Shown: positions 1 through 45,000 of the stretch, piece after piece
How positions within the stretch are numbered: the first letter of the stretch is position 1
Layout: each line of letters opens with the position of its first letter
DNA from: Candidatus Bathyarchaeota archaeon
GTDB lineage: Archaea; Thermoproteota; Bathyarchaeia; 40CM-2-53-6
Reading direction: 5' to 3'
Assembly: GCA_963833125.1 (NCBI GenBank)
Contig: CAWHWX010000017.1
Coordinates: 1-45,000, forward strand
DNA length: 45,000 bases
The notes under the pieces: model-generated
What the model was told of the DNA's origin: nothing
Seen by the model: only the letters and a program-made list of their open reading frames with translations
Databases searched by the model: none
Translations under genes and position numbers: made by a program

Positions 1-1207
1 ATACGGTGGTCTTCCACCTGAAGGCACCTGTTCTCAGGATTCCTAAACATGATGACCTTCGGCATTAGATGTATCCAGTGAACCCGAACAAGGTGCCGCA
101 GGGGACATGCAACCCCTGCAACGCTATGACTGGAATAGTCAACTTCACAGCCAACAACGCAGCAGCTAGCAACCCCAACGGCCTCGGCCCCTGCACTCTG
201 ACGACGTGGACCAGATCGGGCACCAAGGACACGGAGATGGTTCTGACTGCCAATCCCAACTATTGGAACTATCCAGCCTACCCGAAGACCCATACGATAA
301 TAATCAGATTCTACCCCGACGCCACCTCGCTGGCAGCCGCCATCAGGTCAGGCGACGTTGACCTTGCCTACAGGCAGTTCACCACGACCGACATCCGGAG
401 CTTGATGACAACCCCCGGGCTTAACGTAAACTTCAGCCCCGGTGCCTTCATCCAGTATCTCGTCATCAACGAGAACAAGGCTCCGTTCAATGACATCAAC
501 GTTAGGCAGGGTATAGCCGCAGCCATCAACAGAACCGACCTTATCGACACCGTCTTCGCTGGCACAGCCACACCTCTCTACTCGCAAATACCTTTTGGCA
601 TGGGGTACCACACAGATGCCTTCGAAACGGCATATGGCGCCGGCCCCAACTACGCTCTCGCTCAGCAGCTTTTGGCGAAGTCGGGCTACAATGCCAACAA
701 CAAGCTAACGGTCGACCTGTGGTACGAGACCACCGGGCACTATCCTCAGAGTTCAGACCAAGCCCTTGTCCTGAAGAAGGACTTAGAGGCGAGCGGTGTG
801 ATTACTGTCACCCTCAACGGGGTTGACTGGCCCACAATGCACTCGAACGTAAGAGCGGGCAGCATGGGCACGTTCATTTACGGCTGGTACCCTGACTTCA
901 TCGACCCCTTCGACTACACCACACCATTCCTATCCTCAACGGGCGCTTCGTGGCTCAATGACGGCTATAACAGTACAGCCATGGATTCCCTGTTGACCCA
1001 GTCACTCTCAGCCACGCCTTCCAACGCGCGTCGATCTACGGCCAAATTCAGACACTGCAGGCTCACGATGTCCCGATGGTTCCATTGTACCAAGGCGGCT
1101 CCAACTGCTGCGGTGCGGTGGCTAAGACTTCGGTGGGCGGCGTCTACTTGGACGTTACCCTGATCTTCAGGCTATCAACAATCTACGAGACAACAGAGAC
1201 AACATAA
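1..1207 (+). CDS. Peptide/nickel ABC transporter substrate-binding protein (family 5), 5'-truncated, frameshift near 1020
   Basis: ORF 69-1163 has family-5 SBP motifs (NPNYW, PFND.NVRQ.IA.AINR, GWYPDFIDP). After a 1-nt slip near 1020 the frame continues IYGQIQTLQAHDVPMVPLYQ to TAA at 1205-1207. Confidence 0.85.
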
Positions 1208-1213
1208 CATAGC

Positions 1214-1253
1214 GGGGAACTCTACTGCAGAGCTTCCCCCTCTCCCTATTTTT
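1214..1253 (+). terminator. Putative hairpin plus pyrimidine/T-run after the SBP gene
   Basis: GGGGAACTCT-ACTGC-AGAGCTTCCCC stem followed by CTCTCCCTATTTTT. Confidence 0.45.
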
Positions 1254-1264
1254 GGGATGAGCAA

Positions 1265-2293
1265 TTGAGCTTAAAGAGTTACATCGTCACGCGTGCCCTC
1301 CTCACAATTCCGACTGTGTTCCTTCTAGTAACGATAGTTTTTCTCATCGTGCGGGTGCTTCCAGGGGATCCGGTTCTCCTCCACTTCGGAAAGCAGGTCA
1401 ATCCCACCGCCTTGGCCGCGGTCAGGCATTCGCTCGGCCTGGACGTCCCCATCTACGTCCAGTACTACAACTACATCATCGGTCTGTTTCATGGGAATTT
1501 GGGCATCGCCTTCTCGAACGAAGAGCCGGTCACCCCGCAGGTCCTCTCGGCTTTCCCGGCCACTCTGGAGCTCTCGATTGGTTCTATGATTGTGGCGGTG
1601 CTGGTGGGCGTGGTCCTGGGCGTCAGGTCTTCGAGGAAATACGGTTCGCTGGAGGACAAGATAATCAGGACCTTCGGCGCTGTCGTCTACTCCATTCCGG
1701 TCTTCTTCCTGGGTCTGATCTTCATCGGCGTGTTCGCGGTTGCTTTTCACATTCTTCCCTCGGGCGGAAGGTATTCCCTTTTAATCCCGATCGGCGGGAC
1801 CGTCTTCGGCGTGCACATCCAGACGGGGCTGTACACCATTGATTCTCTTTTGGCAGGAAACTTGGGCGAGTTCGTCGACGCAGTGCGGCACTTGATACTT
1901 CCGTGCACTGCCCTCGGGCTTTACATCTCTGCCGTCTTCCTGAGGATAACCCGAAGCAACATGCTGGAAGCGCTCGGCCAGGAGTACGTCACCGCAGCCA
2001 GAGCGAGGGGGCTCAAAGAGAGGACCGTCCTCTACAGCTACGGCCTCAGAAATGGCTTGCTTCCTGTGCTGACGATCATGGGCCTTGAGTTCGCCGGCCT
2101 GCTGGGAGGGGCCATATTGACCGAGACGACTTTCGCCTGGAATGGAATAGGGACCTATATAGTCACGGCCATCACTGACCGGGACTACATTGCAATTCAG
2201 GGCGCCGTGGTCTTCTTCGGAATTCTGGTTGCGCTGGTGAGCCTAGTGGTCGACATCCTGTACGCCTATCTCGACCCGAGGATAAGATACTAG
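1265..2293 (+). CDS. dppB: Peptide ABC transporter permease (DppB/OppB)
   Basis: PGDP N-terminal motif, LGLD.P...QY, EAA loop TAARARGL. Confidence 0.92.
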   Translation: MSLKSYIVTRALLTIPTVFLLVTIVFLIVRVLPGDPVLLHFGKQVNPTALAAVRHSLGLDVPIYVQYYNYIIGLFHGNLGIAFSNEEPVTPQVLSAFPATLELSIGSMIVAVLVGVVLGVRSSRKYGSLEDKIIRTFGAVVYSIPVFFLGLIFIGVFAVAFHILPSGGRYSLLIPIGGTVFGVHIQTGLYTIDSLLAGNLGEFVDAVRHLILPCTALGLYISAVFLRITRSNMLEALGQEYVTAARARGLKERTVLYSYGLRNGLLPVLTIMGLEFAGLLGGAILTETTFAWNGIGTYIVTAITDRDYIAIQGAVVFFGILVALVSLVVDILYAYLDPRIRY

Positions 2294-2301
2294 GTGATTT
2301 C

Positions 2302-3180
2302 ATGAAGAAAGAATCGGATTCGCGGATTAGACCTGCAATCAACTTCTTCTTCACGCTGCCCAAATTCGGGACAGGCGGAATGATGGTGGTCATCGGAGCC
2401 GTCATCGTAATCATCTTGATGGCGATGACTATACTCTCCCCATTCATCACACCTCACAGCCCGATTCAACTCTCCGTCGGCCCTGCCGACGCAGCTCCGT
2501 CGCTGAGTTTTCCCATGGGCACCAACCGCCTCGGCCAGGACATTTTCAGCAGGATGATTGCCGGAGGTTCGACCATGATGGAGGTAGCCGGCCTCGCGGT
2601 TGCCATCTGCTTCCTCATAGGCGTTCCCCTCGGCCTGCTCGCAGGCTACTCCAGGAGACTGATTGACGGTCCCCTCTCGCTACTGATGGACTCTCTCTAC
2701 GCCTTTCCGGGCCTCGTCCTGGCAATAGCCATAGCTGCTGTCCTCGGCCGCGGTGTCGTGAATCTCGCGATAGCCATAGCCGTGGTGTACATCCCTACCT
2801 ACTTCAGGGTCGTCAGGAGTCAGGTCTTGACCCTGAAGGAGATGCCGTTCGTGGAGGCGGTCAAGGTGGAGGGCGGCGGAACCCTGAACGTCCTGTTCAG
2901 GCAGATTTTCCCGAACGTGCTCGCTTCCGTGGCTGTGATCGCGTCAATCAATGTCGCTGACGCCGTCATCACCGAGGCGGGTCTCACGTACATCGGCCTC
3001 GGAGTGAACGCGGCACTTCCGGACTGGGGTTTCGACATCTACTACGGATACCAATCCATGCTGGCCGGCGCTTGGTGGACCGTGCTCTTTCCAGGCTTGC
3101 TGGTCGTCCTCCTCGCAGGCGGGTTCACATTCATCGGGGAAGGATTGAGCGAAGTCCTGAACCCGAGGTTGAGGAGGTGA
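2302..3180 (+). CDS. dppC: Peptide ABC transporter permease (DppC/OppC)
   Basis: PMGTNRLGQDIFSR, FVEAVKVEGG (EAA loop), PDWG, ends NPRLRR. Confidence 0.92.
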   Translation: MKKESDSRIRPAINFFFTLPKFGTGGMMVVIGAVIVIILMAMTILSPFITPHSPIQLSVGPADAAPSLSFPMGTNRLGQDIFSRMIAGGSTMMEVAGLAVAICFLIGVPLGLLAGYSRRLIDGPLSLLMDSLYAFPGLVLAIAIAAVLGRGVVNLAIAIAVVYIPTYFRVVRSQVLTLKEMPFVEAVKVEGGGTLNVLFRQIFPNVLASVAVIASINVADAVITEAGLTYIGLGVNAALPDWGFDIYYGYQSMLAGAWWTVLFPGLLVVLLAGGFTFIGEGLSEVLNPRLRR

Positions 3181-3181
3181 G

Positions 3182-4150
3182 ATGACGCTACTCAAAGTCC
3201 AAGGACTGAACGTCAGCTACAAGACCATGAAGGGAGAACTGAAGGCCGTCCAGGGGGTGGACTTCGAGCTCGAGGAGCAGGAGACTTTGGGTATCGTCGG
3301 AGAGTCTGCATGCGGTAAGTCAACCCTCGGCCTTGCGCTCCTGAACCTCGTGCCTCCGCCGGGGAGGGTTACCGACGGCAGGATACTCCTCGAGGGAGAG
3401 GACATACTGTCCCTCGACAACGAGCGGCTGAGGCGGACGAGGGGGAAGGTGGTCTCGATGATCTTCCAGGACCCTATGACTTCTCTGAACCCGGTGAAGA
3501 AGATAGGGGAGCACTTCGTCGAGGCCATTAGGGCGCACAACCCCAGCGCCATGCGAGGCGAGGCCTTGGAGAAGGCCGGGAAGATCTTGGGCGAACTTGG
3601 GATCTCTCCGGACAGGCTGGCCGACTACCCCCACCAGCTTAGCGGAGGCATGAAGCAGAGGATTATGATCGGTCTCAGCCTTATCCTCGATCCCAAGCTC
3701 CTGATTGCCGACGAGCCCACCACCTCCCTGGATGTGGTGATAGAGGCTCAGATTCTCGACCTGCTACGCCAGCTAAAGTCCTCCCTCAAGCTGTCCATGA
3801 TTTTGATCACGCATAATTTGGGGGTTGTCGCAGAAGTGGCAGATAAGATAGCAATAATGTACGGCGGTGAGATCTACGAGCTCGCAGAGACGAAGGCCAT
3901 CTTCAAGAAGCCGCTCTTCCCCTACACGCAGTTGCTCCTGAAGCTGGTTCCGAACATTGCTTCGGAGATCACCTCTTTGGAGTGGATTCCAGGTTCGCCC
4001 CCGGACCTCTCTTATCCAATATCGGGGTGCAAGTTCGCGGCGCGATGCCCCTTCGTCTTCGAGCGATGCAGGAGAGAAAGGCCGACCCTACGAGATATCG
4101 AACCAGGCCACTGGGTGGCCTGCCACCTGTACGACGGCGGTCGAAAATGA
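3182..4150 (+). CDS. dppD: Peptide ABC transporter ATP-binding protein (DppD/OppD)
   Basis: Walker A GESACGKS, LSGGMKQR, ADEPTT, C-terminal Cys oligopeptide domain. Confidence 0.93.
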   Translation: MTLLKVQGLNVSYKTMKGELKAVQGVDFELEEQETLGIVGESACGKSTLGLALLNLVPPPGRVTDGRILLEGEDILSLDNERLRRTRGKVVSMIFQDPMTSLNPVKKIGEHFVEAIRAHNPSAMRGEALEKAGKILGELGISPDRLADYPHQLSGGMKQRIMIGLSLILDPKLLIADEPTTSLDVVIEAQILDLLRQLKSSLKLSMILITHNLGVVAEVADKIAIMYGGEIYELAETKAIFKKPLFPYTQLLLKLVPNIASEITSLEWIPGSPPDLSYPISGCKFAARCPFVFERCRRERPTLRDIEPGHWVACHLYDGGRK

Positions 4151-5134
4151 GCGGCCCTCTGCTTCTCTTCCAGGACGTTAAGATGCACTTCCCCGTAAGG
4201 AGGAGTTTCCTCGAGGGGCTGGTCGGGGCTGAGCCGGAGTACGTCAGGGCAGTGGACGGCGTCTCCCTCGGCATCGAGGAGGGGGAGGTCTTTGTCCTCG
4301 TAGGCGAAAGCGGCAGCGGGAAGACGACTCTCGGCAAGCTCAGCCTTCGGGTATACGTTCCTACGGCAGGGAACATTCTCTTCGACGGCCAGGCCATAAC
4401 TGGGCTGAGCGGTGAAGCGCTCAAGAAGTTCAGGCGGACATCGCAAATGGTCTACCAGGACCCGGTGGCGGCGCTCAATCCTAGGGTCAGAATCGGGGAC
4501 GCCATAGCGGAGCCGTTGAAGTTTCACAGTATCGGAACTGAGGTGGAGCGGAGGGAGAGGGCCTTCAAGATGATGAGCCGCGTGGGTTTCGACCCCCCGG
4601 AGGAGATCTACTCCAGGTTCCCCCATGAGCTGAGTGGAGGCCAGAGACAGAGGGTGGTGATTGCCCGAGCGTTGATCCTTAACCCGAAGTTCGTGGTGGC
4701 TGACGAGCCGGTGGCCATGCTCGACGTCTCCATTAGGGCCCAGATTCTGAAGCTCCTCCTGGATCTCAAGAGGGAGCTGAATCTCACCCTGCTCATCATC
4801 ACTCACGACATCGCAATCGCGAAGTATTTCGCTGACCGCATAGGAATAATGTACCTGGGCAAGATTGTGGAAACGCGCCGACAGGGAACGCATCTTCAGG
4901 AACCCGATGCACCCCTACACCCAAGCGCTCTTCTCCTCCGTCCCAGTCCCTGATCCCGAAGCGGCGAAGACCAGGATGATAATACAGGGGGAGATTCCCA
5001 GCGCCATAAACCCGCCCACCGGTTGCGTCTTCCACCCAAGGTGCCCTCGCGTTTTCGGCAAGTGTTCAGCTGAAGTGCCGCCGCTACTGGAGTATGAACC
5101 AGGACATTATGTTGCCTGCCACCTGTACTCCTAA
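4147..5134 (+). CDS. dppF: Peptide ABC transporter ATP-binding protein (DppF/OppF), frameshift near 4878
   Basis: ATGA overlap with dppD; GESGSGKT, LSGGQRQR. The C-terminus (PMHPYTQALF...GCVFHPRCP...VACHLY) is in ORF 4865-5134. Confidence 0.88.
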
Positions 5135-5220
5135 CGGAATATGTACAGGAAGACATGAGGTGGGGAGTAAGGGTCTATGTCTCCACACATGAAGTGTAAT
5201 CACCGGGCCGGCATGGCGCG

Positions 5221-5823
5221 TCAGACGTGGAATACCGCGGTCAAGATAGCAGTGGTGCCAATAATGAGAAACACGAAGAGTGAGAAGATTCGGATTCTCC
5301 TGGGTGAAAGTATCTTGCTTAACCGATTTCCGATCATCGTTTCTACCGCTGTGGCGGACACGAGAGCGATGACTGCTCCTGTGAAGACTAGGAGCGTATT
5401 TTGAAAGCGGGCTACGAACAGTATCGTCAACACTTCAGTCGCATCACCTGCAAGGTCAAGTAATATGAGCATTGGGACCGCGTTTAGGAAAACAAACCAC
5501 AAACCGGTAGAGGCTCTCAGCGAAAACCTCCTCTCCACTTTCGCGAGTTCCTCTTCCTCTTTGTTCGCTTCAAAAAAACTCCAAACACCGTAGGCAATCA
5601 TCACCACTCCACCCGCCACGCTAATTATAGAAACTGGGACGAAACTGACCAGAAAATAGCCCACCGTAACGATGATCGCACTGGTTATCGCAAAAGCGAC
5701 CGAACCAGCAGCAAATACAATCCACGGCTTCATTCTGGTCGCAAGAGAGAGAAGCAGAAGAGCATCCTTATCCGTTAACTCGGCAACGAAGATCGCCGCT
5801 ATGATCGTAAGAAACGCGTTCAA
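5221..5823 (-). CDS. TMEM165/GDT1 (UPF0016) family Mn2+/Ca2+ transporter
   Basis: Two degenerate E-phi-GD-K-T repeats (AELTDKD; DLAGDAT) and about 6 TM segments. Confidence 0.8.
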   Translation of the reverse strand: MNAFLTIIAAIFVAELTDKDALLLLSLATRMKPWIVFAAGSVAFAITSAIIVTVGYFLVSFVPVSIISVAGGVVMIAYGVWSFFEANKEEEELAKVERRFSLRASTGLWFVFLNAVPMLILLDLAGDATEVLTILFVARFQNTLLVFTGAVIALVSATAVETMIGNRLSKILSPRRIRIFSLFVFLIIGTTAILTAVFHV

Positions 5824-6083
5824 AAGAGCCGATGTCTCGGATATCGGAAATCGTCTTCACCTCTTCTTGGCAAAGCCACGAATTGTCGCAGTCACACCCA
5901 ACGTTACGAACGGAGTTTCAGAACAACCTAACCAACGAGAAATGGATTGCGGTTAGAGGTCCGTTGAGGGTCTGGTCAACTGGTTGATCCCCCTGGCCGT
6001 AGGGTCATTGACTTTATGGGCGACCAAGCTTCAAATTCAATAGTCCAATCTCTCTAAAGACTTAGAGACCTCAAAACGTCAAA

Positions 6084-6326
6084 GTGATTGCGTTGATCGA
6101 TCAAATGCAGCGGAGAGCAGGTCCTGGCCGATGTGAGATGTGTGAGAGAGAACCAGCTACGAGAAAAGCGAAGTTCAAGGCGCAATACCTTCAATCCACA
6201 TCAGCGGCAGTCTTCGATGAAGAAAGTCTAGTGGATGTTGAAATGACGAAGAGGATATGTGAGGGTTGTCTGAAGAAGCTTCAAGATGCCAAGAACGTTA
6301 CAAATCTAACCTTCGAACGGTTGTAG
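6084..6326 (+). CDS. Small putative Zn-binding protein
   Basis: CEMC...CEGC cysteine pairs. Confidence 0.6.
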   Translation: MIALIDQMQRRAGPGRCEMCEREPATRKAKFKAQYLQSTSAAVFDEESLVDVEMTKRICEGCLKKLQDAKNVTNLTFERL

Positions 6327-6456
6327 CAAACGAACTCGGTTACCCCTTCGTCTGGTCACACCGAGAAGATTTGGGTACGACGATGACGTTTGCTTTAATT
6401 GCGGCGGAGCCAATAATCTTCGATGCCTGATTCAGAATAAGAATGGGGGTGAGCTT

Positions 6457-6699
6457 GTGGTTAGACGAACTATCGTTTTCGGTTTCTTATTACTCATCGC
6501 CATAGCAGCTAGTTCAGCTCTTCCGGTTCAAGCTTTCCGTAAGAATCCTCCTCCGTTCCTGTCATGTTTCGCCGCTGTCGGCACGGATCCCCATGGAGTT
6601 GCTTACGTCGCTTACTTCTACCGCAGAGCTGCAGCGATCAGAATGGCTGCCGTTTGGTCTGCGGAGGGTTGGACTGGGATCATGATAGTCGCATGCTGA
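6457..6699 (+). CDS. Small hypothetical secreted/membrane protein
   Basis: GGGGGTGA SD before GTG; signal-peptide-like N-terminus. Confidence 0.5.
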   Translation: MVRRTIVFGFLLLIAIAASSALPVQAFRKNPPPFLSCFAAVGTDPHGVAYVAYFYRRAAAIRMAAVWSAEGWTGIMIVAC

Positions 6700-6787
6700 A
6701 CGATTGCAAATCAGAGTGGGAAGGCTCGTGGAAATTCAGACGGAGTAGTATGTCAATTTTCCGATCCCGTAATCTTTGTCGGCGGAT

Positions 6788-7318
6788 TTATCGCACTCGT
6801 TCTTGGGCTCGTTTCGGCGTGACCTTGATGCCTAAATTCTTAGCAAGCTTCCGGACTTCATCCTCGCTCATCCAATCTACCTTCAAGTACTCGAACAGTT
6901 CTCTGTCCGACATACCTACCCTTCGAGCTTCTTCTACAGCGAGTTTGTACGCCTCAAGTTCGGTAGGTCGGTTGTGGTACTCGTAATTTTCGTCAAAGAG
7001 CGCCTTCCCGTCCCTAAACTGTTTCACATGTACCAGCTCGTGGATAACGTCAAGGTACTTGCTCACCGTTTCCCCTTCCCTTAGATAGTACGCACTCACG
7101 ATCAGATGCCCGTCCTCATCGCTAACACCCATGTAGCCAAATTTAGAACTGAAGAATTCCACCTTCAACTGGCCCAGCACGTTCTCGGTTTCGTTGCCGA
7201 AAATCGATCGAACGGCAGGTAATCTCTCGAAACCCTTGAAGAAATCTGCAAAGTTGTGCATCGCGATTGGTACGGTTCGGGGGATCTCCACTTCTGGAAG
7301 AGTGAACTCTTTCGTCAA
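6788..7318 (-). CDS. Hypothetical protein with HExxH zincin-like motif
   Basis: IHELVHVKQ...PTELEAY. Confidence 0.7.
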   Translation of the reverse strand: MTKEFTLPEVEIPRTVPIAMHNFADFFKGFERLPAVRSIFGNETENVLGQLKVEFFSSKFGYMGVSDEDGHLIVSAYYLREGETVSKYLDVIHELVHVKQFRDGKALFDENYEYHNRPTELEAYKLAVEEARRVGMSDRELFEYLKVDWMSEDEVRKLAKNLGIKVTPKRAQERVR

Positions 7319-7403
7319 TTGTCTCAGGCATCCTGATTTTCGAACTGGTATCGTAAGATGGATTTATTCTAACCTATGCAGACATGACGCTTAATGCTCA
7401 GAA

Positions 7404-7814
7404 TTATTCTGGCTCTGGATCACGTCGAACAATTTCCGATAGGCGGACCCTCTTTTTCTGTAGCAAGTTTACTCTTTTGCGGATGAGCCCATAGACAACG
7501 ATAACCGCCGCCATTAGAACCGTTAAGGCCACCATTACACTTACCAGAGGAACGTTGATGCAGTTTCCAATCGCGCCATCGGGCGGGAGGATCACGCATG
7601 CTTTTCCTTGGAACCAAAACACCTGAACATCGACCGTGTCTACATAGAACGCTTGTTGCGCGTCCGCTAGTGCAGCCGTCTCGGATGAAATCTCTATCCC
7701 AATAAGAAATATCCCAACAAACAAAATGCCTGCCACGTAAGGAAGAACCCTAAGAAGCGTTTTTGCCCGCACCATATTTTTGAGCACTAGCCCAATGATC
7801 GTTGCCGTCCGCAC
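7404..7814 (-). CDS. Hypothetical membrane protein
   Basis: Two hydrophobic segments and a basic tail. Confidence 0.55.
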   Translation of the reverse strand: MRTATIIGLVLKNMVRAKTLLRVLPYVAGILFVGIFLIGIEISSETAALADAQQAFYVDTVDVQVFWFQGKACVILPPDGAIGNCINVPLVSVMVALTVLMAAVIVVYGLIRKRVNLLQKKRVRLSEIVRRDPEPE

Positions 7815-7869
7815 TTAAGCGAAGAGGGACCGAAGGGTTAAACGTTCGCGGTTGGGGTTACGGCCGTGT

Positions 7870-7988
7870 GGGCCGGTAGTTCAGCCTGGTATACCTAAAT
7901 CAACGAAGGGCCGAAGAACGTCCGGTTTGCAAGTCAACTAAATCGAAAGTCCGGAAGGTCGCGGGTCCAAATCCCGCCCGGTCCACCA
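7870..7988 (+). tRNA. tRNA-Ala(TGC) with two BHB introns (21/22: 7893-7915; 37/38: 7932-7949)
   Basis: Acceptor stem GGGCCGG/CCGGTCC with G3:U70, anticodon TGC at 7928-7930, encoded CCA. BHB helices are TGGT/GCCG and TTTG/CGAA. Confidence 0.93.
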
Positions 7989-8116
7989 ACCTCGTTCGTC
8001 GTTCGTATCCCGGTTATCACCAGCGGTCATCGTTCACTGGTCATCGTTTGAATAGTGGAAATTAAGAAAGAGGGTGGGTGAGGGTTCAGCTTTTGGTGGT
8101 CTACTGGGCTATTGGT

Positions 8117-8230
8117 TTAGTAGTAATAGCCGTAGGCGTATGGCCAAGGCCAGGCGTACGTGTACGGGTAGGGGTAGTATGGGTAGGCCATTGCTGGGTA
8201 CTCAACCACAGGAACCTTGATGGTTCTCAT
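8117..8230 (-). CDS. 37-aa Tyr/Pro-rich peptide MRTIKVPVVEYPAMAYPYYPYPYTYAWPWPYAYGYYY
   Basis: Read by hand (not in the ORF track). SD GAGGTGA lies 10 nt before ATG, composition is strongly biased, and a pyrimidine-rich tract follows. Confidence 0.65.
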   Translation of the reverse strand: MRTIKVPVVEYPAMAYPYYPYPYTYAWPWPYAYGYYY

Positions 8231-8418
8231 GGATCCAACTTCACCTCACACCCCAAACCAACCCATCCCCCCACTATAGACATAAGTGGAAAAACTCCAC
8301 AAATCCGCGAATTTTAGAATCAAGATACCGCCCAATCTGATTGGGGTATCTTCTGGGAACGAGTCTGGTCAACATATTATAGCTTCGAGCAAATCTCATA
8401 GCAGGAGGAAATGTCTCC

Positions 8419-8934
8419 ATGTTCGCAAAAGCTACCGGTGCAGATCGACTAAAGCAGACAGGAACGGGTTGGGGGCTTGATCGAAAAACCTCTGGCGTTT
8501 ATCTGACTTCCCTCCGCGTTCTGATGGGAATTTTATACTTAGAAACGGTCAGCGAAAATATTACCAAAGGTCTCTATGGACGGGGGTTTGTAGACTACGT
8601 CTCAGCAAATTTGAATGGCAACCCATTACCATGGTTCGTTGACTTCGCGCAGAAGATGCTTCTTCCAAACTGGGAGACAGTCACAAAACTACAATTCATA
8701 GCCGAGCTGCTCGTCGGCCTCTCCCTGCTTCTGGGACTGTGCACGGTTCTCGGCGGATTAGTAGGTGTCTTTCTCCAAGTTAACATATTCCTTCTCACCT
8801 TTGGTAAGGAGTGGCCGTGGACTTACATCATCATGATCGTCGTCCTTGCTCTAGTGGCTCTGAGCAGGAGCGGTCGATCTCTGGGGCTGGACGCATTTCT
8901 CGCCAAGAAATTCAATAAGAGTCTCGTATGGTAG
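8419..8934 (+). CDS. DoxX / TQO small-subunit (DoxD)-like membrane protein
   Basis: LR..MG..Y...K, ELLVGLSLLLG, EWPWTY, GRSLGLD; SD AGGAGG. Confidence 0.8.
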   Translation: MFAKATGADRLKQTGTGWGLDRKTSGVYLTSLRVLMGILYLETVSENITKGLYGRGFVDYVSANLNGNPLPWFVDFAQKMLLPNWETVTKLQFIAELLVGLSLLLGLCTVLGGLVGVFLQVNIFLLTFGKEWPWTYIIMIVVLALVALSRSGRSLGLDAFLAKKFNKSLVW

Positions 8935-9102
8935 GCGACTCGCGTCAACCCAGTTACTCTCGATTTGTACGGCACTTGTTGATAGTCGATGAGAAATCCG
9001 GTCTCCGCTAGATTTGCAGCCTGACCTAATCGTGATGTGAGCGGTCAAGATATCAGAGAGAAAAGCGCAGTTCTTAGAGCCCGCAGGATTCCGCTGGCTG
9101 GG

Positions 9103-10134
9103 CTATGCACAGTTGAAAATTTGTGCGAGGCGGTTCCGTAATGCCCCATCTTCTGCCAGCATATGACGTGCCTGGTCGAGCGCGGCCGATAGGGGAGATA
9201 TTTGTTTTGAAATCAAAAAGTCGTCGTCTGTTGCTCCGACTGGGTGCCAATAGACCCCTTGGCTAGTCACCGTGAGCTCCGGGATTAGTTCTGGGCGAGC
9301 CATTGCGAGTCCCGTCTTAGCGTTTCCCCGTAGCGCGATCTGCCTCAATACTCTGTCCTCCGGTGGAATACCTTGGTTCTCCAAGAATTCGTTCATCGTG
9401 GATAGTTGCTGCTGCGTTGATGCGCTTGCCGCAACTCGGACGCGGAATCCGAGTTTCCTCGCTGTAACGATTCCAGCCCGAGCCTTTGCCCAACTCCCTA
9501 GGCCACGATGGAGGTCGTGCACTTCGGGGGTGGGGCTGTCGAGGCTTATCTGTAGCGTGACGCCGTCGCGAGGGAGGGTTTCCAACGCTCTCAAGCGCGG
9601 GCCTACGAACAGCATTCCATTGGTGAGAACAGTGGTGGGAAGGAAGCTCGAGCTTGCGTTTATGATTTGGGTGATATTTGGAAGAATGAATGGCTCTCCA
9701 CCGGTCATGAACACGTGCTTGAACTCAAGCTCGACCGCTTCTGAAATGAGGCGAGTGATTTCATCGATCCCAAGAGCGCACCTGGGGGTGAGGGGGCTTG
9801 AACGGACGCAGCAATAGTCACATGAGAGGTTGCAGTCGAAGTTGGTGTAAATCCACAAACGCTCCCCCAACACATGAGTATCCTCGTACCGCGGGGGGTA
9901 TCCTTTCCGAATTACATACCTACTCGTCCCTTCTGGGATTTTCGTGATCTCGACAATCGAATGACCAGTAAGTTTTGACCACTGCTCCAACTCCGCTTTG
10001 AGACTGGGGGAGTCACTCGTCAGTGCGAGGAGCTCGCCGTCACGCATTTCGCGCAACGCTTTCGTAATCTGAATTAGCAATCCATCCCCTAGGCTTCGGT
10101 TGAATCCGACGAGTTCAACTTTCGCGGTTAACAT
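9103..10134 (-). CDS. TusA/SirA-like domain fused to radical SAM protein (Rv1681/MoeX-like)
   Basis: CNLSCDYC, TGGEP, TNG. The N-terminal ~80 aa are TusA-like (GELLAL.SD.P....L..W...TGH...YVIRKG). Ends FNCA. Confidence 0.85.
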   Translation of the reverse strand: MLTAKVELVGFNRSLGDGLLIQITKALREMRDGELLALTSDSPSLKAELEQWSKLTGHSIVEITKIPEGTSRYVIRKGYPPRYEDTHVLGERLWIYTNFDCNLSCDYCCVRSSPLTPRCALGIDEITRLISEAVELEFKHVFMTGGEPFILPNITQIINASSSFLPTTVLTNGMLFVGPRLRALETLPRDGVTLQISLDSPTPEVHDLHRGLGSWAKARAGIVTARKLGFRVRVAASASTQQQLSTMNEFLENQGIPPEDRVLRQIALRGNAKTGLAMARPELIPELTVTSQGVYWHPVGATDDDFLISKQISPLSAALDQARHMLAEDGALRNRLAQIFNCA

Positions 10135-10152
10135 GGTTCTATGTACCAGACT

Positions 10153-10977
10153 CTAGTCGCTGCTTAAGCTGAGCATACCTTGTTTCGCGGCTGCCTCGCG
10201 AAGAGAGTCGTACCCGTCTTCAGGCTTTAGCCAACGTCGCAGGCCTTCCATTTCAAGTATCGGCCGATGTTTCTCGTTCTCGAATTTCATTGCGAACAGT
10301 GCGTTTGCGAAATGTTGCTGGATTTCTGGACTAAGGCCCACGCGTCCAGTGAACATACAATGGGTAAATGGCGGTGACTGCCAGATTTCCTTCAGGGTGT
10401 GTTCGGGGACGAGTTTTTCTCGTTGAACTCTTTCCAAGAATGGGTTGCCCACTGCTCCGGCATCGGCGGTGCCATCCATCACCGCTCTTAATACGTCAAC
10501 TTCGCTTGTTCCCGTATCGCCATGTTTACCCATGTCGGTATCAAATCTTAACGCCTCGTAGTCAAGGCTCGCTGTCAAACCTTCCTTTTCGAGGAAGTAT
10601 GTGGGGAGGATAGCTGCGTGGGCGCTGTCGCGGCTCCCCAACGCCAGCTTCTTGCCCCTCAAGTCCTTGGGCGTCGAAAGGTCGCCGCCTCTTAGTGTGA
10701 TGATTTTCGTGGTCCAGTTACAGTCGGTGTCGCGCATCGCAATCTTTGAGCATTGACCTTTGCTGAGGAATTCTGATTTCACGTAAGCAAGATTCGTATT
10801 CCAGGCGATGTCGATCTTGCCAGAGAGAAGCATCTCCACCTGTCTCTCGTAGCTTTGGAACAGAACGACGTCAACAGGTAAACGCGCTTCCTCTTTGAAA
10901 TAGCGCCGCATTCCTTCCCATATGGTCACGACTTTCGGATCGTACGCTACGGCACCGAGCCAGATCCGATCGTTCAC
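10153..10977 (-). CDS. PhnD/SsuA-type substrate-binding-fold protein without signal peptide (Rv1680-like)
   Basis: GAVAYDPKVVTIWEG, DIAWNTNLAY, GKHGDTGTSE. Confidence 0.82.
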   Translation of the reverse strand: MNDRIWLGAVAYDPKVVTIWEGMRRYFKEEARLPVDVVLFQSYERQVEMLLSGKIDIAWNTNLAYVKSEFLSKGQCSKIAMRDTDCNWTTKIITLRGGDLSTPKDLRGKKLALGSRDSAHAAILPTYFLEKEGLTASLDYEALRFDTDMGKHGDTGTSEVDVLRAVMDGTADAGAVGNPFLERVQREKLVPEHTLKEIWQSPPFTHCMFTGRVGLSPEIQQHFANALFAMKFENEKHRPILEMEGLRRWLKPEDGYDSLREAAAKQGMLSLSSD

Positions 10978-10992
10978 GTTCGGTTGACTTCC

Positions 10993-12135
10993 TCAGAACA
11001 GGGGGAGTCCAAGTAGGGCTTTTGCGATGAGGTCCAACGTGACGTCAACTGTGGGGGCCATCACTTGCCCGGCCTGTGCGTCACGGAAGAGTCGGTCAAT
11101 GCCTGTCTGCCCTGAAAAGGCGGCGCCGCCGCAAGTAAGCATGGCATTGGCGGTGACATTGATGGCAACCTGGTTCGACGCTGCTTTCGACTCTAGCACT
11201 TGGAGCGTCGGGTCGCTTTCGGAATTTTCCAATTTCGAAACGTAATCCGATATTCGCGCCGCCAAGCCGTCGGTCTCCATTTGCATCGATCCCAACCTGG
11301 CTCTAAGAACAGGTAACGCTTCGCCAAGTGAAACTCCACCCATGTGTTCGAACTTCGAATTCTTGAGATGGTTCGAGGTCGCCTTCACCGCAGCCCGACA
11401 GATTCCCAAAGATGCAGCTGCACATCCCAAATTGAACAAGGGAAGAACGATCTCAACTTTCGCCTTGAAACCGGCGCCCTCTTCCGTCAGAGAGCGATCA
11501 GCGGGGACGAGGCAATTGTTCAGTTCGACAGCGGCTGAGTCGTTCGCCCTCAATCCCATACCATTCCATCTTGATGCAACTCGCACTCCGGGACTCTTCG
11601 AGTCCATAAAGTACAAGGTGGAATCCAACGGCGTCTTGGCGAGATGTGAGCGGGTCGTGACGACGTAGCTATCGGCGTGGCTAGCACTGGTGACCCAAGA
11701 CTTGTAGGCGGTGATTCGAAAGTTTTCCCCGTCCAACTTCGCTTGCGAAACCGGTGCCCAAAAATGGCTGCGTGAACCTTTCTCACTGAACGCTAACGTC
11801 GTAAGATGTTTTCCCACAGCAATTTGTCGAAGAACGGGTTCGAATTTCGCATGATTCGGCGCATTGAGGATGCAGGCGGTGCCTGACATGTGCATCGTGT
11901 AAATTAGCGCCGTCGATGCGTCTGCTTCAGCGATGGCTGCGGTTGCATCAGCAAAGGCCCTAGGTCCGAGGCCGAGGCCTCCCAAATCTTTGGGAACGGT
12001 AAGCCCAAGAAGCCCTGCTTCACCCAATGCGAAGATGGCCTCAGTTGGGAATCTCCCCTCCGCATCATTATTCTGGGCATTAGGTGCTATGATTTCAGTT
12101 GCAATCTTAGTAGCAGATTCGACCGCTTGAATCAT
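10993..12135 (-). CDS. Acyl-CoA dehydrogenase family protein (Rv1679/FadE16-like)
   Basis: LAFSEKGSRSHFWAP, KSWVTSA, WNGMGLRANDS, CGGAAF, RLFRDAQAG.VMAPT. Confidence 0.88.
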   Translation of the reverse strand: MIQAVESATKIATEIIAPNAQNNDAEGRFPTEAIFALGEAGLLGLTVPKDLGGLGLGPRAFADATAAIAEADASTALIYTMHMSGTACILNAPNHAKFEPVLRQIAVGKHLTTLAFSEKGSRSHFWAPVSQAKLDGENFRITAYKSWVTSASHADSYVVTTRSHLAKTPLDSTLYFMDSKSPGVRVASRWNGMGLRANDSAAVELNNCLVPADRSLTEEGAGFKAKVEIVLPLFNLGCAAASLGICRAAVKATSNHLKNSKFEHMGGVSLGEALPVLRARLGSMQMETDGLAARISDYVSKLENSESDPTLQVLESKAASNQVAINVTANAMLTCGGAAFSGQTGIDRLFRDAQAGQVMAPTVDVTLDLIAKALLGLPLF

Positions 12136-12264
12136 GAATGCTCATGCCTGATTTGCTTGTAGACATGAAAAGGCTTTGCCCAAATCGTGCCAGACTTTTG
12201 CTTTGTATGTTTCCAATAATTCCTTTCTGTTAAAGCGCCGGAAAATATTGCTTTTGTTTCAAGG

Positions 12265-12780
12265 TTAGTTGGAGGATTGTTTCTGCGCGGCTTTTTGCGG
12301 CGGCGGTCTGATCTTACATACGCCCGATTTGTTAAGCTGGTACGTTGCCGCGACAAGAATCAACACTGCGGCCACTTTGATTGGGATCTGGTAAGCGTTG
12401 AGCAGGATTCCCACTGCTCCCAGCGCGCCTCCGAGAGTGCCAGCGACGGCTAAGAGGGGAACTAAGTAGTAGCAGGGACAAGCCCCAGCGAGGAGAGCGG
12501 CAATTATCCCAACCGTTCCCGTCTTTGAAGCTTTTCCACCTTGTCTTTGAAGGGAAATTTGTCTTATTGAAACAGTAAGCACTATCGCCGTCAAGATCGT
12601 CAACGCAATATCAAGTAGGAGGCTGGGATACGCTGACGCTTGTACGTAAAAGATGAAGTAGGGCGCGAAGAAGAGGAATGAATCAAAGAAGAGCAGCATT
12701 ACTCCGTAGCAAACCATGATGATCGCGCCTACGAGAACGTATCTGGCGTCATGGAAGGTGTCTAGTATTGGAGAGGGCAT
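12265..12780 (-). CDS. Membrane protein with a CPC motif
   Basis: About 4 TM segments, GACPCYY, C-terminal C-K-I. Confidence 0.7.
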   Translation of the reverse strand: MPSPILDTFHDARYVLVGAIIMVCYGVMLLFFDSFLFFAPYFIFYVQASAYPSLLLDIALTILTAIVLTVSIRQISLQRQGGKASKTGTVGIIAALLAGACPCYYLVPLLAVAGTLGGALGAVGILLNAYQIPIKVAAVLILVAATYQLNKSGVCKIRPPPQKAAQKQSSN

Positions 12781-12791
12781 GTTCGGGGAGC

Positions 12792-13613
12792 CTAACTATT
12801 TGCTTCCTTTCTGTTGCGGATTGTCATAATGACTAATGCTGTTGCCAAACCAACGATTAGAATCGTGGCGGAGCTTGGGTATTCGGGGGTGGGCGAACCG
12901 CCTACTTGAGTGACTGCCTGCTCAAATACTACTTCCGGCTGATCGCCCGCGATGGTTACGATGTTTCCGTTTGATCCGACGACGAAGAATGTGGGTGTTT
13001 CAGTTACTCCTGCTTGTACTCCCAAGCTATGGTTTGCGTTGATGAGTGAGTCGAATTTTCCGCTATTGAACGATTGGTTGAATTGGGTCATGTCCAATCC
13101 TAACTGTGCAGCCAACGCCACTAAGTTTTGTCTGCTAGCCCAACCGTTGTTTGCAGTCTGCTGACTTTTGAATAGGAGATCATGGAACTGCCAAAACTTC
13201 CCTTGTTCACCTGCGGCGTACGCTGCCTCCGACGCAGAGATCGAGTCAGCTCCGTAGATGACGAAATCTCTCCATACCAGTTTAGCCTTCCCCGTATTAA
13301 CAAGATTCTGGATCACTGAGGATTCTTGTGAGTTGAACCAGGCGTCGCATGTTGGACATTGGTAGTCTCCGAAGTCCACAATTGTCACCGATGCGGTTGG
13401 TGATCCGAGCGTCGGTGGCGATCCCGCCAGTAAGCTCGTCGCCAAACCAGAAGTGGTTGAAGTCTGTTGAATTTGTATGCCATTCCTGATGTGCGGTGTC
13501 GAGTATGCGGGTGTCAGAAGATAGGTACCGACTCCGCTTAGGATTGTGACTAGGAGGAGAATGATTGTTACATGAGTGGTTGTCTTACGGTTGATTAAGA
13601 ATTTGCCCGTCAA
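12792..13613 (-). CDS. DsbA-family thioredoxin with PEF-CTERM-like sorting signal
   Basis: GDYQCPTC, EQGKFW, GVTETPTF. The C-terminus is PEYP + TM helix + RNRK. Confidence 0.88.
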   Translation of the reverse strand: MTGKFLINRKTTTHVTIILLLVTILSGVGTYLLTPAYSTPHIRNGIQIQQTSTTSGLATSLLAGSPPTLGSPTASVTIVDFGDYQCPTCDAWFNSQESSVIQNLVNTGKAKLVWRDFVIYGADSISASEAAYAAGEQGKFWQFHDLLFKSQQTANNGWASRQNLVALAAQLGLDMTQFNQSFNSGKFDSLINANHSLGVQAGVTETPTFFVVGSNGNIVTIAGDQPEVVFEQAVTQVGGSPTPEYPSSATILIVGLATALVIMTIRNRKEANS

Positions 13614-13754
13614 TTCACATTCCCGCCCGAAGCAGAGAAAGTCGAAAGTAGCCTAATATTCTTTGACCAGATTCTCCCCCTAAAAATAGCCGAAGTCCAT
13701 TACGAAAACCATCACGAATGCTTGCTTTGCGGAACAGTTCTGCTGGATAACAAT

Positions 13755-14954
13755 TCAGTAGAAGGCGTACCAATTTACAAAAAGAGCCGTGCCTATGGTC
13801 AACAGGACGAGGAAAACAGCACAGATCAAAACCCTCACTCCGGACAATTGCGACAATTTCGACAGACTCCAGTAAATCGGCACCAACGTAATCGAATAAC
13901 GTGCGAAGGATATTATTGGGGGAGTAAACAGGTATAGGATGAGCAGACAGATTGCGTAAACGCCGATTGCCTTTTCCGCTTCATTCCTCGCCGTTGAAAC
14001 AGCCCCGACTACTCCACCTATGCCCAGCACTAGGAACGGGATGGTCATCGGATGGTCGCGTATCTCGCGTATAGCCAAGACTAGCAAATCATGCGGATTG
14101 TAACTCACTCCAAAAAAAGCGCGTTCGGCAATGAAGTTGGCGTAGGGAGTTCCCGTCATGATTTGGCTATAAACCATGAAGCTTAGGTAGCCCAACAGGA
14201 TGCAAACGATCGGCAAGTACATGGGTAGAGATTTTCGTCGCGACGAGTTGACCAGTGTCTCGTACAGGTAGGGGATTACGAGAAAGATGCCTACGGGTCT
14301 GGTCAAAGCGGCAAGGAAGCCCAAAATCCCGCTCGTGTAAGTTCTTCCTAGATACCAGTAATACAACGAACTAAGGGTCAGTAAGAGGAACAGGGATTCA
14401 GAGTAGACGGCAGAGAGGAAGACGCCAGCTGGATAGATGGCTAGGAAGAGCGCTGAATCGGAAGCGATTCTCACGCTGCCAAACACTCGTTCAGACAACC
14501 TGTAAAGGTAGTAGACGGAGCCTAGGAAGGCAAGGTTGCTCACGGCGAATCCTGCAACATAAACCGCCAACTTGAGAGGTATGAGAGAAGTAATCGAGAG
14601 TAGACGCCCGGTGGTTCCGATGAGGATAGGATAAAATGGAAAGAATTCCCACCTGGCTGTGATCGAGGTGGTATAACCGTATAGTGCGATATCTGCGTAA
14701 AAGCCGCTGTCCCATCGTGAAAAGAGGTTGAAGAAAGGAAGGGGGAGGGTCCAGCAGCCGAAAGAGTTGCATAATGGGGTGACTCCGAAGATGTGGTTAG
14801 AAGCGGCCGCGACAGCGAAGACGAACAGTCGAGAAGCAATGGCAATGAGGAGAACAGAACTCAATGGCCTTCGGTTCAGTGATTGATGTGTGATACGCGT
14901 TATTCTCAGGGTGGAGAACCGGCCATTCTCTTCCTCGTGACCGAGAACCGACAA
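13755..14954 (-). CDS. GT-C mannosyltransferase (PIG-V-like)
   Basis: RWDSGFY..IA..GY, FFPFYP, YSESLF, TRPVG; polytopic. Confidence 0.85.
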   Translation of the reverse strand: MSVLGHEEENGRFSTLRITRITHQSLNRRPLSSVLLIAIASRLFVFAVAAASNHIFGVTPLCNSFGCWTLPLPFFNLFSRWDSGFYADIALYGYTTSITARWEFFPFYPILIGTTGRLLSITSLIPLKLAVYVAGFAVSNLAFLGSVYYLYRLSERVFGSVRIASDSALFLAIYPAGVFLSAVYSESLFLLLTLSSLYYWYLGRTYTSGILGFLAALTRPVGIFLVIPYLYETLVNSSRRKSLPMYLPIVCILLGYLSFMVYSQIMTGTPYANFIAERAFFGVSYNPHDLLVLAIREIRDHPMTIPFLVLGIGGVVGAVSTARNEAEKAIGVYAICLLILYLFTPPIISFARYSITLVPIYWSLSKLSQLSGVRVLICAVFLVLLTIGTALFVNWYAFY

Positions 14955-14969
14955 TCGACTCTGCCCGAC

Positions 14970-15683
14970 CTAGACTTTAGGGTTGTTTTGCTGCTCCGTT
15001 TGCATAATCAAAGAGGCTATTCCCATCTCGCGTAGCACGTTACGTGTTTTCTCCGGAATCCAATCCGCACCTGAATCCTCCAGCCCATTGATGAGAGTGA
15101 TGAGCTTCATGAGGTCTTCTGGCATATCCACATCGAATTGAGGCTCTAGGAATTTGTAACTAAGGCGAGCACTTTGTAGCAAACGAATAAGTTCCTGGGT
15201 TTCTTCAGAGCTCGGGAGAGAAAATACTTTCGACACGGGTACAGGGTGCGACGAGAAGCCGAGAAGATAGAATCCGCCGTTGACATTTGGGCCGACCACT
15301 GCCCCGTGCTCCTTTAGGAGGTCGAGGGTTTTTCGTAGGAATTTGGGGGATAAGTGCGGTGCATCTGTTCCGACGATGACTAGAGGCGTTTCCTTCGGTA
15401 ATCGATTCGCCGCGTCCTCCAAAGCCGCGTCGAAACGTTCCGCAAACGAGTTACCGCGTTGTGCGAAGCAGATGTCGGCGAGTAGTTGTTCCGGAAAATG
15501 AGGGCCGGGGGTGTGGGCTAATACGGTATTTGCCCCGGATTGGCGCGCAGCTGAGAGCGTGTCGGTGAGGAATGCCCGGTAGAGAGAAAGCGCCAGCTGC
15601 TTGCCGATGCGAGCCTCAAGGCGAGTCTTTACACATCCGAGCTCAGGCCTACGTGCAAAAACCAGAACCGCTCCGTCGGCTAT
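14970..15683 (-). CDS. DUF2064 / TIGR04282-like GT-A-fold protein, apparent ATA start
   Basis: The frame of ORF 14970-15422 is open upstream through VFARRPELGCVKTRL...LYRAFLTDT...QRGNSFAERF. It also has GTDAP, GP...GGFYLLG and DVD.PEDL. Confidence 0.8.
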   Translation of the reverse strand: MADGAVLVFARRPELGCVKTRLEARIGKQLALSLYRAFLTDTLSAARQSGANTVLAHTPGPHFPEQLLADICFAQRGNSFAERFDAALEDAANRLPKETPLVIVGTDAPHLSPKFLRKTLDLLKEHGAVVGPNVNGGFYLLGFSSHPVPVSKVFSLPSSEETQELIRLLQSARLSYKFLEPQFDVDMPEDLMKLITLINGLEDSGADWIPEKTRNVLREMGIASLIMQTEQQNNPKV

Positions 15684-16382
15684 TTTTTCTTCCTCCTGAA
15701 CCGCAAAGCAAGGAGGACAGTAATCATCGTTGCGCCTGCCTGCAAGGAAGCAGTTATTGACCCTGTAACTTTGGATTGTCCGCCGGCCCGACGACGTTGA
15801 ATTACATCAACTTCCTCCACGCCGGCCGCCCTCTCGTATTGCGAGAACTACCATTTCTATAGGGAAACCGTAAGTTCTTTCCGAGAGTGCTAGGTTTCTG
15901 AGGAAAGACCAACGAACTGCACGGTACGGTGAAATGTCTCTGAGGTTGACGCCATATAATCGACTCAGCATGAAACTTACAACTCCGTTTCCGACCCTTT
16001 GATGGATAGCCAACGCACCCGGTTCAACCGGTACACGTCTTCCGAGTACCAAATCTGCGCTTCCAGCCTCAACGGGCGCGGTTATTTTTCGTATTTCTGC
16101 CGAATCCTGAGATCCGTCGCAGTCAGCAATAGCTACGATTGAAGGAGGTCGAGCGTTGAGATAGGAGAGTCCCGCAAGACAAGCGTTACCATAGCCACGC
16201 CTATCCTCATGAACTACCTCCGCCCCCGCGTTCTCGGCCGCTTGCGCTGTGCCGTCGGTGCTTCCGTTATCCACGACCACAACACGAATCCCTTCGCGAA
16301 GAAAACCCTCGACAACCTGTTTCACACATTCAACTTCATTCAGCGCGGGCAGAATCACCGCAACATCATCTGACAATGCCAA
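15680..16382 (-). CDS. Family 2 glycosyltransferase (polyprenol-P-mannose synthase-like), frameshift near 15822
   Basis: PALNE, VDNGSTDGT, GYGNAC, DCDGS. After the slip it continues VEEVDV..RRRAGGQSKVTG to TAG at 15680-15682. Confidence 0.85.
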
Positions 16383-16451
16383 CTTCCTCGCGAATTCCTA
16401 CCACACTTAGTTTATCCTTCCGAAGAAAGATTAAATTCAGTTGCGCTAGGG

Positions 16452-17090
16452 TTGGGTTGGTTAGGTTTGTCTCGACGTAACATAATTGTCCCCGTCATCG
16501 TGGTTGTGGTAGTTATTATTGCCCTTCTCTCGGTTACATACCCGTCAATTGTAACCTCGAATATGAGTACTCAACCCATACCAAACTTTGCAACCTACAC
16601 GACTCAATACGCTACTGGTTACCCGCAAATGTCGGCGTCAACCGTTTTAGCTGGCTACTCGACAACGACTGCCTGGTATCCAGGCGACCCAATTTGTGAC
16701 CCAACATCAAATGCCTGCACGCCATACCCAACCCCAACAGCTACATTCGTCTACGCTCAATCAGCAACATACAGCTACCAAGTAACCATAAACAGCCAGA
16801 GCACATCCACCTACACAACCGAATTTACCGGTTTCTCAACACAAACCAACTATCAGACCATTCCACCATATGCGGCAGCGGGCCTCAGCGACTTAGAATT
16901 TGGACTGATCGCGTTGCTAATCCTGGCCGTCGTCGCGGCCGCTATACTATTTCTGTTTGTAAAAGGTGCGGCGAATCAGTCTGGCGGACCCAAGATGGCA
17001 TCCAGAACCGTCAGGTATTGTCAACAATGCGGAGCCGAAAATCGGAAGTCTGATGAGTTCTGCGCCAAATGCGGGGCTGCGCTTGAATAA
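16452..17090 (+). CDS. Membrane protein with Thr/Ser-rich exodomain and C-terminal zinc ribbon
   Basis: Two TM segments; YCQQCG...FCAKCG. Confidence 0.75.
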   Translation: MGWLGLSRRNIIVPVIVVVVVIIALLSVTYPSIVTSNMSTQPIPNFATYTTQYATGYPQMSASTVLAGYSTTTAWYPGDPICDPTSNACTPYPTPTATFVYAQSATYSYQVTINSQSTSTYTTEFTGFSTQTNYQTIPPYAAAGLSDLEFGLIALLILAVVAAAILFLFVKGAANQSGGPKMASRTVRYCQQCGAENRKSDEFCAKCGAALE

Positions 17091-17121
17091 CCTAACTTAA
17101 GGCGCTCGTTATCCGCGAACG

Positions 17122-17802
17122 ATGCGCACGCAGGTGTTAGCTATGAAGTTCACCCATCTTACCTTTGATTGCTACGGAACTCTGATCGATTGGAGGAATG
17201 GAATAGAATCTCACCTAGGCGACCTACTCCGGAAAAACGGGCTGGCTCAGGGTGTCAGCGTATACCCAATCTACTTGAGATTCGAGGCCGAGGAGGAGGG
17301 AAAATACAAGTCCTACAGGGATATTTTGACAGATACCGCGATGAAGTCAGCGGGTCATTTCAGAATCTCGATAACGAAAGAGGAGGCTAGAGAGTTCGCG
17401 GCGAGCGTTCCCTCATGGGAGCCATTTGGCGATACGTTAGAATCTCTTAGACGAATGGGCGAGAGAGGATACAAACGTATCATTCTATCTAACATTGACA
17501 GAGACTTACTGCGAGACACAATTAATCAGAATCGGTTGGAGGTTGACGGATACGTTACCGCCGAGGATGTTGGCTCATACAAGCCTGCTCTTGGGCATTG
17601 GAATAGGTTCTTCGACGAGTACAAAGCTACGAAGAATGGCACTCTTCACGTAGCACAGAGCTTATACCACGACATCAGGCCCGCAAGTAGTATCGGGGTT
17701 GCTACTGCCTGGATAAACCGGTATTCGGATGCGAAGCCTTCAGAGATTAATCCGACATATGTCGTTCCCGATTTGAGGAGCCTTCTGAGAGCTTTAGGTT
17801 AG
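17122..17802 (+). CDS. HAD-superfamily hydrolase (haloacid dehalogenase type II-like)
   Basis: TFDCYGTLIDW, LSNID, SYKP, HVAQSLYHDI. Confidence 0.9.
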   Translation: MRTQVLAMKFTHLTFDCYGTLIDWRNGIESHLGDLLRKNGLAQGVSVYPIYLRFEAEEEGKYKSYRDILTDTAMKSAGHFRISITKEEAREFAASVPSWEPFGDTLESLRRMGERGYKRIILSNIDRDLLRDTINQNRLEVDGYVTAEDVGSYKPALGHWNRFFDEYKATKNGTLHVAQSLYHDIRPASSIGVATAWINRYSDAKPSEINPTYVVPDLRSLLRALG

Positions 17803-17874
17803 GTTCTTAGAGAGAAAAGAGACGGACCAGACGCAAGTCTGGCCTTGAACTGACGCTTTCGGAGTATCGGACAC

Positions 17875-18021
17875 TTACAGAACTGGGATGGGCGGTTCTG
17901 AGTACATGACGGGTATCGGGAATCTGTACAGTGCGGGTTTAACCGGGTAATAGAGTGTGGTGGGTTGTATTTGGCATTCAGCCGGCATCATTACCGGAGA
18001 TAGGAAGTAAACATATTCCAT
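17875..18021 (-). CDS. 48-aa Pro/Tyr-rich peptide MEYVYFLSPVMMPAECQIQPTTLYYPVKPALYRFPIPVMYSEPPIPVL
   Basis: Read by hand in an otherwise empty 480-bp gap; biased composition. Confidence 0.4.
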   Translation of the reverse strand: MEYVYFLSPVMMPAECQIQPTTLYYPVKPALYRFPIPVMYSEPPIPVL

Positions 18022-18282
18022 TGTATTCGCCTTCACTGATTGCGAACCGTCGGACGCGTGATAAACGTTGTGTGAGCGGACTTAATTTTCGTGGGAGTTT
18101 CATCTTGACCAGACCTGTATAAATCGACATCTCGGTGTCAACGAGTTTTGACTCACAAATGCTTGCATAACTCAACCTTAAGGAACTGTAGGTCCATTTC
18201 TTGGCGAGTTTGAGCCTACTGGTTGTGCGGCAATCGTTATGTGATTCTTAGGCCGACGATTAATGTCTATTGAGGATTCATA

Positions 18283-19176
18283 ATGGAACCTGCCTTAATC
18301 CCCGGTATCCCAGCGCCAGTAATCGTAGAGAGACCAGGCGGCAAACCTGTACTCATTAGCCCTGCAGAAGTTAATGGGGCACACGACTACGCGGTTATCG
18401 GATACATACTCGTATTGCTAATGACGGTCCCCTGGTTCATCATAGTTTTGACGATCGGAGCCTTCGGGGTTCTCGCTTCACCGTATCTCCCCTTCCCAGT
18501 CATCCTGCCCCCCGCCTTACCAGCTTACTTGGCCGCCGTCCCATTGATAGGCCCAATTCTGATACTGCTCACCTTCCCGGGAGTCGGGTTGCCCGCGTCA
18601 TGGTTCGTGTATCTTGCGGTTGGTGCGGGAGGTTTGCTAATTGGAATTATCTTTCTGCTTCTGATCTACTTCCAAACGGTTCGCGCGATCAGCAGAGGTC
18701 GCTACGCAAGAGCCCGCGGAGGAACACTATTCTGGGCTGTTCTATTCATCATACCAGTATTCGCAATACTCGTCAGCCCAACAATCTTCTACCCAGCAGT
18801 ACTCCTACTACTCCCAGCATTCTTCTTCCTAATGGCATATGGTAGATTAGGAGAAGTAATCGCGAAATATGGCCCAGTTGCTGTTCTTGGAGAAGCCCTT
18901 CCGGGGATGGGAATTGGACCAGCACCGCCCACACCCATGGCCGCCGGCCCACCAATCCTACCTGGCCCACCCGGACCTATGGGACCTATGGCAATGGGTG
19001 GCCCGATGATGCCACCAATGATGCCACCAATGGGCCCAACCCAGCCACCAATGCCTGAGCCTCAGGCCGTAGGCCCTAGAATGCCACAGTGCCCCACTTG
19101 TGGACGAGATCTATACTATTCGGCAAATCATCGACGCTGGTACTGCCAGACGTGTGACGCTGGCACTCACGCCTAG
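18283..19176 (+). CDS. Polytopic membrane protein with Pro/Met/Gly-rich linker and C-terminal zinc ribbon
   Basis: Multiple TM segments, PGPMGPM.. low-complexity tract, CPTCG...WYCQTC. Confidence 0.78.
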   Translation: MEPALIPGIPAPVIVERPGGKPVLISPAEVNGAHDYAVIGYILVLLMTVPWFIIVLTIGAFGVLASPYLPFPVILPPALPAYLAAVPLIGPILILLTFPGVGLPASWFVYLAVGAGGLLIGIIFLLLIYFQTVRAISRGRYARARGGTLFWAVLFIIPVFAILVSPTIFYPAVLLLLPAFFFLMAYGRLGEVIAKYGPVAVLGEALPGMGIGPAPPTPMAAGPPILPGPPGPMGPMAMGGPMMPPMMPPMGPTQPPMPEPQAVGPRMPQCPTCGRDLYYSANHRRWYCQTCDAGTHA

Positions 19177-19182
19177 GTCAGA

Positions 19183-20067
19183 TCACCCGAACGCTTTCAA
19201 TTGTTTCACGTGCCCCAAGTACGTCCCATCGAGCAGGTGGACTTCGGCATCGTCGATGTCCACCGCACCTGACCTAAGAATTGGGCCCAATCCCTCTCCC
19301 GCATGAGTTTCCTCGATTCTCCGCGAGTTAACAGGACGCCCACCCAAGAAATCATTGAATGGTGGAACGAATATGCACTTGGTTGCCGCAGGTTTAACGT
19401 GATACTTTTCTGCGAGAACCTCCTCCGCGTCTCCCTTCACCCGATCCCCCGCGGCCTTCAGTACTCCACTGAGAAGCTTCCTCGAATCACACGGGGCCAT
19501 AACCCAAGCCGGGCGCGTCAGCCTGTAACCTAACGCGTCGCGCAAGGTCACCGCAGGGTGCAGGTGGCCAAGGATCAGGGTCTCGCATCCGATAATCTCA
19601 GGTGTCGGCCATGCGTGGCCGTGGAACAATCCAAATCGTTTCCACAATGCGAGACCAGTCGACGGAATCAACTCGACTTTTGATGGGGTGAGTGGTTCAA
19701 GGTTACCGTCATGATTCCCTAATATGATCTGGATAACCGGCACCCGTTTCAGTAGTGCTTCGAAGAATTCTGGGACATCGCGCCACTCCTCGAGTTCCGC
19801 ACCTGTTACACTATGTTTAACGTCGCCCAGCATCAAAAGACGCGTAGGTTTAACGGCGTCTATAATTGCCAACAGCCTTTGAAGCATTTTGCCGGTTTGG
19901 GAAGGGATGTGGATGCCTTGTTGTGCGAGTGTGACCTCCCACCCAATATGAAGGTCCCCAAGAACAACCACCTTCTCAGTCTTATGTCTCAGCAGTAGGG
20001 CGGGTTCAGATCCGATCGGTTTGAGGGCGTTCATTTGAGATCTTTCATTTGGTGGGACAGCTTTCAT
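19183..20067 (-). CDS. Calcineurin-like metallophosphoesterase
   Basis: DLHIG, LGDVKH, GNHDG, HGH, GHLHP. Confidence 0.9.
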   Translation of the reverse strand: MKAVPPNERSQMNALKPIGSEPALLLRHKTEKVVVLGDLHIGWEVTLAQQGIHIPSQTGKMLQRLLAIIDAVKPTRLLMLGDVKHSVTGAELEEWRDVPEFFEALLKRVPVIQIILGNHDGNLEPLTPSKVELIPSTGLALWKRFGLFHGHAWPTPEIIGCETLILGHLHPAVTLRDALGYRLTRPAWVMAPCDSRKLLSGVLKAAGDRVKGDAEEVLAEKYHVKPAATKCIFVPPFNDFLGGRPVNSRRIEETHAGEGLGPILRSGAVDIDDAEVHLLDGTYLGHVKQLKAFG

Positions 20068-20126
20068 AACTTGATGATATAGCCGAACAAAAGGTTACAT
20101 AGTTCACGCAGATTTCCAGAATCCGT

Positions 20127-20237
20127 AGCCCGGTGGTGTAGTGGACAGTTCACCCACAAAAGCATAGAGGGCTTTGGACCCTCCGACGGGAGTTCGAAAG
20201 GCAAATGAATTGCCCGAATTTCTCCCCCGGGCTACCA
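20127..20237 (+). tRNA. tRNA-Gln(TTG) with two BHB introns (D-loop: 20147-20159; 59/60: 20199-20220)
   Basis: A1:U72 acceptor stem AGCCCGG/CCGGGCT, anticodon arm GAGGG-CT-TTG-GA-CCCTC, encoded CCA. BHB helices are GTGG/CCAC and TTCG/CGAA. Confidence 0.93.
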
Positions 20238-20294
20238 AAATACCTACCGTACTTCCTCCGTGGTATATCGAAATTTCTAGGTTGAGAAGCGGTC

Positions 20295-21050
20295 CTACCT
20301 AACTGAACGTTCGATAGCAATGCCGTACAACCCGGCTCCGACGAAGATGAAAACCCCGCTAAACGTCAAGAGTTCGTACCATCCTTGAGCGGTCACGGCC
20401 GGAGTACCGATCAAATATCCCCTGATCAGGTCTGACACCCTGCTTAAGGGGTTCCATTGTGCCAAAACGACCATAGGCGCTGGGACTATTTGCTTGAGGG
20501 CAGTTAGTGGGTAGAAGACTGTGCTGCAGAAGACGAGAATCAGGTAAAGGAGACTCCGTGCAGTCGTGAATCGTTCGAAACTTCGAAGCGCGACCGCTAG
20601 GCTGATGGCCAATCCCGACACTCCCATCCCCAAGAGGTACATTGCCGACAACATCAGAACGAGTTGAGCATATGTGGGAAACCGCAAAATCACCATAGCT
20701 AGGACAAGCAACGGTGAAGCGTAAAGCAAACCCCTCAACCCGCCTGCAACCAATCGGCCGATGACGAGTTCTGAGCGGCGGAGAGGGAGGCTCAATAGGT
20801 ATTGATTGTAGCCGCGTCGCGTTTCGTTGTTTACTTCTCTTCCTATTACGAATGCTGCGGCGAATAGTCCCATCGCCACTATGCCAGGGGCTAGGAAGCG
20901 GAAGTAATTGAATGATACCATGTTTGTGAAGACGACGGCCATAATGAGAAGGTCTGCGAGGTTGATGCTGATCAGACCTGCGAGAGTGAACCGGTACTTC
21001 AAGAACACCCGCAAGTCATGCTCGATTACTGCCGTCATGCTCCCTAGCAT
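20295..21050 (-). CDS. ABC-2 type exporter permease
   Basis: YFRFLAPG, STVFYP, WNPLS. Confidence 0.85.
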   Translation of the reverse strand: MLGSMTAVIEHDLRVFLKYRFTLAGLISINLADLLIMAVVFTNMVSFNYFRFLAPGIVAMGLFAAAFVIGREVNNETRRGYNQYLLSLPLRRSELVIGRLVAGGLRGLLYASPLLVLAMVILRFPTYAQLVLMLSAMYLLGMGVSGLAISLAVALRSFERFTTARSLLYLILVFCSTVFYPLTALKQIVPAPMVVLAQWNPLSRVSDLIRGYLIGTPAVTAQGWYELLTFSGVFIFVGAGLYGIAIERSVR

Positions 21051-21054
21051 ATTC

Positions 21055-21813
21055 TCACTTCCACGCCCCGCCCTCAAGGTTTCGCTCGTAGATTGCAACT
21101 CCGAGAAAATTGAATGTCGCAAGAAAAATTATCACTACGACAACTGCCGTTAACGGGTTCGAGAGATATTGCATGTTGAAGTCGAGAGACCATCTGAAGA
21201 GGTCTGATGCGTACGTGAGGGGGTTGAACTTCGAGAGAGTCGCGATGGGACCCGGCATGAAAGCGATAGGATAGAGTGCGGAACTCAGCCTAACAATGAA
21301 TGCGTCCAAAGCGCCCATGACAATGTCGAAGCTATCCCCCGAGCGAAGCCCAACGGCAAGCGTGATGCTCAACCCAGAAACGCCGAAAGCAAAGCCGTAT
21401 AGCGCTATGAGCGCTGCCGCAACCCGAAGAGGACTCGTGACCCCGATCAAAATCATGAACCCTGCGGTTACAGGGGCCATGAAGATGAAGCTTCTAAGCC
21501 CCCCAGCCAGCGATCTTCCAAGCACTAACTCACGTCGAGTTAGAGGCAACGCTAACAGGTACTCTGTATACCCTTCATCAGCCTCATCATAGATTTCGTA
21601 GCCTGTGAATATCGCAACAGAATACATCGTCATGACGATTACGCCCATCGCGTAATAGTAGTAGTAATTGTCCATCACAACGACCAATCGTGAGATCGCG
21701 AGGCCGAATATGCCAATTTGAACGACTACGTAAAACCATCTCATCATGAGAATGCTGTACTGGTGCATGAGCAGGCGAAGGTCTCGTTCAATCACCAGTA
21801 GAATCTTGGTCAC
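21055..21813 (-). CDS. ABC-2 type exporter permease
   Basis: LLALPLTR.ELVLGR, SSALYP, FNPLTY. Confidence 0.85.
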   Translation of the reverse strand: MTKILLVIERDLRLLMHQYSILMMRWFYVVVQIGIFGLAISRLVVVMDNYYYYYAMGVIVMTMYSVAIFTGYEIYDEADEGYTEYLLALPLTRRELVLGRSLAGGLRSFIFMAPVTAGFMILIGVTSPLRVAAALIALYGFAFGVSGLSITLAVGLRSGDSFDIVMGALDAFIVRLSSALYPIAFMPGPIATLSKFNPLTYASDLFRWSLDFNMQYLSNPLTAVVVVIIFLATFNFLGVAIYERNLEGGAWK

Positions 21814-21818
21814 TGTCT

Positions 21819-22769
21819 CTATTCACTAACTTTGGATTCGTCGAGGGCAGCACCCGTGTAATGCAGGAACACGTCGTCCAAGGAAGGCTCTTTCATGTTC
21901 ACTGAGTTTACAACAACAGCCAACTCGTTAAGTCGGTCCATTATTTTTGGAAGTATCTTCTCTGCTCTGTTCAGGTAGATTCGCAAATGGGTTGGTTTCT
22001 CGGTGGTGAGGTCTACCACGCCGGCCATCTCCTTTAGCTCTGCGATTGTCTTAACGTCGATGGGTGTTTCCGCGCGTATGTCGATAACGTCGCCGCCCGG
22101 GATGCTGTCCTTAAGGTTTCTCGGAGTGTCTAGTACACGCAGTTTTCCATGATACATTATTGCGACTCTGTCGGAGAGGCGGTCTGCTTCGTTGAGCTCA
22201 TTTGTTGCCAATAGTATGGTGGATCCTTCGTCTCGAAGCGTGCGAATCATTTCCCAGATCAGATGTTTTCCAGCGACGTCAATCTGGGCTGTGGGTTCGT
22301 CTACTATTGCGATCTTTGGCCGCTGTATCATCAGTTTGGCGATTTCTACGCGCTTCTTCATACCGCCCGACAGTTCATTTGCTCGTTTCTTTCGAGCATC
22401 CCAAAGGTCTAGTTTCCTGAGCATTTTTTCTGATTCTTGCTTCCCGTTCTTAACTCCGCAAACTTTCGCATGCCAGGTTAGAATTTCCCATGGATTGTTT
22501 ACCCAGAAGAGTTTAGGTTCTTGAAAAGCAATGCCAACCAACTCACGTACCTCGTACGGGTTCTTTCTTACATCAAACCCGCCAACTTCAGCGGTTCCTT
22601 CTGTTGGTTTGATGATGGTTGAAAGCATAAGTAGGGTCGAGCTTTTTCCGGCCCCGTTTGGGCCAAGGATTCCAAGAATTTCACCCTCCATTACCTCGAG
22701 GTTAAGATTGTCCACTGCCACGCTCGAACCGTATCTTTTGGTTAGACCAATCGTTTTGACTATGGCCAT
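21819..22769 (-). CDS. ABC exporter ATP-binding protein (DrrA-like)
   Basis: GPNGAGKS, LSGGMKKR, DEPT, EPSLDDVF. Confidence 0.92.
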   Translation of the reverse strand: MAIVKTIGLTKRYGSSVAVDNLNLEVMEGEILGILGPNGAGKSSTLLMLSTIIKPTEGTAEVGGFDVRKNPYEVRELVGIAFQEPKLFWVNNPWEILTWHAKVCGVKNGKQESEKMLRKLDLWDARKKRANELSGGMKKRVEIAKLMIQRPKIAIVDEPTAQIDVAGKHLIWEMIRTLRDEGSTILLATNELNEADRLSDRVAIMYHGKLRVLDTPRNLKDSIPGGDVIDIRAETPIDVKTIAELKEMAGVVDLTTEKPTHLRIYLNRAEKILPKIMDRLNELAVVVNSVNMKEPSLDDVFLHYTGAALDESKVSE

Positions 22770-22869
22770 AAAGTGGCACCGCACCTGTCTCGGGAGGCGC
22801 AAGGAATTAAGCTAGTAATTTGGGCCGTTGGGGTCGATGAAGAGGTTACGAGTGAACCTATGCGCGCTA

Positions 22870-23184
22870 TCATTTGACCTTGAGATCGATTCCAACTGTT
22901 CTCTTGATTAATTGAGCTAAAACGTCCGCTTGAGGCTTTGACCCGCCTTTGGCGGGTATAGATACAACAAGAGGGAATTCTTTCTTCGTCCTCTCAATTG
23001 TGGGCAGCAGCCACTCGAAGACAGGTTCGGTTACCATGACGAGGGAGATGTTTTCATCTGAATGCACCTTTCGGAAGGCCTTTTCAGCGTCTTCGCGGGT
23101 CTTCACTGCAAAAGTGCTGCTGATGCCTGTTACCTTGAAGTAAGTGGATGTGGCTCTGTCAGAGATGAGGGCAATTTTCCCCAT
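22870..23184 (-). CDS. atpF: A/V-type ATP synthase subunit F (orphan, diverged)
   Basis: KIALISD..T...FK.TGI...P.VVSIP...LIKRTVGIDL matches the subunit-F pattern. Confidence 0.75.
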   Translation of the reverse strand: MGKIALISDRATSTYFKVTGISSTFAVKTREDAEKAFRKVHSDENISLVMVTEPVFEWLLPTIERTKKEFPLVVSIPAKGGSKPQADVLAQLIKRTVGIDLKVK

Positions 23185-23216
23185 TGTAATTCGCGCTCGG
23201 CAGGTGTGATGTGTCC

Positions 23217-23684
23217 CTAAAATTGCTTAAGGACATCCTCCCTCTCCATAACATGCCCACAGTAATGGCATCGTAACCGAATCGGCTCCCGTCTATCAAC
23301 ACCAAACTCCGGTTCGACTGGCTCGTGGGAATTCGAGATACATGAGGGGTTGTCGCACTTGATGGTTCCTCTTATGGTCGAAGGCAGTTCAACCACTTTC
23401 TTCGAAGTCACTTCGTAATTCCGTATTATGTTGATGGTTGCGCTTGGTGCGATCAAAGCGATCTTATCCACCTCACCAGGCTTGAGCTCCCTGTCCTGAA
23501 TCTTGACAATGTCTTTGTGATGCAAATGTTTGCTTTCAACATTGATCGCCGCACTGACGACCTCACCGTTCTTACCATTGATCCCTAGAATCTTCAAAAC
23601 GTCAAGCGCGAACCCAGGAGTTATGTGGTCGATAACTGTGCCGTTTTCGATTTTCTTTACGTATAGCTCCTGTCGCGTCTGCAA
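23217..23684 (-). CDS. pyrI: Aspartate carbamoyltransferase regulatory subunit
   Basis: IENGTVIDHI, KDIVKI, CDNPSCISN...CHYC. Confidence 0.97.
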   Translation of the reverse strand: MQTRQELYVKKIENGTVIDHITPGFALDVLKILGINGKNGEVVSAAINVESKHLHHKDIVKIQDRELKPGEVDKIALIAPSATINIIRNYEVTSKKVVELPSTIRGTIKCDNPSCISNSHEPVEPEFGVDRREPIRLRCHYCGHVMEREDVLKQF

Positions 23685-23754
23685 CTTTCTTCAATTTTGT
23701 ATGGTTCCAACAGTTATTTAACCGTGTGAGCGAAAGAGGGACGGGCGCGCCAAG

Positions 23755-24675
23755 ATGGAATTTGCAGCAAGGGACATAGTTTCGATCAAGGATTTTTCTC
23801 GAGAAGAAATCGATTACGTTCTTAAGATGACCGATTCGGTTGAGCCCCTAGCGAAGAAGAGTTCGCACGCGCTCGACGGGAAGATTATGGCGACCCTCTT
23901 CTTCGAACCGAGTACTCGCACGAAGTTGAGCTTCGAATCAGCAATGTACAGATTTGGTGGAGACTGCCTTGGTTTCGCTGAACCGAAATCTGCGTCTGTT
24001 CAAAAGGGCGAGAACTTAGCAGACACGGTTCGAGTTGTTGAGAGCTACGCAGACGTCTTAGTGATCCGTCACCCACTTGAAGGCGCGGCCCGGCTTGCCG
24101 CTGAATTCGCTTCCGTCCCAGTCATCAACGCGGGAACCGGTGCGGAAGAACATCCCACGCAGGCTATGCTGGACCTGTACACGATCCGAAGGGAGCTTGG
24201 AAAGATCGACGGGTTGAATGTCGCCTTAGCAGGGGATCTCAGGTATGGACGAACAGTTCACTCATTAGCTTATGCGCTTTCACTCTACGACATCAACCTC
24301 TACCTTGTCTCGCCCACTCTTCTTAGAATGAGAAAGGAAGTGATGGAAGACGTGACTGGTCGTATCAAAGTTCAAGAGTTTGAGGAACTCAAGGAGGTAC
24401 TGCCAAAAGTCGACGTATTGTACATGACGAGGATCCAGAAGGAACGGTTTGGATCTTTAGAGGACTACGAGAAGGTTCGCGGGTCTTACAGACTAGTTGC
24501 GAGCGATCTATCACAAGCCAAGCCTGAGATGATCGTAATGCATCCGTTGCCACGTGTTGATGAAATCGAGTACACCGTTGACAATACTCGGCATTCTAAA
24601 TACTTCAAACAGGTCTGGTATGGGCTTCTCGTCCGTATGAGTCTAATTGGCTTGGTTCTAGGAGCATTGAGCTAG
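23755..24675 (+). CDS. pyrB: Aspartate carbamoyltransferase catalytic subunit
   Basis: FFEPSTRT, HPTQ, TRIQKER, MHPLPR. Confidence 0.98.
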   Translation: MEFAARDIVSIKDFSREEIDYVLKMTDSVEPLAKKSSHALDGKIMATLFFEPSTRTKLSFESAMYRFGGDCLGFAEPKSASVQKGENLADTVRVVESYADVLVIRHPLEGAARLAAEFASVPVINAGTGAEEHPTQAMLDLYTIRRELGKIDGLNVALAGDLRYGRTVHSLAYALSLYDINLYLVSPTLLRMRKEVMEDVTGRIKVQEFEELKEVLPKVDVLYMTRIQKERFGSLEDYEKVRGSYRLVASDLSQAKPEMIVMHPLPRVDEIEYTVDNTRHSKYFKQVWYGLLVRMSLIGLVLGALS

Positions 24676-24742
24676 CTAGCACTTTGTTACCTAAGGTAAC
24701 GCTTATATTGCCAACGCATGAAATATCCACGTAGGAAAAGAA

Positions 24743-25498
24743 ATGCGATTAGAAGTCCAAGCCTCCTCCAAAAAACGACACGTCCTTCCCATGCACGTCG
24801 TAAATTATACAGCGTTCCGCGAAGACTTCCATACCCAAGAAGACGAGAGCGAACTCCATCTACTGGAGAAATTCCACGCAGCTCGAATTTTATCCCAGCG
24901 AGGAGACGTTGAGACTTTTATCGATCCAGTGCTTTTCGACCCAGAGAAACATTCCCAGAAACTGACCACGGATCTAGCCGGGGTCGAAGGTGAGACTCTA
25001 ACCGCAGTCTTCTGTGAAACTAAACCCCCAGACGATGCGCTTCTCAAGGAGCTTGAAGTGATTGATGGGGCTGAGAACTCCAAGACTGTTGTCGTCTACC
25101 CCTTCAGAGTCAACTCAGAGAGTATAGATGCTAAGTTTCCACGAGCAGTAGAGGATGGTAGGCTAACCATAGAGCACCTGAATTGGCGCGACAGAGGATT
25201 AGAGAAGGCGTTCCGGCAAGCATTGGAACTTATGGACCTGCTCTGCAACGAAACCCGCGTTAAGATGCTCCTTCCATTACTGGAGCACCCACAGGGGAAG
25301 AAGAATTTCCGAGAAGAGATAAACCCGAAGCTCATTTACGAGAACGTCCCGTTGCTAAGAACGCACAAACTTATCATCCAACTTTCAGACGACCTCTACG
25401 ACTTAACTCCGATGGGTAAAACAATCCTAGGCGAATATCTCGCGTTTGTTGAGAAGGTACGGGACTTGCTGCAGAAGTCCGCTAGAGACGAAGAGTAA
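24743..25498 (+). CDS. Hypothetical protein with C-terminal winged-helix-like domain
   Basis: C-terminal NETRVKML..L...YDLTPMGK wHTH pattern; N-terminal D...ETK segment. Confidence 0.65.
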   Translation: MRLEVQASSKKRHVLPMHVVNYTAFREDFHTQEDESELHLLEKFHAARILSQRGDVETFIDPVLFDPEKHSQKLTTDLAGVEGETLTAVFCETKPPDDALLKELEVIDGAENSKTVVVYPFRVNSESIDAKFPRAVEDGRLTIEHLNWRDRGLEKAFRQALELMDLLCNETRVKMLLPLLEHPQGKKNFREEINPKLIYENVPLLRTHKLIIQLSDDLYDLTPMGKTILGEYLAFVEKVRDLLQKSARDEE

Positions 25499-25512
25499 AC
25501 GAGGGAGTTGAA

Positions 25513-26001
25513 ATGAGTACAAACACGGAACGTTTGGACCAATGCCAAGACTTCGTCGACGTTTTCGAGTTGGTGAAGAAATCGGCAGAGCACTCCTTGG
25601 GAAGACGCAGGGCCGGACTAATGCTTTACCTTGCGAAGTTACCAAATCACATCGGTGCATTCCATACGATGGGGACGAATGGAATTGTTATGAACCGGAC
25701 AACTTTGGATATGATAACGCACAGCGCCCGGTCTCTACGCGAAATAAACTCGTACGTCTATTCAATTCTGCTTCACGAATATTTGCATTCTCTTGGTTAT
25801 ACGGAAGAACGTGAAGTAAGGAAGCTCGTGTACGACGTTTCATTAGACACCTTTGGACCGGAGCACCCCGCAACCCAAATTGCTTCGAAGGGCCCAAGCG
25901 CGATTCTACCTAGTACCGCGCCAGAGGAGAGTCCGAACGCGGCCCCCGATTTTGAAGTGATTCCAGACCTAGAAAGAAGCAGCCAACGCTACATCAGTTA
26001 A
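25513..26001 (+). CDS. Archaeal conserved HExxH metallopeptidase-like protein
   Basis: LLHEYLHSLGY..E; SD GAGGGAG. Confidence 0.78.
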   Translation: MSTNTERLDQCQDFVDVFELVKKSAEHSLGRRRAGLMLYLAKLPNHIGAFHTMGTNGIVMNRTTLDMITHSARSLREINSYVYSILLHEYLHSLGYTEEREVRKLVYDVSLDTFGPEHPATQIASKGPSAILPSTAPEESPNAAPDFEVIPDLERSSQRYIS

Positions 26002-28280
26002 GCTGCCACACTCGAACTGCTTACCGTGTAAACGACTCGGTCATTGACACTCTTCCTTTTGGCCTCGGGCCATAGGCTGAAGGGAAGTAGGCCGTAGGAG
26101 GGTCTTCCAAGATACGTCATCTTATCAGAGCCGCACTGATTGCACTTAGGGCTGATTCCAATCTCTGTTCGGCCGCAGATGCTGCATGTAGAGTAGTTTG
26201 AAGAATAGGTGAGGAATTTGCAACCCCCGCCAAGTGCTTTCTCTGTGAGGTTCAATAGGTTCATGGGCAGAGAGTCCCCCGAGACGCAGATCACGTTCAG
26301 ATGCCCCCCTGGCGTCGCTGATTGAAACTTGGCTTCGACTGCGATTCGGCTCTCGAGAGGCACTTTCATTGAAAGCGGCAAAGTTGGCAGGTCCGTGTAA
26401 TAGACGGGGCCCCTCCCGCTATCGGGTGCTATTACTGATCGTCCAAACTGTTGAACATCCAATTCTGCTAGCCTTTCCACCGCCTCATCCGCGGGGCGTT
26501 GCGAAATCGCCAGTCGCATTTCGCCTTCTTGGGACAAAGGCTTCAATTGTCTTGAAGCATCCTGAAGCAATTTCATTCCGAAGTCCCCACCGGTTCGGTC
26601 GATTCTCTCACCAGTGTGAGCTTCAACAGCTTCGCTGAGGCCGACGAATGCGAGATTGTAGGAAGCGTTCTTTTCATAGAAATAGGGACCAGATGTACTG
26701 TTGCCGGAGAGGATTGGGAGTAGAGGTTGTTTGAGTCGTTCATTGATGAATTTCTTCTTGGCCTTGAAACCTTCAACCGTTAGAGCGACGGTTTCTCTTA
26801 GAAGGGCGAGCAGTCTTTCGTCATTCTTCTTTGCCTCGTGTGCAATTCGTGGTAGATTGATGAATATCGTATCCATGCTTCCAGTTCTCAAGCAGTCAGC
26901 GTCCCATTGTCCTGTCCAATCGTCTCCTAACCTTAGACCCGTGGCCGAGTAACTGCTCTTTTCTTCATCCCCAAGAAGGGCGAAAAAGGGGATGCTCCTT
27001 TGAGCCGCCAATTCGTGTGCCCTTTCCAAGATCTTTCGAGTTCTATCGTTGTGTAATGCTTTTGGCCTCACCTTTACTAGTAGGTGGGGGGAGACGGGCG
27101 GTTTCCCAGCCGATATCCTTTGAAATGCTTCGATCGTCGATTCTGCGATGAGAAGTGCTTCTTCGGAAAAGTCGCTATAATTACCCGAAACCTTGCCGCT
27201 GGGGCCTATCGCTTCCTCTTGTCCGAGAAAGTGTGGAATCGTAAGCTCTACGCCGAATGAGATACCGCCATGTGAATTGCGAGGGGGCGTCTCTCTGAGG
27301 ATCGAGGTGAAGAAAGAGTATAGCGTTCTTGTGACATTTTCAGTTTTCATTCCATGCGCGAAGGGTGCAAGGAAGACGTTAAAGAAGTCAAACGTTTGTT
27401 CTCCTGAGGCTTCGGTACCTACTACCCCCAACACTTGGTTAACTAAACCGAGAGCCGTTTCCAGCGTTTCTGGAATCGGTGCCCCGGATGGGGGATGTTT
27501 CAGGAAATACCTCAGGTCATGGATGACCTCGTTGGGTGTGAGAATCCAGCTTTCGAGGTTCGCGATGTGGATTGCGCCTGAAATATGCGCGTCCGCTAGC
27601 TTGTGTGGCAGGCAGTTCAGCAGGACATATTCCGAGAGAACAGACTTCGATGAAACATGGTTAACGTAATCCGCGTCTAGTCCTTTTTCGCCGGCGTTCT
27701 TGATGAGCTGAGCGACATCGTGAACCGGCATGCCCAGCCTAGTTAGCTTGTGACGATACTCCTCCAGCTTCTTTTCGATAAGAATCGCATTGACGAACTC
27801 GCGTATTAGTGGCGCGGTCAAATATAGCGTCTTGAGTCTGACCAACCTATCTTCTGCTTCGGCAGCAATTTCATCTGCCATCTCTTGCGGAACTCCAGCT
27901 TCGATTACAAGAGATCTTGCGATCTTGTTGCGGTGGAATTCCTCTATCGCAAGCCTGGATGTTCTGACGTACAGTTTCCCGCGTTTTACGTTAACATACT
28001 CATCCAAGTCACGTGCAAACGAGACCATCATCGACCCTAGTTCCGTGATTCCGTACCGTTTCGTTTTCTTGTCGAGCATAACCAATCCTGTATCCGTCAG
28101 GCTTCTCAAGTGGTACACGAATTTTCCCGCGTCTCGAACTGGGTCCAATTTTAGCTGGAACATTAATTCCGTATATTGTAGCGAGCCCTTCGTGGAGAGT
28201 AGTCGTAAAATTTGTAGTCTGACTGGGGCTGATGCTGCGTCAAAGATTCCAGCGCCGACCCTCTCCGATGATCGAAGCAA
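25998..28280 (-). CDS. nrdD: wHTH + ATP-cone + class III (anaerobic) ribonucleotide reductase-like protein, catalytic residues degenerate
   Basis: N-terminal ArsR-like HTH; ATP-cone (VRTSR..IEEF....IA.SL..EAG...TAPLIRE.VN); NrdD core (AHISGAIHI, GEQTFDFFNVFLAPF, INLPRIA, PGGH, CSICG..CNQCG). Confidence 0.85.
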   Translation of the reverse strand: MLRSSERVGAGIFDAASAPVRLQILRLLSTKGSLQYTELMFQLKLDPVRDAGKFVYHLRSLTDTGLVMLDKKTKRYGITELGSMMVSFARDLDEYVNVKRGKLYVRTSRLAIEEFHRNKIARSLVIEAGVPQEMADEIAAEAEDRLVRLKTLYLTAPLIREFVNAILIEKKLEEYRHKLTRLGMPVHDVAQLIKNAGEKGLDADYVNHVSSKSVLSEYVLLNCLPHKLADAHISGAIHIANLESWILTPNEVIHDLRYFLKHPPSGAPIPETLETALGLVNQVLGVVGTEASGEQTFDFFNVFLAPFAHGMKTENVTRTLYSFFTSILRETPPRNSHGGISFGVELTIPHFLGQEEAIGPSGKVSGNYSDFSEEALLIAESTIEAFQRISAGKPPVSPHLLVKVRPKALHNDRTRKILERAHELAAQRSIPFFALLGDEEKSSYSATGLRLGDDWTGQWDADCLRTGSMDTIFINLPRIAHEAKKNDERLLALLRETVALTVEGFKAKKKFINERLKQPLLPILSGNSTSGPYFYEKNASYNLAFVGLSEAVEAHTGERIDRTGGDFGMKLLQDASRQLKPLSQEGEMRLAISQRPADEAVERLAELDVQQFGRSVIAPDSGRGPVYYTDLPTLPLSMKVPLESRIAVEAKFQSATPGGHLNVICVSGDSLPMNLLNLTEKALGGGCKFLTYSSNYSTCSICGRTEIGISPKCNQCGSDKMTYLGRPSYGLLPFSLWPEAKRKSVNDRVVYTVSSSSVAA

Positions 28281-28436
28281 TCCTCTTACCCTCCAAGAAA
28301 GCCGAATGATACACTACCGTATTCCTATGTTTAAAAAACTGTAGTTCCCTACATTCCCACCTGTTAGTGTCAGCTCAGAATCTTTATTTTATATTCCAAG
28401 CATGAGGGCGACATAATCAACAGAGCTGTTACGGCC

Positions 28437-28952
28437 TTGAAACATCTAGGGATGGAAAAAGACGATTATGATGTCTTGCGGAAACTGGAAGAAGCATTCG
28501 AAAGAAAAGACCTCCAATTCTTCAAGACCTTTCTTGAACAATCGAGAGATTACCCTCTTCTCCTACGAGTGCATTCCGTCTGTATGCTTGAGCATATCGG
28601 AAATGAGGAGATGGTCCTTCCCCTGTGTAAGGTTCTGAAGGAAGACGAAAGCCCATTGACTAGGCATGAAGCTGCTTTCACGATGGGCCAGTTAGGTTAT
28701 CGTTCTGCGGTACCTGCTTTAGTAGACGCGATGCTTCACGATAAGAGCCCAATTGTCAGGCACGAATCTGCTGTGGCTTTGAGTTCGATCGGGGATGATG
28801 AAGTTGTTCCGCAGTTGAAGAGGGCTATCGAAGATGAGGATGAAGACGTTCGCAATTCCGCTTTGATCGCATTCGAGTATTTGACATTCCTGCAGAAGAA
28901 ACGTGGTACCGCCGTCGAGAACGTGGCGGTCAAGACGAAAATTCGACTGTGA
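28437..28952 (+). CDS. HEAT-repeat protein resembling one half of deoxyhypusine hydroxylase
   Basis: HEAT repeats with RHEAAFTMGQ and VRHESAVAL. Confidence 0.8.
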   Translation: MKHLGMEKDDYDVLRKLEEAFERKDLQFFKTFLEQSRDYPLLLRVHSVCMLEHIGNEEMVLPLCKVLKEDESPLTRHEAAFTMGQLGYRSAVPALVDAMLHDKSPIVRHESAVALSSIGDDEVVPQLKRAIEDEDEDVRNSALIAFEYLTFLQKKRGTAVENVAVKTKIRL

Positions 28953-28988
28953 AGCATTTAACTTAGTGAGCGTTTCGTAGTGGGTTCA

Positions 28989-29164
28989 GGGGCGGTGGTC
29001 CAGACCGCGAGTCAACCCCTCGTGGGGACATCTTGGTCTAAGATAGCGACCATATCGAATCGCCTTAAAACCGGTCTCGGGACCATGAAAATGAACGGCG
29101 GGAACACCGGTGATCGAGGGTTCAAAATGACTGAAAAGTCATGACATTCCCTCCCGCCCCACCA
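28989..29164 (+). tRNA. tRNA-Pro(CGG) with four BHB introns (29004-29031, 29045-29069, 29082-29104, 29127-29147)
   Basis: Acceptor stem GGGGCGG/CCGCCCC plus ACCA, anticodon CGG at 29078-29080. Removing four BHB-bounded inserts gives a 79-nt cloverleaf. Confidence 0.9.
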
Positions 29165-29238
29165 AACCTACCTTGATAACCGATCCTTGCTCGTCGCGCG
29201 AGTTTTGGCAAACATCGGATTGGTGTTAATTCGTGCCC

Positions 29239-29646
29239 CTATTTTCGTTGTAAGAGTTCTATCCAGATTCCATTTGGATCTTTCACGTACGCTTCTTTCC
29301 ATCCGATCGCATATCCGATCGCATATGGTTCGACGACAACTTCGACGCCTTGTCGTTTGAGTTCTTTCACCGTGGCTTCCAGATCCTGAACATCGAAGGC
29401 CAGGTGGTCGAGGTTTTCGCCCTCAACGTAAGGCGAATTGAATGGGCTCTCTTCTTCGTAATGGTTGAGTTCAAGAAGTTGCTCCGAGTTTGTGCTCTTA
29501 AGCGTAATAACACTGCCTTTGGTTGGAGACGTCTTCTGAAGAGGTTCCGCGATGATCATGCCTAGTACGCCAGTGTAGAACTTGACAGATTCTTCCATGT
29601 TTTTCACTCGAATTCCGGTGTAAACGAAACGAAATCCAAAGGACAT
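29239..29646 (-). CDS. VOC/glyoxalase I family protein
   Basis: GIRVKNMEES..FY..VLG, DHLAFDV, KDPNGIWIELL. Confidence 0.9.
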   Translation of the reverse strand: MSFGFRFVYTGIRVKNMEESVKFYTGVLGMIIAEPLQKTSPTKGSVITLKSTNSEQLLELNHYEEESPFNSPYVEGENLDHLAFDVQDLEATVKELKRQGVEVVVEPYAIGYAIGWKEAYVKDPNGIWIELLQRK

Positions 29647-29820
29647 GGGCAGTAGCACTCAATAGTTCAGGGATATGCGTTGAAGACTTAAGGTCATTGT
29701 TCGCGGATGGATAACTTTCGCGTTTGAGTCCATTGCTCGATCCGAGCGGGTGTCTATTATGGAAAGACTACAAAATGAAAAAAACTAGCGCCTCTGCCTT
29801 TTGACTCAAACAAAACATGT

Positions 29821-29842
29821 AAATACTTAGTATTTCAAACTA
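29821..29842. promoter_or_regulatory. Putative MarR operator palindrome
   Basis: Perfect AAATACT-T-AGTATTT (29821-29835) immediately upstream of the MarR gene. Confidence 0.45.
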
Positions 29843-29848
29843 TTAGAT

Positions 29849-30313
29849 ATGCGAAGTAATATGCAGCGAATGGAAGCGCCACGCGACGAATGCGCTCGTG
29901 AAATTCTTGAGGTCGTACCATTGGCTATGCGCAGACTCAGAACAGAGCTCAGGAAGCACAGCGGATCCTCGCTGTCTGTGCCGCAATTCCGAACACTCGG
30001 ATTCATAAACCGCCATCGAGGTGCGTCTATTTCTGAAGTGGCCGATCACATCGGGTTGACCTTGCCGTCAATGTCGACACTCGTGGACGGGCTTGTAACG
30101 CGCGGCTACGTAATGCGCAGGGTCCATGAAGTTGACCGAAGGCGTATGACCCTAACGCTAACCGAACGTGGAGACGGGGTATTGCGTTCGGCCCGCGAGG
30201 GGACTCTGGCATACCTGACAGAGCGGCTTAAGCCAATACCTGAGGCACAGAGGGTCACCGTTGTGAAAGCAATGGATATTCTCAGACGGGTATTCTCTGA
30301 GGAGGCTGATTGA
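29849..30313 (+). CDS. MarR family transcriptional regulator
   Basis: LSVPQFRTL, DGLV.RGYV.R, DRRR...LTLTERG. Confidence 0.93.
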   Translation: MRSNMQRMEAPRDECAREILEVVPLAMRRLRTELRKHSGSSLSVPQFRTLGFINRHRGASISEVADHIGLTLPSMSTLVDGLVTRGYVMRRVHEVDRRRMTLTLTERGDGVLRSAREGTLAYLTERLKPIPEAQRVTVVKAMDILRRVFSEEAD

Positions 30314-31155
30314 TGTCAAGGGTTCAAACAAGTCAGGTCAACGCGCCCAAAGTGGAAGCGAAATCAATCCTTGAGACCAAGTCATTGACTAAGCGTTTCG
30401 GACAGCTCGTTGCAGTCGATCAAGTGAACATGTCCATCTTACCCGGTGAGATGTTCGGTCTTGTGGGACCAAACGGTGCCGGCAAGACGACTGTAATCAA
30501 AATGCTAACCACTCTTCTGGCGCCAACGTTTGGAGACGCTTGGGTGGCTGGCTATGATGTGGTTGGTCACGCGGCCCAGGTTAGGCGAGTGATAGGGTAT
30601 GTTCCGCAACTGCTTTCCGCGGACGGTTCTCTTACAGGTTACGAGAATCTGCTGATCTTCGCAAAGCTATACCATATCCCTCGCGGGGAGCGCGAGACAC
30701 GCATTCATGACGCGTTATCTTTCATGGGGCTCGCGGAAGTATCTGGTAGAATGGTTCGGGAATATTCTGGAGGAATGATTCGACGGTTAGAGATCGCCGA
30801 ATCCATGCTGCACAGACCAAGAGTACTCTTCCTGGACGAGCCAACGGTCGGACTTGATCCCGTTGCGAGGAAAGCTGTCTGGGACCACATCCAACGCCTT
30901 CGTGCGGACTTCGGAACCACAATTCTGCTGACAACTCATTACATGGATGAGGCGGACGAACTGTGCGACAGAGTGGCAATTATGCACCTGGGAAGAATCG
31001 CCGCGATCGGGACACCCACTGAGCTCAAGGCGACAGTTGGTGAAGGCGCGACACTGGATGATGTTTTCGTACATTACTCAGGGTACGAGGTGGATAGCGG
31101 AGGGAACTTCCGCGAAGTCTCGAGAACAAGGAGGGTGGCAAGCAGGCTTGCATAA
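30313..31155 (+). CDS. ABC exporter ATP-binding protein (DrrA-like)
   Basis: GPNGAGKT, YSGGMIRR, LDEPTVGLD, TTHYMDEA. Confidence 0.93.
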   Translation: MSRVQTSQVNAPKVEAKSILETKSLTKRFGQLVAVDQVNMSILPGEMFGLVGPNGAGKTTVIKMLTTLLAPTFGDAWVAGYDVVGHAAQVRRVIGYVPQLLSADGSLTGYENLLIFAKLYHIPRGERETRIHDALSFMGLAEVSGRMVREYSGGMIRRLEIAESMLHRPRVLFLDEPTVGLDPVARKAVWDHIQRLRADFGTTILLTTHYMDEADELCDRVAIMHLGRIAAIGTPTELKATVGEGATLDDVFVHYSGYEVDSGGNFREVSRTRRVASRLA

Positions 31156-31960
31156 GCTTCCCTCGCTGGGAATCGGAAATGTACTCACGGCGGCTTTCAA
31201 CTTCACGACTGACACATTCACAATCGCCGAGCTTGAAGCGCGCAAACTTCATCATGACTTCACAGAGCTCTTGACACGTGCAGTCCAACCAGCGCTTTGG
31301 CTCCTGATCTTCGGCGAGGTGCTCGCCCAACTCCGAGCTATTCCAACCGGGAAGATCTCGTACCTGGACTTCATTACGCCCGGCATCTTAGCCCAAAGCG
31401 TTCTCTTCATCGCCATCTTCTATGGTATAGCTATCATCTGGGAACGTGACCTAGGAATCCTCCAAAAGATGCTAGCGAGTCCGGCACCTCGCACTGCACT
31501 AGTGTTCGGAAAGGCTCTCTCTGCTAGTGAACGAGGGCTATCCCAGGCTCTAATAATTTACGGGTTGGCGGTACTGATAGGAGTCCACATCAACTGGTCT
31601 GTAGTCTCTGTGCTGGGCGTGTTGTTAGTCGTGATTCTAGGCTCCGCCTTGTTCTCCACTTTCTCCTTAATCATCGCGTGCCTAGTCCGGACCCGGGAGC
31701 GTTTCATGGGTGTGGGCCAGCTACTCACAATGCCGCTCTTCTTCGCGAGCAACGCAATTTATCCAATCTCCATTATGCCGGTTTGGTTGCAAGCGATTGC
31801 ATGGGGCAACCCCTTGACGTATGAGGTTGATGGGCTGCGGTCCCTCATGGTGATTGGAGGCGTTAGCGTCTACGGAACCCTAGTAGACATAGCAGCACTA
31901 ATGGCATCGACTGTGATCTTGGTCCTCATAGCGGCGAAGCTATACCCGCGAGTCATCTAA
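31148..31960 (+). CDS. ABC-2 type exporter permease (DrrB-like)
   Basis: TRAVQP.LWL, YLDFITPG, ASNAIYP, NPLTYEVD; TTG start overlaps the upstream stop. Confidence 0.9.
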   Translation: MHKLPSLGIGNVLTAAFNFTTDTFTIAELEARKLHHDFTELLTRAVQPALWLLIFGEVLAQLRAIPTGKISYLDFITPGILAQSVLFIAIFYGIAIIWERDLGILQKMLASPAPRTALVFGKALSASERGLSQALIIYGLAVLIGVHINWSVVSVLGVLLVVILGSALFSTFSLIIACLVRTRERFMGVGQLLTMPLFFASNAIYPISIMPVWLQAIAWGNPLTYEVDGLRSLMVIGGVSVYGTLVDIAALMASTVILVLIAAKLYPRVI

Positions 31961-32087
31961 CTCCGCACGGCCCAAATGAATTACGAAGTCGGTTGAGAAC
32001 GATTGAGTTATTGAAACGTAAGTTGATAAAGCCTGCACTTCCTGTTCTGAAGGTTCGACTTATTAGTGACAAATTTGCAGACGCACC

Positions 32088-32550
32088 GTGCCGGTAGATA
32101 TTGAGGGTTGCTCGTTGAGATTAACTGCACTCGTAGCTATACTAGTCGGGGTAGTTGGTGCTGCGTGGAGTTGGAAATTGCTCCAGTGGTACATTTCCGC
32201 CAACACGGTACTGTACTGCGTTCTGGGCTCGCAATGCGCTGTCGGTTTTCGCGTCGGCCTCTTCATACTTCTATGGTACGCCTATCCACCTGCTCGCAGT
32301 GGGATGGTTTAGTTTACTGGCAGTAATCGCCGGCATTAGGGCATACGGAGTACAAGGAGCGTCACGAGCTGGCCTACTCATAGCAGCGCTATGCGTGCCG
32401 ACGATCATGTATCTGGATTACATAATGATCGCAGTAATACATGCGATCTGCTCGGACTGCGAACTAGCCCATATCCTCGGCCTGATCCTCTTCGCACTCT
32501 TCATAATCATGTACCGCTCCGACAGGAAAGGCAACGCGAACGCAACGTGA
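32088..32550 (+). CDS. Vitamin K epoxide reductase (VKOR) family protein, frameshift near 32244
   Basis: Joining ORFs 32088-32312 and 32155-32550 gives C-x5-C-A-V-V-F-A-S...G.P...AICSDC (CxxC). Confidence 0.75.
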
Positions 32551-32682
32551 GCGTTGTAACTCCCCGGCGATGGCTGTTGAAACCCACAACAAGTTCGTCA
32601 TCCGAGGTTCAGAGCAGGCGCAGTTAGAGCGAAAGCTTAAGCATTAGCTCTCATTGCAGCGTAATCGATAGGAGAGGAACCT

Positions 32683-33318
32683 TTGGCATCCAAGAGCAAC
32701 AAGACCAAAGATGGAAAGGAAACCGTGGCCAAGAAAAGACACGGGTTGAGCAAAGCTGAGAAGATTGCAATTCCGATCATTATTGTGATCGCAGTTTGGG
32801 CGGTATACTCGGCCCTGAACCCTGGATCTCCAGCAACTTCAAGCACACTTACAAATTCCGTCACAACTTCAGTATCCCAATCCGGTCTAGCCCCAGATTT
32901 CACGTTGCCCGTTGTTGGCCCTAACGGTCTAACGGGTCAAAGCGTGTCGCTATCGTCATTTCGCGGAAAGGTTGTGCTTTTGGAGTTCATGGAACCTTGG
33001 TGCCCGCATTGTCAAAATATGGCTCCAATTATGGATGGCCTGTATACCCAGTATGGCAAGGGAAACGTCGTGTTTCTGACTGTTGCTGGGCCTTGGAACG
33101 GAGCGACTGCAAATGATGCCGCAGGCTTCATCGGCAAGTACGGAACTGGCTGGATTTACGTTTACGATTCTTCAGGGACGATATTCAGCGAGTACGGCGT
33201 TAATTCGACCCCTACCTTCTACATCATCGGAAAAGACGGTTCGGTTTCGACGAGCTTCACGGGTGAACAAACATCCGGCGCACTAGCGAGCGCAATCTCC
33301 GCGGCAGGCGGGACCTGA
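32683..33318 (+). CDS. Membrane-anchored TlpA/ResA-type thiol-disulfide oxidoreductase
   Basis: APDFTL, GKVVLLEF..PWCPHC, YGV.STPTF. Confidence 0.9.
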   Translation: MASKSNKTKDGKETVAKKRHGLSKAEKIAIPIIIVIAVWAVYSALNPGSPATSSTLTNSVTTSVSQSGLAPDFTLPVVGPNGLTGQSVSLSSFRGKVVLLEFMEPWCPHCQNMAPIMDGLYTQYGKGNVVFLTVAGPWNGATANDAAGFIGKYGTGWIYVYDSSGTIFSEYGVNSTPTFYIIGKDGSVSTSFTGEQTSGALASAISAAGGT

Positions 33319-33403
33319 GAGGTAATAGCGTTTCAATTACTGATCCCTGCGACAAATTCATATGAGGATGCCTTACTTTTCGCCATCTTTCAGTGCAGGT
33401 CCT

Positions 33404-34150
33404 TCATTTCTCATAGCCTGCATGCATGAATGTGTGCGGCGCGCCAAATGAAGGAATGAAAACATTCTCGCATCTTACTTTCGATAGCCTTTCCTTGCCG
33501 AACCTATAAGCGAGGTCTCGCCCCAACCCGCTGCTTGCAAGCGGTACAGACGATCCAAGATACTGACTACAACGGCCTTTGCATTTCGCTTTAACGTCAG
33601 AATAAAGCTGTCTTAGCGTAGTGGATTCGTTCTTGATTCCAAGAGGTCTTTCTGTAAGGTCGACGATTGCTGCATCGTACTCATCCGTTGTGGATTGCAA
33701 ATACCGAAAGGCGTCGTCGATGACGGTTTTGACTCGGGGATCTTTGAAAGCTCGATTCACCCGGCCAATGTGTTTTCTGCATGATCCGATGAGCAGTTGA
33801 TCTATTTCAACGAGTGTGACATGTGCAATAGTTGGAGACTGGAGAAGTGAAAGTAGCGTTTGCCCGCTACCACCTCCGAGCACAATCACTCGAACAACTC
33901 CATTTCGCTTCGCAGGGCCGCAGAGGGCTTCGTTGAAGACTTGCGCATCATACGCGGTGTGTTGCAGGTTATGATCGAGAAACAACATCCTGCCATAAGC
34001 ATCATTATCGATAATGTCTATCTTCTGATACTTCGACTTGGCCGAGAAACAGAACTTCTTCGCATGATATGCCAGGTGTAGTCCGCGGTAGGGTTCATAT
34101 ACGATGTATTTGGATTTCTCGAAACACACTCTGCGAGCGTTGTTTGACAT
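33404..34150 (-). CDS. Spermidine synthase-like aminopropyltransferase
   Basis: SKYQKIDI, GRMLFLD..LQ, VLGGGSG, VEID, DPRV...IDDA. Confidence 0.8.
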   Translation of the reverse strand: MSNNARRVCFEKSKYIVYEPYRGLHLAYHAKKFCFSAKSKYQKIDIIDNDAYGRMLFLDHNLQHTAYDAQVFNEALCGPAKRNGVVRVIVLGGGSGQTLLSLLQSPTIAHVTLVEIDQLLIGSCRKHIGRVNRAFKDPRVKTVIDDAFRYLQSTTDEYDAAIVDLTERPLGIKNESTTLRQLYSDVKAKCKGRCSQYLGSSVPLASSGLGRDLAYRFGKERLSKVRCENVFIPSFGAPHTFMHAGYEK

Positions 34151-34214
34151 GGCTTTCCATCGAGCTGCCGAGAGGAATAATCTATATTAGATCTATGTTC
34201 GCGGGTTTGAACCA

Positions 34215-35000
34215 ATGGACCGTCCCCTCTACAGCCAGTTAGTTCAGTATTACGAACTCATTGAGAGCCGTGATTGGCGTAACGAGATGAGGCTAATCAG
34301 TTCAGTCCTACAGAAGCACAAATCAGAATCTGTAGTTGACTTGGGTTGCGGGACGGGGTATCACGTTAGAGCTCTGACAAAGATCGGCTTCAACGTAACT
34401 GGGGTCGATATTTCAAAACAGAATATTGAGTTCGCAAGGAAAAGAGCTGAAAAAGAGAGAACTCGGACGAGTTTTGTCATTGACAGCTACTATCATTATC
34501 AACCCCGTGAAAGGGTGGACGCGGCTCTCTGCCTGAACTGGTCGATTCCTGTACGAGATCATGAGGTCAAACGGTTTCTTGACAACGCAAACGCCATGCT
34601 TCGGCCCCGTGGCCTGCTGATTCTGGATTTCGAGAGGCGGTCGCAAATAGTTTGGGGGGATGTTGGTAAACCAATCGTTGATTCATGGAGGCAGAAGAAT
34701 CGACTGATCGTCAGAGTTTCCGTGGGACAAATGATCTCCAGCGTATTATGTTCGAGAGACGCCTACATTATCTATCATACTTCTTCCAGACCGAGCATAC
34801 CCAATGAAGCTTCGAGATACAAAGCCGCGCAACGCAGAGATATTGCTGAGGTTTACGTGGACTACTCTTATGTGCGGTTCTTTTCGTTAGCCGAGATGAG
34901 GCGTTTCGCGAAGCGGTCGGGCTTTAAAGTGTTGGGAAATTTCCTTCTACGGAGGAATAATTACAAACGAAACTATGCGGTACTTCAAAAGTTTCCATAA
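34215..35000 (+). CDS. Class I SAM-dependent methyltransferase
   Basis: VVDLGCGTG, GVDIS, LRPRGLLILD. Confidence 0.88.
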   Translation: MDRPLYSQLVQYYELIESRDWRNEMRLISSVLQKHKSESVVDLGCGTGYHVRALTKIGFNVTGVDISKQNIEFARKRAEKERTRTSFVIDSYYHYQPRERVDAALCLNWSIPVRDHEVKRFLDNANAMLRPRGLLILDFERRSQIVWGDVGKPIVDSWRQKNRLIVRVSVGQMISSVLCSRDAYIIYHTSSRPSIPNEASRYKAAQRRDIAEVYVDYSYVRFFSLAEMRRFAKRSGFKVLGNFLLRRNNYKRNYAVLQKFP

Positions 35001-35137
35001 GGTACTGGGATCCGGGTGGCATGACTCACGGCGAGATTAGGACCGCCCCTTGTCGTGGCCACTGGAAACGGTTTTCCGACCGAGCAACGAACTTATCTAG
35101 CGCCGTAGCGGTCAACCCTGTCGGTTCAAAGACTACT

Positions 35138-35283
35138 AGCGGGGTGGGGTAGCCAGGTTTAACCCGCAGAACGCTTGCGGACGGCTCATATCCTGGCGAG
35201 AAACCCTGAGATTGAGCTTAACGGCTCCTCAAGCGGTGGTTCGAAAGGCACAAAACGGCCCGAACATCCACCCCCCGCTACCA
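35138..35283 (+). tRNA. Initiator tRNA-Met(CAT) with four BHB introns (35170-35182, 35191-35202, 35213-35233, 35246-35266)
   Basis: A1:U72 acceptor stem AGCGGGG/CCCCGCT plus ACCA, anticodon CAT at 35187-35189. The spliced anticodon stem CAGGG/CCCTG restores the three initiator G:C pairs; mature length is 79 nt. Confidence 0.92.
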
Positions 35284-35577
35284 ACGTAGCAAATTCCTTG
35301 GGGAACAATTCAACGAAGCGCGGAGAGATTCCAGTCGAGCAAACAACCGCGGGGGAAACTCTGGTGTCAAAGTGCCGAAAAATGTTCGACCTCAATAGGC
35401 TCTATTTAGCTGGATGAGAAGCAGTTTCTATCTGAAAACGACAGTCTGCCTTGATTTTTACACTCTTCTGCGAAATTTTCATCCAGCATTCGGCCATATT
35501 GCGTTGATTAATAACATGGCGTTGTCTCAGTGGAGAAGAGTTTATTCCGGATGGTTCAGGTGGTTCTCCGATAACCC

Positions 35578-35805
35578 ATGTCATATATTGCGGTTCCGAG
35601 ACCTCCGATAGCGGCCACCTGCTATGTACCGGCACCATGCGCCATCCCACAGCCACCCGAAGTCTACTATCAACCACCGCCGCAAGCAGCGGCATATCAG
35701 CCACCCCCACAGACCTACCTATACCAACCACCCCCGGTTGCCTACAGTGTGGCGTCGCCACCTCAGGTCTACTATTACCAACCCCCAATGGTCAAGGTTC
35801 AGTAG
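35578..35805 (+). CDS. 75-aa Pro/Tyr/Gln-rich peptide with four YQPP repeats
   Basis: VYYQPPPQ, AYQPPPQ, LYQPPPV, YYYQPPM. Confidence 0.6.
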   Translation: MSYIAVPRPPIAATCYVPAPCAIPQPPEVYYQPPPQAAAYQPPPQTYLYQPPPVAYSVASPPQVYYYQPPMVKVQ

Positions 35806-35982
35806 GCCTACAGGAATTTCTCGTTGGAGCAGTCACCGACAAGGGCGTGGTCGGCAAGTTGATCGTCGGCGCTTTATCCTCAAGAAATTTGATAGCCCGT
35901 GTTGACGAGGCAATCGCAGGCGCTGCGGTCAAAAGAGCAGGCCCGGCAGCACAGGCGGACGCTCATTGAACGGAGGATACAA

Positions 35983-36537
35983 ATGCTTTACTTGTGCGAC
36001 CTCGCAGGGTCCTCAAGGCGCAGATGGAATGTGGAAGCGCTTCTAGCTTGCGCTTTAGCGCTGCTCGGGGCCCCATTGGCCCGCACGCAACAGACCTCGC
36101 AACCGCCCCCCGACACGATCATAAAGGGGAGCGAACACCCGGATCAGTTTCCCCGGAGGCAGGCGTTTTACATCTTCTCAAGATTCTCGAAATCGGACCC
36201 GGCTGACGCACCGCATTTACAAGAACGCGCTCGGTCAATTGAGCTCAATTCCATGGGGTTGTCCACTGAGGACGCTGCAGCCCTTGAGCAGGCCGTAGAG
36301 ACCTTCAGAGTGCAAGAGAAGGCGATCGACGATAAGGTCACTTATGCGATATCGGAGGGAGGCGGTAACCATCAGGGTCTCATCGACCTTCAACAAAGCC
36401 GAGAAAAACTGATCAACATCGCTGCCCAGGACATCACCCTGCACGTAAGCAGGGTGGGCCATGTCGCAATCCGCCAGTATATCGAGCGAATCGTTTCCAA
36501 ATCGCAGATCAGTACCTGGAGTTCAGCCACGCAGTAA
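35983..36537 (+). CDS. Secreted hypothetical protein (bacterial segment)
   Basis: GGAGG RBS before ATG at 35983; signal-like segment. Confidence 0.6.
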   Translation: MLYLCDLAGSSRRRWNVEALLACALALLGAPLARTQQTSQPPPDTIIKGSEHPDQFPRRQAFYIFSRFSKSDPADAPHLQERARSIELNSMGLSTEDAAALEQAVETFRVQEKAIDDKVTYAISEGGGNHQGLIDLQQSREKLINIAAQDITLHVSRVGHVAIRQYIERIVSKSQISTWSSATQ

Positions 36538-36550
36538 TCTGGAGGGATTC

Positions 36551-37340
36551 ATGAAGCTCCGGGCATTTCTGGCCGTCGTTGGATACTTCGCGTTCCGTGT
36601 GATGGGTGCGTCCCTGAGTTGTCAGGTCGCCCACGCACAGGCCGAGTGCATCGACCCGACACGGGGGATGACGTCGATTGCTGCTAGTTTCTGTCCCTAT
36701 GCGACTGCGAGCCGGACGAGTTCGACACCTGCTACATAGAGCCCCCGCCGCCGCCGCCGCCGGACTGGACCGGAGCTTGCCTCAAGACCGAGCCTCACGC
36801 CGCGCTTTGGGGATACACGGATGTCACATTGACTCGGACGGAAATCTTGAGGCCTGGGCAGTAGCCTACAACCTAGACGGCGTCGCGGGTCAGGTCATGC
36901 CCACCGCGTGGCTGGAGGTGACGATGCCGGATGGGACAGTTTCCGGAAGCGTCGCAAGGAACCTGGGCCAGCCCGATGATTTCGGTGAGCGTGGATCAGG
37001 CGTTCACGGACTACAACGACACCGGCGCTGGCAAAGCCTACGGGGTCAGCGAACTTCATTACAACTGCGGCTTTAACCTAAGCATCGTAAACGACCCAAA
37101 ATTCGGTATCGCGACAACGTTCTGGGGCCCGCCCCGATTGTGGATATAGACGACAATTGCCATTGGGCCAACTTGGCTTGCTCAAGCGGGACGCCGAGGT
37201 GCACGTACGTTCAGGGTATTCAATTTTCTCCCGGGTGCCCTAGTATATGCAAAGCGAGACTCTTGTCGTGGACGGCTCGTGCTCGTCTCAATTTGCAATT
37301 GGGATTGAGGCGGACGGTCCAGGGGTTTGCAACTAGCTTC
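36551..37340 (+). CDS. Secreted Cys-rich hypothetical protein, multiply frameshifted (end approximate)
   Basis: GGAGG RBS and signal peptide; protein-like fragments in ORFs 36678, 36931 and 37140. Confidence 0.4.
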
Positions 37341-37456
37341 GTGTCCCTTTTCTATATAATCGCTTCGGGTGCCCCGCCCGAACCACCGTGGCTCGGCTCC
37401 TCAAGGTGGACGAGGGTGCTCAGGATGTATTTCTTTGAAGAAGCAGGAGGGCAGGA

Positions 37457-38186
37457 ATGGGTAGCGCATCCGTTCTGCTCGTGCTAGGAGTTATTTTGGC
37501 ACAAGGCCAGACGTCGGTACAGAACGGAGATACCGGGCCCGCAACGGGCGCAAGGCTGTTTGCGCTTCCACGCCCGGATCCCGATAGCGGTTCGACCAGA
37601 TTGAAGAGCGTTCACACGAGCTCCCCAACGGTTCATACTCGGTTGAGTCTGTGATTCACAGCAAGACCTACCGCGACGCTGCAGGACGGATTCGGACAGA
37701 CTCTGAAGTTCAAGACGGTCGGGTCACACCATTAGCACCTCAAGCACAGTGATGGACCCTACGAACGGTTCAGGCTTAATCCTCTTGGAGGGTGAGAGGA
37801 TCGCGTATCGGATCGCATTTCCGATTTCGACTGATAGTAAACTGTTTTCCGCTGACGCTCTGGATGAAACTGAGCCCGCACACAAGTGGAAGACCACCTC
37901 GGAGGAGGCCGGAACGAGCGTCATCGGGGGCGTTGCATTCTCGGGCAGACGGGTCACCCAGAACGCGGAGGATCGACCCTGGCTTACAAAGGATTTCGAA
38001 TATTGGAACTCAGACGCACTAAAATTGACGGGAGCCATAAATATTTCAGGCCTGAGAGAGAAGTATATGGCCAGAATTGAGAACCTGCGTCGGGGCGAGC
38101 CGGATCCCGCGCTCTTCCAGATCCCTCCCGGCTATAAGATCGTTGACATGCCACCGTTGTTTTCTGCCCCAAAGTCAGGGCGTTAA
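37457..38186 (+). CDS. Secreted hypothetical protein, frameshifted
   Basis: GGAGG RBS and signal peptide; YRDAAGRIRT... and C-terminal RGEPDPALFQIPPGY. Confidence 0.55.
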
Positions 38187-38814
38187 CCCTTCGCGCCTGA
38201 GGTGCCAAATTTCTGCGCCACCATTCTAAGCTCGGCCAGCCGCCCAGCCAGCGCTACTGCGGAAAAGGTACGAACTTTTCGCGCAGGAGGCTTGATTGGC
38301 ATGGACGGGCGATCAGTGAATGGGAACGGACTCGCCGCCGACCTGGATGGAACTCCGTGTAATGGAGACGGTTTTGGCTCCGTCGCCAGCGTCGATAGCA
38401 GGGGTGTTCGAAGGAAGCGGGCGCGACACATCGATTTTGAGGCCCCAGACATTGAGTCCGTCGCCGTGGTTGAAAACGACGTTTGCGCCGGGAGCGTTCC
38501 TGATCGTGATGCGGTAAAGCGTGAAGTTGTTGGAGCCGTTGGCAACGATCAGCCGCGGAACCTGCTGGGCCCCGCCCGCGCGGGCCTGCCCGGCCAGATC
38601 CCACCAAGAAAACTGCGACCCAAGCATTTTTTCGCCGCCGCGGCCATCAATGACGCCATCGCCCATCACGCCGGAGCTGGGCGCGTGGTCGACGGAGATG
38701 AGCGGTTTGCAGCCGCGGGAGCCCGGGACCCGGCTGACGACGCCGCAACTGCCCGGCGAGGCAGGATGCGGCGCTAAATATTACGCCCAGGACCAAGGGG
38801 AATCGGGGAATCAT
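38183..38814 (-). CDS. Short pectin-lyase-fold / GH28 polygalacturonase-like protein, frameshifted
   Basis: GVMGDGVIDGRGG...SWW...PRLI...TLYRITIRNAP; end approximate. Confidence 0.6.
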
Positions 38815-38918
38815 GGGTGCGGTTCCTCTGATGGCTGTCGCAACGCAACAACACACTGAAACACTCTATGCTCGAGCAACAAGAACAGGGCGGCGCAAGG
38901 GCGCGCGCGGCGCACCGC

Positions 38919-39314
<396 letters not shown>

Positions 39315-39429
39315 TTACCGCTCGGCAGCGAAAGTCTTCTCAGCTTCGCTGCAGGCTCGAGTTAAAACGCTGAGCCGAGGCATCATCGAAGTTGGACGCT
39401 GAATGGAATTCGCTGAGGACTGAAACAGG

Positions 39430-40820
39430 CTAGCGTTGAAATCGTAACCTTCTTCGCCGTGCTGCGAAAGATCGAGACCGGCAGCTTCCTGCTCGGGAGT
39501 CACGCGCAGGCCCATGATTTTATCCACCACAAACAGCAGAACCAGAGTGCCCACAATCGAAATCCCCAGGAGATGCCGACGCCGCAAGCTGGTTCAGAAT
39601 CTGGCCCCAGTGGCCGTCGATGCCGCCCGTAGGCACGCCCTTGCCATAGATCGGGATTGATGACACAGGCGGCAAAGACGCCGGTGAGGATCGCGCCCAG
39701 CGTTCCGCCCGCGCCGTGCACGCCAAAGGCGTCGAGCGAGTCGTCGTAACCGAAGCGGCACTTGACCTGTGAACACCATGAACGAGCAGAAGAACCCGGC
39801 CGCAAGGCCGATGAGCAGCGCGGACATGGGCTGCACGAAGCCCGAAGCCGGCGTGATGGCCACCAGGCCGGCCACCGCTCCTGAGATTGCGCCCAGGGCC
39901 GTGGGCTTGCCGTTGTGAAACCACTCAAAGATGGTCCAGCCCAGGGCGGCGGCGGCCGTGGCAAAGTGGGTGTTGATAAAGGCGCTGGTGGCCAGCGGGC
40001 TTGCGCCCAGCGCGCTGCCGGCGTTGAACCCGAACCAGCCCACCCACAGCAGGCACGCGCCGATGAAGCTGAGCACCAGCGAGTGCGGAGGCATGGCAGT
40101 TTGCGGATAGCCGAGGCGCTTGCCCAGGTAGAGCGCGCAGACCAGCGCCGAGACGCCGCAGGTGATGTGCACCACCGTTCCGCCGGCGAAATCGAGCGAG
40201 GGAATGTGGCCGCCGGTCGCGTTGAGCAGGCCGCCCACGCCCCAGACCATGTGCGCCATGGGGCAGTAGACGAAGAGCGACCAGAGCGAAAGAAAGACGG
40301 CCATGGCGCTGAACTTCATGCGCTCGGCAAACGCGCCGGAGATCAGCGCCGGCGTGATGATGGCGAACATGAGCTGGTAGATCATGTAGGTCTGCTCGGG
40401 AATGGTGGCGGCGTAGTCGGGGTTGGGCGAGAGCGAGACGCCGCGCAGGAACAGGTGCTCGAAGCCGCCGATGAACACGTTGCCGTGCCCGAAGGCCAGC
40501 GAGTAGCCGCAGATGGCCCAGATGATGGTGACCAGGCCCATCATGGCGAAGCTCTGCATCATGGTGCCGAGGATGTTCTTTCTGCGCACCAGGCCGCCGT
40601 AGAACAGCGCCAGGCCGGGGCCGGTCATCAGCAGAACCAGCGCGGCAGAGGTCAGCATCCACGCGTTGTCGCCCGCCGATTGCGCGCTGGCGCTGGCAGC
40701 CTGTGCGTTCCGCACGGCCTCCTGCAGGGCGGCAATTTGCGCTTGCGTATCCGAGGCGGCAGGCTGAGCCAGAGCCACGGCAGGAATCGCCAGCAACGGA
40801 GAAAAGAAGAGCAGCTTCAT
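39430..40820 (-). CDS. amtB: Ammonium transporter (several indels)
   Basis: [50 protein letters not shown]. Confidence 0.92.
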
Positions 40821-41091
40821 TGCTCCACGGCACATAGTTTTTCTACTCCCATCGTGCATGGACGTTCGAGCGCCATGCGATACGGCGAAATAGCGGCCGC
40901 CGTTCCGCTTAAAGTCAATCGGGATGCACTGGTAACGCAGGCCTATGCGGGGCCCTATTCGCTACCGGAATAGGGATTTTGAAAAGACCGAGCGCGACAG
41001 GCAACCGCCCGTTAGAGTGCAATGATACCTAAACCCTTGCATGATTTTTATAAGGATACAATAAGCCCCTGGCATCTTTATCGCTCCTGTG

Positions 41092-41914
<823 letters not shown>

Positions 41915-41968
41915 TCAGCTTATGCGACTTGGCCTGACCCGCGCCGCGTGGGCGCGGCCGGCTTCAAA

Positions 41969-43389
41969 TCAAGCGTTCAACTCGTAGCCTTCCTCGCCAT
42001 GCTGCGAAAGGTCCAGGCCGGAGGTTTCATCGGCCGTGGAAAGTCTCAGTCCCATCGCCTTGTCGACCGCGAAAAGCAGGATCAGCGTGCCGGCGATAGC
42101 AATCAGCCAACCGATCCCCGCGCCAACTCCCTGGTTCAGAATCTGATGCCAATTTCCACCGATGGCGCCGGTAGGCCGCGGTTGCCCGGCGGCGTCCTTG
42201 CCGAAGACCGCGTTGATTGCACCCGACGCCAGAACGCCGGTCAGCACCGCGCCCACCGTGCCGCCCATCCCATGGACGCCAAAGGCGTCGAGCGAATCGT
42301 CGTAGCCGAAGGTTTTCTTGATCTTCAGGACCATGAAGGAGCAAACCAGCCCGGCGACGGGCCGATCCCGAGCGCCGACATCGGTTGCACGAATCCGGAG
42401 GCCTGTGTAATCGTAGCCAGCCCGGCCACAGCGCCGGAGATCGCGCCGAGCGCAGTCGGCTTGCCGTTGTGAACCCACTCAGCCAGAGTCCAGTGAGGGC
42501 CGCAGCCGCCGCGGCAAACTGGGTGTTGATGAAGGCACTGGTGGCCAGGGGCCAGCCGACAAAGCGCTGCCGGCATTGAACCCGAACCAACCAACCCACA
42601 ACAGGCATGCGCCGATAAAGCTCAGCACCATCGAGTGCGGCGGCATGTCCGTGTTGGGATAGCCGATTCGTTTGCCCAGGTAGAGGCGGTCAGAGGGCGG
42701 AAACCCCGCTGGTAATGTGAACCACGGTGCCTCCCGCGAAGTCGAGGACCGGCCAGCGCACGCCGCTGGTGCTGACATTCAGCAGTCCTCCCGCCCCCCA
42801 GATCATGTGCGCCATGGGGCAATAAACCAGCAAAGACCACAGGGATAGAAAGACGGCCATGGAGCTGAACTTGACGCGCTCGGCAAACGCTCCGGTAATC
42901 AGCGCAGGCGTGATGATGGCGAACATGAGCTGGTAGATCATGAACGTCTGCTCGGGAATGGTTGGGGCGTAGTCCGGGTCGGGCGAGAGCAGACGCCGTG
43001 CAGGAAGAGGTGATCGAATCCCCCGATAAAGCATTGCCATGGCCGAAGGCCAGCGAGTAGCCGGCGATCGCCCACAGCACCGTGATGAGGCCCATCATGG
43101 CGAAGCTCTGCATCATGGTGCCGAGAATGTTCTTGCGCCGCACCAGGCCGCCGTAGAAGAGCGTCAGCCCCGGTCCGGTCATCAGCAGCACCAGAGCCGC
43201 GGACTATCAGCATCCAGGCGTTGTCGCCGGCGGACCGCGCATTGTGGACGGCCTGCTGCAGGGCTGTATCTGGGCCTGGGTAGCGGGCGCTGCAAGGGCG
43301 CGCCAGCAGGTTAGGAGCGACGGCGTGGGCCAAGGATGGCAGGGCAGGAGGGCGGGTAAGCACAATAACTTGCAAGAACCAGAGGACAT
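41969..43389 (-). CDS. amtB: Ammonium transporter (second copy, many indels)
   Basis: The same Amt motifs are spread over ORFs 42622, 42690, 42479, 42325 and 41969. Confidence 0.88.
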
Positions 43390-43673
43390 GAGATCTTCCG
43401 CTCCGAGATCGATGGTTTCCGCGCCAGGCGCGAAGAAAAGCCGTGAGTGTTCCACGCATGGCCATGGAAGGCCAGCGAATTGCACAAATCAGAGAACGCG
43501 AAGGGCGCACACGTGCGTTTCGACCAATCCAGAAGCCATAGTCGAATCGCAGTTTGCGGACATACTTACGCTTCTCTTAAGGACCTTGGATATGACACAA
43601 GTTTCTGCCTGCAGGGCAAACCGCAGTGGCGCGCCCAGGATCATGCCAAATCCCGCAGGCGTATATTGGATAT

Positions 43674-44248
43674 ATGGCGGCTTCCGTTGAGCGCGATCAC
43701 TATCTGTTCGGCAGCATGGAAAGCAGCGCGAAAAACCGCACCAAGTCGAGGAAGTCGAACTACGGCTACGAAGAGCCGGAGGGCGTCTTCCTGACCACGC
43801 TGGATTTCGCGGTCAACTGGGTCGGAAGAACTCGCTATGGCCCATGACCTTCGGTCTGGCCTGCTGCGCCATCGAGATGATGTCGATGGGCGCTTCGCGC
43901 TTCGACATTGCGCGCTTCGGCGCCGAGGTTTTCCGGCCCTCGCCGCGGCAGTCCGACCTGATGGTGATCGCCGGCCGCGTATCGCAGAAGATGGCGCCCG
44001 TTCATCCGCCGGCTCTACGACCAGATGCCCGAGCCCAAATGGGTCATCTCGATGGGCGCCTGCGCCACCTCGGGCGGCGTGTTCAATAACTACGCACTGG
44101 TGCAGGGCGTCAACCAGGTCATTCCGGTCGACGTGTATGTCCCGGGTGCCCGCCTCGTCCCGAGCAACTTATCTACGCCATTACGCTTCTACAGGAGAAG
44201 ATACAGCGCGAGCCCCGCAGCCTGCTGAAGACCCTGAATGCAGATTAA
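43674..44248 (+). CDS. nuoB: NADH-quinone oxidoreductase subunit B (stand-alone, frameshifted)
   Basis: [41 protein letters not shown] across frames. Confidence 0.9.
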
Positions 44249-44289
44249 GCAACTGATTTTATTTAACGGAGAAGCGGCAAAGACCGAAT

Positions 44290-44524
44290 CGGGCATGCCT
44301 AAAGTCACCGCCCGGAGTTCGTGGCGCGCAAGGTTCTCCCAATCATTAGGCGGATTTCTGACCAGCGTGGCGGATTCACTGGAAGAAAATTGCCAAGACT
44401 ACCATCGCCCGCAGAGGTTTGCGGCGGGTATTCACCGCGTCCAGAGCAACTTATCTACGCTATTTCACTTCTAAAACAGCAGATTTATCGTGAGCAGGGC
44501 AGCCTACTAACGACCCTGAATGCA
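44290..44524 (+). pseudogene. Degenerate partial tandem copy of nuoB
   Basis: VARKVLPIIRRISDQ resembles [46 protein letters not shown] resembles [31 protein letters not shown]. Confidence 0.6.
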
Positions 44525-45000
44525 GGCCAAGCGTTTCGATCCTTTATGATTAATGGAGAATTCAGCCCAGGGAGTCTCAATGTGCGATGGGCTCGGCGAG
44601 GAGTGCGCCGCGCTCAATTACACTTTGGGACAGGCGCGTTGTTTATTGAGTGAGCGAAGTGCCCGACAGTGGATTACCACAACATCAGCTAACAATCGGA
44701 GATGTGAGCCGCAGGGGAAGAATCGCGCCACATCAGAACGCCCTGTGGGCCGTGCGGCGCATGGGGATGGCTTTTCGCGCCGCGTCGAGGCGGAGAAGCC
44801 GAGCGTAAGAGAGAGCTCGGCGGCTATTGTTTTCCAGATTGCGTCGCAGTAGAGATGCGGAGGGAAACGGACTTGAATCAGGGTTGCGCCAGGCACAGGC
44901 GGCAAAAAGGTGAAATGATCCAGGATCGAGATCGCGGTGGCCCTCAAACGGAAATATGCTTGTTTGTTCAGCATGATTGAGAAGGAGAATGAAATGTATT

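Follow-up and report, generated by a model that had tools for sequence, protein, structure and literature searches.

A probable tRNA-Pro(CGG) gene with four predicted BHB introns in a Bathyarchaeia archaeon

We analysed a 45,000-nucleotide stretch of a Candidatus Bathyarchaeota archaeon assembly (the window) and conclude that positions 28989–29164 very probably constitute a functional tRNA-Pro(CGG) gene of a Bathyarchaeia archaeon, in which four introns of the EndA-type, protein-spliced kind are predicted at 15/16, 25/26, 37/38 and 59/60. As read from the sequence, the gene spans 176 nt of the forward strand and consists of five exons and four introns, the introns making up 97 of the 176 nt (Table 1). 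The coordinates, lengths and motif letters that an earlier note on this DNA had given for the four inserts all match the sequence. After the inserts had been removed by coordinate excision in a script, the 79-nt spliced product was folded by ARAGORN as tRNA-Pro(cgg), and ARAGORN and our own search (see below) together showed an acceptor stem paired in 7/7 positions, anticodon and T stems paired in 5/5 each, and U8, A14, G18G19, U33, G37 and the T-loop all present. The D-stem carries one mismatch (C13:A22), and the D-loop contains three extra nucleotides, 17a, 20a and 20b; the intron positions given here hold with these three nucleotides counted. The folding of the spliced product and the de novo search described below both agree with the earlier note in calling a tRNA-Pro(CGG) gene with introns at these four sites. 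An NrdD-like ORF adjoining the tRNA gene is 89% identical to a Candidatus Bathyarchaeia archaeon sequence.

Table 1. Coordinates of the parts of the candidate tRNA-Pro(CGG) gene (window positions) and of other tRNA genes recovered from the assembly
Feature	Location	Strand	Length (nt)	Description
Promoter-like element (predicted)	28951..28963	+		BRE-like purine-rich GAAGC followed by TATA-like ATTTAACT; 26–38 nt upstream of the tRNA 5' end
Exon 1	28989..29003	+	15	tRNA positions 1–15: acceptor 5' strand, U8, D-stem 5' strand, A14, G15; unchanged in 20/20 rows
Intron 1	29004..29031	+	28	At 15/16; HBh' motif; 7-bp inner stem
Exon 2	29032..29044	+	13	Positions 16–25: remaining D-loop, D-stem 3' strand; 12/13 positions invariant, the exception being D-loop nucleotide 17
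Intron 2	29045..29069	+	25	At 25/26; HBh' motif; 4-bp inner stem
Exon 3	29070..29081	+	12	Positions 26–37: anticodon stem 5' strand, C32, U33, anticodon CGG, G37; unchanged in 20/20 rows
Intron 3	29082..29104	+	23	At the canonical 37/38 site; hBHBh'; outer helix is the anticodon stem; inner helix weak, 1–3 bp
Exon 4	29105..29126	+	22	Positions 38–59: anticodon stem 3' strand, variable loop, T-stem 5' strand, T-loop 54–59; 21/22 invariant, the exception being position 47
Intron 4	29127..29147	+	21	At 59/60; relaxed BHB; outer helix is the T-stem; 5-bp inner stem with GAAA cap
Exon 5	29148..29164	+	17	Positions 60–73 and encoded CCA (29162–29164); unchanged in 20/20 rows
tRNA-Ala(TGC)	window 7870–7985	+		Introns of 23 nt in the D-arm after mature nucleotide 23 and of 18 nt at the canonical site
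tRNA-Pro(GGG)	C16:326836–327015	+		Introns at 15/16, 20b/21, 30/31 and 45/46, none canonical; loci L050–L067
tRNA-Leu(CAG)	C9:6776–6961	-		Four introns, after mature nucleotides 8, 14, 33 and 40; ARAGORN-validated once spliced
tRNA-Asp(GTC)	C14:27453–27554	+		Single 29-nt intron in the acceptor-stem 3' strand, after mature nucleotide 68
tRNA-Pro(TGG)	C12:125121–125218			One intron
tRNA-Arg(CCG)	C28:110482–110556	+		Sole intron-less archaeal-looking tRNA recovered; in the ~50% GC part of C28

Every insert shows the same BHB geometry, in that 4 exon nucleotides ending 2 nt upstream of the 5' cut pair with 4 intron nucleotides ending 2 nt upstream of the 3' cut, giving two 3-nt bulges on opposite strands, with each cut placed after bulge nucleotide 2. 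The central helices in the window are, from intron 1 to intron 4, GTCC/GGAC, TAAG/CTTA, CTCG/CGGG (with one G-U pair) and TTCA/TGAC (3/4 pairs); scored by central, inner-helix and outer-helix pairs, the motifs are (4,7,1), (4,4,0), (4,2,6) and (3,5,5). At least two contiguous pairs flank each central helix, the inner helices being 7, 4, 2 and 5 bp and the outer ones 1, 0, 6 and 5 bp long. Under the definitions of Marck and Grosjean, as quoted in the Methods of a 2026 Asgard preprint (10.64898/2026.10.13.758758), introns 1–3 belong to the canonical class (HBh', HBh' and hBHBh', respectively); intron 4 is relaxed but possesses both flanking helices. Intron 3 resembles the canonical 37/38 hBHBh' intron in its 4-bp central helix with anticodon-loop nucleotides 32–35, its two 3-nt bulges and its use of the anticodon stem as outer helix, and differs from it in having an inner helix of just 1–3 bp and three further introns in the same gene. 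Group I and group II self-splicing introns were considered and rejected, given inserts of 21–28 nt against a ribozyme core of hundreds of nucleotides; no Rfam intron family matched in the region.

In its unspliced form the gene is missed by ARAGORN and by the Rfam tRNA model, as had been predicted of standard scanners. ARAGORN reported no tRNA over the whole window, nor at the locus with its intron option, and a search of positions 28900–29250 against Rfam gave no match even at E<=10; the RF00005 gathering score is not reached by the unspliced DNA, as is expected with 97 nt of inserts. The sole match of the Rfam tRNA model in the window is another tRNA, the tRNA-Ala(TGC) gene at 7870–7985 (46 bits with two large insertions), of which a near-copy lies at C12:8843–8958. 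Our own search relies on the BHB rule and generic cloverleaf constraints alone, and may jump any BHB-bounded stretch of 11–60 nt. Run de novo on the window, it returned two genes, the two-intron tRNA-Ala(TGC) and the tRNA-Pro(CGG) with exactly the four introns of the earlier note, and nothing on the window's other strand or on the reversed sequence. The whole assembly yielded 28 loci with up to four introns. By comparison, a reversed-genome null (both strands, ~6.1 Mb) gave 0 solutions with up to four introns and four solutions (3 loci) with 5–6 introns, none of which was followed by CCA. Solutions with 5–6 introns in the genome itself (on C1, at C16:399688, C18:88783 and C19:108963, and on C21) occur at the null rate and were dropped from the census given below; four of the five lack a CCA tail and fail ARAGORN and were taken as false, and C19:108963 has CCA but fails ARAGORN. 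A 4-intron solution on C21 was dropped for want of CCA, and genome calls by ARAGORN -i, which include many implausible long introns, were left out of the counts.

The locus is widely shared within the genus. A DNA search of 40 relatives, 22 of them same-genus genomes, matched it in 20/22 genus genomes, at full length and with all four inserts in 18/22; the ortholog was not found in four of the 22 (G003, G008, G015 and G016, which are 73–96% complete). A second copy, 95% identical, lies in the same assembly at C12:23943–24165. In a 20-row alignment, all four inserts are present in every row. As many as 77/79 exon positions are invariant, compared with 38/97 intron positions, and the lengths of the intron loops vary; both variable exon positions, 17 and 47, are unpaired. 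Introns and flanks have diverged to 78–95% identity across genomes whose exons are near-invariant. When the BHB model was applied to the alignment, 95.1% of cells were paired, compared with 44–52% when the partners were slid by 1–3 columns, and double-sided changes were detected in six pairs, every one of them in an inner stem (of intron 1, 2 or 4). None of 500 shuffles reached the observed BHB pairing values (0/500), a result that relatedness alone can yield; more weight is therefore given here to the slid control and the compensatory pairs. As judged from the alignment, invariant exons amid diverged introns and flanks, together with compensatory stem changes, are the pattern of a gene under selection. 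The de novo search recovered the identical four positions in 18/20 rows, the rows of G018 and G021, in which motif 4 has just 2/4 central pairs, being left unsolved. Upstream of the gene, a GAAG(C/G)-ATTT(A/T)A motif recurs at a similar distance in 20/20 aligned genus rows, the remaining upstream sequence having diverged; we read the GAAGC and ATTTAA-like box as BRE/TATA and hence as a predicted promoter.

Across the alignment, the central helices of introns 1 and 3 are paired in 100% of cells over the 20 rows. That of intron 1 is built on the D-stem 5' strand (10–13), and two pairs of its inner stem carry double-sided changes; that of intron 3 is complete (4/4) in 18/18 solved rows, its second inner pair being broken in 12/20 rows, with an inner helix of 1–2 bp in most of them. 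The central helix of intron 2 is paired in 88.8% of cells over the 20 rows (4/4 in 9/18 solved genus rows and 3/4 in the other nine), its inner stem includes two pairs with double-sided changes and its loop varies from 4 to 10 nt. For intron 4, 80% of cells are paired over the 20 rows (4/4 in 6/18 solved rows and 3/4 in 12/18), and its inner stem likewise contains two pairs with double-sided changes. We also observed that intron 1 is unusually conserved for an intron, with 16/28 positions invariant, three loop cytosines among them, and that global folding predicts an alternative CCCC/GGGG hairpin in the same region.

Natural counterparts of the predicted splice junctions are found in related genera. 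Orthologs from six other genera of the order (L020, L028–L032 and L034; seven genomes) are without both D-arm inserts (15/16 and 25/26); the search calls only the 37/38 and 59/60 introns in L020, L028, L029, L031, L032 and L034, and the alignment gives the same two in L030. L029 and L032 both read without interruption from the acceptor stem to G37, and match window exons 1, 2 and 3 exactly. A further ortholog, L027 (genome G023, of the same family and another genus), keeps both D-arm inserts and is contiguous from the anticodon loop to the 3' end (exons 3–5), without introns 3 and 4. Taken together, these contiguous stretches mean that all four predicted junctions occur as natural uninterrupted DNA, and cuts after bulge nucleotide 2 at all eight sites give junctions identical to the contiguous sequence of L029, L032 and L027. 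The D-arm introns are seen only in the window's family (2 genera), and the four-intron state in the window's genus. The simplest history would comprise an old 37/38 and 59/60 pair, a family-level gain of the 15/16 and 25/26 introns, and a loss of the older pair in G023. An ortholog series of this type (two introns, the other two, all four) documents the gains and losses of introns in one gene in a dated way that does not depend on motifs, and is the kind needed to ask how archaeal tRNA introns arrive. Intron transposition was rejected as an explanation: an all-against-all comparison of the 52 recovered introns detected similarity only between duplicate loci. In this respect the set differs from Thermoproteales introns, whose sequence families suggest transposition.

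With regard to the splicing machinery, the assembly encodes two EndA paralogs with the PF01974 catalytic domain, of 185 and 190 aa. The 185-aa protein matches the Aeropyrum pernix catalytic chain 3p1z_B over its whole length (E 8e-40), and its K39 aligns with K44 in the specificity loop of A. pernix EndA. Broad substrate specificity has been reported to require this lysine, which lies in the Crenarchaea-specific loop (PMC3488258). The 190-aa paralog has an alignment gap at the catalytic His and resembles a structural beta subunit, from which we infer an EndA of the two-subunit alpha2-beta2 type. RtcB is also encoded (574 bits). The contig carrying the window may stem from a co-binned sister population, in which case the EndA and RtcB genes might come from a close relative and not from the same cell.

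The proposed pathway would begin with transcription from the BRE/TATA-like element ~30 nt upstream, giving a precursor of ~180 nt in which each intron would fold into its own local hairpin, 4 exon and 4 intron nucleotides being paired between 3-nt bulges. Motifs 1 and 2 are built partly from the D-arm, and motif 4 partly from T-loop nucleotides 54–57; with these sequestered, the D-arm and the D/T-loop contacts could form only after splicing, and the endonuclease would have to recognise the local BHB shape instead of the mature tRNA body. The alpha2-beta2 type endonuclease would cut after bulge nucleotide 2 on both sides of each intron, RtcB would ligate the five exons and RNase P would trim the 5' end, the CCA being gene-encoded. 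Transcription, cleavage, ligation, the order of intron removal and aminoacylation of the tRNA-Pro(CGG) are all predictions of this scheme. It would describe an alpha2-beta2 EndA system that tolerates four independent BHB modules in a 176-nt precursor, two of which hold the D-arm until they are removed.

Not all of the motifs are equally strong, raising the possibility that the tRNA gene is real but that its weaker motifs (that of intron 4, or that of intron 2 in half of the relatives) require prior intron removal, a helper factor or another cut site. Intron 4 has 3/4 central pairs, and 2/4 in an alignment reading of G018 and G021, and the outermost central pair of intron 2 is broken in 8/20 rows. 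Folding points the same way, since the global MFE structure lacks motifs 1–3, its 5' region being paired elsewhere, and the precursor with all BHB motifs formed lies at -57.7 compared with -71.9 kcal/mol for the global MFE (14 kcal/mol worse). Genes are also known in which one intron must leave before the next BHB can form, as described in PMC8450103. Nevertheless, the four motifs of the present gene occupy separate, non-overlapping stretches, so that all four are able to form at once with no need for prior intron removal, and the local MFE of modules 1 and 2 is exactly the BHB structure. Motif 4 is braced by the 5-bp T-stem and an inner stem of 5–6 bp, alpha2-beta2 EndA is reported to cut relaxed motifs (PMC3488258, PMC4090602), and the product junctions match those of the intron-free orthologs exactly. 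We therefore consider a requirement for special processing very unlikely. That the BHB-like shapes arose by chance in a region that is no tRNA gene is hardly conceivable: relaxed shapes of this kind are common by chance, but three of the four motifs are of canonical class, the ~6.1 Mb of null sequence gave no solution with up to four introns, and a gene with invariant exons has been kept in 18 relatives and has intron-free junctions in other genera.

The locus could also be a decaying or non-functional relic, CCG being read by an intact tRNA-Pro(CGG) elsewhere in the MAG or by Pro(UGG). Both candidates exist, as an intron-less tRNA-Pro(cgg) was found at C28:34937–35013 by ARAGORN and by our own search, and a one-intron tRNA-Pro(TGG) lies on C12 (Table 1). 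Moreover, two RNA and two DNA runs, all searched as contigs, yielded no spliced RNA: the metatranscriptome contigs X19 and X20 span the gene, with each of the four inserts in place and no exons joined, although an assembled contig could not show a 79-nt mature tRNA built from 12–22-nt exons, and the unspliced X19 and X20 may represent precursor or DNA carry-over. The intact C28 tRNA-Pro starts with C1 and pairs it with G72, which we take to be a feature of bacterial-type tRNA-Pro. It lies within the first 60 kb of C28, where GC content is 55–57% compared with ~50% in the rest, and a NodT/TolC-family outer-membrane gene is located ~9 kb away. The 20 kb around it produced one 94-base match, outside the tRNA, in 1/22 genus relatives, whereas C28:125–145 kb has matches in 22/22. 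On the grounds of GC content, the NodT gene, the tRNA type and the few genus matches, the intact copy probably represents foreign, and probably bacterial, DNA joined to an archaeal contig, which would make C28 chimeric. Alternatively, the segment may be a real integrated island, but one common to no relative searched. An intact tRNA-Pro(CGG), which the earlier note had named as evidence against the gene, is present in the assembly, but the part of C28 that carries it is bacterial-like and reads as foreign. Given this context, and the invariance of the exons (77/79) with compensatory changes in the intron stems, we judge a relic very improbable and retain the reading of a functional, spliced tRNA-Pro(CGG) gene. 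For annotation, this means that the genus's only archaeal tRNA-Pro(CGG) escapes ARAGORN and Rfam, with the result that automated annotation would report the isoacceptor as missing or credit a contaminant's bacterial copy.

The assembly appears mixed in other respects. Two large contigs begin with a segment of 55–59% GC (C28:1–60000 and C16:1–65000), compared with ~50% elsewhere, which suggests either that bacterial DNA was chimerically joined to them or that the segments are foreign islands; the high-GC segment of C28 also carries a bacterial-type tRNA-Val. A sigma-70 search for bacterial contamination detected a region-2 gene at C16:67548–67751 and nothing on C28. The window's own contig, C17, has a GC content of 53%, and window positions 1–35804 are syntenic with C12:580–32598 at 72–95% identity; from this comparison, the two copies of the locus in the MAG are most likely not paralogs but come from two populations of the genus that were binned together. 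GC content reaches 60.5% in the final 5 kb of the window.

Three introns are given as the upper limit for an archaeal tRNA gene in PMC4033280 and in the tRNAscan-SE 2.0 paper (PMC8450103), in agreement with the highest number that the earlier note had named; this limit is exceeded in the 2026 Asgard preprint, which gives an average of 2.20 intervening sequences per gene, with as many as five in a single gene (10.64898/2026.10.13.758758). Four introns are above the textbook maximum but no record, and the four-intron tRNA-Pro(CGG) is a known kind of interrupted tRNA gene, not unique even in its own genome. As described in PMC4033280, PMC4090602 and PMC8450103, the multi-intron tRNAs of Thermoproteales (Pyrobaculum, Thermofilum, Caldivirga) likewise contain short BHB introns (~12–50 nt) at canonical and non-canonical sites, including 25/26 and 59/60, with several introns per gene, an alpha2-beta2 EndA with the specificity loop, and genes that are hard for standard scanners. 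They differ in their stated maximum of three introns against four here, and in lineage: the note had cited Thermoproteales and Thermofilum for multi-intron tRNAs, which are indeed known there, but the host of the present gene belongs to Bathyarchaeia. The 15/16 site is absent from the site list of one review (PMC4090602), and the note had not counted it as a common site; it is used here and, contrary to that remark, recurs in the genome, in 4/22 recovered tRNA species. Asgard tRNAs, as the preprint presents them, come close to the present set in that most genes are interrupted, many inserts lie in the D-arm and are overlooked by standard annotation, the mean is ~2 inserts per gene (2.20 compared with 2.0 among the 22 species recovered here) and some genes have four or more inserts (up to five there); they belong to another phylum. 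The main text of that preprint, whose panels comprise 90 Asgard and 18 reference archaea, contains no word starting with 'Bathyarchae', and our literature search found no paper on tRNA introns in Bathyarchaeia.

The census of the assembly was made with our own search, after 5–6-intron solutions and duplicate loci had been dropped. It comprises 22 archaeal tRNA species, which together carry 44 introns (2.0 per gene). All but one of the species (21/22) are interrupted at least once; 13 have two or more introns, seven have three or more and three have four, the last being Pro(CGG), Pro(GGG) and Leu(CAG). Only 16 archaeal tRNAs in the assembly reach the Rfam cut-off or E<=0.001 (three on C28 having been subtracted), so that much of the tRNA set is hidden. 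The four positions of the Pro(GGG) gene are repeated in 17/18 loci (the own genome and 16/17 genus relatives), and another family also has a four-intron Pro(GGG) (L033, genome G036), whose intron sites differ in part.

We think it rather likely, with less confidence than attaches to the gene itself, that tRNA-Pro(CGG) is part of a wider pattern, a third and as yet unreported hot spot of tRNA fragmentation. This would be a soil and peat genus of Bathyarchaeia (at least 22 species-level genomes) in which almost every tRNA gene is interrupted, at least three tRNA species carry four introns and the Rfam model overlooks over half of the tRNAs expected. In intron load the genus would be level with the Asgard focal families and above Pyrobaculum calidifontis (1.54 per gene), and this load would have been built stepwise on the older 37/38 and 59/60 pair. 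Heavy tRNA fragmentation, known from Thermoproteales and some Asgard lineages, would then be a feature of mesophilic Bathyarchaeia as well. Moderately interesting by itself, the Pro(CGG) gene matters more as an indication that the tRNA set of this lineage is heavily fragmented.

A further tRNA-Pro-like gene was observed in a same-genus relative at L035:89–306 (G003:C16). It is 218 nt long, with acceptor and T-arm intact and an ambiguous anticodon region, and the de novo search gave no solution for it even with relaxed limits. Alignment to compact references suggests about six inserts, and a 9-nt motif of exon 1 recurs inside the gene.

What the first reader, a model, noticed from the sequence alone, without database searches (positions are those of the whole stretch)
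35138..35283. Initiator tRNA-Met with four BHB introns, implying ordered splicing of an essential tRNA
Seen in sequence: (1) 29/30, 35170-35182 (13 nt): CCGC/GCGG, AG|A..AC|G. (2) 37/38, 35191-35202 (12 nt): CTCA/CGAG, relaxed, TA|T..AA|A. (3) 47/48, 35213-35233 (21 nt): TGAG/CTCA, AT|T..AG|C, inner GAGC/GCTC. (4) 59/60, 35246-35266 (21 nt): TTCG/CGAA, AA|A..CA|T. The spliced product is AGCGGGG TG GGGT AGCCAGGTTTA ACCC G CAGGG CTCATAA CCCTG AGATC GGTGG TTCGAAT CCACC CCCCGCT ACCA. It has the initiator hallmarks A1:U72 and G29-G31:C39-C41. Internal exons are only 8, 10 and 12 nt. Inference: the 29/30 and 47/48 BHB helices use anticodon-stem bases, so the full stem around the 37/38 motif probably forms only after they are removed. 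The initiator tRNA is normally essential, which argues against a pseudogene.
Basis: partly seen in the sequence, partly recalled or inferred. Interest (0 to 1): 0.92.

Follow-up and report, generated by a model that had tools for sequence, protein, structure and literature searches.

The report
Four-intron initiator tRNA gene
A soil archaeon's start-codon tRNA gene is cut into five pieces by four short introns, one more than the published maximum for a tRNA gene, and related species keep the same layout.

Summary
Window 35138-35283 (+) is a 146-nt tRNA gene.

Each insert sits in the register of an archaeal bulge-helix-bulge splice motif. Two motifs are full (47/48, 59/60) and two are relaxed (29/30, 37/38). 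The organism is a Bathyarchaeia MAG. The four-intron gene recurs in 12 of 22 same-genus genomes, with invariant exons and variable introns. For each intron there is an orthologue with that exact site empty.

The genome encodes a catalytic and a structural EndA paralogue and RtcB. The assembly has two copies, both with four introns, and no intron-poor copy was found.

This gene is not unique here. All 28 archaeal tRNA genes I could parse carry introns (64 in total), and tRNA-Pro(CGG) and tRNA-Pro(GGG) also parse with four.

Ordered splicing fits the geometry and the folding energies but is untested. No RNA data exist. Papers I could read give three introns as the maximum.

The parts
35092..35099 (+). 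TATA-box-like element CTTATCTA, 39-46 nt upstream of the mature 5' end (inferred promoter)
   Evidence: Sequence. In my reading of the 24 upstream flanks printed, a [CT]TTATCTA motif recurs 29-60 nt upstream in 7 of them (window, C12 copy, L002, L003, L007, L013, L019). Its role as an archaeal promoter is inferred and not tested.
35138..35169 (+). Exon 1 (32 nt): acceptor 5' strand, D arm, anticodon-stem positions 27-29
   Evidence: Identical in all 24 distinct orthologous sequences.
35170..35182 (+). Intron 1 at 29/30 (13 nt), relaxed motif: central helix CCGC/GCGG 4 of 4, one outer pair, one inner pair
   Evidence: central helix 4 of 4 in 20 of 20 distinct genes that carry it. Site empty in 4 distinct orthologues (L017-L020).
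35183..35190 (+). Exon 2 (8 nt): positions 30-37, including anticodon CAT
35191..35202 (+). Intron 2 at 37/38 (12 nt), bulge-helix-loop type: 3 of 4 central pairs, outer helix is the anticodon stem. Nearly invariant within the genus.
   Evidence: pattern '|||x' in 14 of 19 distinct genes with this intron. Site empty in 5 distinct orthologues (L016, L018, L025, L030, L036).
35203..35212 (+). Exon 3 (10 nt): positions 38-47
35213..35233 (+). Intron 3 at 47/48 (21 nt), full hBHBh': TGAG/CTCA plus an inner helix GAGCT/GGCTC
   Evidence: central helix paired in 22 of 22 distinct genes, and the inner helix sequence differs between families but always pairs; compensatory CG to UA change in 5 of 13 rows. 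Site empty in L014 and L015.
35234..35245 (+). Exon 4 (12 nt): positions 48-59
35246..35266 (+). Intron 4 at 59/60 (21 nt), full hBHBh': TTCG/CGAA, inner GGC/GCC, outer helix is the T stem
   Evidence: 22 of 23 distinct genes have all four central pairs. Formed in the MFE of every splicing state. Site empty in L020.
35267..35283 (+). Exon 5 (17 nt): positions 60-73 plus genome-encoded CCA
   Evidence: ACCA follows the gene in 23 of 24 distinct orthologues.

Best explanation
This is a functional initiator tRNA-Met gene of a soil Bathyarchaeia archaeon, interrupted by four short protein-spliced introns.

The 146-nt coding region is probably transcribed from a TATA-like box about 40 nt upstream (inferred). 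Eight cuts follow, two per intron, each 2 nt 3' of a strand of a 4-bp central helix. The enzyme would be a two-subunit, crenarchaeal-type (alpha-beta)2 splicing endonuclease, a type that tolerates relaxed motifs at non-canonical positions. RtcB joins the five exons (32, 8, 10, 12 and 17 nt). CCA is already encoded.

Shown here: the anatomy, its conservation, an empty-site orthologue for every intron, and the presence of the enzyme genes.

Inferred: that splicing happens and in which order. The most likely order is partial. Intron 4 can go at any time. Introns 1 and 3 go early, because their central helices use anticodon-stem bases 27 and 42-43 (bases 28-29 lie in intron 1's 5' bulge), and the intron 3 motif becomes costly once that stem is whole. 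Intron 2 goes after intron 1, because the restored stem is its outer helix.
For: - Spliced product: it is a perfect tRNA-Met(CAU) with A1:U72 and G29-G31:C39-C41.
- Conservation: the gene is found in 14 of 22 same-genus genomes. Twelve have four introns at 86-97% identity; two have three.
- Exons versus introns: among 24 distinct sequences the exons are identical except for single-base differences in two genes (T-loop T54 to C in L018, T-stem C to T in L015). Introns vary in length and sequence yet keep their helices.
- Pairing in register: on 15 aligned genes 96.6% of 580 cells pair, against 40.9-48.6% when partners are slid by 1-3 columns. Four pairs show double changes.
- Empty sites: every intron has orthologues with exactly that site empty.
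- Enzymes: two EndA homologues are present (84.1 and 52.3 bits). One resembles catalytic subunits (3p1z_B, E 7.8e-40). The other is 19% identical and has a gap where the His-bearing segment lies. RtcB scores 574 bits. [quoted passage not shown]
- No intron-poor copy: BLAST of the gene finds only the C12 copy. The uninterrupted anticodon arm occurs nowhere in the genome. No other CAT tRNA appears among the ARAGORN calls or the confident parses.
- Order: the cost of forcing the intron 2 motif falls from +5.9 to +0.5 kcal/mol once intron 1 is out. The cost for intron 3 rises from +3.4 to +9.1 once introns 1 and 2 are out, and to +12.9 when intron 4 is gone too. The cost for intron 4 is 0.0 in all states.
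Against: - There is no RNA evidence of any kind, and no RNA run holds the locus.
- The assembly is 87.8% complete with 7% contamination, so a further initiator gene cannot be excluded.
- In this window introns 1 and 2 are weak motifs. In the unconstrained MFE the intron 2 helix never forms, and its pairing probability is at most 0.25.
- The energy model does not give a cloverleaf even for the mature tRNA, so the order derived from it is soft.
- The gene was not found in 8 of 22 same-genus genomes, one of them 96% complete in 3 contigs.
- Endonuclease subunit roles are assigned by homology only.
Confidence: 0.88

Rival explanations
1. The locus is a decaying tRNA pseudogene riddled with insertions, and a normal initiator gene elsewhere does the work.
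For: Standard finders do not call the gene. The genome is incomplete at 87.8%. Two of the four motifs are relaxed.
Against: Exons are identical in 24 distinct sequences apart from two single-base differences, while introns diverge. Each insert sits in exact splice register and the helices co-vary. The same layout is present in complete relatives such as G013 and G014 (100% complete). No other initiator-like sequence is in the genome.
Confidence: 0.03
2. The inserts are an assembly or binning artefact of this MAG.
For: It is a MAG with 7% estimated contamination. C12 and C17 are near-duplicates.
Against: The same four-intron gene appears in 12 other same-genus genomes. The matching public records named carry several different sample-name prefixes (SPRUCE, MFD, RBG and others). 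A 112-nt contig from a public soil run (X1) covers 35188-35283 with 7 differences and continues into the C12-type flank.
Confidence: 0.01
3. The gene is real and has four introns, but splicing has no obligatory order. The endonuclease cuts each motif as the precursor breathes between folds.
For: The four central helices use non-overlapping bases and can all be forced at once, at -45.6 against an MFE of -56.0 kcal/mol. Intron 2 has two outer pairs even in the unspliced RNA. The costs of forming the intron 1 and 3 motifs are modest at +3.4.
Against: Outer helices clash. Intron 3 versus the T stem share G49 and G50; intron 3 versus intron 2 share C40. Forcing two outer pairs for all four raises the energy to -36.1. 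The intron 3 motif costs +9.1 to +12.9 once the anticodon stem is restored. Ordered removal was shown for a three-intron tRNA in Cyanidioschyzon merolae (PMC3728597, passages read).
Confidence: 0.4
4. The gene encodes an elongator tRNA-Met or a tRNA-Ile2 (CAU) rather than the initiator.
For: The anticodon CAT is shared by all three.
Against: A1:U72 and three consecutive G:C pairs at 29-31:39-41 are the archaeal and eukaryal initiator marks (recalled, not taken from a paper read here), and both are present. A separate CAT tRNA with G1:C72 and a different anticodon stem lies at G000:C12:101744-101852 (read by eye).
Confidence: 0.03

Closest known systems
Multiple-intron tRNA genes of Thermoproteales, e.g. 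Pyrobaculum calidifontis tRNA-Glu(UUC) and P. islandicum tRNA-Pro(UGG) with three introns (PMC4390854 and PMC8450103, passages read)
   Same: Short introns at canonical and non-canonical positions. Each is defined by a BHB or relaxed BHB motif. They are cut by a two-subunit endonuclease and the exons are joined by RtcB. Neighbouring motifs can depend on each other.
   Different: Four introns in one gene, where those papers state a maximum of three. The host is a soil or peat Bathyarchaeia lineage, not a hyperthermophilic crenarchaeon. The gene is the initiator. Genome-wide density here is at least 64 introns in 28 parsed genes, against 71 in 46 for P. calidifontis and 0.84 per gene for Thermoproteales (PMC8450103).
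Highly disrupted nuclear tRNA genes of the red alga Cyanidioschyzon merolae (PMC3728597, passages read)
   Same: [quoted passage not shown] RT-PCR there shows ordered removal, with the 37/38 intron last, which is the order suggested here.
   Different: It is a eukaryotic nucleus, the maximum is three, some genes are also permuted, and splicing was demonstrated experimentally there but not here.
Intron-rich tRNA sets of soil Asgard archaea, Atabeyarchaeia and Freyarchaeia (PMC11291895, passages read)
   Same: [quoted passage not shown]
   Different: A different phylum. 228 introns over three genomes is fewer per gene than here. The maximum per gene is only in Supplementary Data 4, which I could not open, so a four-intron gene there cannot be excluded.
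Split and tri-split tRNA genes (Nanoarchaeum, Caldivirga; named in PMC4390854, passage read)
   Same: BHB-like motifs at the junctions and the same endonuclease.
   Different: Those are separate transcripts joined in trans. Here all five exons are collinear within 146 nt.

Membership tests
Archaeal endonuclease-spliced (BHB) tRNA intron | A 4-bp central helix with each splice site 2 nt 3' of one of its strands, inside a 3-nt bulge | tested here: met
   4 of 4 pairs for introns 1, 3 and 4. Intron 2 has 3 of 4 (relaxed). The register is exact for all eight sites.
Archaeal endonuclease-spliced (BHB) tRNA intron | Flanking helices h (exon side) and h' (intron side) of at least 2 bp for the strict hBHBh' form (definition in PMC7714728 footnote, passage read) | tested here: inconclusive
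   met for introns 3 (h 2 bp, h' 5 bp) and 4 (h 5 bp, h' 3 bp). Not met for intron 1 in this window (h 1, h' 1; orthologues have h' of 2-3 bp). Not met for intron 2 (h 2 unspliced or 5 spliced, h' 1). Those two are relaxed forms.
Archaeal endonuclease-spliced (BHB) tRNA intron | Removal restores a canonical cloverleaf tRNA | tested here: met
   ARAGORN calls tRNA-Met(cat) over bases 1-79 of the spliced product.
Archaeal endonuclease-spliced (BHB) tRNA intron | The host encodes an endonuclease type able to cut relaxed, non-canonical motifs ((alpha-beta)2 or epsilon2) and an RtcB ligase | tested here: met
   one catalytic-like and one His-less EndA paralogue. RtcB. Subunit roles are by homology only.
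Archaeal endonuclease-spliced (BHB) tRNA intron | Cleavage and ligation actually occur (spliced RNA, circular introns) | not testable with these tools
   No RNA run holds the locus.
Archaeal initiator tRNA-Met | Anticodon CAU, A1:U72, and three consecutive G:C pairs at 29-31:39-41 (feature list recalled) | tested here: met
   Cloverleaf printed by ARAGORN.
Archaeal initiator tRNA-Met | Used by aIF2 for initiation; the only initiator species in the cell | not testable with these tools
   Two gene copies with the same mature sequence. No other candidate found. The genome is 87.8% complete.

The most novel reading that the evidence does not exclude
This soil Bathyarchaeia genus carries the most intron-dense tRNA gene set yet described. 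Every parsable tRNA gene is interrupted, there are about 2.3 introns per gene, and at least three tRNA species have four introns, which breaks the published ceiling of three.

The initiator acquired its four introns stepwise within one order, and forms with two, three and four introns all survive today. Its maturation then follows an obligatory order, so the supply of initiator tRNA, and with it translation initiation, depends on splicing-endonuclease activity.

The near-invariant 12-nt intron 2, complementary to the D loop, may act as a built-in folding timer.
Probability: 0.25. Interest if true: 0.78.

Novelty: new variant of a known kind. Interest (0 to 1): 0.62.

Why it matters
The mechanism is a known one: BHB introns cut by EndA and joined by RtcB. 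Three things go beyond what I could find in print.

1. **Intron count.** Four introns in one tRNA gene exceeds the stated maximum of three (PMC4390854, 2015; PMC8450103, 2021). It is seen here in the one tRNA every cell needs to start translation.

2. **Lineage.** The host is a mesophilic soil and peat lineage, not a Thermoproteales hyperthermophile. Together with the soil Asgard report, this suggests intron proliferation is a wider archaeal trait.

3. **A natural series.** The same invariant tRNA exists in relatives with two, three or four introns. Every intron is caught in both presence and absence states, which gives a natural series for studying how tRNA introns are gained.

There is also a practical point. 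ARAGORN and the Rfam tRNA model miss this gene and, by my census, at least nine other tRNA genes of the genome. tRNA counts used to grade Bathyarchaeia MAGs will therefore be too low; a closed Bathy-6 genome is reported with only 36 tRNA genes (PMC11697101, passage read).

Tried and rejected
**RNA evidence.** The look-up of sequencing runs listed 7 DNA runs with small shares of words and no RNA holder. Read laying on 4 of those 7 runs (X1-X4) gave only short contigs. X1 holds a 112-nt piece of the C12-type copy. X3 and X4 hold only exon 1 of other organisms' initiator genes. X2 holds nothing. No joints were seen. This says nothing about expression.

**Five-intron tRNA-Pro(CGG).** My parser first gave five introns for the gene at window 28989-29164. 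I rejected this. A distant orthologue (L067, G025) has the D arm contiguous, and that D arm matches a four-intron parse with one 28-nt D-loop intron. The parser itself switches to four at higher intron penalties.

**Limits of the parser.**
- The first relaxed run was too slow and crashed. It was rerun with perfect acceptor stems only.
- The parser does not allow introns in acceptor stems, genes without CCA, or split or permuted genes.
- It misses the elongator tRNA-Met candidate at C12:101744-101852.
- The census is therefore a lower bound. Two clusters scoring 60 were not confirmed by ARAGORN and were dropped.

**The initiator gene in same-genus genomes that lack a BLAST match.**
- 17-nt end motifs with up to 2 mismatches found nothing real in 5 genomes. 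L073 was a chance hit.
- Three weak BLAST places were fetched. None is the initiator gene: two are not tRNA genes and the third is a tRNA-Gln(CTG) gene.
- The syntenic methyltransferase gene was found in G003, but 19 kb around it holds no parsable tRNA.
- This remains unresolved.

**Covariation within the genus is weak,** as expected for close relatives. 24 of 500 shuffles reach the observed percentage paired and 18 of 500 reach the covariation score. The stronger evidence is between families. MAFFT misaligned the genes that lack intron 1 or 2, so the count used the 15 of 23 rows that align cleanly.

**D-loop / intron 2 complementarity** (GCCAGG/CCTGGC). A 6-mer match of this kind has a chance probability of roughly 0.13 by my own estimate, so I treat it as a curiosity only.

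**Literature searches for more than three introns.**
- ('four introns', 'up to four introns', 'five introns' with tRNA) returned no archaeal case.
- Searches found nothing on Bathyarchaeia tRNA introns.
- Supplements are closed, so Supplementary Data 4 of PMC11291895 and the tables of PMC8450103 may hold cases I could not see.

Full report
**What is there.** Window 35138-35283 (+) lies in a 400-nt gap between a methyltransferase gene (34215-35000, +) and an unassigned ORF on the other strand (35402-35788).

Spliced by a script from coordinates, the 79-nt product is called tRNA-Met(cat) by ARAGORN over its whole length. All four stems are perfect, with A1:U72, G29-G31:C39-C41 and an encoded CCA.

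The unspliced gene is not seen by ARAGORN, even with introns allowed, nor by the Rfam tRNA model.

**Splice motifs.** For each insert, the four exon bases ending 2 nt before the 5' junction pair with the four intron bases ending 2 nt before the 3' junction. This is the geometry of the archaeal bulge-helix-bulge motif.

| Intron | Central helix | Other helices | Type |
|---|---|---|---|
| 29/30 | CCGC/GCGG, 4 of 4 | one outer and one inner pair in this window; 2-3 inner pairs in orthologues with longer introns | relaxed |
| 37/38 | CTCA/CGAG, 3 of 4 | no inner helix; anticodon stem is the outer helix | bulge-helix-loop |
| 47/48 | TGAG/CTCA | inner hairpin | full hBHBh' |
| 59/60 | TTCG/CGAA | inner hairpin | full hBHBh' |

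**Is it chance?** I wrote a parser that reads a cloverleaf through any number of BHB-compatible jumps. The gene scores 78. On 1.97 Mb of reversed genome, both strands, the best of 193 parses scores 59. The four-intron solution does not change when the intron penalty is raised from 12 to 18 or 24.

**Who carries it.** A pattern for the occupied 29/30 site found 19 stretches among one-genome-per-species records. Eighteen are titled Bathyarchaeia, Bathyarchaeota or 'archaeon RBG_16_50_20'. One is titled as an Acidiferrales bacterium.

The window is contig C17 of a 3.07-Mb assembly with 39 contigs, 87.8% complete and 7% contaminated.

**Comparative evidence.** BLAST of the gene against 40 relatives found it in 14 of 22 same-genus genomes. 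Twelve have four introns (spans of 146-152 nt, 86-97% identity) and two have three.

Parsing 39 of 40 loci gave 24 distinct sequences (L034 was cut by the fetch window). Fourteen have four introns, eight have three and two have two. Exons are identical throughout, apart from single-base differences in two genes.

Every intron has an empty-site orthologue with exactly the predicted junction:
- 29/30 is empty in 4 distinct genes.
- 37/38 is empty in 5.
- 47/48 is empty in 2.
- 59/60 is empty in 1.

The inner helices of introns 3 and 4 have quite different sequences in different families but always pair. On 15 cleanly aligned genes, 96.6% of 580 cells pair, against 40.9-48.6% after sliding partners by 1-3 columns. 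Four pairs show compensatory double changes.

In a class-wide sample of 251 genomes, 125 match at E <= 1e-5. Spans of four-intron length occur only in this genus.

**Machinery.** The genome has two EndA homologues.
- The 185-aa protein on C34 resembles catalytic subunits of two-subunit enzymes. Its best solved relative is 3p1z_B (E 7.8e-40); I recall that entry as Aeropyrum pernix, but the organism name was not in the output.
- The 190-aa protein on C14 is 19% identical to the first. It has a gap where the first has its His-bearing segment, as expected of a structural subunit.
- RtcB is present.

**Copies.** The assembly holds a second copy at C12:31530-31675 (-). It is 95% identical, has four introns and gives the same mature sequence.

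C12 and C17 are collinear over about 35 kb at 78-97% identity, with the tRNA gene inverted between them. The two copies are therefore either a large duplication or two co-binned relatives.

No intron-poor initiator was found:
- BLAST shows nothing else.
- The uninterrupted anticodon arm is absent from the genome.
- No other CAT tRNA appears among the ARAGORN calls or the confident parses.

**Context: the whole genome is intron-rich.** Of 33 parser clusters scoring at least 60, ARAGORN confirmed 31. Three intron-less, bacterial-looking genes sit on contig C28.

The other 28 all carry introns, 64 in total:

| Introns per gene | Genes | Which |
|---|---|---|
| 4 | 5 | two initiator copies, two tRNA-Pro(CGG) copies, tRNA-Pro(GGG) |
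| 3 | 5 | |
| 2 | 11 | |
| 1 | 7 | |

The tRNA-Pro(CGG) gene lies in this window (28989-29164). Its four-intron layout recurs in all 19 loci I could parse: 17 relatives plus the two copies in this assembly. So four introns are a property of the lineage, not of the initiator alone.

**Order of splicing.** The four central helices use separate bases, but the outer helices clash.
- Intron 3 needs C40, C41, G49 and G50. These belong to the anticodon stem (the outer helix of intron 2) and the T stem (the outer helix of intron 4).
- The central helices of introns 1 and 3 hold C27 and U42-G43, and A28-G29 lie in intron 1's 5' bulge, so these bases are kept out of the anticodon stem.

The cost of forcing each motif, from nearest-neighbour folding:

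| Intron | Cost to form the motif (kcal/mol) |
|---|---|
| 4 | 0.0 in every splicing state |
| 1 | +3.4 in the full precursor |
| 3 | +3.4 in the full precursor, +9.1 once introns 1 and 2 are gone, +12.9 once intron 4 is gone too |
| 2 | +5.9 in the full precursor, +0.5 after intron 1 is out |

The path with the lowest barrier removes introns 1 and 3 first, and intron 2 after intron 1.

The evidence is soft. The same model does not give a cloverleaf for the mature tRNA, and it takes no account of proteins, tertiary contacts or modifications.

**What is known.**
- Reviews and the tRNAscan-SE 2.0 paper state that archaeal tRNA genes hold up to three introns. Pyrobaculum calidifontis has the most, 71 in 46 genes, and some neighbouring introns must be removed in turn (PMC4390854 and PMC8450103, passages read).
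- Ordered removal was shown by RT-PCR in a red alga (PMC3728597, passages read).
- Soil Asgard genomes have introns in 92-95% of tRNA genes. Their maximum per gene is only in a supplement I could not open (PMC11291895, passages read).
- My searches found no report of a tRNA gene with four introns, and nothing on tRNA introns in Bathyarchaeia.

**Verdict.**
- The gene is real, conserved and almost certainly functional, with four introns.
- The mechanism is a known one, but the intron count and the lineage are new as far as I can tell.
- The ordered-splicing idea is plausible but unproven.
- Open points are the lack of RNA data, the incomplete genome, and the unexplained absence of a detectable initiator gene in 8 of 22 same-genus genomes.

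Noticed in passing
window 28989-29164 (+): A tRNA-Pro(CGG) gene of 176 nt that parses with four introns (D loop, 25/26, 37/38, 59/60). An alternative five-intron parse with a 5-nt exon is rejected by comparison with orthologue L067. All 19 loci I could parse (17 relatives plus the two copies in this assembly) hold the same interrupted layout; the parser reads it as four introns in 8 and as five in 11.
   Followed up: yes
window 7870-7988 (+) and 20127-20237 (+): tRNA-Ala(TGC) and tRNA-Gln(TTG) genes, each parsed with two introns. The window therefore holds four tRNA genes and about twelve introns. Only the Ala gene is seen by Rfam.
   Followed up: partly
G000 whole genome: All 28 confidently parsed archaeal tRNA genes carry introns, 64 in total or about 2.3 per gene. 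This is above the 71 in 46 quoted for Pyrobaculum calidifontis. tRNA-Pro(GGG) at C16:326836-327018 parses with four introns; this one is not checked against relatives.
   Followed up: partly
G000 contig C28 (34937-35013, 57281-57357, 110482-110559): Three intron-less tRNA genes that look bacterial. They are the only intron-free tRNA genes in the assembly, so C28 may be a contaminant contig.
   Followed up: no
window 1-35804 versus G000:C12:580-32598: About 35 kb of collinear sequence at 78-97% identity, with the initiator tRNA gene inverted between the two. This is either a large duplication or two related genomes in one bin. tRNA-Val(CAC) also occurs three times (C2, C3, C16).
   Followed up: partly
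window 35191-35202 and 35152-35157: The 12-nt intron 2 is nearly invariant within the genus while the other three introns vary. Its CCTGGC is complementary to the D-loop GCCAGG, and RNAfold uses this helix in the MFE of every state that keeps intron 2. A chance match is not unlikely (about 0.13 by my estimate).
   Followed up: partly
window 35246-35266 and 20199-20220; L075:361-381: The 59/60 introns of the initiator, of tRNA-Gln(TTG) and of G015's tRNA-Gln(CTG) all read AGG...CCCGAA, and the first two share the longer AGGC...GCCCGAA. This goes beyond what pairing to the T loop requires and hints at a common origin of introns in different tRNAs.
   Followed up: no
G003, G005, G008, G009, G010, G015, G016, G020 (same genus): No initiator tRNA gene is detectable by BLAST in any of these eight genomes. 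In five of them (G003, G005, G008, G015, G016) 17-nt end motifs also found nothing. One of the eight is 96% complete in 3 contigs. Half of 251 Bathyarchaeia genomes likewise show no match. The genes may be still more disrupted there.
   Followed up: partly
L075 231-393 (G015:C48): A tRNA-Gln(CTG) gene in a same-genus genome parses with four introns (score 76).
   Followed up: no
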